From the NCBI RefSeq assembly GCF_004010195.1, contig NC_057719.1, forward strand, positions 17,240,893-17,304,892: a stretch of 64,000 bases of DNA, given 5' to 3'. Below are positions 1 through 64,000 of the stretch, piece after piece; position 1 is the first letter of the stretch, and each line of letters starts with the position of its first letter. A model generated the notes under the pieces. That model searched no databases and was not told where the DNA came from. It worked only from the letters and a program-made list of their open reading frames with translations. The stretch comes from Chiloscyllium plagiosum. Lineage: Eukaryota. The position numbers were made by a program, and so were the translations under genes.

Positions 1-754
1 AGAGTGATTTAATAGCGCTACCATTGACTAATATGGTCAGATCCTGATGGACATACCTACAACACTGGGTCTTTGAGAGGTGGTAATGGAATGAACAAGA
101 GGAAAGAAAACATTCTAAACCTCATCCTCGCCAATCTACCTGTTGTGGATACATCTGTCCATGAGAGTTGGGCAGGAATGACAACTACACAGTCCTTGTG
201 GAAACAGAGTCTCATCTTCATGTCGTGGACATCATTCATCATTTTCTATTGCACTGATATCATTGTTACAATCCAAGAACAGGCCCTCAGATTATGTTAC
301 AATTTGATAAGACAGCATTAAGTAGACAAAATGTGAGACCTAGAAAACTTACTAAGAGAATGAAGCCAATAGATTCCACAGTTTTGAAGAAACAACAATA
401 CATTTTATTATACAATGTGAGAACAGTGATACAATCTATAACACATATAGAACTTATATTCAATAAAGTTAAAATTCACATAACACCAAGTTGTAGTCCA
501 AGAGGTTTATTTGGAAGTTGGACTATAACTTGGTGCTGTGGGTTATTATTTTTGACCACCCCAGTTCAATACCAGCACCTCCACATCATTATATTCAATA
601 AACACTGGTCCACTCAGCAACATCCATTTCATGAATGATTTAAAAAATGTCATTTGCACTCAGCACATTCCCACAAATACAATGAGGCAAATGGCCAATT
701 AAAAGCTGTTAATGGTTTTGATGGAGCTATTGCCTCAGTTTTCAGTTTCATAAT

Positions 755-1325
755 CATTGGAGGCAGTTCAGAGAAGGTTTACTAGGATAATCCCTGGTAC
801 AGAGGGATTGTTTAATGAGCAAAGGTTAAACATGTTGTGATTTTACTGCAGTTTAGAAGAATGAGAGGTAGTCTCATTGACAGGCTAAATGCTGTAAATC
901 TAAATGGGAGAAAGTGAGGACTGCAGATGCTGAAAATCAGAGCTTAAAAATGTGTTGCTGGAAAAGCGCAGCAGGTCAGGCAGCATCAAAGGAACAGGAG
1001 AATCGATGTTTCGGGCATAAGCCCTTTCTCAGGAATAGTCTAGGGAAAGTCTAGGACCAGAGGGCATTGTTTCAGAATAAAGGAGCACCAATTCCAGACA
1101 GATAATAAGGGAGTTTCTCTCAGAGGATTGAGAGTCTTTGGAACTCTTTGCCACAGAGAACTATGGGGTAGAGTCCTCGGGCATATTTAAGAGTGAGATA
1201 GATAGATTCTTGATCAGTCAGGGAACCGAGGGTTATGGGGAAACCCCAGCCACGATCCTATTCAATGGAGTAGCAGGCTTGAAGGCCCAAATGGCCTACT
1301 CCTGTTCCTATTGCTTACGGTCTTA
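755..1325 (+). mobile_element. CR1/HER1-type LINE 3' fragment, interrupted by a PLE fragment
   Basis: CR1 3' motifs (ttggaggcagttcagagaaggtttactagg; gagatagatagattcttg; tail aatggcctactcctgttcctat); ORF 1138-1326 reads FKSEIDRFL. Confidence 0.8.
907..1036 (-). mobile_element. Penelope-like (Neptune-type) pLTR/3' end fragment with decayed hammerhead
   Basis: ggagaaagtgaggactgcagatgctg...gtttcgggcataagcccttt; same family as the GIY-YIG-linked copy at 45931-46600; minus strand reads ATTC-CTGAGAA-AGGGCTTATGCCC-GAAACATC. Confidence 0.8.
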
Positions 1326-2074
1326 AAGAAATCAATTATTCAGTTGTTGAGTTGGCTGAGACTTTCATTTTCAACCTGGATAATAAAAGAAAAATGGCCG
1401 TCATGAAAGAAAACAACAAGTCGGAATCAAAGCCTGAAACAAATAGTTCACAAACTGTGGTAAAAAGTCAGCACCATGTTGGAGGCTATAACATGTGATT
1501 CAAAAGAAAGGCAGAAGGACATACTAGAAACCTCCTGAGGAGTTGTGACAGAGATTTTGTCTTGAGGTCTAGTTAAATCTCATGGAATTCAAATATCAAA
1601 GAGTAACAATGTGGTTCTTGCCACTGTCACCCAAACTAAGCTAATGGTGCCATCTTTTAATCAGGAATATGGGGAAAATGTACACAATGTGCTAAGTCGG
1701 AAGAGTGGCATTCTGCAAGGCATGAGGGAAAGCGATGCCACTTGGAATAAAACAAATTCTCCATTGTACAAGGGAAGAAACTAAAAAATCATATAAGTTA
1801 GACTTTCTAACTGTTACATGTAAATAGTCAATCCATGTAAGAACATTGTGTAGGAGTGAGACATTGGGTAAGCGATTCATAAATATATTGTGTGTAGTAA
1901 GTTATTTCTTAAAATGTGCAGAATGTAAAATCATACAAATTGACTTTTTTCAGAGAATGGTTTTGCAAAATCGTCACTTCATTGACAAGTTTTCATCATT
2001 TGGGGAAGTATTGCACAAATAAATTTTGTATGATTGTTATATAATGCGAATGTCTTTTTAATTTCAGCTAAAGT

Positions 2075-3232
2075 AAAGGGAAAAAGGGGGTTATGTGACC
2101 TATTTCTGAATTTTGCCAAGCAAGAATCTTGGACAATGGTTCGTGCAGGGTGGCAGGGGGAGGTACCAAGGTTGACTTGTGGAAAGACTGCATGAGTCAT
2201 AATCTCTAAATTTCACAGAGAGGTGTTAGGAATGCCTGGTTTTGTAAATGATCATAATATAAACTGCCTATGTCATTTCAAGACAAAATGAAGTTTGGAT
2301 TTAAAAGATAGACCATCAACATTTCTATCTGGATACAAGGCTATATTATTCACACTGCCATGGAGATGAGGGAGCAACTGTTATGCTATCGACCTACAGG
2401 GCTCTTCCTGACATACGTCTGAGCCTCACAAACAGGTCTGCAAGTATAGGTATCTGAGAGAGAGAGAGAAAGAGAGGTGGAGGCATCTATTCTGTATTGT
2501 TAATTATGCAGCATGTTGCTGGGAACTTAAGTTGAAGAGACCAAGTTTGTGATGATTTAAAAGCATCTGGAAGATTCACCCAGCTTTGACTAGAGGGTAG
2601 GCCCACCACAGTAGCCCACAGCATGGAAGTCAATTCAGGGATTAGGTTCATAGGCTTATAGTGTAATATAGCCCAGAATGGCCCTTTGGCCCATTGAGTC
2701 TGTGCTAACATATTTACACAAATCCCATTTACCAGCATTTGGCCCATAGCCTTGAATGCTTTGACATTTCAAGTGCTCATCCATGTACTTTTTAAAGGTT
2801 ATGAGTTTTCCCGCCTCAACAACTCTCCCAGGCAGTGCACTCCAAATTACAATCACTCTGTGGGTGAAATACTATTTCCTCAAATCACCCCTGAATCTTC
2901 TCCTTTTCACCTTAAGCTAAGGGAAAAACAAGCTGCTTCCATACCCCTCATAATGCCACGTACCTCATTTAAAAGTTGCCTGACTGGAAAAGCAAAGATG
3001 AAGCAAACTATTGAGAGCCAAGAATAACTTTGAACCTGGACAATGATATGTGTCCATCAGAGAGTCTTTTCTGTTGTTTAGAACATAGGTTAAGTACTGC
3101 AATAATGTTGCTTTTAGCTTGTTTGGTATAGTAAAACTCTTAAAACTTGAAATCTTGCCATGTAATCCTTCCAGCCAGCAGGAAGTTTGAAATTCTTTTC
3201 AAAAATTATTGGTCTTTATGGGACTCATAACA
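2075..3232 (+). mobile_element. Putative Gypsy-type LTR preceded by a polypurine tract, with a nested CR1 fragment
   Basis: Purine run aaagggaaaaaggggg (2075-2090) followed by ttaTGTGAC; ends ...cataACA (3232); last ~90 bp resemble the end of the 53955-54885 element. Confidence 0.45.
2668..2960 (-). mobile_element. CR1/HER1 LINE 3' end
   Basis: Minus ORF 2656-2856 (WSALPGRVVEAG..ITFKKYMDEHL..QGYGPNAGKWD) is the typical HER1 C-terminus/3'UTR. Confidence 0.8.
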
Positions 3233-3789
3233 ACATCACCAGTTCTTACAAAAAACTAGATTCAGAACATCAAAATTAGCAGCTCTTGATAGCAAACAAA
3301 AGTTTCCAGTACTGAAGTTTCCTTTTAACAGGGATTAGTGTTATTAGCAATTCACTTTTGTGTTTGCACTAGAGTTTCTAAACAGGCTGGATCAGGCTTC
3401 TACTACGACAAAACAACATGCTTCAAAATCAGGACCTTACTAAAGCAAAAATGCTCACTGTACAAAGTAAAAATCAAAAGAACTGCAGGTACAGTCAATC
3501 AGAAACAAAAAGAGAAATTGCTGAAAAAGCTCAGCATATCTGGCAGCACCTGATAAGAGAAATCAGAGTTAATGTTTCAAATCAAATGACCCTTCCTCAG
3601 AACTGAGTGTGTGGTTACTGTACAGTCTAACAGCTGTTTTCGGCCCATCTCCCCTTCATGTGTGGCTTAGTAGAGCTGCTGTAACATGTGGTTCCAAGGC
3701 TTCATCCATTAGATGAACATTAACGTAACTGGAATAATATGTGCTGGTGTTTTCTTTCCTGTCAGCAAAAAATAAAGAGTTGCAAATTA

Positions 3790-4090
3790 TATATTCCTTC
3801 TCGTGATCCTCAGGGCTTCCAAAAGCAATCTACAGCCAACTGAATATCTTTGAAATATAATGTAAGGAAATGCAGCAACCAATTTGCACACAGCAAAATC
3901 CCGCAAAAAATAATGACCAGACAATTTGCACTTTTGCATGAAGTGATGTTGATTGATGGCCAATTGTTAGCCAGGATTTGAGAGGGAACTCCCATGGTTT
4001 CCTTACAAATTGTGCTTTGAGACCTTTCAGTCTCACCTGAAAGAATAAATTGGTCTTTGGTTTAATTACCCATCTGATAGGGTACACTTC
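3790..4090 (-). mobile_element. Deu-domain SINE (SacSINE1/AmnSINE-like)
   Basis: Reverse complement of Deu core and tail: aatgtaaggaaatgcagcaaccaatttgcacacagcaaaatcccgc...gaccagacaatttg...gtgatgttgattga. Confidence 0.7.
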
Positions 4091-4519
4091 AAAGGAATCT
4101 AAAGCAAACGACATTAGGTGTCAGGATTATCTTAGTGAGCAAAACGTAAACATTGAAAGGTAATTTTTTGATGGCATTATTAAGGACTCTGCAGAGATCC
4201 ACACCACTCCCCCCCCCCTCCCCCCAAACTCACTCTTATTGAGAAGACTTTGTCAGTTATCAGGGATGTGGGCCAGGAGCAGGCAGGTGTTTAGTTTGGG
4301 ACAATGTTTGGCATGGACTGGTTGGACAATGGTGACTATTTCTGTGCTGTATGACTCTATATTGAAACAAACTGGTTGAGGAATGACATGATCACATCTA
4401 CAAGCTCGTCATTTCTTGTTGCACCATCGAGCATCATTCTAGTGAATGGTCATTGAGTAATACATTATTTGTGATTGTGGTTATCAATAATGGATTGGGA
4501 ATTCTTTTCTATGTTACAG

Positions 4520-4598
4520 GAATCTCAGAGGCACGGTTATAATGATTGCATGACTTTATCCAAAGGGATAAAGCTCTTCTTACAGACGATAAAAATTG
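4520..4598 (+). other. Candidate isolated exon (79 nt), coding status unknown
   Basis: Acceptor ttcttttctatgttacag, donor G|gtgagt; one open frame ESQRHGYNDCMTLSKGIKLFLQTIKI; no recognisable homology. Confidence 0.3.
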
Positions 4599-5959
4599 GT
4601 GAGTAACACTGTGCAAAAAGGGATTGGTCCATCTGATTCATTCAAAGTGGTCTTTGAGTTCATTAATTTTGCACTATTGCTACAACAACTTGACACCTTA
4701 GCTTCATCATATGTGTTAAAGAGACGCTACCATTGAACTTGAACTTTCAAATAATCAAATTGTGTGCCATCAGGAAATTCCACCCAAAACACCCAAGAAA
4801 CTATTGGGGCCCAACATGATTTAATCATGAAAACAGATAGTAAATTTGCATCTGAACCAAAATTTTTGAAGCCAATGTAGTTTCCCTCTTTTGTCGGTAA
4901 TAAAGATTTTTTTTTACATGAAAGCAATATACTGCAAATGCTGGCAAACAGAAATAAGAACAAAAATGTGCTGTAAAAAAACAGCAGGTCAAGCAGCATC
5001 TGCCAAGAGAATCAGATTTAAAGTGAAATATGGACAGCTTCAGTTCGGCATTATGTTTTCTGTTAAAGGTAGCCCAAGAATATGAAAGTTGAAATGTTTA
5101 CAGTTACGCAGCTTTTACATTCCAGGCTTTGTACCAGTCCTGAAGTGTTGATAAAAGTTCTAGAAAATTTGGAAGATCCTTCCTTCTCCAACATTGACAT
5201 TCCTCCCTTCAAAAGCACAGAATCCCTCATGGCACCTCATGAGTATTTATTTTTGCTGAGAGATCCTGTACACATATGTGGGAACGAATGGAGCACACAA
5301 GCCAAGTTGGGAGGTCTGAGGTTACCATCAATACCAGGGGGGCACTGCAGTCTAATGTAAGAGTTGGAGCAAATTGATTAGCAATCGCACTTTCCAGTAA
5401 TGAAACTTTAATGATTACAAAATGGTTATGAAACATATTCATATTGCATGGAATGTGTTGTAATCCAACAGTTTGTACTTTGGGTGCTGTCTCTTCTTGT
5501 CTAGCCTGCGGCATTTCTACAAACCAGAGCAGCTGGCCTGATATTGTGAACATAAGTAAATATAAGACCTTCACCGGATAATTCATTAAGGCCTTGAAGT
5601 TGCGCTGCATAATATCACTTAACCTTCTGGAATGGATTGGTTAGTGTTTACATTAAACCAGCAGTCAAAGGAATTCAGTAAGAGATCATTGAATGTATAA
5701 GTGCTAATCTTGGACAGCATGACATCAATACCATTATTTGATTATTAAGCATATTGATAAACTAGTAAATGATCCAACTTTTCATAGTAAGAACAGAAGC
5801 AATGAAGATAATCCTCTCGAACTCACAACTTCTTCCAGTTACCATAATCCATCCCATTCAGCGGTTCCTTTATTTCTGTCTTCTATGTTCTCATTCTCTT
5901 AAAGTTGATCAGTGTCTTCTACATCCAAAATTATCCAAATGCTGCCCCTCAGTTAGATT

Positions 5960-6495
5960 ATTCAAATGAATGAGATTACATTCATTCAGGCAGTACTACC
6001 TTGTCTACCTTGACTTCAGCTTCTATCCTCTTCCAGTTAATTCAATCTGAACGCAATAATCAGTATCGTGGTGCATTTGTTTATTTTTAAGATGAATTTC
6101 TAAGTATCACATCCTGAAGAAGACCACATTTATTCCCACCTCCGCAGTATCTGCCATTGTACTTCAATTAGTTGGTTACTGAACCCTTTATTCATACTGT
6201 CATCACCTCTAGGCTTGACTTCCCCAATGTTATTATTACTAACCTCTTTGGTTTAGCACTGTATAAAGTTTAATTTATCCCAAAGCCTCAGTTCTTCTTG
6301 GCCAATGATTTCCCAGTCTCCAAATTGCTCTCATTCTTCTCAAAATTCTCACCCATAGTCGTGGCTTTGGCCACGTTTTCATTCAACAGCTGCCTTCCCA
6401 TTCATATTTCATCAATGATCAATGTCTGGTCACCACCTCGGTGAAACACCTCAGGCTATTTAAATGTATAAGCTTAAAGCACGTTGTAACTTGAG
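5960..6495 (+). mobile_element. Old L2-clade LINE 3' fragment
   Basis: gaacccttttattcatactgtcatcacctctaggcttgacttccccaat resembles L2 ETLIHAFVTSRLDYSN; tail ...ggctatttaaatgtataagc...ttgtaac. Confidence 0.6.
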
Positions 6496-7025
6496 CAAAT
6501 CCAAAAGAGGAAGGAAGAATTAAATTACTGTGACTTTTTATTTTAATGCCCCTGTGACTCCAAGCCCAATTGCACAAAAATTTGCAAATCTTCTTTGTAC
6601 CCAAAAAAAATTGCATTAACCAGGCCCATTAAAAACCACGGCCAAAAGTATACATTTTCTTTTCATTCATCCACTATCTTGTGATCCGAAACTTACCCTA
6701 CAGCAAGTAAGAGGTAATTTAGGACTCAGCACAAAACCCGCGCTTGCAGGCAGAAACTGGAAGTTGCAGCGCATTAATCTACTTCATTTAGTGTCTCAGA
6801 GGGATTTTAGATTCATATCAAAAATCTGTCGTCCATTGAAAGAAAAGTCTTTATAGTACATTGCTGTTGAGCATTTATTTATTTATTGTGCTGAAACCAC
6901 TAGCTGAGTTTTAAAGAAGAACAAACAGTAAAAAAAATGGCTTATACAGCAGCTTCTAAAATGGCCGACTATTTGCCTATAAATTGCAAAATCATTAAAA
7001 TGGAGTTAGACTGTCTATAAGAACA

Positions 7026-7178
7026 GGCAGCATCCGAGGAGCAGGAGGGTTGACATTTCAGGCATAAACCCTTCAATGTCGACTCTCCTGCTCTTCGGAC
7101 GCTGTCTGACCTGCTGTGCTTTTCCAGCACCTCACGTCTGGACTCTGATCTCCAGCATCTGCAGTTCTCACTTTCTCC
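7026..7178 (+). mobile_element. PLE micro-insertion (inverted pLTR hairpin) with 15-bp TSD
   Basis: ctgtctataagaaca duplicated at 7011-7025 and 7179-7193; internal inverted repeat ggcagcatccgaggagcaggag / ctcctgctcttcggacgctgtc. Confidence 0.85.
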
Positions 7179-7499
7179 CTGTCTATAAGAACACATCAGA
7201 GACAGTCACCTTTGTGAAATGTGAAAGACCCCATCCTTTTATGTCATTCACAAAACATTCAAACACCACCACATTTAGCTGGGGGTGGAGTAAGCCATTC
7301 GATGTAAATCACTTTGGGTAATGAAACTTCACTGAGAATGGAAATCGTGCAGCCATAATTTTATCATGTATAAACCATGGACCTGGAATCAACTTTGGTA
7401 TGACCACATTTGCACAATTGACCAGCTGATGAGAAGAGATTACAGGATAAGTAGACTGAACCTATTTTGTAAAATAGGAGCAAAATACCCCCAAATTTA

Positions 7500-7822
7500 G
7501 TGGCCCAGTGGTTAGCACTGCTACCTCACAGTACCAGGGTCCCAGGTTCGATTCCAGCCTCAGTGTAGAGTTTGCACATTCTCCCCATGTCTGCATGGGT
7601 TTCCTCTGGGTGCTCCGGTTTCCTCCCACGGTCGGCATGGACGGGTTGGACCGAAGGGTCTGTTTCCATGCTGTACATCTCTATGACTCTATGTGCAAGT
7701 CAGGTGAATTGGCCATGCTAAATTGCCCAGTGTTAGGTGCATTAGTCAGAGGGGAAAAGGGTCTGGGTGGGTTACTCTTCGGAGGGTCGGTGTGGACTGT
7801 TGGGGAATCTAATCTAATCTAA
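7500..7822 (+). mobile_element. HE1 V-SINE with internal HER1-tail insertion
   Basis: tRNA-like A/B boxes (cagtggttagcactgc, ggttcgattcc), V-domain gagtttgcacattctcccc...ccggtttcctccc, AATCT tail. Confidence 0.85.
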
Positions 7823-7875
7823 TCTATCATTATCCCAGCTGCCTTCCCCCAGGCCCACTCCTCCTCCCATTTTGT

Positions 7876-8192
7876 GGGCAGCACAGTGGTTAGCACTGCT
7901 GCCTCTCAGCGCCAGAGACCCGGGTTCAATTCCCGCCTCAGGCGACTGACTGTGTGGAGTTTGCACATTCTCCCCGTGTCTGTGTGGGTTTCCTCCGGGT
8001 GCTCCGGTTTCCTCCCACAGTCCAAAGATGTGCAGGTCAGGTGAATTGGCCATGCTTAATTGCCCGTAGTGTTAGGTAAGGGGTAAATGTAGGGGTATGG
8101 GTGGGTTGCGCTTCGGCTGGACGGTGTGGACTTGTTGGGCCGAAGGGCCTGTTTCCACACTGTAAATAATCTAATCTAATCTAATCTAATCT
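7876..8192 (+). mobile_element. HE1 V-SINE, near full length
   Basis: gggcagcacagtggttagcactgctgcctc...ggttcaattccc, V-domain, LINE-derived tail gggccgaagggcctgtttccacactgt and (AATCT)5. Confidence 0.92.
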
Positions 8193-8204
8193 ACTGCAGA
8201 AAGA

Positions 8205-8728
8205 GTCATACGATTGTAGATGTACAGCATAGAAACAGACCACCAATCCAACTTGTCCATGCCGACCAGATATCCTAAATTAATCTCGTCTCATTTTTGC
8301 CAGCATTTGACTCATATCCCTCTAAAACCTTCCTCTCCATAAACCCATCCAGATGACTTTTAAATGTAATTGTACCAGCTTCCACCAATTCCTCTGGCAG
8401 CTCAATCCATACACGCACCACCCTCTACATGAAAAAGTTGCCCCTTAGGTTCCTTTTAAATCTTCTAATTTTGGACTCCCCTACCCTGGGGGAAAAAGAC
8501 CTTGGCTATTTACTATCAATGCTCCTCATAACTTTATAAACTTCTATTAGGTCAACTCTCAGCCTCTGATCCTCCAGAGAAAACAGCCCCAGCCGATTCA
8601 GCCTCTCCCTATAGTTCAATCTCTCCAAGCCTGGCAACATCCTTGTAAATCTTTTCTGAACCTTTTCAAGTTCCTTATCATCCTTACAATAGCAGGGAGA
8701 CCAGAATTGAATGCATTATTCCAAATAG
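8205..8728 (-). mobile_element. HER1/CR1 LINE 3' fragment
   Basis: Reverse-complement HER1 tail (gatgtacagcatagaaacagacc...catgccgaccagatatcc) running into RT C-terminal coding sequence. Confidence 0.85.
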
Positions 8729-9112
8729 ATGATGAGATCTGAAATTAAAAAGAACATGGAAAATGCAGGAGAAATGCAACAGGTCAGACAACATCCACTG
8801 AGAAAGAAAGATAATGTTTTGAGTCCAGTACGACATTTTATTGTTGTAAACAATTGTCTTTCTACAGGCCAACATCAGGAGAAGAGATGCAGAAAAGGAA
8901 GGATACTGAGAGTGTAATCTCCCTCTCTCACACCTAAACATCCTGTAAGACCGATTGCTGTCTGTTATTTCAGCAGATATCTGCCACAAACAGTGTCTCA
9001 CAACCTACATAGTAGCTGTTGACTCCTGGAAAGCAAATACTGTAGAAACTTCCAATCAACATCTTTATATTGTCCCAACACCCAATTTGGAAATCCCTCA
9101 AGTCCAGACTGA

Positions 9113-9405
9113 ACTAGAGGGCATAGGTTTAGGGTGAGAGGGGAAAGATATAAAACAGACCTAAGGGGCAACTTTTTCACACAGAGGGTGGTACGGGTAT
9201 GGAATAAGATGCCAGAGGAAGTGGTGGAGGCTGGTACAACTGCAACATTTAAGAGGCATTAGGATGGGTATTTGAAAAGGAAGGGTTTGGAGGGACATGG
9301 GCCGGGTGCTGGCAGGTGGGACGAGATTGAGTTGGGATATCTGGTCGGCATGGACGGTTTGCATCGAAGGGTCTGTTTCCATGCTGTACATCTCTATGAC
9401 GCTAT
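9113..9405 (+). mobile_element. HER1/CR1 LINE 3' end (young)
   Basis: actagagggcataggtttagggtgagagggg...gaagggtctgtttccatgctgtacatctctatgac. Confidence 0.88.
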
Positions 9406-9878
9406 AATAAATCCATGTAAAGTAGATTGCTTTTGCCTTTAAAACTACTTACCCTGTCTGACTACATTGTGACTGAATTGTTTGTATGTGTGTGAGCATT
9501 GGAGTGTTTTTATTATTTTTATTTAGATCAAGGGTAAAATAAAACAAATATTCTCTTTTCTTTTAAAAGACTTCTAAGAAAACCTGTGTGTGTGCATGTG
9601 CATGTAAAACAGTTAAGCACTCATTGAATTGACGAGCACATTCTTTCTGAAGAAAAGACCTGTTGCAGTCAAATGAGGATTGGAAAACAGGTGAGGCCAT
9701 TCTATCCCTTTCCATCTGACCCTAACTGTGTGGGTGTTGGGCGACCAGCATTTGATGTATTTGAATGAAGTTCTATTTTGTGAGGCAACCTTTAACCGAA
9801 TGTGGCCTTAAGGAAACTTTACAAAATTGAAGCAAGTGGGAATGAGGAGGGAAAAATCCTCTCTCTGTTCGCCATGTA

Positions 9879-10232
9879 CAATCACAGAATCCCTACAGTG
9901 TGAAAGCCAGTCATTTAGCCCATTGAGTCGCCACCGGCCTTCCGAAGAGTGTCCTACCCAGAGCCATCGCCCCTATCCTATAATCCTGCATTTCCCATGG
10001 GTAATCCACCCAGCCTACACATCCCTGGACAGTATGGGCGATTTAGCATGGCTAATCCACCTAACCTTCACATCTTTGGACTTTGGAAGGAAACCGGAGC
10101 ACCCGGAGGAAACCCACGTAGACACAGACAGAACACACAAACTCCAGACAGACAGTTGCCCAAGGATGGAATCAAATCTGGATCTCTGGCGCTGTGAGGC
10201 AGCAGTGCTAACCACTGAGCCACCATGCTGCC
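9879..10232 (-). mobile_element. HE1 V-SINE
   Basis: Reverse complement of HE1 head (gcagtgctaaccactgagccaccatgctgcc) and V-domain (ggaaaccggagcacccggaggaaacccac). Confidence 0.88.
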
Positions 10233-10424
10233 ATAAATGTGCAAGGCACGAGTGAGGAATGCAATTGAACACTCTCCACTTGCCTGGGCAAGTGTGCAAC
10301 CAGAAACATTCAAGATGCTTCAGACCACGCAGAACAAAACAACTCAGTCAGTTTCTCATCCAGCAAGTGAAACACACATTCAACCCATCGGTAATGCATG
10401 GTAGCAGTACTGTGTATGATGTAC

Positions 10425-12100
10425 AGGATAAATCCCCAGATCCTGATAATCTGCATTCCAGAGCACTTAAGGAAATGGCCTGAGAAACAGTGGTTGCATT
10501 GGTGGTCAATTTAGACTGTGGAACAGTTCCTGCAGATTGGAGAGTAGCTAATGTAATGCCTTTACTTAAAAAGAGAGATAGAGAGAAAGCAAGGAACAGA
10601 TCAGCGAGTCTGACATTGGAAGATACTCGAGTCCATTATCAAGGATTTTATAGCATAGCACTTAAAAAATAGTGCGAGAATCAGACATGGTTAGCAACGA
10701 ATTACAAAAGGAAATCATGCTATATAAATCTACTGGAATTCTTAGAGTTGATCAGGGAAGTCAGTAGTTGTGGCTCATTTGAACTTTCTGAAGGCTTTCA
10801 GCAGAATCGCAGATAAGAGATTAATGGGTAAAATTAAATAACATGGGATTGGGGTCATGTATTGAGATGGATAGAAAATTGGTTAGCAGACAGGAAACAT
10901 AGAATAGGAATAAATGAGTCCTTTTCTAAATTGAAGACAGTGACTAATGGGGTACTGCAGGAATTGGTACTGGAATCCCAGCTGTTCATGAAACCTGATG
11001 AAGGGCATTTGCCCGAAACATCAATTTTCATGCTCCTCAGATGCTGCCTGACCTGCTTTGCTTTTCCAGCACCACTCTCTTTACTCTAATCTCCAGCATT
11101 TGCAGTACTCACTTTCGCCTATTCTTAAATCACGTTAATGATTTAGATGAAGGAACTAAAGGTAATATCTCAAAATTTGCAGATGATACAAAGCTGGGTG
11201 GAAGGATGAGTTGTGAGGAAAATGTAAAGATGTTGCAGTGTGAACTGGACAGGCTGTGTGACCAATATAATCTGATGTGGATAAGTGTGAGATTACGCAC
11301 TTTGAAAGCAAAAAGAGGAAGGCAGATTATTATCTAAATGGCTGTAAGGTGAGAGAGGCTGTAAAGTACAACAAGACCTGGATTACCTTGTGTGCCAGTC
11401 ACTGAAAGTAAGTGTGCAGATGCCTCAGGTGGTAAAGAATGCAAACTGCACGTTGGCCTTCACAGCTGGAGGATTCCAGTGCAGGAACATGGAGGCCTTA
11501 CTGTAAGGCCATTGGTGAGGCTGCACCAGAAATATTGAGCGCAGTTTGCACCCCTTACCTGATGAAGGATATTCGTGCTCTCGAGGGAGTATTGCAAAGG
11601 TTGACTAATTTGATTCCTGAGATGAGCAGGACATGTATGTAATCTAATCTAAAAAAAAAAGACAGATGTTTGAGGAGAGATTGAGCCGGATAGGCTTGTA
11701 CTCGCTGCAGTTCAGAAGAATGAGAGAGGATCTCATGGAAACCTATAAAATTCTAACAGGACTAGCCAGGTTGGATGCCGGAAGGATGTTCCTGATGGTG
11801 GAGGAGGGGGTCATACTTCAGGGATAAGGGGTAAAGCTTTAGAACTGTGATAAGGAGAAATTTCTTCATCCAGAGAGTGGTGAGCCTGTGCAATTTACTA
11901 TCACAGAAAGTGGTTGAGGTCAAAACATTATGTATTTTCAAGAAGGAGGTAGATGTAGCTCTTGTGGCTAAAGGGATGAAAGGATATAGCGGGGAGGATG
12001 AGATTAGGGTATTGAGCTTGATGATCAGCCATGATCATATTGAATGGTGGAGCTGGCTTGAGGGATCAAATGGCCTACTGCTGCTATCGTCTATGTTTCT
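10425..12100 (+). mobile_element. CR1 LINE ORF2 reverse-transcriptase fragment (frameshifted)
   Basis: Peptides KSPDPDNLHSRALKEMA, VPADWRVANVMPLLKK, RWIENWLADRKHRIGIN, ISKFADDTKLGG, RRNFFIQRVV in several frames; CR1 tail at ~12070-12100. Confidence 0.9.
10990..11118 (+). mobile_element. PLE pLTR fragment nested in CR1, with hammerhead core
   Basis: cCTGATGAagggcatttgcccGAAAcatc followed by gatgctgcctgacctgc...ctcactttc. Confidence 0.8.
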
Positions 12101-13339
12101 ATCATCCACTGCAGCAACTCACCAAGGCTCCTTTGACAGCCACTTTCCAAACCATGTCTACCAGTTGGAAGGGGAAGGGTTTCAGGCATGAGAATCACCA
12201 ACTACAAAATCACTGCCAGGTCACACGCCATCCCGACTTGGAACTTTTGAGGTGAGTTTTCCCATTTGCAATTAATATGCGGTGGTGAGTGAGTTTATTG
12301 CGGCTGTGCCCACCATGACCCGGGCACTTTTTTCTCATGCCAGCCTTCAACTTTTCTCCTTGTTCATGATGCACCCGTGCATTCAGGTGCAGTTCTTGGG
12401 GAATTGCATAGCGAGAGGGGTGGAAGATCCATCCACTGGTGAGACGTTGTGGCTCACATTGCCCCTGGCATCATACAGAGCAAGCCAGACCCTCCAAACA
12501 TCTCTGAGGAAAGTACACAAACAGAAATTGTTGGATAAACTCAGTAGGTCTGGCAGAATCTGTGGAGAGAAAGCAGAGTTAGCACTTCAAGTCCAGTGAT
12601 ATTTCTGTTCTCAGTGTAAAAGCTAAGAGATGCATGTGTTATTGTTAGCACAAAAGCATCCTGAGTAAATGCATGACATCATCGGTGCCCCTAGCTCCAA
12701 AATAAAATGATGAGTTGGTCGTGGAACAGATGCGATGTTGTGGTGTTTTCGGTGGTTTGTGAATATATAGATGAGGAGTTGATAAGGATGGTGAGCATGA
12801 ATGAAGCAGGAGCATGGTGCAGAAGAAGGAGTTGCATAATGATCTGGAAAGGCATTTGGCAAATCACCCACATCGGGAAATTGTTCCATCTGAGCCACGG
12901 AGAGGAGATATTAATAGAGTGAGATGGGGCTCCAGTGAGATGCAAGTATATAGGCATAAGGCGGTCACCACTTAAGGGCAAGATTCTGAAGTTGGGGAAA
13001 AGTTTCAGACTTGGGAAAAAAATCAGAAAATTTCTCTTGCCGTCAAGAATTTAATTTTTTCATTCTTGTCCTGTTTTTGCACCATTCCCCTGGCCACATG
13101 AGGAAGGAGAAAATTCCATCTACTGTCACTATCATGCCAAAGATTCGTGATACCTTTCACAGCAGCACTGTGGGCATGCCAGCACCAGTTGGACTACAGC
13201 CTCTCAGGAAGACAGCTCATTATTGCCATTACAAGAGCAATTAGGGATGGGATCAATTGGTGACCTTGCCAGTAATGCCCACATCCCACAAACAAAATTT
13301 AAAAATAAAGGGAGCCATCAATGAATCTGTTCAGACTGT

Positions 13340-14095
13340 GAATGTAAACAGGAAGGCAGAGTACTGGGTCAATGGAAAGATTCTTGGGAGTATGGATGTG
13401 CAGAGGGATCTTGGAGTCCATGTATATAGATCCCTGAAAGTTGCCACCCAGGTTGATGGTGCTGTTAAGAAGGCATACGATGTGTTAGGTTTCATTCATA
13501 GAGGGATTGAGTTCTGGAGCTGCAATATCATGCTGCAACTATACAAAACGCTGGTGCGGCCGCACTTCGAATATTGTGTATAGTCTGGTCGCCATATTTC
13601 GGGAAGGATGTGGAAACACTGGAAAAGGTGCAGAGGAGATTTACCAGGATGTTGCCTGGTCTGGAGGAAAGGTCTTATGAGGAAAGGCTGAGAGACTTGA
13701 ACCTGTTCTCATTGGCAAGAAGAAGGCTAAGAGGGGATTTGATAAAGACATACAAGATGATCAGAGGATTAGATAGGGTAGACAGTGAAAGTCTTTTTCC
13801 GAGGATGATGACGTCTGTGTGTACGAGGGGGCATAACTACAAATTGAGGGGTGACAGATTTAAGACAGATGTCAGAGGAAGGTTTTTTATGCAGAGAGTG
13901 GTAAGGGCGTGGAATGCCCTGCCTGCTAATGTAGTCAACTCAGCCACATTAGGGAGATTTAAACAATCCTTAGATAAGCACATGGATGATTTTGGGATGG
14001 TGTAGAAGGACGGACAGAGAATAGTTCACAGGTCGGCGCAACATCGAGGGCTGAAGGGGCTGTTCTGCGCTGTATTATTCTATGTTCTATGTTCT
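13340..14095 (+). mobile_element. HER1/CR1 LINE 3' fragment (young)
   Basis: ORFs 13257-13583 and 13574-14005: QRDLGVHV, LYKTLVRPHFEYC, LEKVQRRFTRMLPG, RRRLRGDLI, FFMQRVVRAWNALP; (ttctatg)n tail. Confidence 0.93.
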
Positions 14096-14399
14096 AAACA
14101 TTTCTGTAAACATGGTGAAGCCAATATTTGGAGATGGGATAAGTCAGTAAGAAGTGGGGAGGATATCTGTTCACCCTGTGATACAAAGGGGACTGGTGTT
14201 CATTTTTTTTGTGGAGGGCCAGTGCAAACCATGCCTCCTATATTTAGTTCGCTGATCAACAGCAGAGCAAAGTCAGTGGAGGACACTGTTGCTTAAAGAC
14301 ACGCTGCTGCTCTATAAAGGTGAAGAGTCTTTTACCACGGACAAAAATTATTTTCTGGAGCAGAGAGCAGCCTGTCTTCAGTTGGCATGTCCAGATAGT

Positions 14400-14597
14400 T
14401 AAAAATTGCACAACACCAGGTTATAGTCCAACAGGTTTATTTGGAAGCACAAGCTTTTGGAGCGTTGCTCCTTCATCAGGCGGTGAAGGAGCAGCGCTCC
14501 AAAAGCGAATGCTTTCAAGTAAACCTGTTGGACTATAACCTGGTGTTGTGTGATTTTTAACTTTGTATACCCCAGTCCAACACTGGCATCTCTAAGT
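14400..14597 (+). mobile_element. PLE micro-insertion (second family), ~80-bp-arm hairpin with 14-bp TSD
   Basis: catgtccagatagt at 14386-14399 and 14598-14611; arms acaacaccaggttatagtccaacaggttt / aaacctgttggactataacctggtgttgt. Confidence 0.85.
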
Positions 14598-15566
14598 CAT
14601 GTCCAGATAGTGTGATGCTAATGGAACAAGAAGGGGTCCTCCTCCCCACTAATGGACAACAGGTACCCAGGACAGATATTCAGCAGTAATGAAGAAAGAT
14701 GGTTGAAGCAAATAGTGCTGTAGACCTCACAGAAGCTGCCTGCAGTGCAAAACAAAAGCTCATAACTAAGTTGAGACTTCCAAACATATATCTGCACCAT
14801 CCTACTTTAGCACCAACAAACTTTCCTATCCCACTTAGTATTCTCCTCAGAATGGACCACTTCACTCACACATTTCACTATGGGTTTGACAGAATCTTCT
14901 TTCCTGGTAAAGAACAGTTCGAAGTGTTTATTTAATTCCTCAGCTATGTATAATGCTTCCATACGTATATCCTTTCTTTAGTTCCTTGTCAATCCTAACT
15001 TCCTTTTAGTACCTCTTTCCTTTGTATTTAACTGTAGAAGACTTTGTACTCTGACCTCCATGAACTCCCAGTCTCTTCTCAGGTTCCTTCTTTGCTTCTA
15101 TTATTCATTCTTTTGCCTTCCCTCTACACTCTCTGTGTTAAAGCTTGTTTACGTTATCAACTTAATATCTGTGCAATCTTTTCCTGCTCCAAATTACTTT
15201 TTGCTCTTTCTTCACCCAGTCAGGCATCCCTGGCTTTCTTTGCCAGGCAATGTATTTCAGCTGTATATGAGCCACCATCTCTTTAAAGCAGCCCATTGTG
15301 TTGTTGGAATATTCTGCCCTATGTACTGATATGGCATTCACTTAAAGCATCAACGCTATTTGGGCATCTTCTCCAGTTGTCTGTTGTGTTGCTCGTCATT
15401 TGCTACTGGATTGCAGAATAGTCAGTCCTCTTTTGTTTATTTAGTTTTGTCAAATATCCGAGGCCTTTTGAAGCTGTGAATGAAAACTCTCTTGAATGTT
15501 TGCTCCCCCTTTTTCATCAACACTGTGGAAATCAACACCTTGTGTGGTGCACTGGGTGAGTTTAGA

Positions 15567-15803
15567 GTAAGTAAAGTGACCATAGTCCCAGAGGACTGCT
15601 CTCCCATTAGAGGGAGATGATTGGTGATAGTTTAACCTGAGGGTCACCATGCCTCAGGCAAGGGGAGAGGTTGAGAAGGGGGGACCTTCATGGTAACCTC
15701 AGCCACTATGGGAATTGAACCCATGCTGTTGGTGTCATTCCGTGTCACAAACCAGCTGCCCAGCCAACCAAGCTAACCGACCCTGACTGAGCTAACCGGC
15801 CCC
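15567..15803 (-). mobile_element. tRNA-derived SINE (non-HE1)
   Basis: Minus strand begins gggtcggttagcttggttggc...gggttcaattccc (A/B boxes) and ends ...ggactatggtcactttactt. Confidence 0.7.
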
Positions 15804-16254
15804 AGATGAATTTAAAGGATGTGCACTGAGTGACTCGACGGGCATAGGTCTGAAGATGCAAGTGGAAACAGTTGACTCGAGGGCAGGTTCACTTCTCACC
15901 TCTGCCAAAGAGATCAAAGGTGCAAAGTTTGAGAGCCAAATCATTAAAAAAGGAATTAGTTTCTGTTCATAAGCAATTACGTAAACATATCAGATTGCTT
16001 GACAGGGAACCTGCACTATATGTTGCAGAGCATGAATGCATCCATTGTCAGCTTAAGTGTAGGTCCAGCACATGTTATTAATAATCAACCATGCAGCATG
16101 TGCTCACCTCAATGTGCACTCAACAGAGAATTTGGGGCACCAATGATGCTATTTCTTAGAATTATATATTGCAGCTCTGCAAGTTGTTGAGCTCATCCGC
16201 CTCCTCCCACGGGCTCAGAGTTCTGAGTCTGCCTCTCACTCATTGCAGAGGTGC

Positions 16255-16910
16255 TGAAGGTGAGATGGCAGTTACCAGGAGAATAGGTATAAATCTACAG
16301 CTGGAGCATGATCAAATAGCAGCTGCCCACCAGGAGAATGGAAACCCTTGTGATTCATCTGGAGGAGCCCAGAGGGTGACATGGGTACTGCCATTGGCAC
16401 AGTAAACGTGAGGGAAGCTGCTTCCGCACAACCATAGGGAACGCAATGAAAGGGATTGCTCAAGAAATCATGGGTTTCAAATGCCTGTTCAATTCAAAGC
16501 ATTGGCTACTGTTGTTGTTGGTGTTTGCAGCAGCCCAATGACAGCCAGGAGCAGAGATGTTGAGGGCTGCAGTGATGTTGCCTGCAGAAGACATTGCTTT
16601 GCCAGATGTGTCCTCTGGTGGCAGGTCTGTTGCAGGAGATGACATGTCTCTGTGGCAGCTTCCCCTGGGAAAGTGCATCCCGCTTCTACATTGCTCCTCA
16701 GGGAACGGGCAGGCATGTTGGCCTGTGCGTACAAATCCTGTTGGGACAGTAAAGATTCCTGTGAGCTTGGTTCCTACTAATTGCTCTCCCTCCAGCTGCA
16801 GCCTTGTTTATTCTTTCATCCGACTCTTGCTTCTCTTCCTTCTCTTGACAGAGTGGAATTACTAGAAAGAAGCCCATGAAACAAAGGAAACTTGAGACCA
16901 TTCCACCCAT
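16255..16910 (-). pseudogene. Decayed PIF/Harbinger (HARBI1-like) DDE transposase
   Basis: Collinear motifs across frames: EQCRSGMHF/EAATETCHLLQ, GNITAALNISAPG, SFPHVYCANGSTHVTLWAP (cf. GFPxVxGAIDCTHVxIxAP), NHKGFHS..QLLFDH (cf. NRKGFHSxNVQLVCD), YSPGNCH (cf. PGSxHD). Confidence 0.8.
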
Positions 16911-18009
16911 GCACAATTTTGAACAGTCTCAAACACAAGTCAAAAAAGATCCAACAGAAAGTATCTTCCAGAAATTTCCAAAATTTTAACCAGAGAGAAA
17001 CTAAGGGTCATTGTATCAAGGATCATTGCGTGGAGGATGATGACCTCCTGCAACTTACCACCAACAATCTGTGGATAGAATCAGGGTCTAACATAGAATA
17101 GAATTGTAGAATTTCACAATACAGCAAGAAGTCATTCAACCCTTTGTGTCTAGACCAGCTCCCGATAGAGCTACCCAGCTAGTTCCACACTCCAGCCCTA
17201 TCTCCACAGTCCTCTAACATCATCGTCTTTCAGAACAGTAGCAGCGTGAGCACAGATAGAAACATATTTGTCTTTTGACTTCAATTTGCACTGACTGGAA
17301 ACCCACTCGAGCTCTGGCCACTGAACAGAAGCCTCCTTGAAAATTACATGAGACAGACAACCAGCAGTAAGCTAGTTGTATTTCCCAATGTGTTTTCAGG
17401 CTTATAGCCACCCTGTCTTGAGGTATAAACTGAATGGCAGTCTCGCCTGTTAATTATTGGGACAGTGATCTTCACAAAGCACACAGTCATCGGAAGTGAT
17501 TTTAGTTAAGGCTTAATTCCAGCTTTCAGCAGCCAAGTGGTATCCTCATCTTCCACATGGCTGTTAAGCTTTGGCAACATGAGATTAATTTTACATTCCA
17601 GGCACAGGTTGTGCATTCCCTCTCAAAAAGGCAATGGTGATAGACAGCAGAACGGAGAGCTTGACACCAAGAATAAAACGTGTAATGGCACTCCAGGAGA
17701 TTCACTTGGACCAGGCCCATATCTCTTCACAGTTCCACCAGAGCTAGTTGATTTTTAGACAAACTCTCTTACACAGAGGCTTGCTCATTCAAAAATGTTA
17801 TCCAGTCAGCTGAAATGGATGCTTGTTCCCTGTGGGCATCCATGGTTTTTTCCACAATAGCTCAGTTTAGACAGTGTCTGCTCCACATCCTTTCTCAGGA
17901 ACTGAAGAGTCATCTAGAATATAACTGTGCATTCACCCTGTTATCTTGCATCTTGCACATTTTGCATTGGATGGCACATATGAACTTATTGTATTTTCAT
18001 TCTGTTCTT

Positions 18010-18950
18010 TCATTAGTTGAAGGGATGTGAGCACTGCTAGCTAGGGCAACATTTATTAACCATCACAAATTTCCCTGGAGAAGGCGGTAGTGAATGGTCT
18101 TCTTGAACTTGGTCATTGGGATGTGGGGTTATCCACAGTATTGTTATGAAGGGAGCTCCAGGATTTTGACACAGCAGCAGTGAAGGAAGGCAATATAGTT
18201 CCAAGTTAGGGCGGAGTGTAGCTCAGAGGGGAACTTGCAAATGGTGGTGCCGCTCCTGTGCATCCGCTGCCTTTGACCTTGAGTTTGGAGATTTGGAGGA
18301 TGCTGTTGGAGGAGCCTTGGTGATTTATTGTTGTGCATCTCACAGACAATGCAGCCACTGTATGTCAGTGAAGGAAGTGAATGTTGAATGTGCTGGTTGG
18401 TGTGCTAATCAAAAGAGCTGCTTTATCCTTGATGGTGATGATCTTCTTGAATGTTGTTGGAGCTGCACTTGTTTAGGCCTGTTAAGTGGTGAACACACAT
18501 AGCAGAGAAATGAAATAAGCTACTTGCTGCAGAATAACTAGCCTTTGGCCTATTGTTGCAGCCATTGTGTTTATATGGCTTGTCCAGTTCAGTTTCTGGT
18601 CAATAGTAAACCAGAGGATATTGATATGGCAGACTCAACAATTGTTCATGCAATGGAATATCAAGAGATGGTGGATCAATTCTGTCTGGTTGGAGATGGT
18701 CATTTCCTGTGTGGTAGGATTATTATTAGTCAAAACTTAGAGGTTTTCGAAGGCTTGCTGAATGTGGACACAACTGTTTCATTACCTGAGGAGTTATCAC
18801 TAGTGTTGATCATTGTACAATCATCAGTGAACTTCTCCACATCTGACCTTAAGCAGAGAGCGAGGAAGTCTATTACCATGAGCTTCTTTTTGTCACAACT
18901 GATGAAACAGTTGAAGTTGGGTGAGCCATCTGTGGCCTCCAGAGAGGAAC
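18010..18950 (-). mobile_element. Old CR1/L2-clade LINE 3' fragment
   Basis: Tail gggatgtgagcactgctagctagggcaacattta...gagaaggcggtagtga; reverse copy of the family at 37050-37930. Confidence 0.6.
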
Positions 18951-21377
18951 AAAAGTATCAATGAAGAGTGGAAACCTAAAATTACCACTTGATCTAAATG
19001 TGAGCTGTGGACCTGAACAGCATTTTAACAAAGTCCTCCCAACAGGAGAAAATACCACCCATGTTTTTCTTGATGACCAGTTAAATGTTTGCAATGATAC
19101 ATTAATGCTTGGAGATAAGATAAAAACTGTGAATGTTGAAAGCCTGAAATGAGTATGGAATAAGTTGAAAACATTGCCTGGATTTTCTGAGGAATGGAAA
19201 TTGCACTCAGATTGAGGAAGTGTTGGGTCCTGGGAGGGTGGCACAGGAGGGATGTTGCATCCAAGGGGATAGTGAGGGTTTTGTCAGCATTGGCAACAGG
19301 CAATGTGTGTCAGGTAGAGGCAAGTACGGTATGTTGGGTCAGGGTGTGGGAGGGGGTATGAGGGCCATGTGGGAGGTATAATTGAAATGGGATGTAGTAA
19401 GTTGAAGTTTGGTCAGTTAATAGTTACCCAAGTGTTAAACTGAGTTTATAATTGCCAAACATTTCCTGGGTAACTATTTATTCAAATTCAGTGAAACACT
19501 CCAATGTATTAAATGCATACGTTTGGAGGATTCCAGGCCGAGGGAACTTGCCCTTTGGAATCTTCAATTTCCAAGTCACTTTCCTCACTTGCTACAGGGG
19601 GGCTCCATGTGGTTTGATGTACAATTCATACCTATGCTGAAGAAACAACTATCTGGCTATTGAGAAATGGAAAGGTAGAGCGGTTCAGTCAACATTGGAA
19701 AGATGGAAACTTTTCACTAGACTCTTTCACTTGAATTTATCTTTGTCTCTCAGATACTAAATAATTGTCGAGTTACAGCTTTGTTTTTAATGAAGAATGT
19801 ATCAAAGTCTATGGGCGCACTCAAAGTATGTGCACACAATTGCACACATAAAAGTGGGCAGTTGCACTCATAAACACTCTGGTGTTCACACACTGATTGA
19901 GACTTGTGCAACACACATGCACACACTCCTATGTGCATTGTGCATACCCACACACTTATAGGTGCACATAAATATATACACACATTCACGCTGGAAATTC
20001 AACACTTATTCTACATACTCAGATCAGGTTTGCAGAGCAAATGGATTATTACGACCAGCAAGAGTGACGGAATATGTGGACCACAGTTAATTAGAGGAAC
20101 AATTTGCAACTTTCTTTTGCCCACGAACCAAGTGAAAAAGAAATGAAAAATTGCTCTTCAAAACAAACACAGGAAGCATGGTGATGAAGAACTCATGGAT
20201 GTAAGATTGTCAAAAACGTTGAAACACAATTTATTTAAATGAACTCAAAAAATTAATATGTGGCTCTAAGGGTTTGGAGACTGGTTAATTCACTGCCAGT
20301 ATTTTTTTTCTTTTCAAACTGCAATAAACGATCCCAAAATGCGGTAAGAAATATTAAAAAGTTCCAGAGAAAAGAATAAAAATTGGTGCCAACTGTATCC
20401 TACGTATCACCTTGTTCTGACCTAGATTTTCTGATGGAAGCCAACTTATGTACTTCATGTAATTAAAAAAAATTATGCAAAAAATAATTCAGAGGGTCAC
20501 TGAGTTTTCATTAATTTGATGATAGCATCCTTAATGAGCAGGCCTGGCTGCAAAAAAAACGATTCATTGTTTGATAGTTTTGACTTATTTCCCTGCACTC
20601 CTTCCGATTTTCTCTCCTCGCTCCTCGCCCCAGGTGTCAGATCCCAGATAATCTCTCCATATATCCAGTGGAACTGGAAAAGAAAGGAAGAAATATCAAG
20701 CACAATGCAAAACCACTTCTAAAACGATGATGTACTCACTGGATGCAGTAAGGTTGCAAGCTCTTCACTTCATTAAAGGATGTTTATAGTTCTGTGTGAC
20801 CCAGAGTAAAATAGTCTCTTGAATCATTAGGCAAGTGCAAGAGCAGCAATGACCACAAGTCCACAGTTGTCACTGATTGTCAGCTCTGGGAAACAATCCA
20901 ATACAATGAGAACATTGAGTTTCAGAAGTGCAATTGGGTCACTTGCACATCTCTATAAACATTACTTTGTTTCCCTTCCTCTGAATGAATAGTGCAAGTA
21001 ACTGCCATTAAAATTTAGGATTCTATTTGATGTTCCTTTTGCTGAGTTATCTCAGTTAAAGATTTCAATGGGATTTAACAGCAAGAATTCTCAATAACTT
21101 GCAGATATCACTATAATGTCACTAAGCACTCCTGCCTCATACCCATGCTTCCTAACAGTACAACCACAGTAAGTCTACATTGCAACCGACGCCAGTAACA
21201 TTTTATTGTGAGCTGCAGACTGTCTAATGGCCAGGAGAGAGAAATATCAGAATATTGGTGGCTCACACCAAACTCTGCTCTTAGCCGCTGTATTTCAAAG
21301 GTTGGGTCAGGATAATAGCTTGTGTGGTTGAGTAAAACACATGGTAGCAAATTAGCCAATGCTTATTTCCATTAAAG

Positions 21378-21557
21378 TCTGACTTCTCCAGCTCACTCAC
21401 AGCAGAACCTGACTCTACCAGTTCCCGCTGTCTAGAATCTGATTCTTACAACTCACTGTCACCAGGTCTTCACTACTTTAGCTCATTCTCAATGGGATCT
21501 GATTCCTATAATTCACTCTCAGCCTGGACTGAGTCTTATGGCTCATTGTCAACTGAG
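21378..21557 (+). repeat. Degenerate 30-bp tandem repeat, 6 copies
   Basis: Units start 21378, 21408, 21438, 21468, 21498, 21528; consensus approx. tctgattcctacagctcactctca(n6); no indels. Confidence 0.8.
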
Positions 21558-21979
21558 CTAGTCACCATGGTCTGGATCACATAATTCTGTGTTTTGAAGG
21601 ACAAAGTAATGTAGTATCAGAAGTAGGTCATTCACTCTCTCAAACCTGCCATCTGGATAATGACTGATCATTTACTCCAATGACACATAACCCCGATATC
21701 CATCGTCTCAGTTTGCCTGTTATGATTTGGCAAATACCCAAAAACTTGATCTCTTGTCCCGTGCAAAATGCCACTTCCATTGACGCTCGGATCCTCCACA
21801 CTAAAGCATACTAAGTAATCTGGGAGGATTGTGTGCTGATAAACTCATTACATATGAATATCTTCCTTTGTCCTAATCATTTCAAATGTCAGACAAAAAA
21901 ATACACTGGTAAAGGTAAAATTTCAGGCTACAAAAATGCACTAGAGCTACCTAGAAGCACAAAAAGATTAATCTCTTCA

Positions 21980-22159
21980 GGGAGGAGAAAGTGAGGACTG
22001 CAGATGCTGGAGATCAGAGTCGAGAGTGTGGTGCTCGGAAAGCACAGCCAGTCAGGCAGCATCCGAGAAGCAGCAGAATCGACGTTCCATCCTCATCCCT
22101 GCTCCTGCTCCTCAGATCAGTCTGACTGGCTGTGCTTTTCTAGCACCACACTCTCGACG
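21980..22159 (-). mobile_element. PLE micro-insertion (hairpin) with 12-bp TSD
   Basis: ttaatctcttca at 21968-21979 and 22160-22171; arms gtcgagagtgtggtgct..aaagcacagccagtcag / ctgactggctgtgctttt..agcaccacactctcgac. Confidence 0.85.
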
Positions 22160-24759
22160 TTAATCTCTTCATTGACGCAGAACGAAAATTAGGTACTGTG
22201 GACTCACTGATTTCTGATCAGATATTCTGGCTCCCCACCTTGTGTAGTCCTTCAATGATTTCAAGTCCGAGAGATCTCCAGCCTGCCACTTAGTCAATCA
22301 AAGTTGGCCTTTCACAGCTCCCTGGTGACCAAGACTATCATCTAAAAGCTGCTCTATTGCTCTGTCCCTAGAAGCCATCAGCTATACTTTGGTCAAACTC
22401 ACAAGGAACAGATTAGGTAAGCAGTGGTAGGCAGTCTGAGCAGTTTTGGCTGTTGAGCATTTATTTCCATTGATTGAGTGAGTGAGTGAGGTGTTAGTCA
22501 AATTTGTGCTTTTTAAAAGCAGCTCTCCATTTGGGAGGTGATCCTGTTTGGCCGTTACTTACCATTGGCATGTGGTTGCAACTTAAAGAGAAGGTTCCAA
22601 AAACATTAAATGGAATGGCAGATATCAGTGGCAGGTGAATGTAATGTGTATAATACCAGTCTGGGTTGAGAATGTATTAGCAACTGTACTCAGCAGTTTA
22701 GAGACCATGACAATGGTTCACTCCAATTGACTCGTGCCTTTAGACATTATGCTGTTGGCAGTTTTCCGAGTGTGAAGATTTGAGTGTAGATTTTCCTTTA
22801 GAGGTCATTGGGTTGAGCACAGAGAAGAATGACAATGCCAGGGGCAATTGCATAGGAGAGAAGCAATGGCTGGTGACAGGGCAGGTCCTTGATAGTGAAA
22901 TGTGCCATCTTCCCAGCTTGCCTTCTACCCAGGCCATGCTCTGCAGCAGGCACTGAAGAAAAATAAAATTACGCGCGTCCTACAATTTTTGACCAGGTGG
23001 AGAAAGACATTGAAAAAGCACAGTATGCAACAACCAGCTGTTGCATGTCAAGTTAAAATAAAGCCATGCACGCACTTTGCAAAATCCATACGTGGATTTG
23101 TTGTCTGACAGATCAGACAAATTAGTACCCACCTCTCAGATGACATCTCCTCTGCACTGTGAGGGACATGCAGTTTCACCCGGGTTACTGGAGGCAGTAA
23201 CTTGTAGCTCATCTTTCTTTCACAAGTGGTATCATCATTTCTGATTCTGCTCCTTTACATTGGCAACATGTCTACTTCGTTGTAACTGAAAACATTGTGC
23301 AAGGGTTACAGACAGTGAAGAGGATGAAGAAAAAAAGTTCACAAAAATGATACAAAACAGATATTATAAATATCAGGAAAGAATGCAGGTCTTTTCTCCA
23401 AAAAAGCAGCACAATAGTGCTCTTGAAAATGATGAGGGGTTTGAGAAGGAAAATACAGAAACAAATGTTAGGAATAGTTTCAAGAGAGGACCAACAAGTC
23501 TGGTCCAATGCATTCATGGCTGAAGTTCTGTGTCAGCTCCACTCTCCTGCCCACTTCTTATATCCCATGATTCCAAGAAATCACAAGTTTGTTTCAGCCT
23601 TAAATATACCTGATGGCGGAGCATTCACAACCTTCTGATGTGCCCACTTATGGGGAGGGAAACCAAAATTGGGCACCATCACTATGAGGTTGCCAATAAA
23701 AAGCCTAATAAGGAATTCAGGCAAAAGTTTTATCCAGAACATGGTATGAATGTAGAATTTGCTACCATGTGGAGTAGTTAAAGTGAAGAACATAGATTCA
23801 TGGGAGGAAAAGGCTGAGTATAAGAGGTAGACAGGAAGAGAAAGGTATACTGATAAAGTGGCATATGAAGAAACTTACCTGTTGCAAAAATACTAGTGTG
23901 GATGAGTTGAACTGAATAGTCCATTTCCTCAAATTGTACGTAATTCTGTGCAATCTGGCATTTTTATGAACCTGTAGCAGCTGAGGTAAATTCAGCTGAG
24001 TTTTCCAAATTTAGCACTCTTGCTGGACTCTGCACTTAATGTTCATAAATTCATGCATTGACACGGATGCATACATGCACCGGACATATAGGAACAAATT
24101 GATGTCCTTTTGACCATGTGCTGCATCCCAACCACCAATTTCAACTTCTTCTGCCTTCTTCGTATCAGTATGTTCCCACCTGCAGTGCAATACTGAAGGA
24201 TTTGAAAAACATAGCACATTTCTTCTATTGGTGATTGAGATATTTTAATCTGCTTCGTTCTCAGTTTGAGTCTCACACATGCACACGCACAAGTTTAACT
24301 CTTAACAACGAAGTGATGATTTAATTGAGCTTTTGAAAGGCATAGCCAGTGAGCAAGTGGAGAAGGTGAGAATAAGGGGATATTAAAACTGTGAGTGAGT
24401 TGCTCAGAGCTGATATCAGGAAGCAATTCTTTCCTGAAAGGCGAGTAGAAATCCGAAATCCCCTTGCCTTCTAGAAGGCTCAGTGAATTTAAAGCGGAGT
24501 TTATGTTAGGCAATGGCATTAGGGTTACGGACTAATATTGGGGGGGGGGGGGGGAGGAGGTGCAAGATGCAGATAAACAATGATCATGCCTGATAACTGA
24601 ATGGCCTACTCCTATTCCTAGATCCCAAAATTCAGACTTTGCAACGAGGATGACAAGTGGTTTTTGGCTACAGTTTAAAAGAACAATCAGATCTTAAAAC
24701 ATTATCGAGATGTACAAATTTCCAACCAGATCGCCAATAGGAAGAGTTGAGTGGAAGAA

Positions 24760-25760
24760 GATTCTCTTCTCTCGCATTGCAAAAACCCTGCTTGCTGCAA
24801 AGAGCAGCTGAATATTAAAAGAGGGAAAAAATGCAAAGCAAAAAGAGTGGCTGTCTATTTAAATGGCACAGTGTAATCAGTGCTTTTTGTTTGTGCTCTC
24901 GGAAGGCAGTGATGGGAAGTCCAGTCACTGCCGGGACAGTAATAGCCCTTCCTCATAACCTGAATGCGCCCTCCGATGTTAACATACTGTGAACTGAGCA
25001 GAAGTGACAAAAACAATCCATCACGTATGCATGAACACAAAGAAGAATTGAGAGGTTAACAGAAATTGATGACATCCCTGCTCGACTCTTACACTGATTC
25101 GGCCGAGTCTGCGATTGAAACAGACAGAGATTTATAGGAAGAGTTGGGATAGTGGCTCTTTTTGATTGCCTTGATTTTTTTTTTAGCTGCTCTGCATATT
25201 TATTCCTCAGCCCATCAGCACCTTGCAGTATTAGAATGCTGATTCGATTTTACATGCTACGAGCAGGCATTATGCGGCCATTTGCATGATGTGAAAAAAA
25301 TCATTCTAACCGTTTGTGATGCCGCTGATGAAATGAACCCTAATGCTTGCTGCATAAGTGGAATCTTGTATTTTTTTTAAAATTCAGATTTTTATATCAG
25401 CCTGCACCCTCCCCACCCCCACCCCCACCCTCCAACCTACCCATTGCATCTCAAAAAGAATTATTCCATCTTTTAAATGAGAAAATGTGTTTTTGTCTTT
25501 GCCTCGAAGGGAAACAGCTGTATTGGTTTTTTTTTATGAATTCATTTGAAGTAAGAAGTTAGAAAGCAAGGAGGAACAAAAATAAAAGCATCGACTGTGT
25601 TTTTTTTCCTTTGAAGGTGTCACAATTACAAAAGGCTCTTATCAATTAATTTTGACAGAAAAATAATTATTGTCTCTCAGCAATGATAGATATCTTTCAT
25701 AGCCAAGATTTTTATTGGCTGTGTTTGGGAGACGTGTGAAGGTATGTCGGTGACTTGTTT
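24760..25760. promoter_or_regulatory. TE-free block resembling conserved non-coding elements (putative enhancer cluster)
   Basis: No recognisable repeat; octamer ATTTGCAT 25280-25287, TAAT/ATTA and TGACA/TGTCA motifs, retained CpGs; conservation not verifiable here. Confidence 0.4.
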
Positions 25761-25799
25761 CAGGGATACTAGAATTGTGCTAACTTTTCTTCATGGAAT

Positions 25800-25997
25800 C
25801 CCTATCCCTGTAACTCGACATTTCCCATGGCCAGGCCACCTAACCCACACATCTTTGGACTCTGGGAGGAAACCAGAGCCCCAGACGAAGCCCATGCAGA
25901 CACACTGAGAATGTGCAAACTCTACACTGACAGTCGCACGAATTGAGCCCGGGTCCCCCCCACTGTGAGGCAGCCGTGCTAACCATTGAGCCACCAT
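25800..25997 (-). mobile_element. HE1 V-SINE (3'-truncated)
   Basis: cacatctttggactctgggaggaaaccagagc...gtgcaaactc...gtgctaaccattgagccacc. Confidence 0.8.
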
Positions 25998-26432
25998 TTT
26001 CATGTTTAATATAGCTCACTTGCCCTCCCTATCACACTTGTCACAATGCCACAGCTTTGCACCACTCATTGCCACCCCAGCTCTCCAATACCCATTCTCT
26101 GCATTGTAAATCTGAGGGGTCAATCCGAACAAAATGTAAGGCAAGTGTGGAATAGGAACATCTTTGCAACTAAAACCCTTCCTCCCGCCCCCACTTCTCC
26201 CATTCTGCTCAACAGACTGGAGTTGGTGCTCAGGCGGTGGTCAGGGGAGGGGGAGGAGGGAGTTGGAAATGAGATGGTCACAAAAGACATGGAACAAACA
26301 ATTTTGATTTTCTCCAAATTTCTCCTCTCAACTCCAACACCACCACCCCCATTTTCGAAACTGATGCAAAGAAAACTTCATCGTTCACAGAAAATAGGAG
26401 CCATTCTGCCCATCAAGCCAAATCCTATCAAA

Positions 26433-26895
26433 AAGAAAGACTTGCATTTATACAGCTACTTTCACAACAAAGCAGTTTGCAGCCAATGAATTTACTCATT
26501 TAAGTGTATTCGCTATTAGTGTAATGCAGAAGGTTTAAGGCAAAGGACAGAGATTTAGAGAAGGTACAAGGAAATACTTTTTTCACGGAGACAGTGGTGG
26601 GAAATTGGAACTCACTACCTATTAGGTTGGTAGAGGCAGAAATCCTCATAATATTTAAGAAGCATTTAGTGTGGCACTTGCAATGCCAAGATGTACAAGG
26701 CTTTGGGCCAAGTGATGGAAAATGAGATCAGAATAGTTAGGTATTGTTTGTGACTGGTACAGATGTGATGGGCCGAAAGGTCTCTTTCTGTTGCGTAGAC
26801 CTCAATGACTTTGTGCACAGCGAGGGCACACAAATAGCAAAATTACAGCAACCAGATAATCTGTTTCAATAATCTTGATCAAATGATAAATATCT
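26433..26895 (-). mobile_element. Deu-domain SINE 3' part split by a CR1 tail (26530-26810, + strand)
   Basis: aagaaagacttgcatttatacagc...cagccaatgaa, resuming at tttgtgcacagcgagg...accagataatctgttt after the CR1 segment. Confidence 0.65.
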
Positions 26896-27181
26896 ATAAA
26901 TATGAAGCAAAAATCTCTTTAAAATCAATAATTTATTTCTCCTAATTTCCCATCTACATAATAAAAAGAAATCTGAATTTGATGAGTTCTGATTATCTGG
27001 TACTGACTGCTAGCTGCTCTGCACACTCTACCAAAAACTTTTCATCTCCAAGTGATGATATTGCTGGCTGATTATGTAAAATGTAAAATAAAAATCAACA
27101 AAGGAATCTGTTTTGTAAAACGAGTTTATCATGAGGGATTAAATAGAATTGGGCAGAGACATCAGCAATCAGCATATACCA

Positions 27182-27930
27182 GACACACACACCCACAAAC
27201 ACACACACACCCCACTCACACACACACCCACACACATCCCACTTACTCACNNNNNNNNNNNNNNNNNNNNNNNNNNNNNNNNNNNNNNNNNNNNNNNNNN
27301 NNNNNNNNNNNNNNNNNNNNNNNNNNNNNNNNNNNNNNNNNNNNNNNNNNNNNNNNNNNNNNNNNNNNNNNNNNNNNNNNNNNNNNNNNNNNNNNNNNNN
27401 NNNNNNNNNNNNNNNNNNNNNNNNNNNNNNNNNNNNNNNNNNNNNNNNNNNNNNNNNNNNNNNNNNNNNNNNNNNNNNNNNNNNNNNNNNNNNNNNNNNN
27501 NNNNNNNNNNNNNNNNNNNNNNNNNNNNNNNNNNNNNNNNNNNNNNNNNNNNNNNNNNNNNNNNNNNNNNNNNNNNNNNNNNNNNNNNNNNNNNNNNNNN
27601 NNNNNNNNNNNNNNNNNNNNNNNNNNNNNNNNNNNNNNNNNNNNNNNNNNNNNNNNNNNNNNNNNNNNNNNNNNNNNNNNNNNNNNNNNNNNNNNNNNNN
27701 NNNNNNNNNNNNNNNNNNNNNNNNNNNNNNNNNNNNAACACCCTCATACACACACTGCACACACACATGCGTACACACACATATACACTCTCCCCCCACA
27801 CACATACACACACAATCCACCCCCACACCCACATCCCACACATACACCCCATCCACCTATACACACACCACACACACATACACACCACATACACTTAGAT
27901 ACATGCACAAACACATGTGCGCACACCACA
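27182..27930. repeat. (CA)n-rich simple repeat containing assembly gap 27251-27736
   Basis: Imperfect CA/CAC runs on both sides of the N run. Confidence 0.95.
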
Positions 27931-28237
27931 ACTACATCCCAGAGCCACTGACGCTGAAAGCAGAATCGTTACAGAATCGAATGAGAGATTTGGTGAAGCC
28001 ATTCAAGAACATCACACTCCATATTTTATGCTTTTGCCAAATTTCTCGCAAGGCAGCACTGAGTTGCCAATTAAGAGGGAATTTTTGCTTGTTAATCATC
28101 TTGTTGACAGCCCAACTTGTCACATTAATATTCAGCTTTTTATCTTACCAACCATACCGAAAAGCTAGATGTCAAGAAATTTCAACATGGAAATCAAAGT
28201 GGGTACTTGCCAATTTCAGCATGTTGCTTGCTGTGAA

Positions 28238-29770
28238 AGAATCATGGAGTTATATAGTATGGAAATAGATCTTTTGGTCCAAATAATTCATGCCGACCAT
28301 GTTCCCAAACCAAGCCTGTCCTGCTTGCCTGCATTTGGCCCATATCCCTCCCAAACTTTCCTATTCATAAACTTATGCAAGTTTTTTATAAATGGTGTAA
28401 CTGTACCTGCATCCACACTTCCTCTGGCAGTTCAGTCCACACATGAATCATTCTTTGTGTAAAAAAATTGACCCTCACATCCCTTTTAAACCTTTCTCCT
28501 CTCACCTTAAAAATATGCACCCTAGTTTTGAACTCCCCCACCCTAGGGAAAAAGACTTTGTTACTTAGTTTATCTATGCCTCTTAATGATTTTATAAAAC
28601 TCTATGTGGTCACCCCTCAACCCCATATTCCAGTGAAAAACCTCCCAGCCTATCCAGCCTGTCTTTCTAACTCAAACCTTCCATTCCCAGCAACATCCTG
28701 GTATTGTAAATCTTTTCTGAATCGTCTCCAATTTAATAATATCCTTCCTATAGCAGGTGACCAGAACTGTACACAGTACTCTAAAGAAGCCTGACCAACA
28801 TCCTGTACAACTACTACATGATGTCCCAAATACTATACTCAAAGGTCTGAGCAATGAAGGCAAGCGTGCTAAATGCCTCTTTAACCCTGTCTACGCGTGA
28901 TTCAAAATTCAAAGGATTACGTACCTGAACCCCGAGGTCTCTCTGTTCTACAACATTACCCATGACCCTATCACTAATTGTACAAGTCCTCCCGTTACTT
29001 GTCTTATCAAAATGCAACAGACAATCAAGGTATTTTTCAATGTATAATTTCACTTACATCACACTGTAAATTTTTGTTATAAACTCTGTGCCTTACAATT
29101 GTGTACTCCACCTCCACCTGATGAAGGAGCGGCACCCCGAAAGCTAGTGCTTCCAATTAAACCTGTTGGACTAGAACCTGGTGTTGTGTGATTTTTAACA
29201 AAATGCAATATATCACATTTTTTCAAATTAAACTCCATCTGCCACCCTTCAGCTCATTGACCCAATTGATCAAGATCTCTTTGTAATCTTAGATAACTTT
29301 CTTCACTGTTGTCCATAAATTTACTAACCATGCCTCTTATATTGACATCCATATCAATTATAGAAATAACAAACAAAAGTGGACCCAGTACCGATCCTTG
29401 TGGAATATCGCTGGTCGGAGACCCCCAGTCTGAAAAACAACCCTCCACCGCTACCCTCGGTCTCCTACCTTCAAACCATTTTTGTATCAAATTTCTCCCT
29501 TGAAACTCATGTGATCTAACTTTACCAATTAGTCTACCATATGGAATCTTGCAAAAGGCTTTACTAAAGTGCAGTGTAAACAATCTCTATCATTCTGCCC
29601 TCATCAATCGTTTTGGTTACTTCCTCAAAAAATTCAATCGAGTTTGTGAAGCATAATTTCCCTCACATGAAGCCACGCTGACTGTCCTTAATCAGTCCTT
29701 GCCTCTCCAAATCCATGTAAATCCTAACTTTCAGAATGACCTCCAACAACTTACCCACCACCGATGTTGC
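28238..29770 (-). mobile_element. HER1/CR1 LINE RT fragment with nested PLE
   Basis: Minus ORFs: FSKAFCKIPYGRL, PQGSVLGPLLFVI, LQRDLDQLGQ, EQRDLGVQV, ETIQKRFT. Confidence 0.9.
29018..29198 (+). mobile_element. PLE 3' fragment (second family) with hammerhead and 10-bp TSD
   Basis: caaaatgcaa at 29008-29017 and 29199-29208; CAC-CTGATGA-A-GGAGCGGCACCCC-GAAA-GC-TA-GTG at 29115-29149. Confidence 0.85.
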
Positions 29771-30024
29771 TTAGGACCAAACAGTATTTCAGGGCACCAG
29801 CTGTATACGGTCCTCACCCATGGGCATTGGCATCTGGCAATTCTTCACATCCATCATGGTGCCCAACTAACATTGAAAGACTCCAATCTGGACATTTTGT
29901 GCACAGGGGCAGGCACCCAGCATCAGAGCAAGCTTCATGTCAGGGCTGCTCGCTTGCTCTCATATAACTTAATACCTTCTTGCTTGCTCATACCATTTAT
30001 GTCTTGCCTTGGCATGCCAACTAG

Positions 30025-30420
30025 ACCATAAGGCAAAGGATATAGGAGCAGCAGTACGCTATTCAGTCCATCAAGTCTTCTCCACCATTTGATCATGGCT
30101 GATAGGTTTCCCAACCCCATTCTCTGCCTTCTCTCTCACATCCTTAATCCTCTTACTGATCAAGAACCTATCTATCTCTGTCTTAAATTCACTCAGTGAC
30201 TTGGCCTCCGCAGTCTTGTGCGACAATGAGTTGCACAGAGTTACCATCCTCTGGCTGAAGTAATTCCTCCTCATCTCACTTCTAAAGAGTCATCTCTTCA
30301 CTCTGAGGCTTTGCCCTCAGGTCCTAGTCTCTGAGGATTTCTCCACATCCACTTGTCCAGGCCTCTCAGAATCCTCTAAGTTTTGATCAGATCATCCATA
30401 AGCCTTCTCAGCTCAATCAA
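30025..30420 (-). mobile_element. CR1 LINE 3' end
   Basis: ORF 30071-30274 MRRNYFSQRMVTLCNSL..FKTEIDRFL; tail ataggagcagcagtacgctattcag. Confidence 0.85.
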
Positions 30421-31440
30421 TTACAGACCCATGGATGGGAGGGAATCATGCAGGAGGGGACCATTGAGCCCTGGTCAACAGCATCCTGATTTTAGAGGGG
30501 TTGGGGGGGGAAGGAGTTCAAGACCACACCTGGCATGGGCACCTCAGATGGCAAGGGCTGGATGGGGAAAGGTGGGCAGATAGGGATTCAGTTGGATGGG
30601 TCGGGTGAAATTCTAATGAGGTATGAAGCCTATGGGAAGGGTCATCCTGAGGGGGATCTGGAAGCCTGGGGTCTCACGAATACACAAACGCGAAGACTTG
30701 AAATCCTGCCTGAAGACTGTTCGCTGTCACCTTCCATTGAAACTATGCAATGGGAAAGAAATGGCTGTCACAGCATGAGTGGGTCAACATAGAACAGCAC
30801 AAGACAGGAACAGGCCCTTTGGCCCACCATGTCTGTGCCAACCATGATGCCATTCTAAACTCCCAACTGCCTGCACATAGTCAATATCCATCTATTCTCT
30901 GCTTGTTTATGTATCTCAGCCTGTGAAGTTTGGGTTTTTCAAAGGGCAAGATGTTACACGTGGACCCATTCATTATACCAGGCACAGAAGTCCCTGATCC
31001 CTGGCCATTCTAATGCAATGTCCTCCCACTTGTTTGTTTTGCAACACCCTGTCCCAGACCTCACTGAACAATTCATTCAAGGCAACCCTTTTGGACACAG
31101 CCAGAGGGAGAAATGGGGAAGGGGGGGACCAGAACACATTGAGACACCATGTGGTCTTCTCCTACCTGAGGGAGGGCAGGTCCCTGCTGTCCGGCAGTTT
31201 TCGGAGATTGTGGTTCCCAAACATTCTCCCACTAACATTCTCTCCAAGGTGTCAGGATCTGAGCCATTGGGGTGAAGGGGGAGTGTACAGGAAGCAGCCT
31301 CGCCAATGATTTCTGTAGAGGTACAAGTGGTGTTAGCAGTGACAAAAGGGAAGGCATCAGAGCCAGTGGTTAGACGTGGCATGCTACAAAGGAGATTGAC
31401 AATGCGGTTCTTGCGAGAGTTGCAGTGAATGAAACCTTGC

Positions 31441-31598
31441 CCAGTTGGTGAGATATGGATGTCTTGGCATCTTCATAGGAGTGCGTCGATACCATCTACA
31501 AGATCCTGTATTCTCTCCTAATAGGAAATGAAGGAGGTAATGTCAGGCATTCCTCCACCTCTCTAGGCCCTTTCAGTGTCAACCTGGACCGTGCTCTC
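31441..31598 (-). pseudogene. Decayed exon of a Harbinger ORF2 Myb/SANT-like (NAIF1/MSANTD-related) protein
   Basis: Acceptor ctctttctcttattctag then ESTVQVDTERA*RGGGMPDITSFISY*ERIQDLVDG (cf. EKxAHNxRERxxTGGGxPxxxxLTxYEERxxxLxG); two in-frame stops; decayed donor gcaagg. Confidence 0.55.
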
Positions 31599-33012
31599 CT
31601 AGAATAAGAGAAAGAGAGGCATTGAGGTAAGTGAAAAGAGTGTGACCTGGCTGTAAGTACTGGGGCTGGTGGTCAAAAGGTGGGGAGATATCCCAATGGA
31701 GTAAGGGGGCAACACAGAGGCCATGGGAAGGTCAGTCGAATAGGGAGTTGGGGAGAAGGGTTTAAGATTAAGCAATGGATATGTGTCCTTTCTTTCAACA
31801 ACCACAGTCTTTGCAATCTAAAAAAAATTAACTTGTTTGATGCTTTGTTGGCACTCATCATATTGCTGTATACCAATCTAAGACTAACTTAATTTGAATC
31901 AGACACGACTGATCACGTATAGGTCATGAATAGTCCAGATTGTTTGGGACTCTGTAGGGGATAGGTAGTCAACTCTTGTTACAACAAACTTAGTTATTTC
32001 CAATGTCTCAGGGATTCCAGATGAAACCCCAATGAAACCGATGCACTTCAACCTCAGATAAAATAACCCTTGTTACAACAAACATCTGCTTAGCAGTTTC
32101 CCTCTGCAGCATTTTGTAATTGATTGTAGCTCTGTTATCATAAGCCTAATGTGAATCATTTTGCCCATAGAATTTTAGTGCAACGTTAACCAATAATGGA
32201 ATTTGGAAATGCACACTCTCCTGGTCAGACCCGTGATGAGAGTTTGTTTTACAACCAGCTGACTGGACACCACCAAGATTCAGATTTAGATTCTGACCTT
32301 TCACTGTAGCCTCCAAAACCGACGAACCAGGGCTTTGTCATAAAAATTGTTGACTCAGTCGCAAGATGTGGACATTGCTGTTAAGGCCACATTTGTCACC
32401 CTTGAGAAGGTGGTAGCGAGCTGCCTATTGTCTGTCTAGCTAAACTGTTTGAGACTGAAGAGGTTACAGACAGTATAGAGATAGAGGATTTCCTCCCTTA
32501 AAGGACATTAATGAACAATGACCAAAAAAGTTTTTAAAGAAGAACAACTCATTAGCTTCATGGTCACTATGACCATTTGTCAAAGATTCCATATATTGGA
32601 TTTAAGCTCCACAGTATCTCTAATGGTATTTGAACTTACACCTCCAGGTAGCAATATCTCGATATAAATGCATGTACTGTTATAATATTAGTCCAGCCCA
32701 CTGGATTGCTTGTCTTGTAACACAGCTATCACACTACTGCTTTTTGAGCCACTCTGGTGCACCTTTTAAGCCTGGTATCTAGCTGGTCCAATGTTAGCAC
32801 GGTTTAAAGAGCAAACGGCTCCAGGTTTTTCTTTTGCCTGTGTGCCTCAGGCCTCCATGGATGATCATGTTGCAGTCAGACCAGACCACTTTATCAATCA
32901 TTCCAATGACGTGTGACATTGAAACTGTGGAAGGAGTGCAAGCAAGACTCAAAACATAATGTGATCCACACATTTGTAGTCCGAAGAATTGTCATCAATT
33001 GACTTTACACCC

Positions 33013-33090
33013 ATTGGCTGTTGCCAGGCAACAGGCAAATCGCACAGACTATTTGCAATGATAAATTAGTAGCATAGTTCCTATGACAAC
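33013..33090. promoter_or_regulatory. Paired RFX X-boxes next to a CCAAT box
   Basis: GTTGCCAGGCAAC 33020-33032, GTTCCTATGACAAC 33077-33090, ATTGG 33013-33017. Confidence 0.5.
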
Positions 33091-34589
33091 TGGCTTTGTT
33101 ACTTAATTAGTTTGATTCAAAATCTGAATTGGCTTAAGGGGAGCAAGCATGTTTTCTAAAAGGGGTACACTGGCTCACATTAACTTTCTCTCCTCCCGCC
33201 CCCTTCTTTTATGTTTCTGGACAGCTTGTGCATATTCATGACAAGCTATTTCTCACATTTGCATATTGATTGATGGATCCGATCAGCGAATCAGGAGTTT
33301 GCAAGGTCCATCCATCATTGTCAGTTGTGGCTTGTTTGAACGGATTTGCTGCGCAGACCCACCGAGGCATGAGACAAAGATTCTGAGCTGGGGTGGAATC
33401 ACACAAGGTGGCCAAAGAACATTGAGAAGAGCCCAAGACAGTTTGTCCTTTAAATGTAAAGCCAGTGTCCCTACTAACATTTTACAAAGTTAAAGAACAC
33501 TAATTCCAGCCCATTACACTGAATCAAACATTGTCATCAAAGTTATTCAACACTCAAGTATATACTATACCAATGGGATGGTTTACCGGAATATTTAAAT
33601 TGCTTGAAAAAGGTGATCATCACATTCATAGGATGAGCATATTGGCTTCTATCAAACTTAGATGTTTGTAAAAACCTTTTCTCTGCTGAACAGTTAGCAG
33701 AAAGGAAAGTCATGAGACTGGACACTTTGAAGATTAAACCTCTCCAAATGGTGTGATGCTCTAAAGACTTCATCAATTGATAATGCTGTTGTTCTGTAAG
33801 CAGAACTTGTTAAAAACACTGTTTTAATTTTGGACAATGAAATTATTTCTTAAAGTTAATTCCCTTAACTCCCCCCATTTCACCTCCCCCCCCACCCCAC
33901 CCCATCCACACACCCCAGAACTAAACTTGTTTCATTTTTTAAAACTAGAATCTTTTGGTTTTGTTTTCTAAAGCCAAATTTCTTTTCAGAGTGCTTATGA
34001 TTTTGTCTCATATATTTCATAAACATATTAGCTTACGTTTCACTCTCTCAAGAACTTAGTTAAAACTTAGGAGTTTGAATGGAACTGTTTAAATAAAGAT
34101 TCATTATTTCTTCACTGGTTTTGTAAGATGTGAATACTTAAAAACAATGGAGGGATAAAAATATTGACAAGTAAATCCCAGTCATGTGGAAGTGACAATG
34201 GAAGTAAAAAGCTGTGCTTATTTGTTGGAAACATCTCCCGTCCCTTTGACATTCAGTTTAACTCTTTCTGGCTTAGTAACCTGAACTGGAGATGGCAAAG
34301 AATTGGAAGCTTTCTTTCAGCCCTCAAATATTTGGTCTTTGTAGAATTATCCAGCCTTTACAGCGCAGGAACAGGGTCTTGAGCATACCTGCCGGTGTTA
34401 ATGTTTTTTGTGAGACCCCTATCACTCTAGCCTCGTGAAAACTGCAATGGTTCAAGTGTAGGTATTTGAGACTGTCCAGAATGTGTTGTCCAATGATATT
34501 TGGACTTTGAGACAGTATTTTAGTCTTACTAATGTGAAATTCCACTTCCCGAAATAGCTGAGAAAATACCCATCTTTCATAATTACTTT

Positions 34590-35055
34590 GAACATAGAAT
34601 ATAAAATGGTCACAGTACAGGCCGTAATGCCAATCTTTTATCCTACTCTAAGATCAGACTAACCTAAGTACCCTTCATTTTACTATCATCCATGTGCCTA
34701 TCCAAGATTCACTTTAATGTCCCTAATGTATCTAACTTTACTACCACTACTGGTAGTGCATACCACACACCCACCACTCTGTGTCAAGAACCTACCTCTG
34801 ACATCGCCCTTAAACCTTCCTCCAATCACCTTAAAATTATGCCTCCTTGTGATAGCCATTTCTGCCCTGGGAAAAGATCTCTGGCTATCCACTCTGTCTA
34901 TGCCTCTCATCACCTTGTACACCTGCATCAAGTCACCTCTCATCCTTTTTCGCTCCAATGAGAAAAGCCCTAGCTCTCTCAACCTTTCTCCATAAAACAT
35001 GCCCTCCACTCCAAATCTGGTCAATCTCCCCGCACCCTCTCTAAAGCTCCCACAA
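34590..35055 (-). mobile_element. CR1/HER1 LINE 3' fragment
   Basis: ORF 34698-35024 YGERLRELGLFSLERKRMRGDLMQVYKVMRGIDRVD. Confidence 0.9.
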
Positions 35056-35249
35056 TATCAAATTTTGAGTAAATGATTTTATCAACAGGTTGTTAATTAT
35101 AGAAAAGGAAGACACTCACTTCCGTTTTTCATTAAGAGAGGAATATCAGCTTTTAGTAAGGTGAATTCATCTCTGGGATCCTGTCCAAAATAAGACTTGT
35201 TCTAGGGACAGGCAAGTAATAAGTGAGGGCTGAAGGATCACCACTGAAG

Positions 35250-35485
35250 GCAATGGTATCACCACTGAAGAAAGTTGCAGCTCATCCACAGATGAATGTT
35301 CAGCAAACAGTCTGACATTAGAGAGGAAGTGGAGGGAGGTGTTGGAGAGGTAGAACTGGGTGTGTTCGGCATACACTCAGACGCTGACCCAACGTGTACA
35401 GAGATAGTCGTTAAGTGGGGGAAGATCATGGATCGTTTGGAAGTGGAGTGGGGCAGCTTTGGAGATAATGTTGTGGGAAATGGAG
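35250..35485 (-). mobile_element. L2-clade LINE RT fragment
   Basis: MYAEHTQFYLS (cf. YADDTQLYLS) followed, after a frameshift, by SDCLLNIHLWMSCNFLQ. Confidence 0.7.
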
Positions 35486-35562
35486 GCACAGTTACTATAC
35501 TCCAACAGGTAAATATAGAAAGAAGCAATACAAGCCAACCGAGCTGGATAAATGGAGGTGAA

Positions 35563-35760
35563 GTTAAAAATCACACAACACCAGGTTAAAGTCCAACAGG
35601 TTTATTTGGAAGCACTAGCTTTCAAAGTGCTGCTCCTTCAGTAGGTGGTTGTGAGGCATTGTCAAATGGAGTCTAGATTAGAGTGTTGCTGGAAAAGCAC
35701 AGCAGTTCAGGCAACATCCGAGGAGCAGTAAAATTGACGTTTTGGGCAAAAGCCCTTCAG
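35563..35760 (-). mobile_element. Two adjacent PLE fragments from different families; the second has a 16-bp TSD
   Basis: 35563-35650 gttaaaaatcacacaacacc family; 35667-35760 Neptune type flanked by gtgaggcattgtcaaa at 35651-35666 and 35761-35776. Confidence 0.8.
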
Positions 35761-37049
35761 GTGAGGCATTGTCAAAGGTTACTGAGAAAGGTAGCGATCA
35801 GAACGTTGTGTACGACTTTGATTAGAGTCACTTCAGTGCTGTGACATGGATGAAAGCTAATGTTTCACATATGGGTTGCAGGAAAATTTGCCTTTTCTGA
35901 GGCACAAAAGACTTTGGAAGGGAAAGGGCAATATTAACACGCTGATGAAGGTGAGCATGGAATGGGGGTTCCGAAGGTATCTCAGCTTGGTTCGGCAATG
36001 AGTAATTGCTTCTCTGGTTGTCACTGGCATTTTGTAGTAATTTTCTGTGTTTTGGCTATTTCTTGTGATTCGATTCCAAATTCCATTGAAACTTGACACT
36101 GCCATAATTGCAAATGATAGCAGGCACATACAGAAAAGTGGATGTCTGGGAGTGATTACAGGACAGTAATCTGAGCAAGGGGTTCAACTGACAGCACAAA
36201 CTAGAAGACTGAAACTCAAGTCGCTTAGAACTGTCACCTGAACCCCAAGCTTACATTACGCTGCTGGATATTGCTGATATCTGTCACATTTTAATCATAA
36301 AAAAACCTGTCTTCATTTTTTTTCTGGCGATTTTATTCTGTTTGTGAGCTGACTCTGACTGTCAGAACTGCCCTTGTCCTTGATGCATGACAACATTCAC
36401 AGAGGAGGATTAATAATTGTGTGATCATCACTGTAAGAAATAATCTGCAGTTGATTACCTGGAAGTTCAACGTCCTGCACATATTAGAGATAGAATAACT
36501 GTCATAACTCTTCCAACACCTCTCTTACTTGCCTGGACAAGATACAAGAGAAAGCTTGTCATCCGATAGGTGATGCATCTCTCACCTCCAGCTTTCAACT
36601 TCCATCTCTTAACTAAAACCTTCCCTGTCCCGATTTTATGAATATCATCCTGCCATGAATACTCTTCTGAAACTTCCTGTCAGTGTTCATCCTGAACTAT
36701 GAGCTTCCTGTCTTCTGTGTGTTCCCTCCTCCCTGAAAAATTACTGCTTCAAAAATCACGCAAAACATATATTCTTTCACACAACCTCGGAACCTCATTT
36801 TTCACTTCTTTTCCTACCAGCTTTAAACACAAGCACTTCCCTTGTTTCATTTAATCTTATTTTCTAACCTTGACAACTTTCAGTTTTAAATCTCACTCGG
36901 TTTTTGAAAAAAAAGATGTTGCTGGGCAGTTTTGGAGTAACCATTTGACCAAGTCTAGCAACCAGGAATCGGAGTGAAACTGGACGCAATGAAAAATGGG
37001 CAAGTGGAAGCAGTGTGGGGTGTGGAGGATCTCCCTGTTATTTGGAGAC

Positions 37050-37930
37050 ATACCAAGCACAAAGGAAAATGATTATGATTGGTGGAGTTCGATCATCTCA
37101 GTCCAAGACAATGCTATAGGAGTTACTCAGGGTAGTGTTCCAGTCTCACACTGCTTCAACTGTCACTGACCCTCCATCAAATGGTCAGATATAGGAACTG
37201 CACTGATGATCACACAATGTTCAGTTCCTTTCTCTGATACCTCAGATACTAAAGCCATCCATATCCACATGCAGAAAATACTCAGGCTTGGTCTGAAAAA
37301 TGGCAACTGACCACATAAGCACCAAGAAGTAACTAACTCCAGAAGGGGAGAATGTAATTATCTTCCCATGACATTCAATAACATTCTGATCACTGAATCC
37401 CCCACTATCAACCTCTAGAAGACCATAGTGACCGAGAACTTTGCTGGAATAGCCATATAAATGCTGTGGGGACGAGAGTGTGTCAAATTCTAGGTATTCT
37501 CCCGAGTAACTCACGTTCACCAATGCCTATCTATTATCTACATGGCACAAGTCAGGAGTGTAATGGAATTTTCTCCACTGGCCTTTATGAGTGCAGCTTC
37601 AGCAACACGCAAGTATTGTGATACCATCCAGGACAGAGCAACCAGTTTGATTAGTATCCCAGTCACGACCTTCAGTACTCCTTGTACTGCCAATGCATAG
37701 TACCATGTACACATTTCTCTGCAGCATGACAGTAAAGCTCCTTCCAAATCTGTCACCTCTACCACAACTAGATCTCCATTCATTTCCAGTCTCTGGGTTC
37801 ACGTTGTCGAGTCCCCTTCCTAATAGCACTGTGGGTGTTCCTAGACAACATGCACTGCTGTGGTTGATGAGGGTGCTCACCACAATCTCCTCAGGATCAA
37901 TTAGGCAAGGGCAATAAATGGCAGGCAGCA
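37050..37930 (+). mobile_element. Old CR1/L2-clade LINE RT/3' fragment
   Basis: ggagttactcagggtagtgtt (GVTQGSV), ctgatgatcacaca (ADD-like), tail caattaggcaagggcaataaatg. Confidence 0.65.
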
Positions 37931-39371
37931 ACATTGATAAGCTGTGAAAGAATAAATAAACACAAAACAGTTCATGAAGTCCAATATGGTTTGGAAGTCT
38001 TTCACAGCAGAAGTGCAGTGCTGTGGCCTGGGTTGTGTTACAGACCAGATGGTGGAGGGGAAAGAGTTCAACGGTAGTTATGATGAAATCATTCAGAACA
38101 ACTATAACAGAGGCAGGAGAGAGAGAAAGATCTCTATGGGACCAGCGTAACTTCTGCGTCCCTGAAGAATAACAACAGCTGATATATGCTATAATGGATA
38201 GGCTTTTCATTGCAGCAAACTAAACTACCAACTAGAGCAATTCTTTCTTATTCATTCAGTGTATATGGACATTCCTGGCTGGGCCAGCATATATTGCCTG
38301 TCCATGTTTGCCTTTGAGAAGGTGGTGGTGAGCTGTCTTTCTTAAATCACTGCAACACTGAACCTACCCTGAAATGTTGTCCAGGTCTTGTTGTATTTGG
38401 TCATGGACTGCTTCAAATGCTGAGGATTTTTTGTTCATTCATTCAAGGATTTCACTGGGCTTCAGCACTTGTTGCCCATTCCTAACCTCCCAAAGGGCAC
38501 ATTGCTGTGGATCTCGAGTCATTTGTAGGCCAGACCAGGTAGCAACAGCAATTTCCTTCCTGAAAGGACATGAGCGGAACCAGATGGCTTTTCCCCAACA
38601 AGTGGCAATGGACTCTTAATTCCATAATTTTATTGAATTCAAATAGCATGGAGTCTCATTCCTTGGATCATCATCTGGGTGTTCGGCATGAATAGTTCAG
38701 TGATAATTTCACCAGACCATTGCTTCCCTATGAGCAACAGTGAGTCTTAGTCATTTTAATTGTCCACCAACAGTCACAACTGACTGTAGTGAGACTATAA
38801 TTTTGATCTGATCTGACTGTTATAGAATTGGTTAACTCTGTCCTTTGCATGCTGATGTTTAGCATGCATGTAGTTCTGGCCATACCTTCACCAGGTTAGC
38901 CCCTCAGTTTTAGCTTTAACCAGTGTGACTCCAGGATTACTTATTGATGCAGGTATGGTTCCTCTTGCTTAATAGTAGACCAATGCCAGGAAATGAGGTT
39001 ACAGATTCTGCTATTATTGGTGGCTCACAAAGCCTCAAGAGCACTCAGTTTTGAGCTATGGATCTGATCGGAATCGATCCTGTTCAGCGTGGTGATAATT
39101 CTATTCAATATAATGGACAGTGTCCTCAGACTTAAGTAGGTCTCTTTTCTCCTGTTCTGCACAATGCTCTCTCCTACCAAAACTGTTGTGATAATGAATA
39201 CTGCACCTATTTCTGCTGATAGTCAGCCAGTCACTCAGTGAGAAAGAGGTTGATGGTCAGACATACCAAGTGTACAGTTAACGAAACAAAAGGTTGCCCT
39301 GTTCTTAAAAATATTAAAAGCTTCAAGGAACAATAGATTCACCCTGTTTCCAATGTGCTGCTATGGTAGCC

Positions 39372-39495
39372 ATGATGTGGAGGTGCTGGTGTTGGACTGG
39401 GGTGGACAAACTCAGAAGTCACACGACACCTGGTTATAGTCCAACAGGTTTATTAAAAATCACCAGCCTTCAGAGCACCTCTCCTTTGTTAAGTG
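39372..39495 (-). mobile_element. PLE pLTR fragment (second family)
   Basis: catgatgtggaggtgctggtgttggactggggtggacaaa...ggttatagtccaacaggttt; matches 55470-55542 in reverse. Confidence 0.75.
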
Positions 39496-41629
39496 AAATG
39501 AGAGCATGTGGAGGTCGAATTTCAACAAAATGATCGCAGACTCAAATTATGGTGCAAAATTCTAATCACATAACATCAGCAGGTTTTGATGCTATGAAAG
39601 TGATGTTAGGCATCCTATTTTAATTGCACTGATTGAGAATAATCTTCTTCATGTAAAATCACATGATTCTCACTATCAGTACCCTGAGTTCAAGTTCAAC
39701 AATAAACTATTCAATTTGCCTTTCTTTTTCCTTTATTAGTTTTAATCGCAGATGATTATAATCTCTGCAAGCAACCACTTGAAGTGATCAAAAAAAGTTC
39801 AGGGCTCTGGGTAAAAAGCAGGGATTTGGAACAACTTGGGAAACACTTTCAAAGTGATAGCACGGGCAAAGGGCTGAATGGCCTCATTCTTTGCAGTGGG
39901 GCACGGCAATGTATGATGACCGAAATTAATGTAATTACATTTACTCATTAACCTGAAGGGTTTGAGTGATTTTGTGATATGATTGTGAGAGGTTTTCCTG
40001 AGTAAGGGGCTATAGGATTTAGTTAGCCCTTTAACTCAGTACCCAAAGGATCAGTCACTAACCCTCAGCTTTTAAAGCAATTGCCTTTTAAAACAACAAA
40101 TCGCCCTAATAAAGAAGAATAGACCTTGAATTATTTTTGCCATTTTTTCGAGGGCATAAATGCTGGGATTTGTAGTAGAAACAGAAATCACTTTGAGCAA
40201 GCTCTAATGGATTATAAAAGTTGCAGTTCATATTCTGTGGTGAGGATAATTCTGCTTATCAATAAATGAAAAAGGAGGTGGCAATGAGGCATCTCGTTTA
40301 GCAAGAGGTCATAGTGCTGCCCATGAGAGGAGTCTGTGAGCTGTGCGTGGACTTTGCCTATTCTCACGAGCAGGTAGTCCTTCAGCAGCCTCAATCTGCT
40401 TTTCCCAACAACATGAGCTGGGATTCACAATTAGCTGTAATAATTCAAACTAGACAGTTGTCCTGGAATATGACTATGCAGGCACACCTGATCACATTAA
40501 TGCATGGCGGCTGAAATCCCTGAGGAGTACAAGGTACCTCAGTGCCTCCTGGTACCGTGACTTATCTGAGCTTTTTGCTTTAGGTAGATTAATCAAACAG
40601 TCTACTGGACTCTAATTGGATGACAATCTGCTTCTGAGGGTCTGCTGAATGGGAAGATTTTCCCTTTTCTCTTTAATTTCTTATCTCTCCTTTTATTTTT
40701 CTTCCCTTCGTGTGCTTCCGAAGATATATCACTCTTCTCTGTTCTCTTTTTATCTGTTATCATTACTTTTCTGTTATTACTGATTTCTTTTCTCATTATC
40801 CTGCAGCGGTTGGGGGAGGATTAAATAGTTGGTTTTGTTGCAAGTATGTCCTGTGTGTAATTATATATGAAGACATGTAACTTCGGTAGCTGTGTGTCAG
40901 TAGATGGATGGAATGACTGTGACAATGGCGGTGAGTGAGTTTAAGAGTGTTGGATTCAAAAGTGGAACTGCTGCTTAAAATGGAATGCATTTCACAAGTG
41001 AAGGTGACAAAATGACTCATAAACAGCATGCTGGATTAGGAGCTGTGACGAAGAAAGACTGAGTTGACCCCATACCACCGAGAACTCTTTCTAAACGACA
41101 AGTTTTGGAGTCAAATCTGAAATTCAAATAAAGCATTATTATTTCATTATCATGTGAAATCGATTGTAGTTCTGGTGATGGCAGAGGCCACACTTAATCT
41201 TTCCATATCCCTGGAGATGTTTCTGTCTTCCCCCTCCCAACTTGAAACTCAAGCCCCGTGGAAACAGAATTGGATATTTTGAGCATTTACAGAGTCTGCC
41301 AACTGCCTATCGAAGTGAAGTTAAATCAAGTGATGTTTCAAAGCACTGAGTGGTAAGGTGGTAGCTTTCGGTGCCCATCGGAGGAAACGTGGTGACTAAT
41401 ATAATGGAGGTTCTTCTCCCTTTGAGAGATGGAACATAGGAGGATGAATCATCAAAGTCTGCTCGTGTGCACCTCCTGGTGCCTAGTTACATGGCTTGGC
41501 CAACCGAAATTTCTCATGATAGGTTTGCTGCATTCGTTTGCAACACTGAAGTCTCGGCTCGTCAAGAACCAGGGAAGTGGCTTCCTCAGTTGCAGCTCAG
41601 TGCGTATCACTGAAGGTTGGGACTTCGAG

Positions 41630-43130
41630 ATATATAAACTAGGAGGAGATTGTGAGACTTACCATCAATATGTTCATAGCTGATCTTCTATCTCAACACC
41701 ATACTCCTGCTCTCTACCCATAACTCCGAAGGCCTTTAGAAATCTATCCGTTTCTTTGTTAAGTATGTTCTGTGATTTGACCACCTCAGCAGTAGAGAAT
41801 TTACAATGTCCATCACTCACTAAATGAAGATATTTCTCATCATCTCAGTCCAAAATGGCCTACACTCTATCCTGAGATTGTGACTCCTTGTTCCAAACAA
41901 CACCCTCCCAGACAGAGGATCCTTTATAATAGATTCTAGAAATATTAGACTAACCAGTCAGTAATTCCAGTTTTCTCCCCTCCTCCTTTTTTAAAAAGTG
42001 GGGTTAAATTAACTCCTCCCTATCTGCCAGGATCATTCCAGAATCTATTAAATCTTGAAAGTTGACAACCAATGATCCATTTTTCCAAACCATCTCCTTT
42101 CATGCTCTGGTATGTAGATTAGAGATTTATCATCTTTCAGTCCCATTAATTTCTCCAGCACTTATTTTCACTCATACTAGATTTCTTTAATCCCTCCTTC
42201 TCCCTGGAACCTTGGTTTCCCAACATTTCTGAAAATTTATTTGTACATTCTCCTGTGAAGACAAAACTAAAGAAACTGTTCAAAGGCCCTGCCATTTCCT
42301 TGTTCTCCATGATAGCCATGATGTGGAGGTGCTGTGAGGCCTACATTTGTCTTCACAAACATTTTTCTTTTCACAAACTTTTGGAAACATATTATAGTTT
42401 GCTTTTATGTTCTTTGCAAGCTTACTCTCATAGTCTAGTTTTCACCTCACAATCAATCTTCATTCCTCCATTGCTGAATTGGAAATTGCTCCCAATCCTC
42501 AAGCTTGTGACTTTTTCTAACAACTTTATATGATTCCTATTTGGATCGGAGGCTATCCTTAATATTTTTCATTAGCAATGGCTGGGCTGATCCTGTTGTG
42601 TGTTTGCACCAGAAAGGAATGTATCATTTCTGCGACACATGCATTCATTCCTTGATATTAATGACTTGGAAGGAGCAAGTGATTGTACTGTAGTGAAATT
42701 TGCAGACAACACAAAAATGGGTAGAAAAATGTAGGTTCCAAAAGGGATACTAATAGTTTACTGAGAGATATTGATAAGTTAAGCAAATGGGTATGAGGTT
42801 GCCAAATATTAGTCATCGCCTAGCCACCAACGTGCGATTTAATGATGTTGCCCAATCTATCAGAGCCTACTCACCTTTCATACTAAGGTAGTTTCCTTGG
42901 TTCAGATTTAGACTCTCATTTTGTATTAGTCTACTTCACTCTTGACCTCCATGACGAATTCTCATACGTTCTAGTCACTATTCCTGACAGGATCTTACAC
43001 AACTAGATTATTCATGAACCCCTTCTCATTAAACATTTGTAAGCCTGGTTGGTTCCTCAATATACTGGTGTGAAAAAAAATCCTTTACACGCACCAGGAA
43101 TTCATTCACTACAGTTCAAGACCAACATAA
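41630..43130 (-). mobile_element. Cluster of old CR1 fragments, mostly minus, with a plus-strand RT piece at 42655-42808
   Basis: CR1 tail at 41630-41920; INDLEGASDCTVVKFADNTKMG on + strand. Confidence 0.65.
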
Positions 43131-43294
43131 TCTATTGCTTAGCACTTAAGTGCAATGTTGAGGGAGAATATGGTGTCAGAGATGCCCTCTTTCTGATGAG
43201 ACTCAAGTCCAATGTCATGTCTGTCCTCTCAGATAAATGTGAAAGATTCTGTGGCAGCATTTGTAGAAGAGTAAAAGAAGTCTCACAAGTGCCA

Positions 43295-44155
43295 TAGAGA
43301 TATTCAGCATGGAAACAGATGCTTTGGACCGACTGGAGCATGCCGACCAGATATCTTAAATTAATCTAGTCCCATTTGCCAGCATTTGGCCCATGTTCCT
43401 CTAAACCCTTCCTATTCATATACCCATCCAGTTGCCTTTTAAATATTGTAGTTGTACCAGCCTCCATCATTTCCTCTGGCACTTCATTCCATAAACACAC
43501 CACCCTCTGCATGAAAAAATTGCCCCTTAGGTCCATTTTAAATGTTTCCTCATATACCCACCCAGTTGCCTTTTAAATATTGTAGTTGTACCAGCCTCCA
43601 CCATTTCCTCTGGCACTTCATTCCATAAACACACCACCCTCTGCATGAAAAAATTGCCCCTTAGGTCACACCACCCTCTGCATGAAAAAATTGCCCCTTA
43701 GGTCCATTTTAAATGTTTCCCTCTCATTTTAAACCCATGCCCTCTAATTTTGGATTTCCTTATTCTGGGGATAAGACCTTGACTATTTACCCTATCCATG
43801 CCCCTCATGATTTTGTAAACTTCTATAAGGTCACCCCTCAACCTTCGATGCTCCAGGGAAAATAACCCCAGCTTATTCGGCGTCTACTCATAGCTCAAAC
43901 CCGCCAATCCTGACAACATCCTTGGAAATCTTTTCTGAACCTTTTCAAGTTTAAAGACATCTTCCCTATATCAGGGAAACCAGAACTGAACACAGTACTT
44001 CAAAAGTGGCACAACCAATGTCCTGTACAGCCGATACATGACATCCCAACCCCAATACTCAATGCATTGACCAATAAAGGCAAGTCTACCAAACACTTTC
44101 TTTATTACTCTTTCTACTTGTAAGCCATTTCAAGGAACTATGAAACTGGACGCCC
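43295..44155 (-). mobile_element. HER1 LINE 3' fragment inserted in a Deu-SINE (43135-43292 and 44160-44275), with internal duplications
   Basis: HER1 tail cagcatggaaacagatgc..catgccgaccagatatc; Deu core gtgcaatgttgagggag..gatgccctctttctgatgagac upstream. Confidence 0.85.
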
Positions 44156-44563
44156 TTCCAAACTGTTATTCCTCAACCTACAGCTAAATAAGGATTAGCT
44201 GGTTTTTTATCACATTTCCAGTTATGCAATTTGACCACAGCATTTCCTATATTACAATCTGACTGCACACTAGACTACACCAAGTGCAGAATACTCTTCA
44301 CAAAATAGTTTTACCTCAAATTTTATGCTTCATCTGAAACACTTTGATCTCAAAATATTTGCAACTCATTACTTCTATCAATGTTTCCCAGATTTTACAG
44401 GTTTCAAAAATGTAAACTTGAAACTGCCTTACTAACTTTTCAGAATTTATCTCAGTTATCCCTCAATCAAGACAATACAGGCAATTTGGTTGCCTATCTC
44501 ATTGATGCTTGTGTCATATCTCTGTGTGTACAATGGCTGTTGTGATTCCTATAATACAATGCA

Positions 44564-44747
44564 GTTGAAACTTTATTGCTGGAACAGCACAGCAGGTCAG
44601 GCAGCATCCAGGGAACAGGAGATTCGACGTTTCGGGCACAGGCCCTTCTTCAGGAATCAAATGTTCCCTGGATGCTGCCTGACCTGCTGTGCTGTTCCAG
44701 CAATAAAGTTTCAACTTTGATCTCCAGCATCTGCAGACCTCACTTTC
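44564..44747. mobile_element. PLE micro-insertion: perfect 54-bp inverted repeat with 17-bp TSD, inside a Deu-SINE tail
   Basis: Arms 44564-44617 and 44662-44715 are exact reverse complements; tcctataatacaatgca at 44547-44563 and 44748-44764. Confidence 0.93.
44621..44658 (-). ncRNA. Minimal type I hammerhead ribozyme with intact core
   Basis: GATTC-CTGAAGA-A-GGGC(CTGT)GCCC-GAAA-CG-TC/GAATC: 5-bp stem I, 4-bp stem II, palindromic ACGT stem III, GUC cleavage triplet. Confidence 0.85.
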
Positions 44748-44914
44748 TCCTATAATACAATGCAACCACACATCAAAAGGACTGCATTTGCTGTGAATCC
44801 AGTTGGGATATGCTGAGATTGTGCAAGTTGCTACATAAATGGCACATCTATTTATTCAATTGCTCAATAGTAAGGAATTCAAAGATAACACCAAAAGTTT
44901 CATTTCCACTTATT

Positions 44915-45240
44915 AGGATGAGGGGCATGGATAAGGTGAATAGCCAAGGTATTTTTCCCAGGATGGGGGAGTCTAAAACTAGAGGCTATAGGTTAGAGAG
45001 GAGAGGGGAAAGACTCAGAAAGGACCTTCGGGACAATGTTTACACACAGAGGGTGGTGCATGTGTGAGCTGGGAGAGGAGGTGATGGAGGCTAGTACAAT
45101 TACAACATTTAAAGGCATCTGAATGGGTACATGAATAGAAAGGGGTCAGATGCTAGCAAATGGGACTAGATTAGTTTAGGGTATCTGATAGGCATGGATG
45201 AGTTGGGTTTATTTCTGTGCTTTGTAACTCTATGACTCAA
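44915..45240 (+). mobile_element. HER1 LINE 3' end
   Basis: MRGMDKVNSQGIFPRMGESKTRG..YTQRVV; ctctatgactc tail. Confidence 0.85.
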
Positions 45241-45382
45241 AAAGCAAAATAAAACAACTTTAGACAGAAAGCAGAAATTTATAAAGCAAGAGAAAAGGGT
45301 ACTGATTGATTGTATTATGGTTAATATGAAGACACAGCACAAACCAGTACTACCTAAGTTAACTGATCACCGCCAAACTATG

Positions 45383-46915
45383 GAGTGGTGATGGCCCAGT
45401 GGTATTATCACGAGACTCGGATAATATTCTGGGGAAAGTGAGAACGGCAGATGCTGGCGATCAGAGTTGAGAGTGTAATGCTGGAAAAGCACAGCAGGTC
45501 AGGCAGCATCCAAGGAGCAGGAGAATCAAAGTTTTGAGCAAAAGCCCTTCATCAGGAATGAGGCTTGAGAGCCGAGGACTGGAGAGGTAAACTAGAGAGG
45601 GGTGGGGCTAGGGGAAAGTGAGCTGAGAGTGCGATAGGTAAATGAAGGTGGGGGTAATGGTGATAGAGGAAGATGGAGCGGATCGGTGGGAAGGAAGATG
45701 GACAGGTAGGATGGGTCATAAGTGTGGTACTGAATTGGAAGGTTGGATCTGGGATAAGATGAGGGGAGGAGAAATAAGGAAACTGGTGAAATCCACATTG
45801 ATCCGAGGTGGAAAATGAGACGTCCTTCCTCCAGGCATCGGGTGGTTAGGGTGTGACAGTGGAGGAGGCCAAGGAACTGCATGTCCACACCTCCTATTAA
45901 CCNNNNNNNNNNNNNNNNNNNNNNNNNNNNAGGAGTTGCAAAACCTGTGCCCATATCCCCCCCCCCCCCCCACCTCTGTCCAAGACCCCAAAGGAAGCTT
46001 CCACATATATTAGTTTTACCTGCACTTCCACACATGTCATTTACTGTATCCGTTGCTCCCGATGTGGTCTCCTCTACATTGAGGAGACAGGACACCTGCT
46101 TGCAGAGTGCTTCAGAGAACATCTCCGGGGCACCTGCACCAACCAACCCCACTGCCCCAGGGCGGAACATTTCAACTCCCCCTCCCACTCTGCCAAGAAC
46201 ATGCAGGTCTTGGGCCATCTCCATTGATAAACCTTAACCATCCTACGACTGGAGGAAGAACACCTGATCATCCACTTTGGGACCCTCCAACCACACAGGA
46301 TCAATGTGGATTTCACCAGTTTCCTCCTCCCACCTTATCCCAGATCCAAGCTTTCAACTCTGCACTGCCCTCATGACCTGTCCTACCTGTCCCTCTTCCT
46401 TCCCACCTATNNNNNNNNNNNNNNNNNNNNNNNNNNNNNNNNNNNNNNNNNNNNNNNNNNNNNNNNNNNNNNNCATTTATCTCTCCAGCACCCCGGCTCA
46501 CAAGCCTCATTCCTGATGAAGGGCTTTTGCCCGAAACATCGATTCTTCTGCTCCTCAGATGCTGCCTGACCTGCTGTGCTTTTCCAGCACCACACTCTCA
46601 AGTCTAATATTCTGGGGAGCCAGGTTCAAACCCCCACTGTGCCAGATGGTGGAATTTGAAATCAATGAAACGTAAAAATCTGGAATAAAGGGTTAACTGC
46701 TGACCATGATAATGTTGCCAGTTGTTGGAGGGAAATCCCTATTTGATTCATTCATTTCCTTTAGGATGGAAATAGCTGTCCTTACCTGCTCTGCCTGACA
46801 TGAGACTCCAGAACACATAGCCATGTGGTTGACTCTCCGCTGCCCTTTGTCAATTAGTGATGGGAAATGAATGTTGGCCTAGCCAGGGATACCCACAACA
46901 CCATGAATGAACTTT
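45383..46915 (+). mobile_element. tRNA-derived SINE split by a PLE insertion
   Basis: Head gatggcccagtggtattatcac (45390), resumes ggttcaaacccccac..gatggtggaatttgaa (46623), tail gggaaatgaatgttggcctagccag..catgaatgaa. Confidence 0.7.
45435..46604 (+). mobile_element. Penelope-like element (Neptune type): GIY-YIG C-terminus plus pLTR, with inverted pLTR copy upstream; 14-bp TSD
   Basis: + frame from ~46016 FTCTSTHVIYCIRCSRCGLLYIEETGHLLAECFREHLR; 45435-45900 is the reverse complement of 46170-46600; taatattctgggga at 45422-45435 and 46605-46618; gaps 45903-45930 and 46411-46473. Confidence 0.9.
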
Positions 46916-47034
46916 GAAAAAGAAATCAAGTCTGTCAACTTTGACTCATTGGGACATTATCATGGAGAGGCAGTAGGTGATAAGTTGTCTTGAAGCACCT
47001 TTTTGACAGAAGTGCAATGTATGGAAAATTCCTT

Positions 47035-47510
47035 TTATAAGAATGTAAGAACTAGGAGCAGGAGTAGGCTGTCTGGCCCATCGAGCCTGCTCCCCCATTC
47101 AATAAGATCATGGCTGATCTTTTCATGGCCTCAGCTCCACTTACCCACCCTTTCACTATAACCCTTAATTCCTTTATGTTTAAGAAATTATATATCTTAG
47201 CTTTAAAATATTTACTGAGGAAGCCTCAACCACTTCACTGGGCAGGGATTTCAATAGATTCACAACCCTCTGGGTAAAGAAGTTCCTTGTCAATTCAGTC
47301 CTAAACCTGTTCCTCCTAATTTTGAAGCTATGCCCTCTTGTCGCAGTTTCACCTGTCAGTGGAAACATCTTCTCTACTTCTATCTTACCTATTCCCTTCC
47401 TAATTTTATATGTTTCAAAGATTCCTCATCATTCTTCTAAATCCCAATGAATATAATCCCAGTCTACTCAATCTCTCCTCATAAGCCAACCCCCTCATCT
47501 CTGGAATCAA
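47035..47510 (-). mobile_element. CR1 LINE 3' end
   Basis: ORF 47180-47368 MFPLTGETATRGHSFKIR..RNFFTQRVVNL; tail taagaactaggagcaggagtaggc. Confidence 0.88.
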
Positions 47511-48519
47511 TCTGCACTCTGAAAGAACAGAACCTAGTGAGTGAATAAATGTAACCTCTAGCACATGCACATAAACCACACTATGAGCCTGCCTAATAAT
47601 CTTAAATTGGTTAATTATTCATTTAGTTTCTTCTTTCTTTTTCCTTAAAAGTGTAAGATTCTCCGGGTCTGGCACAGACACTGCAGCCTGAAGAGGGGTA
47701 ACTCCTGAAACCTTGACTTCTTCACCTCCTGATGCTGCCTGGCTTGCTGTGTCCTTCTAGCCTTCTGCCTATCTACCACAGGTAGTGTAGCAACCAGCAA
47801 GCCCTAACGTCAGTAACTTACAACTCATACAACTGATTCAATATCATCATGAACTGTGCAGCATTTTGGCGGTAAAATTCATGGTTATTTCTGTAAGGCA
47901 CTTAATGAAAGTTAAGTGACTATGCACATCCTAACTAGCAGATACACTGTAAATGATTTATTCATCCCCCCCCCATAACAATCGGTTAGTTTACCTGTGA
48001 GAGATGTGAAACTTCAACCAATGCCAGTTTTTTAATGAAATGTGACTTATATGGAGGGAAGTACATTGTGCACCAAATATTGTGGAAAAAATGACTACTT
48101 CATTCTTGCTGGCTATTTTTTATTTCTGAGATTGTTCCAGCTTTACACATTTGGCAATGAATACATCGGCAGAAAATCTAAGGAATATCAGAAGAATGAG
48201 AAGTCATAGGGATGGAAATTTATCATCTCCTCCTTGTGACTTATCATTTTGGCTCACTTATAAAAATACATATTGTATGACACAGTTGCCGTGGAGGCCT
48301 TATGTTTCAGTAATAGCTGAGTCGGACACTTTTGGATTGACTACCACTCCAAAGTTGACAGCTAAGGAAGGCACATTCATCACCTGGTCAAACAAGTCAA
48401 TTAGCAACCTGCAAGTCCTTCCAGCAGATTCCAAAGGCAGGTAAGAGTGGGATAGATTCCTGGTCAGTCACATGCTGGAAAGAACATTGGAGTCTTTACC
48501 ATCAGTATCCACATAACCG

Positions 48520-48952
48520 CACAGCACGGTGGCTCAGTGGTTAGCACTGCTGCCTCACAGCGCCAGGGACCTGGGTTCAATCAAGATTAGAGTGGTGCTG
48601 GAAAAGCACAGCAGGTCAGGCAGCATCCAAGGGAGCAGGAAAATAGACATTTCAGGCAAACCAGGGTTCAATTCCCGCCTTGGGTAACTGTGTGGAGTTT
48701 GCATATTCTCCCCGTGTCTGCGTGGATTTCCTCCAAGTGCGCTGGTTTCCTCCCACAATCCAAAGATGTGCACGTCAGGTGAATTAGCCATGCTAAATTG
48801 CCCAGGGGTGTTCAGGATTTGTAGGTTAAGTGCATTAATCAGGGGTAAAGGTAGAGTAATGGGGAATAGGTTTGGGTAGGATATTCTTTGGGGAATTGGT
48901 GTGGACTTGTTGGGCTGAAGGGCCTGTTTCCACACTGTAGGGATTCTATACT
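48520..48952 (+). mobile_element. HE1 V-SINE with PLE fragment (48582-48660) inserted at the B-box
   Basis: cc(t/a)gggttcaat duplicated at 48570-48581 and 48661-48672 around caagattagagtggtgctggaaaagcac.. Confidence 0.88.
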
Positions 48953-49129
48953 ATAACGTGGGGTGAAAATACATGGCGTCACAGCCACTGGGATTCTCTG
49001 AGGGATCAGAAATACATACCATCACAATCACTAGTCTGCATTATGGACCTACCACAGCTAATACTGTCCTTGTTACACTCTTCACTCTTCATCAGATATA
49101 CCTAACACCCTACATTTATCATGCTTTAT

Positions 49130-49735
49130 GACCAACCAGCATTTGCACAGTACCTTTAGTGTATTAAAACATCTGAAGACAATTCACAAAGGAAGTTTGA
49201 AGGGCTCTTATGGTTCAGCAGTAGTGTCACTAACTCAGAAACAGGAGGCCCGAGTTCAAGTCCCACCTGCTCCAGTGGTGTGTAATAACATCTCTGAACA
49301 GGATGATTTGAAAAAGTATCAAAGAAAATCTGACAACAGGTCACTTAACAATAGTAAAACAGGTGGGCAATGCCAATGTTTAGTCAAAGCTGAAAGAGTT
49401 GTGGATTGTCTTAAAGGGTGAGAGCAAGGTCGCAAAGCAGAAAGGTTTAGGGAAGCAATTCCATAGGTTGGAGGCCAGATATCCAGAGCTCCTGCCATTA
49501 ATACAATGGCAGAGAAAATTGAGAATCCACAAAAGGCTGGAACTGGGTGAATACAGATCTTTGCATTATTACAGGGCTGAAGCAGCTTGCATTGACACAG
49601 AGAGAGAAAGTAATGGAAGAATTTGTAAACAAGGATGAGATTTTAAAACTATTGCTGGACCAGATGTCACATAAGTGTCTGAACAGAGAGGTGATATAAG
49701 GTGAATTAGAATATGTGCAGAAGATGGCCCAAGCC
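49130..49735 (-). mobile_element. L2-clade LINE 3' end with a short tRNA-derived SINE nested (49203-49315, + strand)
   Basis: aaaggtttagggaagcaattccataggttggagg is a typical L2 3' reverse motif; nested gagttcaagtcccacctgctccag B-box. Confidence 0.6.
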
Positions 49736-49784
49736 ATATCCTTAGTATATATATCATATGCTTGAATACTGTGTACTGTGTATG

Positions 49785-49970
49785 CAGGGCATGGAATGCC
49801 CTGCCTGCCAATGTAGTTAACTCAGCCACATTAGGGGCATTTAAACAGTCCTTGGATAAGCAAATGGATGATGATGGATAGTGTAGGGGAATGGGCTTAG
49901 ATTAGTTCACAGGTTGGCGCAACATTGAGGGCCGAAGGACCTGTTCTGCGCTGTATTGTTCTATGTTCTA
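49785..49970 (+). mobile_element. HER1 3' end, same subfamily as 13900-14095
   Basis: tggaatgccctgcctgccaatgtagttaactcagccacattaggg nearly identical to 13910-13955. Confidence 0.85.
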
Positions 49971-50144
49971 AGAGTAGAGCTCCTTTACTGTTAATTTAGT
50001 TTATATGTTGTGCCTTCATAAAACAAGCTTTCATCTTATGTCCTTAAATACTATTACAAAAGTTGTGCTTTAAATAGTAGTCAGTATAATACTCCCAGGA
50101 AAGCTGAGCCAGAGGATTTATTGTTGAACAGGGAAGTGATGGAG

Positions 50145-50295
50145 TTATACAGTAACATAGGAAACTGTTGTCAACACAGGGGGAAAGTGACAGCATTACA
50201 CAGTATCATAGGAAGCTAGTGTCAGCACGGGATGGGAGAGGACGTAAGACTGTTACATAGTTTCATAGGAAACTGACATCAAGGCGGGGGGGGGG
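50145..50295 (+). repeat. Three degenerate ~51-57-bp direct repeats
   Basis: Units start 50145, 50196, 50253, each ttaYaYagt..cataggaa.ct...tca..caY.ggg. Confidence 0.65.
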
Positions 50296-53200
50296 CGAAA
50301 GTAGTGTACTGATGATATGCAAAACGTGGTGCTCCAATGTAAAACGATATCAAGTCAATGCACAGGAAGACTAGATCACAGAGTAGCAATGAAAGTGAGA
50401 ATGTTGCACCATGTATGTGGTGGGTGATCGAGTGTAATTATGTTGTATTCCCAAACTGTGGTAGGTACAACATTTCTCAGCCCTGCTACATTTGATATAT
50501 CAGGCAAAGTGAAGAACAGAAATAGTTGAGTATAATTTGCAGTGGATGGTGACCACAACATTGACTAGCAGGCATGCACGTTGCACAAGATTGGTTTGCC
50601 TAAGTATACCTAGTGGTACCCAGATCAGTGATGGTCCTGTGAGGCAGTGACACAAACGTTTCTAACAGCTGGGGTTTCGACACACCACAAATATGCAAAT
50701 GCAGCATGACCCCTCCTAATCGGATTGTTCTCTTTCTTTTTCTGAAAACTCTCAAACCCTGCTCTTTTCAAGCCAGGTGTTAGGCAATATCAAACGTTAA
50801 TAGCTTCACATTTTGGTATCTTCAAGAGAAACGATTGGCTGACCGAAAGCCAAAAGTCTCTGTTAATTTGTGACCTTTTGGTTCAGACGTTCAGCTGGGT
50901 GCCTTCGTTATTTTATCTTGTCTTATGATCTTTCAGTCGGTGAATGTCTGATCATAAGATTCTTTCAATCATAAATGCAGGTGTTCTGGTTTTTAAATAT
51001 GAATTGAAGTAAAATTGTCAACTTGAGTCAGGCAGGAGGGATAGACAAGGAAGATTGTTTTATTGTTGAAGAGATAGCCATCCAGATGCGACACTCAACA
51101 GCAAAATGTTGCTTCATCTAAATGACTGAATTATGTCAGATTTGTCTAATTGATCAGAATCCAAAGAAATAAAAAAACGTGAAATGTTATGAATATAAAA
51201 AGGCAATTATAATGGTGAGTGATCGACAATGTTCCAGCAATTTCGACCATGACTCATATAACGGCCTGCCAATTGCCAGACTTGCTTTATTGAGGAATCC
51301 AACTCTGAATGATTAGAGGAGCCAAAATGCTGTGACAGCAGTTTCATGAGTTACCAAGGTACAGAGATGAGTGCAGTGTGCTGTGCTCGGGCAGTGCAAA
51401 GAAGCTTTGGTGTAACATATTTTCATCGCTGTGCTCTTCAATTCAAATCCTACTTAAGATTGGGCTTTCTTTAGCTAAGTTCTGTCCAAATTCAACAACA
51501 AATTGAGTTTATGTAGCATCTGCATTGTAATAAACTGGTACTTGCATATTGTAGCCACAATACTCGTGGTTCTCCAGAGATGCCACATTCAAAATAATGT
51601 TTCTCAATCAATAACTCACCAAGTAGCTCATCAATGCTCCTCCAACAGCACTTTCCAAACTCATGAACTCTATCAGCAAGAAAGATAAGGCCGTGTTACT
51701 ACCATCTGCATGTTCCCCTCCATTCCACTCACCCAGCCCAACTTCAAAATCTATCACCATTCCCTCAGTGCCACTAGTCAAACTCCTAGAACTTCCTCCC
51801 TAACAGTTCTGTGGATATTCCTGTAGCAGTTCAAGAAGGCAGCTCATCACCACCTTCTCAAAGGCATCTAGAGATGGGCAATACATGTTAGCATAGCCAG
51901 TGACATGCATAGCCCATAAAAGAATAAAAATGATTCCCATTAATGTTGAATAAATATTTGTCAATTCGTTTTGTCTTGCATTTGACATGACATTGCACAA
52001 GAATTCAAATTCAGTGAAAACCAACATTTGTGCTCATGAGACGAGAGTGCTGACTTGGTTGACAAGTGGACTTTAATGGAAGTAATGCAATGGAGAAAGC
52101 ACTTACTAATGATGATTGATTGTTAACAGCCAGACTTTGCTTAAATTTTAAATCAGGATGGTTGGCTTTCAAGACAATGAAATGAATGAGAAAAGAAAGC
52201 GAATTACTGTTACCTATTTCTTAAGCTGTAACAGCTGCAGTGGATGCACTGGGCTCTATGTATAAATATATGTACATTTCAGTTCTTGCAAGTGCATCAA
52301 TCTGTGAACCCAACTGACAATCCTAAATAGGTTGGCATTTGCTGGATAATCCTGAATGTGTGAGGAATTACCCTGACAAATAATTTAGGATTGTCAGCTA
52401 GAACTGCTGCAACATTCAACTATTTTTCTTAGCAACAACTCAGAGACAATTCACATTTTAACATTTATCCTTTTTAAACTCCCCTCATTTCTAATCTGTG
52501 TGTATGTATATTGTGTTCCCTTTTCTTCTTGTGTTCAGTAATTAATAAACTTGTTTTTTTTCTCATTCAAGAAAGCCTCATTAAATTGACTGTTTTTCAA
52601 GCACAGGCTTATTTGGGTCTGGGAAAAAAAGGTAACCACAAGGAAGGGAAACCTTTCAAAGTAAACCTTGTAGTGATAAACTGAGGGAGTACATGAATAG
52701 CGAAGGGAAGGCATTTGGAACCAAGTCAAATTGGGGAACTCTGCTTGAGAACTGGTCACATACAGCAGAACACTAAAGTCGGTTTTCTCCCTGCCTTAGC
52801 ACCTTTTCCTAGCCAGCTAAATCTCTCCAAGGCTCGACAGTGGAGATGTACATTTAATGGTTTTAGAAGCTGCAAGGGTGCTAATGAAGGCGAGACCAGG
52901 GTTTAGTCAAAACAATTTTCACCTGCTTTCTTTACTGGGGAGATTAATGTCAATGGTTGCAGAAAGAGATATTCGCAGCCCATGAAAACAGCAAACACAA
53001 AATGGACTAGTTGGGGAACCGGATTTCTGGCAATTTAAAGAAATCAAAATGTGGCCCTTTGCACCGTGAAACATGCCTCTGAACCCTTCAAAAATTCAGC
53101 CCATCATTTTCAGTGTAAAGTTATCATTTTACACATAAACCATCATGATGACCCATAACCATCCATTGAGATATCAATGCACGCATATTCCAAGTCATTG

Positions 53201-53954
53201 TGACTGATGAAAGTAAAAGCATGATTCTGACAGGGCCTACAGTTTTTCACCAGCTTTCATAAATTACAGAAAATAATTGTCTTGTGTTAGTATTATCAGC
53301 CTTGCTTCTGTTAGTCCACAAAACTGCACTGAGCCTCTCAGTCTCCAATCTCAGCACAAGTTGATATAAGTCTATTATAATCTGATTATGTGAGCCAGTA
53401 CCAGTAATAAAAAGGAGTGTTGTAACTAGAGATTCCTAATAAACATCTGTTCATGCCAGAAGCATAAAAGAATGAGGGACACTGGGACAGATAAACAGAA
53501 GAGGATCTGGGACTGGTGCTCTGAATATCTGAAATCATTTTAACCCCTTCTTCCATCCAGTCATTTTTCACGTTCATTTTGCTTCTTCCTGGATTGTGTT
53601 TTAACTTCAGAGCAATTTCTTTTTAATATTATTTAACTACCAACAGTGAATTAATAGCAGTCCCCTTCATTTTAATAGCCAGCACTATTCACCGTGCTTT
53701 TAATGCCATAAAATGAATGCAGGAGTGTAATTACCTATGAAACAAAATAAAATCACCATCATTCTTGAATGATGAGTGACTATTAGGGACATGAGATTAT
53801 GTTATCGTGTCCCTATCCTCTCCAAAGCCTCATCCTCACAATTAGTGCATTTTAAGTATCCATATGCACATATCCTTTCACAGAAGGGAAGTGGAGAATC
53901 AAACTTAACTCTGTTTATAACTGCTACCAAATGTGAGTTGTATTGCTGATATTG

Positions 53955-54885
53955 CTTATGAGATTTATGAGATTATTGTATTTGGGAAATATGCCTTTAC
54001 CTTAAGGTAAAATGTGGGGTAAGGGGGATATCAGACATGTTCTGAAATCTGCTTGACAACAGTCTTGGGGCAATTAAATATTAAACAGAGGTCCAGATTA
54101 TATTACTGGGGGGAGGAGAATTGCTTAAGGAACACACAATTGGAGACAATTACAGTAGGCTTGGAGCTTACAATAAGTAGGCTGTGAGGTACCCAAGATC
54201 TCAAAATGATATTGGAAGTACCTCATTATAAACAGTTAGACTAGCTGTCTGTTTACTTCAAAGAAAAAGGAGTGTTCTGATTAAAAATAGTTTTCAGCAA
54301 TTCTATCTCAACATAAGTTAATGAGCTACGCTTTGCCTTGGGGGAAATGTAGATAAGCTACTTTTGCAATCAGGCTACAGGCTTCCCTACAAGTAAATAA
54401 CTATCACTGGCAGACAGTAATTCAGTGTAGGCCACTGAGAGAAGAGGTTGCTTAGCTTTGTGAACTGCTGCAGCAGGACACAGGAGGGTAATGTTTTCCA
54501 GTTAAAGATCTACACCCTGCAGACATTTAAGAATTCATGAGATCCACATTGATATTGCCAAAGGAAAAGAATGCTTGTAGGATAGTCTCTTACGAGAGGA
54601 AGTACCAGATGTGGTCACTCAAAGTTACCACTCAGGGGAATGGGAGAATGCACACCATTGGAAACTGAAAGCAGCTATGGTATGTGTTAAATATAAAGGG
54701 GATAATGTCCCATTCTGTGGTTTAAAGTCTATGTTTCATATGAAGGTATTTCATTTAATAGTGTCATAGTCATTTGTTGTCATTAACATCCTAAAAATAT
54801 GAAATCCTGATGTAATTTTTCTTCAGCTATAAATTGGAAAGTTTAATTATTTTTTAAAGGATAGTCCCTCTTGATGATCATAACA
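53955..54885 (+). mobile_element. Putative solo LTR, related to 2094-3232
   Basis: Shared 3' terminus aaaa..tgaaatc.tg..tgtaat..ttc.agc...ggaa.gttt.a..t.tttt..aaa...cataacaacat; 5' limit uncertain. Confidence 0.4.
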
Positions 54886-55335
54886 ACATAAACAGACTAT
54901 TCAGATTGCTTTCCAAAAGAGAGCAGCACATCAGAATGGATTCATGAGGAGTAATTGAAACATTTACACAGAATAAGTATTTAAAGGAAAGAATAGGTGT
55001 AGATAGACGTGATTAGTGAGAAAATTGAATGGCGAAGGTACTATAATTCTTCAGTGTTGGTTCTCAATAACATCAAGTGAAATATATCATGGAGGACACA
55101 CTTATCATATACTGACAGCACTGAAAACACTTTGGTCTTAGGATTATATTTTAATAAGAATGTGATCTATTCATCTAATAAGATGCAAAAACTCATCCAA
55201 ATATTTGGAACATTTCAATAGTTTAAAAGAGAATTTTCACCTTTCATCCTGACACAGTCTGCAAGATACATCAATGTTGCCAATTTGCATCCATCTCCTC
55301 ACTTTTGATGATGTTGATCACTTCCTTAAGTGCAA

Positions 55336-55542
55336 AGTCACATGACACCAGGTTATAGTCCAACGGGTTTATATGAAATCATTTCAGAGCGTAGCTCCTT
55401 CTTCAGGTGAAGAACTTTACCTGACAAAACAGCAGCGCTCCAAAGGCTGGTGATTTCCAATAAACCTGTTGGACTATAACCTGGTGTCATGTGACTTCTG
55501 ACTTTGTCCACCCCAGTCCAACACCAGCACCTCCACATCATG
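55336..55542 (+). mobile_element. PLE hairpin micro-insertion (second family)
   Basis: aagtcacatgacaccaggttatagtccaac / gttggactataacctggtgtcatgtgactt inverted arms with decayed hammerhead halves between them. Confidence 0.8.
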
Positions 55543-57669
55543 TCTTGTATAAGTGGATTTCTCATCTCTCCTATTTTGGAGTTAGTGCACATTACTGACA
55601 TACATAGTGGCTTGACCAAGAAATTTGACATGAGCAGGAACGCAGAGTGAATAGAATAGAATAGTAATTCATTGTCACTGGTATTTTTTATGAAACAAAG
55701 TCCAGTGAAAAGTGTTTAAGTTGCCGTACCACAGTACCTATATTAATAATAGAAGACATAGAGTCATAAAAAATTTTTAAAAATTAAGATAAAGTCTAAG
55801 TTAGTTCAATTCACAGTCCCTGGATTCAGGAAAAGATAGTACTGCTGCAGAAAGGTGATGAAGCCATCAGTGAGGGTGAAGACTACCAAGGTGGGCCACT
55901 GAAATACTGGGCCAGAAACCACCACCAAAACAACCTCCTATTATGTGCCCCACACCCTATTCAGTGCCACTGACATAGATTTAAAATCGGTGAATTGCAT
56001 AAAAGGCAGTAATTTGGATTCCATTTGTTTTACATCCCTCTTTATGTTGAATTTCATCAGTACAGATCTGTATGACAAAATTGTGGGTTTTTTTCTCAAA
56101 AAGCAAGTAAACGTACAAAGCAACAGTTATGATCAGGCTCACTTAATTCATTCAGTGCCACTTGGCTTTTCATAACAATACAAAATGTCAAAGAAATTGT
56201 AGCTCCACATCACCTCGCTTGACTGAAGCAAAATTACTTTCACCTGCACCCCCGAATGTTTAAAATAAGGTCTCATTCCTTATTTGATCTCTCTTTATTC
56301 ACATCTCAATGGAAGAGTCAAAGCCACATGAACCTTGCTGAATGGTTGGGACAGTTGACTGTCCCACCAAATAGGGTTGAGACATTTATCAATTACCCAG
56401 AAGGTTGAGGAATTTGACTGAGAATGTACACATTATCAATGGGACATTCTTAGCAGACAGGAATACAAAGGACATCAAGAGAGGGGAGGGCAATGGTAGC
56501 TGGGAGAGGCAATGAAGTCTAATGGGACATCTGTACCCACATCAGCTGGTAAGAGTGGGCCACCAGAGTAGGACCAACATGACTGCTGGTAAGGGAAGTT
56601 ACTGGAACACAACAGGGGTGTGAATGGAAAGAGAAGCTTATGTCCTGGCAGCAGCAAGGAAATCGAGGTGGTGGTCAGCAAGAAGAGGGAAGTCAGTAGA
56701 GAGAAGAATGAAGATCAATAGGGTGAACCAGGTAAACATGGAGGGTGGGTGTTGAGGGAGGTCTCTCCATTCCAAAGATAGCAAATGAACTAGCTCAAAT
56801 CTGTGAAAATAGCTTAATCCAATTTTTAGAAAGAACAATTAGGTTTCAAGAAAGAGAGAAACTTGCTGAATTGACAAACAAAATGGCAGCAGAGCTGAGT
56901 AACAATGCTACCAAGCATTGACATAATTGTGATAATAAGTACAGATTAGGATATTCCGATCTAGGTATAGCAACATCATACATTAAAAGTCACAGAAGCA
57001 AGTATTATTCATAATCATACTGACATTATTAAGCACCATGCTTAGGGTAGTGGGCATAGTATGGGAAAAATACATTAAAGTGGATGATCAGCCATGATGT
57101 TATTGAATGGTAGAGTAGACTTAACAGTCTGAATGGCCTACTCCTGCTCCTATGTTCCATAGCAAAGAATGACCCAGGAAGTAATTTGACAACAGGACTT
57201 CTATGCTGTTACAAAAATTATTATGTTTTACACATTTAATATTATGATGTAATCTAGAGAACATTTTGTTCCATTGCAGTTCCAGTCAACTTCTCTGATT
57301 GCAGTTTTCAATGTCTGGCTATAATCTGCTTTTGTGAAACTTGCCCCGTGGAAATTCCACCCCCTTGTCCACTCCAAAGTAGAAGTGCGACAGCATCACC
57401 AGTGGCAGGAAAGTGCAATGACAGAATGTCAACTGTACAGAGGAAGTTCTCATTATAAACTTAGATGCAGGCATTTTTATAGCAATACCTAAGAATAAGG
57501 ACAAACGATATCATGTCAAAATGGGGATTTAACTATGTCAAACACATACAGTTCCAAGAAATTCATCCACCACCTCCACCTGGAAAGCTCAATTGAATTG
57601 TCAATTATTATACGTAGAAGCATTAAACTGATACTTACAGCCTAAGAAATTAGTTCTGTCTATTGTTGT

Positions 57670-58085
57670 CTCAATGGTTGTCCTCTTGCCTCTGAGTCAG
57701 AAGACGGGGTTTCCTGCCCTCTTCCAGTGATAAGTAGGTACTCTGGGCTGATGCTTCAATGTAATACCAAGGGAGGGATGCATTGTCAGTGAGTCCACAT
57801 TGTCAGTGAGTCCATCTTTCACACTAGGTGTTAAGTTGAGGGTCCTGTCTGACCTCTCTTTAATAAATGTCTGGGTACCCCTGCTACCCTGATCGACACT
57901 GAGCAACCCCCCACCTTCTTCCCCACCAACCACCCCACTATAATCCAATGTGATCAGTCTCATTGTTGATTCGAGAATTGTATTGTTACAGGTTGGTTTC
58001 CAATTCAAAAGCACTCTTTTGCAAGGTTAAGCAACGTGAAATGTCCTGAGGATAGGAAAGGTGAATGACACCATGCCATTGAATT
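57670..58085 (+). mobile_element. Deu-domain SINE (old)
   Basis: ctcttgcctctgagtcagaag head; gggagggatgcattgtcag..catcttt..gttaagttgagggtcctgtctg core; 17-bp tandem duplication cattgtcagtgagtcca at 57781-57814. Confidence 0.6.
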
Positions 58086-59479
58086 TCGTCTTTCATTCTA
58101 TCTGCTGTCAAGTGCAGCATCATGCATTGTAAATTCTTCAGAATTATCTCCACCCCTTCTCCTTACGACACGTAAATATGGTTGTCCTTTAGTGTAAAAG
58201 GTTAGAGTAAACTTTGTTAGTACACTTTTCAGAAATGCAAAGGAAGGGCTCATGAATAGCCCTATCAAATGGCACATGCTCAGAACAACCTGCTCACTAA
58301 CATTCTGTTTGAGTTCTGCCAGGGCCACTCAGCTCCTGACCTCATTACAACCTTGGCTAAAACAGGGACAAAAAGAACTGAACCCCAGAGAAGAGTTGAG
58401 AATGACTGCACTTGACATAAAGGCTGCATTTGATCAAGTGTGGCATCAAGGAGAACCTCACAACCCTGGAGTTAATGGGAATAGACAAAAATATTGACTT
58501 TGTCAGTGACACCCTTATCCCATGAATGAATTGAAAAACTAAATATTTCATTTCTAGTTTCAAAAGAAATTGCTTCTTCTATACAAAAAAATTGGAAGTT
58601 TTACAAAGATGTTCAGACGTTAGCTCAATATAGAAATTAACTTTCAATTATTTGGATTTTATTAGATATTGTTCACAATTCTGATATTCTTTCTAATTAA
58701 AAAGGTTTTCTAACTGAGCTGGTTGAAGATGAATTTCCATCTTGGACAATCACAATGCCATGTTTTCTTCCTTTTGCAACATATCATCCTATCATCTCCA
58801 CAGTAAGACAAGAGGAGAACCATGTAACATCTGTTAGGATTTCCGTGTAGTTTCCACCGGAAAACTGAGAAAACATCAACAGAAAGACAACCGCAAAGAG
58901 TATAATCTCGCACTGAGAAAAATACCAGGAACATTTTACTGCTTTTTCCTTCTATTAAAGATCCCTTAGTATTGATAGTAGCCCTTTACATCACAATTTA
59001 AGAAAGAGGAAGGGATGTAACCACAATTCTCTCTGTTGTGTAAATAAACCTTTAAAGCATTTTCATTACTGTGAAGTACTAATCTCCACCCAAAAAGAGC
59101 TCAATAAAATTACTAATAGGATCTGACTGTACCTAATATATTTTATTGGCTTATTTTAGTACTCAAATGTCAGTGGTGTGACACACATTACCCACCCGGT
59201 ATTGCACTGAGAATTTGATAGAAGCTCTTTTTCTTGTAATGATTTATTATGAAACTGAATTCCTTCCTTTTTTGTCTTTATCCTTACATGAGATGTTGGC
59301 ATCAGTGACAAGAACAGCATTTATTGCCCATCCCAACTCACCCTTGAACTCAGTAGTTTGCGAGGCCATTTTAGGTAGCAATTAAAAATCACATCTCCCA
59401 ACAGAATACCTATCTATTATTCTTCTTTCTCTCTCCCCCCATTTAATCAATTACTAAGGCAATGTGGAGGGCATTAACA

Positions 59480-60655
59480 TGAATATAGGTTTGCTCACTG
59501 AGCTGCAAGGTTTGTTTTCAGACGTTTCATCATCATACTCGATAACATCATCAGTGAGCCTCCGGTGAAGCCCTTTCTATTTATGTTTTTAGATTTCCTT
59601 GGTATGGTGATGTCATTTCCTGTGTTGATGATGACATTTCCTGTATTGGTGACATCATTTCTTGTTCTTTTTCTCAGAAGGTGGTAGAAGGGGTCCAAAT
59701 TGATGTGTTTGCTGAGAGAGTTCCGGTTGGAATGCCATGCTTCTAGGAACTCTTGTACGTGTCTCTGTTCGAGAATGGATGTGTTGTCCCAGTCAAAGTG
59801 GTGTCCTTCCTCATCTGTAAGGATAATAGTGAGAGTGGGTCATGTCCTTTTGTGGCTAGTTGATGTTCATGTATCTGGTGGCTGGTTTTCTGCCTGTTTG
59901 TCCAATGTAGTGTTTGTTCCAGTTCTTGCAAGGTATTTTGTAACTATGTTTATTTTGCTTGTTGTCTGTCTGGGATCTTTTAAGTTCATTAGCTGCTGTT
60001 TTAGTGTAGATTTGTGGGCTACCATGATGCCAAGGGGTCTGAGTAGTCTGGCAGTCACTTCTGAGATGTTTTTGATGTAGGGGAGAGTGGCTAGGGTTTC
60101 TAGGCACGTTTTGTCTGCTTGTTTGGGTTTGTTGCTGAGAAATCGGCAAACTGTATTCATTGGGTACCCATTCTTTTTGAAGACTCTATGTAGGTGATTT
60201 TCCTCTGCTCTTCGTAGTTCCTCTGTGCTGCAGTGTACGGTGGCTCATTGAAATAATGTTCTAATGCAGCTTGGTTTGTGGGGGTTGTTGGGATGATTGC
60301 TTCTATAGTTCAGTATTTGGTCCGTATGTGTTGTTTTCCTGTAGAGGCTGGTTAGAAGTTCCCGATTGATTTCTCGCTCTACTGTGACAACAAGAAATGG
60401 CAGTTTGTTGTTATTTTCCTCCTCTTTTGTGAATTTTATGTCAGTAAGGATATTATTGACCGTCTTGATGGTTTCCTCTAATTTGTTTCGTTAAATGATG
60501 ACAAAGAAGTCATCCACGTAGCAGATCCAAAGTTTGGGTTGGATGGTTGACAGAGTTGTTTGTCAAGTCTCTGCATTAATACCTCTACTAAGAACCCTGT
60601 TATCGGAGATCCCATAGGTGTTCTGTTGGTTTGTCTGTAGGTTTTGTTACTGAAA
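59480..60655 (-). mobile_element. Penelope-like element (Poseidon type), 5'-truncated: RT C-terminus, GIY-YIG and pLTR
   Basis: FSNKTYRQTNRTPMGSP, PKLWICYVDDFFVII, TLPYIKNISEVTARLLRPLGI, YKIPCKNWNKHYIGQTGRK; frameshifted. Confidence 0.92.
59518..59557 (-). ncRNA. Minimal hammerhead ribozyme in the PLE 3' pLTR
   Basis: TCA-CTGATGA-T-GTTATC(GAGTAT)GATGAT-GAAA-CG-TC/TGA; stem II closing pair is G-U. Confidence 0.7.
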
Positions 60656-60947
60656 TTGACTGGATTCATTAACATGTTGGATTCATATGTGGTCAGGCCA
60701 GTTGGGATGTGCAGATTCCCTTTACAAGTTACACACAACAGATATGAAATTTGTGCTGTTATTGTGATAAGGACTGATGCTAAGCACATTACCTTTGCTG
60801 TCAATGCAACATGCAAAGGTGTCTGACTATAAACAGACACTCCAGCTTGCCACCCAGCAGCTGGTATGACTTTCACTTTACCTGAAATTTTTGTTGTTTC
60901 CAGTAATAACATAATCCTACTGTACATTAGTTTTATGCTAGGATCCA

Positions 60948-61095
60948 GGGAAACAGAGAATAGGAATAGATGGCTTTTTCTTGGGTTGGCAGGCTGTTAC
61001 TGGTGGGGTACCACAAGGATCAGTTCTTGATTCCTAGCTATTTAAAATCCATATAAATGATTTTGATGTGAGGACCAAATGTAAGGTTGCCAAGT
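60948..61095 (+). mobile_element. CR1 RT fragment
   Basis: KQRIGIDGFFLGWQAVTGGVPQGSVL..FKIHINDFD. Confidence 0.75.
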
Positions 61096-63614
61096 TTTCT
61101 TCTAACTGTTGTGACTGTGTTAAAAATGGAATATCAATTTTTGACTGCCATCGTCTGATTTTAATTCCTGGGACATATCTTGGACTAAAAGGATCACCTG
61201 GCCTGGTTGAGCCAAACTTAAGAAACCAAAATAAAGAAGATTAATGGGTGGGTTTTGTGGTAAATTTAAATCTGGCTTTATGCCTGCATTGCTCCAAAGT
61301 CCACTAAAGATCAACTTCAACTGCTCCTCGGATGCTGTCTGAACTGCTGTGCTCTTCCAGCACCACTAATCCAGAATTCAGGAATGCCACATATTTGAAA
61401 TTCTCATTCTAGTGATCAAATCCTTGAAAATTTCTGTTGCCTCTTACAATCCCTCTGAGATATAAGCATTCTTCCAGTACTGCCTCTTAGGCATCTTTGA
61501 CTTATTTTGCCTCATCTTCATTCTTTCAATTATCTCGAAGCTCTGACATTTCACCCCAAAAACTTCAACTTCTCTCTCTTTCTCTTGATCCTTACTTTCG
61601 TGACTAGGCTTTTGCTCACTTGTTCTAATAGCTCCTAACATGGTTCAGTGTCTAATTTTGTTTGGTAATGCCAAAAATACACTTTGGAATGTTTTGCTAC
61701 ATTAGTGTACTACATGAATGCAAGTTGTGTTCTTTTTCAGACAAACATAGCTTCAAGTAGCTACTTCTTGTGTGATACTGCTCTTGTAGATCAGAATGCA
61801 GATTACAGGATTTTTTTTGTGCAAAGCTTTGAAAGATGCATAAAATTCAGTGTGAATATTGTTACAAGTTAAAATTGTATCACCATATTTTTGTTGATCC
61901 AGCCTTGTTTACAAACAAGGATGGAAGTCAGGAACAAATTGTGTCTGGATGATAGTTTGTTTACACAGTAAAAGGAATTTGTTTCTGCTGTATCAAGGGT
62001 TGCTTGTTAAGTGGATGTGGCTGTAATCTAAACAGGGAAAATTATTATTTATACTCTAACAGGTCTACAGAAAGCGATCTCTGGTGAACCCAACCCAGCA
62101 CATCTCAATTTACTGAATTAGCAATCTCAGTGGACACTGTCCACACCAAACACGTTTAAGAATCATTAATCAATTAAAGCTTAAGAATTAAAATCATGTG
62201 GATTCAGAACCATTTCACCTTTACTTGAAAGATGTGCATCAGGTGAGTTTGGGTCTTCTCACATTGTAGTAACCTATTAGGAAAGAAGTTTTTGTCTTGC
62301 CCCTTAGGTTTTGAACTTCAGGAGTTGGCACAAAATAAAGTAAGAAACTGGGTGGGCTTTTGCATTGGCTTGACTTGACGCTCATCCCATTGACTTGGTC
62401 CTCATGCATTAATTCAGATTTCACTTCCGTGCTAATATTTGTGAACTTTTTCTTAAATTTTCAATGCACTGTTAACTGGAAGAGATTCCTCCCCATTAAT
62501 GGATTGTCTTTTTGGGAATAATAGGATCATTTGTTTCTCTGAGATGCATGTGATGTGTCAGATTTTGGCTTCAAGACAAATCCAGGTTACTTTAAAAATT
62601 GTGCGTCTCATGCTGTCAGTTCTCTCAATGTTCAGATCAGGGAGTTTAATTCTGAAATGATTTGTACTAAAAGAACCTGAGTATTAAAACATTATGTGTT
62701 AACAACCAACTATTAAAAATTATCATTTTAAACAGGTTAGGCCACTTTGGTAATCTAGCTTAAAGTATTAATTGCTATTTAGTTCATAGGATCAGAATGC
62801 ATATCTGGAATTTATATAGGATGGATCACTACTGTGGAGGAGAATTCTGTATTGTTGGACACAAACATTTTCACTGCAGATAATCTGAATCATAAAATGT
62901 TCTCTTTTCAAAAAATGTGGCTTTATAACCATTGATGAATACCACTTCTTCTAGCTCCTTCTGGGTAGAGCTCACTGTAAACGGTTATGTACTTTATACA
63001 AGTTCAACATAACTCCTGCATCATAAAGCTAATATTTTGAAATGTTGCAATTCTGTAAAACGTTACACGCAACAGCTCTCAGGCACGACAAAACCACAAC
63101 AAAGCAACTCGACCAAGAATGCAACGGCAAAGAAAATCCCCTCACTGGCGGAAAAAATTGCAATGTTGCTGGCTAATTTCACCACAAGACAGTAACGTGT
63201 ACTTAAGAGCAAGACATTTGTCTGTCAGGTAGCTATTTTCACACATTGCCTTCTGCAATAACATACTGTTCAACATTAATAAGGTGTATTATCATGCAAG
63301 GACATGCAGTAAGGTGGCTGCAGGAACTGACTTCATAAGATTGACTCACCTAAGTCTCAATTCCATTCCCAATGGTCATGAATCCATGGTGCAAAACCCA
63401 GTGTCATAATAGTCTCCTTTAAGTATTTTTGGAACACATCCTTCGCCCTCCAGAGATAATCAGACTACAAAAAATTTACATGGAACTCACCTGGATGATT
63501 GATTGCTTGAGGCAACACACTCTTGCAGCATTGTTGGAAAAAAGCAGGAGACTGACACTAACTTGAGTTGAAATACTTGCACAGACTTGATGGGTTGAAT
63601 AGCCTCCTTTTGTT

Positions 63615-63802
63615 TAGATTAGATGAGATTGGATTCCCTACAGTGTGGAAACAGGCCCTTCGGCCCAACAAGTCCACACCGACCCTCCGAAGAGTAACCC
63701 ACCCAGACCCATTCCCCCCTGACTAATGTACCTAACACTGTTGGCAATTTAGCATGGCCAGTTCACCTAACCTGCACATCTTTGGACTGTGGTAGGAAAC
63801 CG
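63615..63802 (-). mobile_element. HE1 V-SINE 3' half
   Basis: tagattagat..ccctacagtgtggaaacaggcccttcggcccaacaagtccacaccgacc..cacatctttggactgtgg. Confidence 0.88.
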
Positions 63803-64000
63803 AGTATATAGCCATTAAACCCTTTGAATGAAACTATGTTCTTACTTACAAATGTTCCTGGTAGTTAGGGATCCGTAGCTGGAGTGCTATCACAACAATC
63901 CAATGATCTGAGCAGGCACCTACCAGCTAACAACTGGAAACTGTTTAGTGGTGTTCAACCAGCCAGGACCCTATTCACATTCCTCGCTTCCCAAACGGCT

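Follow-up and report, generated by a model that had tools for sequence, protein, structure and literature searches.

Anatomy of the insert

The window, by which we mean the whole stretch of 64,000 nucleotides that was analysed, carries at 44547-44764 a short fold-back insert with a hammerhead ribozyme motif in its loop (Table 1). The two 17-bp direct repeats that bound it are identical and cannot be extended, the insert between these TSD copies measures 184 bp, and its two arms are complementary at 54 of 54 positions around a loop of 44 nt. Repeats, insert length and arms are as an earlier sequence-only reading had described them. That reading also took the insert to consist of arms and loop alone, which is wrong. 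It missed 32 unpaired nucleotides at one end, which are the tail of the repeat family from which the insert derives and its most diagnostic feature. The fold-back is beyond chance (folding z = -16.1), and 20 mononucleotide shuffles of the window gave no direct repeats of at least 17 bp and no inverted repeats of at least 25 bp.

Table 1. Features of the insert and of an older fold-back of the same family, in window coordinates
Feature	Position	Strand	Remarks
Left TSD, 17 bp	44547..44563	.	Matches the right copy; single copy at the organism B empty site
Inverted piece of element end	44564..44657	-	From the upstream edge of the hammerhead (-32 from the cut) to the short 3' end (+62); aligned onto the longer window copy
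Left 54-bp arm	44564..44617	-	54/54 complementary to 44662-44715
Minimal type I hammerhead motif	44621..44658	-	Predicted cut between 44626 and 44625
Head-to-head junction	44658..44661	.	Four letters between inverted and direct piece; register with stem I is exact
Direct piece of element end	44662..44747	+	5'-truncated at +8; runs to the long 3' end
Right 54-bp arm	44662..44715	+	
Unpaired tail, 32 nt	44716..44747	+	At one end only
Right TSD, 17 bp	44748..44764	.	First letters also fit the element 3' end
Older 1.2-kb fold-back	45422..46618	.	14-bp TSD, tail at the left end

In family coordinates, which were mapped on a longer copy in the window and count from the hammerhead cut, the inverted piece spans -32 to +62 and is joined to a direct piece spanning +8 to +96. 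The last of these figures counts letters shared with the right TSD, an overlap that is microhomology at the priming site. Three of the letters at the junction differ from the family sequence and fit neither piece, leaving a 3x3 internal loop. A subfamily-specific stretch by the tail, present at 44565-44580 and 44700-44715, carries AATAAA on the sense strand of the element, and the older window copies are without it. A DNA-transposon (MITE) origin is ruled out by this anatomy, since the arms do not both lie at termini and their source is the end of a retroelement.

An empty site in a related species

We compared 4 of 24 sequencing runs with 44150-44950. In run X13, from the related species organism B, one contig of 676 nt runs straight from 44153-44546 into 44748-44947. 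This empty site retains one TSD copy; across 594 bases it shows 17 substitutions and 2 gaps relative to the window, the flanks being 2.9% diverged. The insertion is therefore real and lineage-recent. The earlier reading had argued for recency from the lack of arm mismatches, and here it holds only in part: 0 mismatches in 71 pairs bounds the pairwise divergence to less than about 4.1% (95% bound), and the age of the insertion is better dated by the empty site. In run X2, from another sample of organism A, a contig extends from the left flank to 44585, which is 22 nt into the insert and below our 31-letter bridging bar; it suggests that the insert is present in that sample. Among the contigs listed for run X5, also from organism A, none lies between 44486 and 44828.

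The subfamily appears to be abundant in organism A. Depth at the subfamily-specific position 44573, a summed value that gives no copy number, reaches 306,691 in X2, where the flanks stand at 18.9, and 291,352 in X5, where they stand at about 7. Both exceed the flank by four orders of magnitude, whereas organism B shows 743 over a flank of 10.1, less than 100-fold. This contrast points to a lineage-specific expansion in organism A.

The runs also contain 157 joints linking left arm to right arm. The 15 that were inspected are spread over many positions, and several have additional letters separating the arms. Some fold-back junctions other than that of the insert have depths of 240-333 against flanks of 10-19; at 10-25 times single-copy depth, they indicate that junctions can recur. 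In RNA run X21, a poly(A) single-cell library of which about 2% was read, no reads fell on the unique flanks, and family reads occurred on both strands, a sampling too thin to weigh on the question of a host transcript. Metagenome matches to a 19-nt pattern from the arm were taken as chance, as 25 of 25 loci matched over only 19-25 nt.

The repeat family and its link to GIY-YIG elements

The family has 13 loci in the window, obtained by grouping 18 alignment rows according to position. Seventeen pieces reach the element end, a count that omits one row stopping at an assembly gap. Of these, 7 end at +93 to +96 (one being the reference itself), 5 end at +62 to +68, and 5 end elsewhere. The resulting two classes of 3' end are comparable to the two RT starts described for an anole element in excerpts of PMC11167929. 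Of 15 pieces (three rows of the long copy omitted), 14 have their 5' start at positions from -35 to +8, which places it within or at the hammerhead.

TSD-bounded fold-backs make up four of the 13 loci; their TSDs measure 17, 15, 12 and 14 bp, their junctions all differ, and a short end is paired with a long end in 3 of the 4. The exact junction of our insert has no second copy in the window. In the three older fold-backs, at 7011-7193, 21968-22171 and 45422-46618, the arms differ by 11-16% over short alignments and the TSDs are perfect. If the arms began identical, the joint chance of this combination is about 0.002, which hints at two template RNAs, although the TSD search favours perfect matches, making the hint a lead only. 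Linear copies at 35651-35778 (TSD 17-18) and 48569-48672 (TSD 12-13) both end at the short 3' end, and the second sits inside another repeat that we take to be SINE-like. Runs of N amount to 577 letters in all (about 27240-27740, 45903-45930 and 46411-46473), two of them inside the long fold-back copy.

The direct piece of the 1.2-kb fold-back carries a broken GIY-YIG region (45931-46410), which has C, C, H and H and a CxxC just upstream, and is followed by the family end; RT itself is absent from this copy. Four matches were found among 7 candidate relatives. They comprise two uncharacterised proteins of Chiloscyllium punctatum, P0001 (65% identity) and P0002 (61%), together with two that are unnamed. 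P0001 and P0002 carry both RT-like and GIY-YIG regions, with P0001 scoring below the curated Pfam cut-offs (21.7 versus 22.6 bits for GIY-YIG and 16.4 versus 29.6 for RVT_1). Pfam returned 0 families for the window's own two GIY-YIG fragments. Because the family end is joined to a GIY-YIG region whose relatives combine RT and GIY-YIG, the family is an endonuclease-positive (EN+) Penelope-like element (PLE) in a shark-like genome, and the 1.2-kb fold-back connects it to an autonomous PLE. The CxxC just upstream of GIY-YIG is also found in P0001-P0003. Such a CxxC linker is given as a motif of Neptune elements, common to Nematis as well, in the excerpted text of PMC8557442, and on the strength of this motif the family probably belongs to the Neptune clade.

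The hammerhead motif and its predicted activity

The loop had been described as containing a complete minimal type I hammerhead on the minus strand. All core letters are indeed present, but the description passed over an extra A, and the fifth pair of stem I was probably made by the junction. Read on the minus strand, 44658-44654 pairs with 44625-44621 to give a 5-bp stem I; CUGAAGA (44653-44647) is followed by the extra A at 44646, between positions 9 and 10.1; 44645-44642 pairs with 44637-44634 in a 4-bp stem II; and GAAA (44633-44630) is followed by CGUC. Family reads and contigs diverge from the reference beyond 44657, with a different letter at the fifth stem I position, and both window copies that extend upstream have another base there. 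The conserved core, the extra base 9.1, the G10.1-C11.1 pair and a palindromic stem III are all found. Rfam gave 0 matches at gathering score in the whole window. Within 44500-44800, at E up to 10, it gave 9 matches, all below gathering score and none to a hammerhead (miRNA-type hairpin, snoRNA or lncRNA models); we rejected the weak miRNA-type ones as generic hairpin scores.

Across the family, variants within 44621-44658 fall at core position 7, in loop II and at one position of stem I, and none falls at an invariant core letter or in stem II, among the 40 of 54 variant rows considered. This pattern argues that the intact motif was inherited from the source family, and its intactness is no sign of selection on the insert copy.

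The same earlier reading proposed that the ribozyme could cut minus-strand host transcripts. In favour of activity in a host read-through transcript, the core letters are all intact and stems I and II are predicted to form with a probability of at least 0.978. However, stem III would require a zero-length loop in the monomer and could be closed only in a dimer, and the insert holds one hammerhead core, with none on the plus strand. The modelled active dimer, at -18.9 kcal/mol, gains nothing over two monomers, at -20.0, or over an alternative dimer, at -24.1, in nearest-neighbour energies that ignore tertiary contacts. In the excerpts of PMC4209133, the activity of a single minimal PLE hammerhead was undetectable and that of dimers weak; in those of PMC11167929, cleavage needed the protein of the element. 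At the site itself no host gene was identified, and Pfam found 0 families in the 7 long frames of the window. Given that stem III cannot form in the monomer, that there is no partner copy and that published minimal PLE hammerheads are inactive alone, cutting of a host transcript is very unlikely. On these models and comparisons, the hammerhead of this copy most likely does nothing. It is the normal pLTR motif of the family, passively copied cargo.

A model for the insertion

Our preferred explanation, to which we give a probability of roughly 0.88, is that the insert is a dead-on-arrival, 5'-truncated insertion of an endonuclease-positive PLE. An inverted, truncated PLE integration product was one of two origins that the sequence-only reading had offered, and it is supported by the tail, the GIY-YIG link, the three further window fold-backs with different junctions and TSDs, and the 157 joints. 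As excerpted here, PMC8557442 describes PLE insertions as often consisting of an inverted 5'-truncated copy at the 5' end plus a 30-40-bp tail at one end; the Pen2a_Av insertion has a 31-bp tail (PMC3846280, excerpt); and an anole PLE cuts and extends both target strands in vitro, using two RT start sites whose spacing equals the tail (PMC11167929, excerpt). The features expected of an EN+ PLE insertion are found in our insert or its family: the GIY-YIG link of the family, an inverted 5'-truncated copy, a tail, a TSD with an empty site, and a pLTR hammerhead. By every tested feature, the insert is a PLE insertion and a new copy of a known integration product. Several findings count against this reading: the three junction letters fitting neither piece require non-templated addition or error, Pfam gave nothing for the window's own GIY-YIG fragments and only sub-threshold scores for the relatives, and some other fold-back junctions can recur.

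The model would run as follows. The GIY-YIG endonuclease would cut the two target strands 17 nt apart, a spacing that the TSD itself shows. Each nicked strand would then prime RT on the element RNA, at the short internal start in one case and some 32 nt 3' of it in the other, as the anatomy and the behaviour of the anole element in vitro suggest. If the top-strand nick primes at the short start and the bottom-strand nick at the long start, two opposed cDNAs would result, with a tail at one end. Neither would extend beyond about 100 nt; both would end inside or beside the hammerhead and then be joined head to head, probably aided by the complementarity of stem I. The exact register of the junction with stem I, together with the three letters that fit neither piece, suggests stem I annealing and the addition of non-templated bases, although the annealing step is a post hoc reading of one junction. 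The order of priming and joining was inferred rather than observed. Because the insert was laid down as two head-to-head pieces, in a way already described for PLEs, the ribozyme is ordinary cargo and does not mark a new element.

Alternative origins

A different source for the direct piece, which we consider unlikely, is RNA already cut by the hammerhead. The piece, taken in register, would then start exactly at the cut, and the junction would record cleavage in vivo. The plus strand from 44654 does align to the family without gaps, with 93 of 96 positions identical, from the base that immediately follows the cut, and 6 of 15 short window pieces start within 8 nt of the cut. However, the five letters at its start are also complementary to the 5' strand of stem I, and the register, noticed post hoc, may reflect annealing or chance. 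Copying from cut RNA would also place three adjacent mismatches within an otherwise perfect copy. Another 6 of the 15 pieces start at -24 to -35 instead, and the alignment ends of decayed copies are imprecise. RNA starts and ends in X21 show no pile-up, a poly(A) single-cell library being weak for such a test, and the part of PMC11167929 drawn on here reports that cleavage was unnecessary for insertion and that no reads were found at the cut.

It is about as improbable that a single cDNA snapped back and primed itself, or that the palindrome is an assembly artefact. The identical arms and the stem I register of the junction would fit a snap-back, and self-priming has been proposed for palindromic PLE junctions (PMC3846280, excerpt). 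However, the direct piece has 32 nt that are missing from the inverted piece. Since the inverted piece is without the tail, pure snap-back of the first cDNA cannot supply it, and a template jump would also be needed. An artefact would not produce a TSD that matches an empty site, and the X2 contig already runs from the flank into the insert, below the bridging bar though it is.

Less likely again is a reading in which a hairpin-hammerhead unit, or a few fixed junction types, would have been copied as a unit by PLE protein within a very large, species-specific burst, with a junction guided by stem I and hammerhead-cut RNA as one template.

We regard as very improbable the idea that the fold-back is a small non-autonomous element that would re-insert as a fixed unit once its hairpin RNA had been transcribed and PLE protein had bound it. 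The insert is clean, young and TSD-bounded, its subfamily has expanded strongly in organism A by the summed depth at 44573, and some other junctions rise far above their flanks. However, no two of the four family fold-backs in the window share a junction, and the joints in the runs are heterogeneous. There is no tandem array, and an integration by-product explains the whole pattern; recurrent junctions can also arise at microhomology hot spots. Propagation of a fixed fold-back unit, if it occurred, would mean a ribozyme-bearing element with a new architecture, unlike that of tandem retrozymes. The second origin offered by the sequence-only reading, a self-propagating retrozyme-like unit, is not supported in the window, where there are no tandem units and no second copy of the junction. 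We rejected assignment to the non-LTR retrozymes. The excerpted definition (bioRxiv 10.64898/2026.07.22.740005) specifies units repeated in tandem, head to tail, at least 2 consecutive ones carrying a hammerhead, whereas the insert has one core, a head-to-head layout and no tandem units.

Comparison with known systems

The PLE integration product finds its closest parallels in published EN+ PLE complex insertions, as given in the figure 2 legend of PMC8557442 and for Pen2a_Av in an excerpt of PMC3846280. Common to both are head-to-head pieces, a tail at one end, a TSD and a GIY-YIG family. In contrast to these, our insert has no ORF between its pieces, the whole unit being 184 bp, and its TSD is 17 bp rather than the 8-10 bp of the rotifer EN+ PLE examples excerpted. 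With PAc, a Poseidon element of the green anole (PMC11167929, excerpt), the family would share two RT starts that define the tail and the extension of both target strands, and it shares a hammerhead near the start sites, although with its CxxC linker it is probably Neptune-type and not Poseidon.

The motif itself resembles the minimal type I hammerheads of metazoan PLE pLTRs, as excerpted from PMC4209133, in its short stem I, the extra base between 9 and 10.1, the G10.1-C11.1 pair, the palindromic 15.2-16.2, the missing loop 3 and the occurrence mostly as dispersed single copies. It differs in a stem II of 4 bp, against 7-8 bp in the Schistosoma families, and in a stem I that is clamped by a 54-bp helix. 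Non-LTR retrozymes, in the bioRxiv excerpt, are likewise short and non-coding, with a type I hammerhead and an origin in PLE pLTRs, but they consist of tandem units arranged head to tail, every one with its own hammerhead. Among titles and abstract openings we found no paper on shark PLE hammerhead families; supplements, outside that scope, could list shark motifs.

The insert is a genuine and young insertion, well preserved and of an ordinary kind. It illustrates a known PLE product cleanly, and it can be used as a presence/absence marker between two related species. How PLEs generate inverted-plus-tail insertions is described as unresolved in the excerpted part of PMC8557442. A very abundant young subfamily whose junctions are intact would permit a statistical test of two-template priming, of stem I-guided joining and of whether hammerhead-cut RNA ever serves as a template.

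Other repeats in the window

A second hammerhead-bearing family is represented by a near-perfect fold-back at 14386-14611, which has a TSD of 14 bp and, at one end, a tail of about 34 nt, and by a fold-back at 55335-55540 with a decayed hammerhead in its loop and a tail, for which no perfect TSD of at least 8 bp was found. These two fold-backs share the architecture of 44547-44764, and we count them in favour of PLE integration. A linear copy of the same second family lies near 29110-29200.

Decayed frames at 59530-61000 resemble what we take to be a PLE reverse transcriptase of another, Poseidon-like type; Pfam gave 0 matches for these frames, and P0001 and P0002 did not match them. A third hammerhead-like motif follows the frames at 59554, on the minus strand. 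Local tandem duplications occur at 7506-8190 (370-390 bp) and at 43428-43720 (period about 134 bp), the latter in sequence that is presumably the end of a CR1-type LINE.
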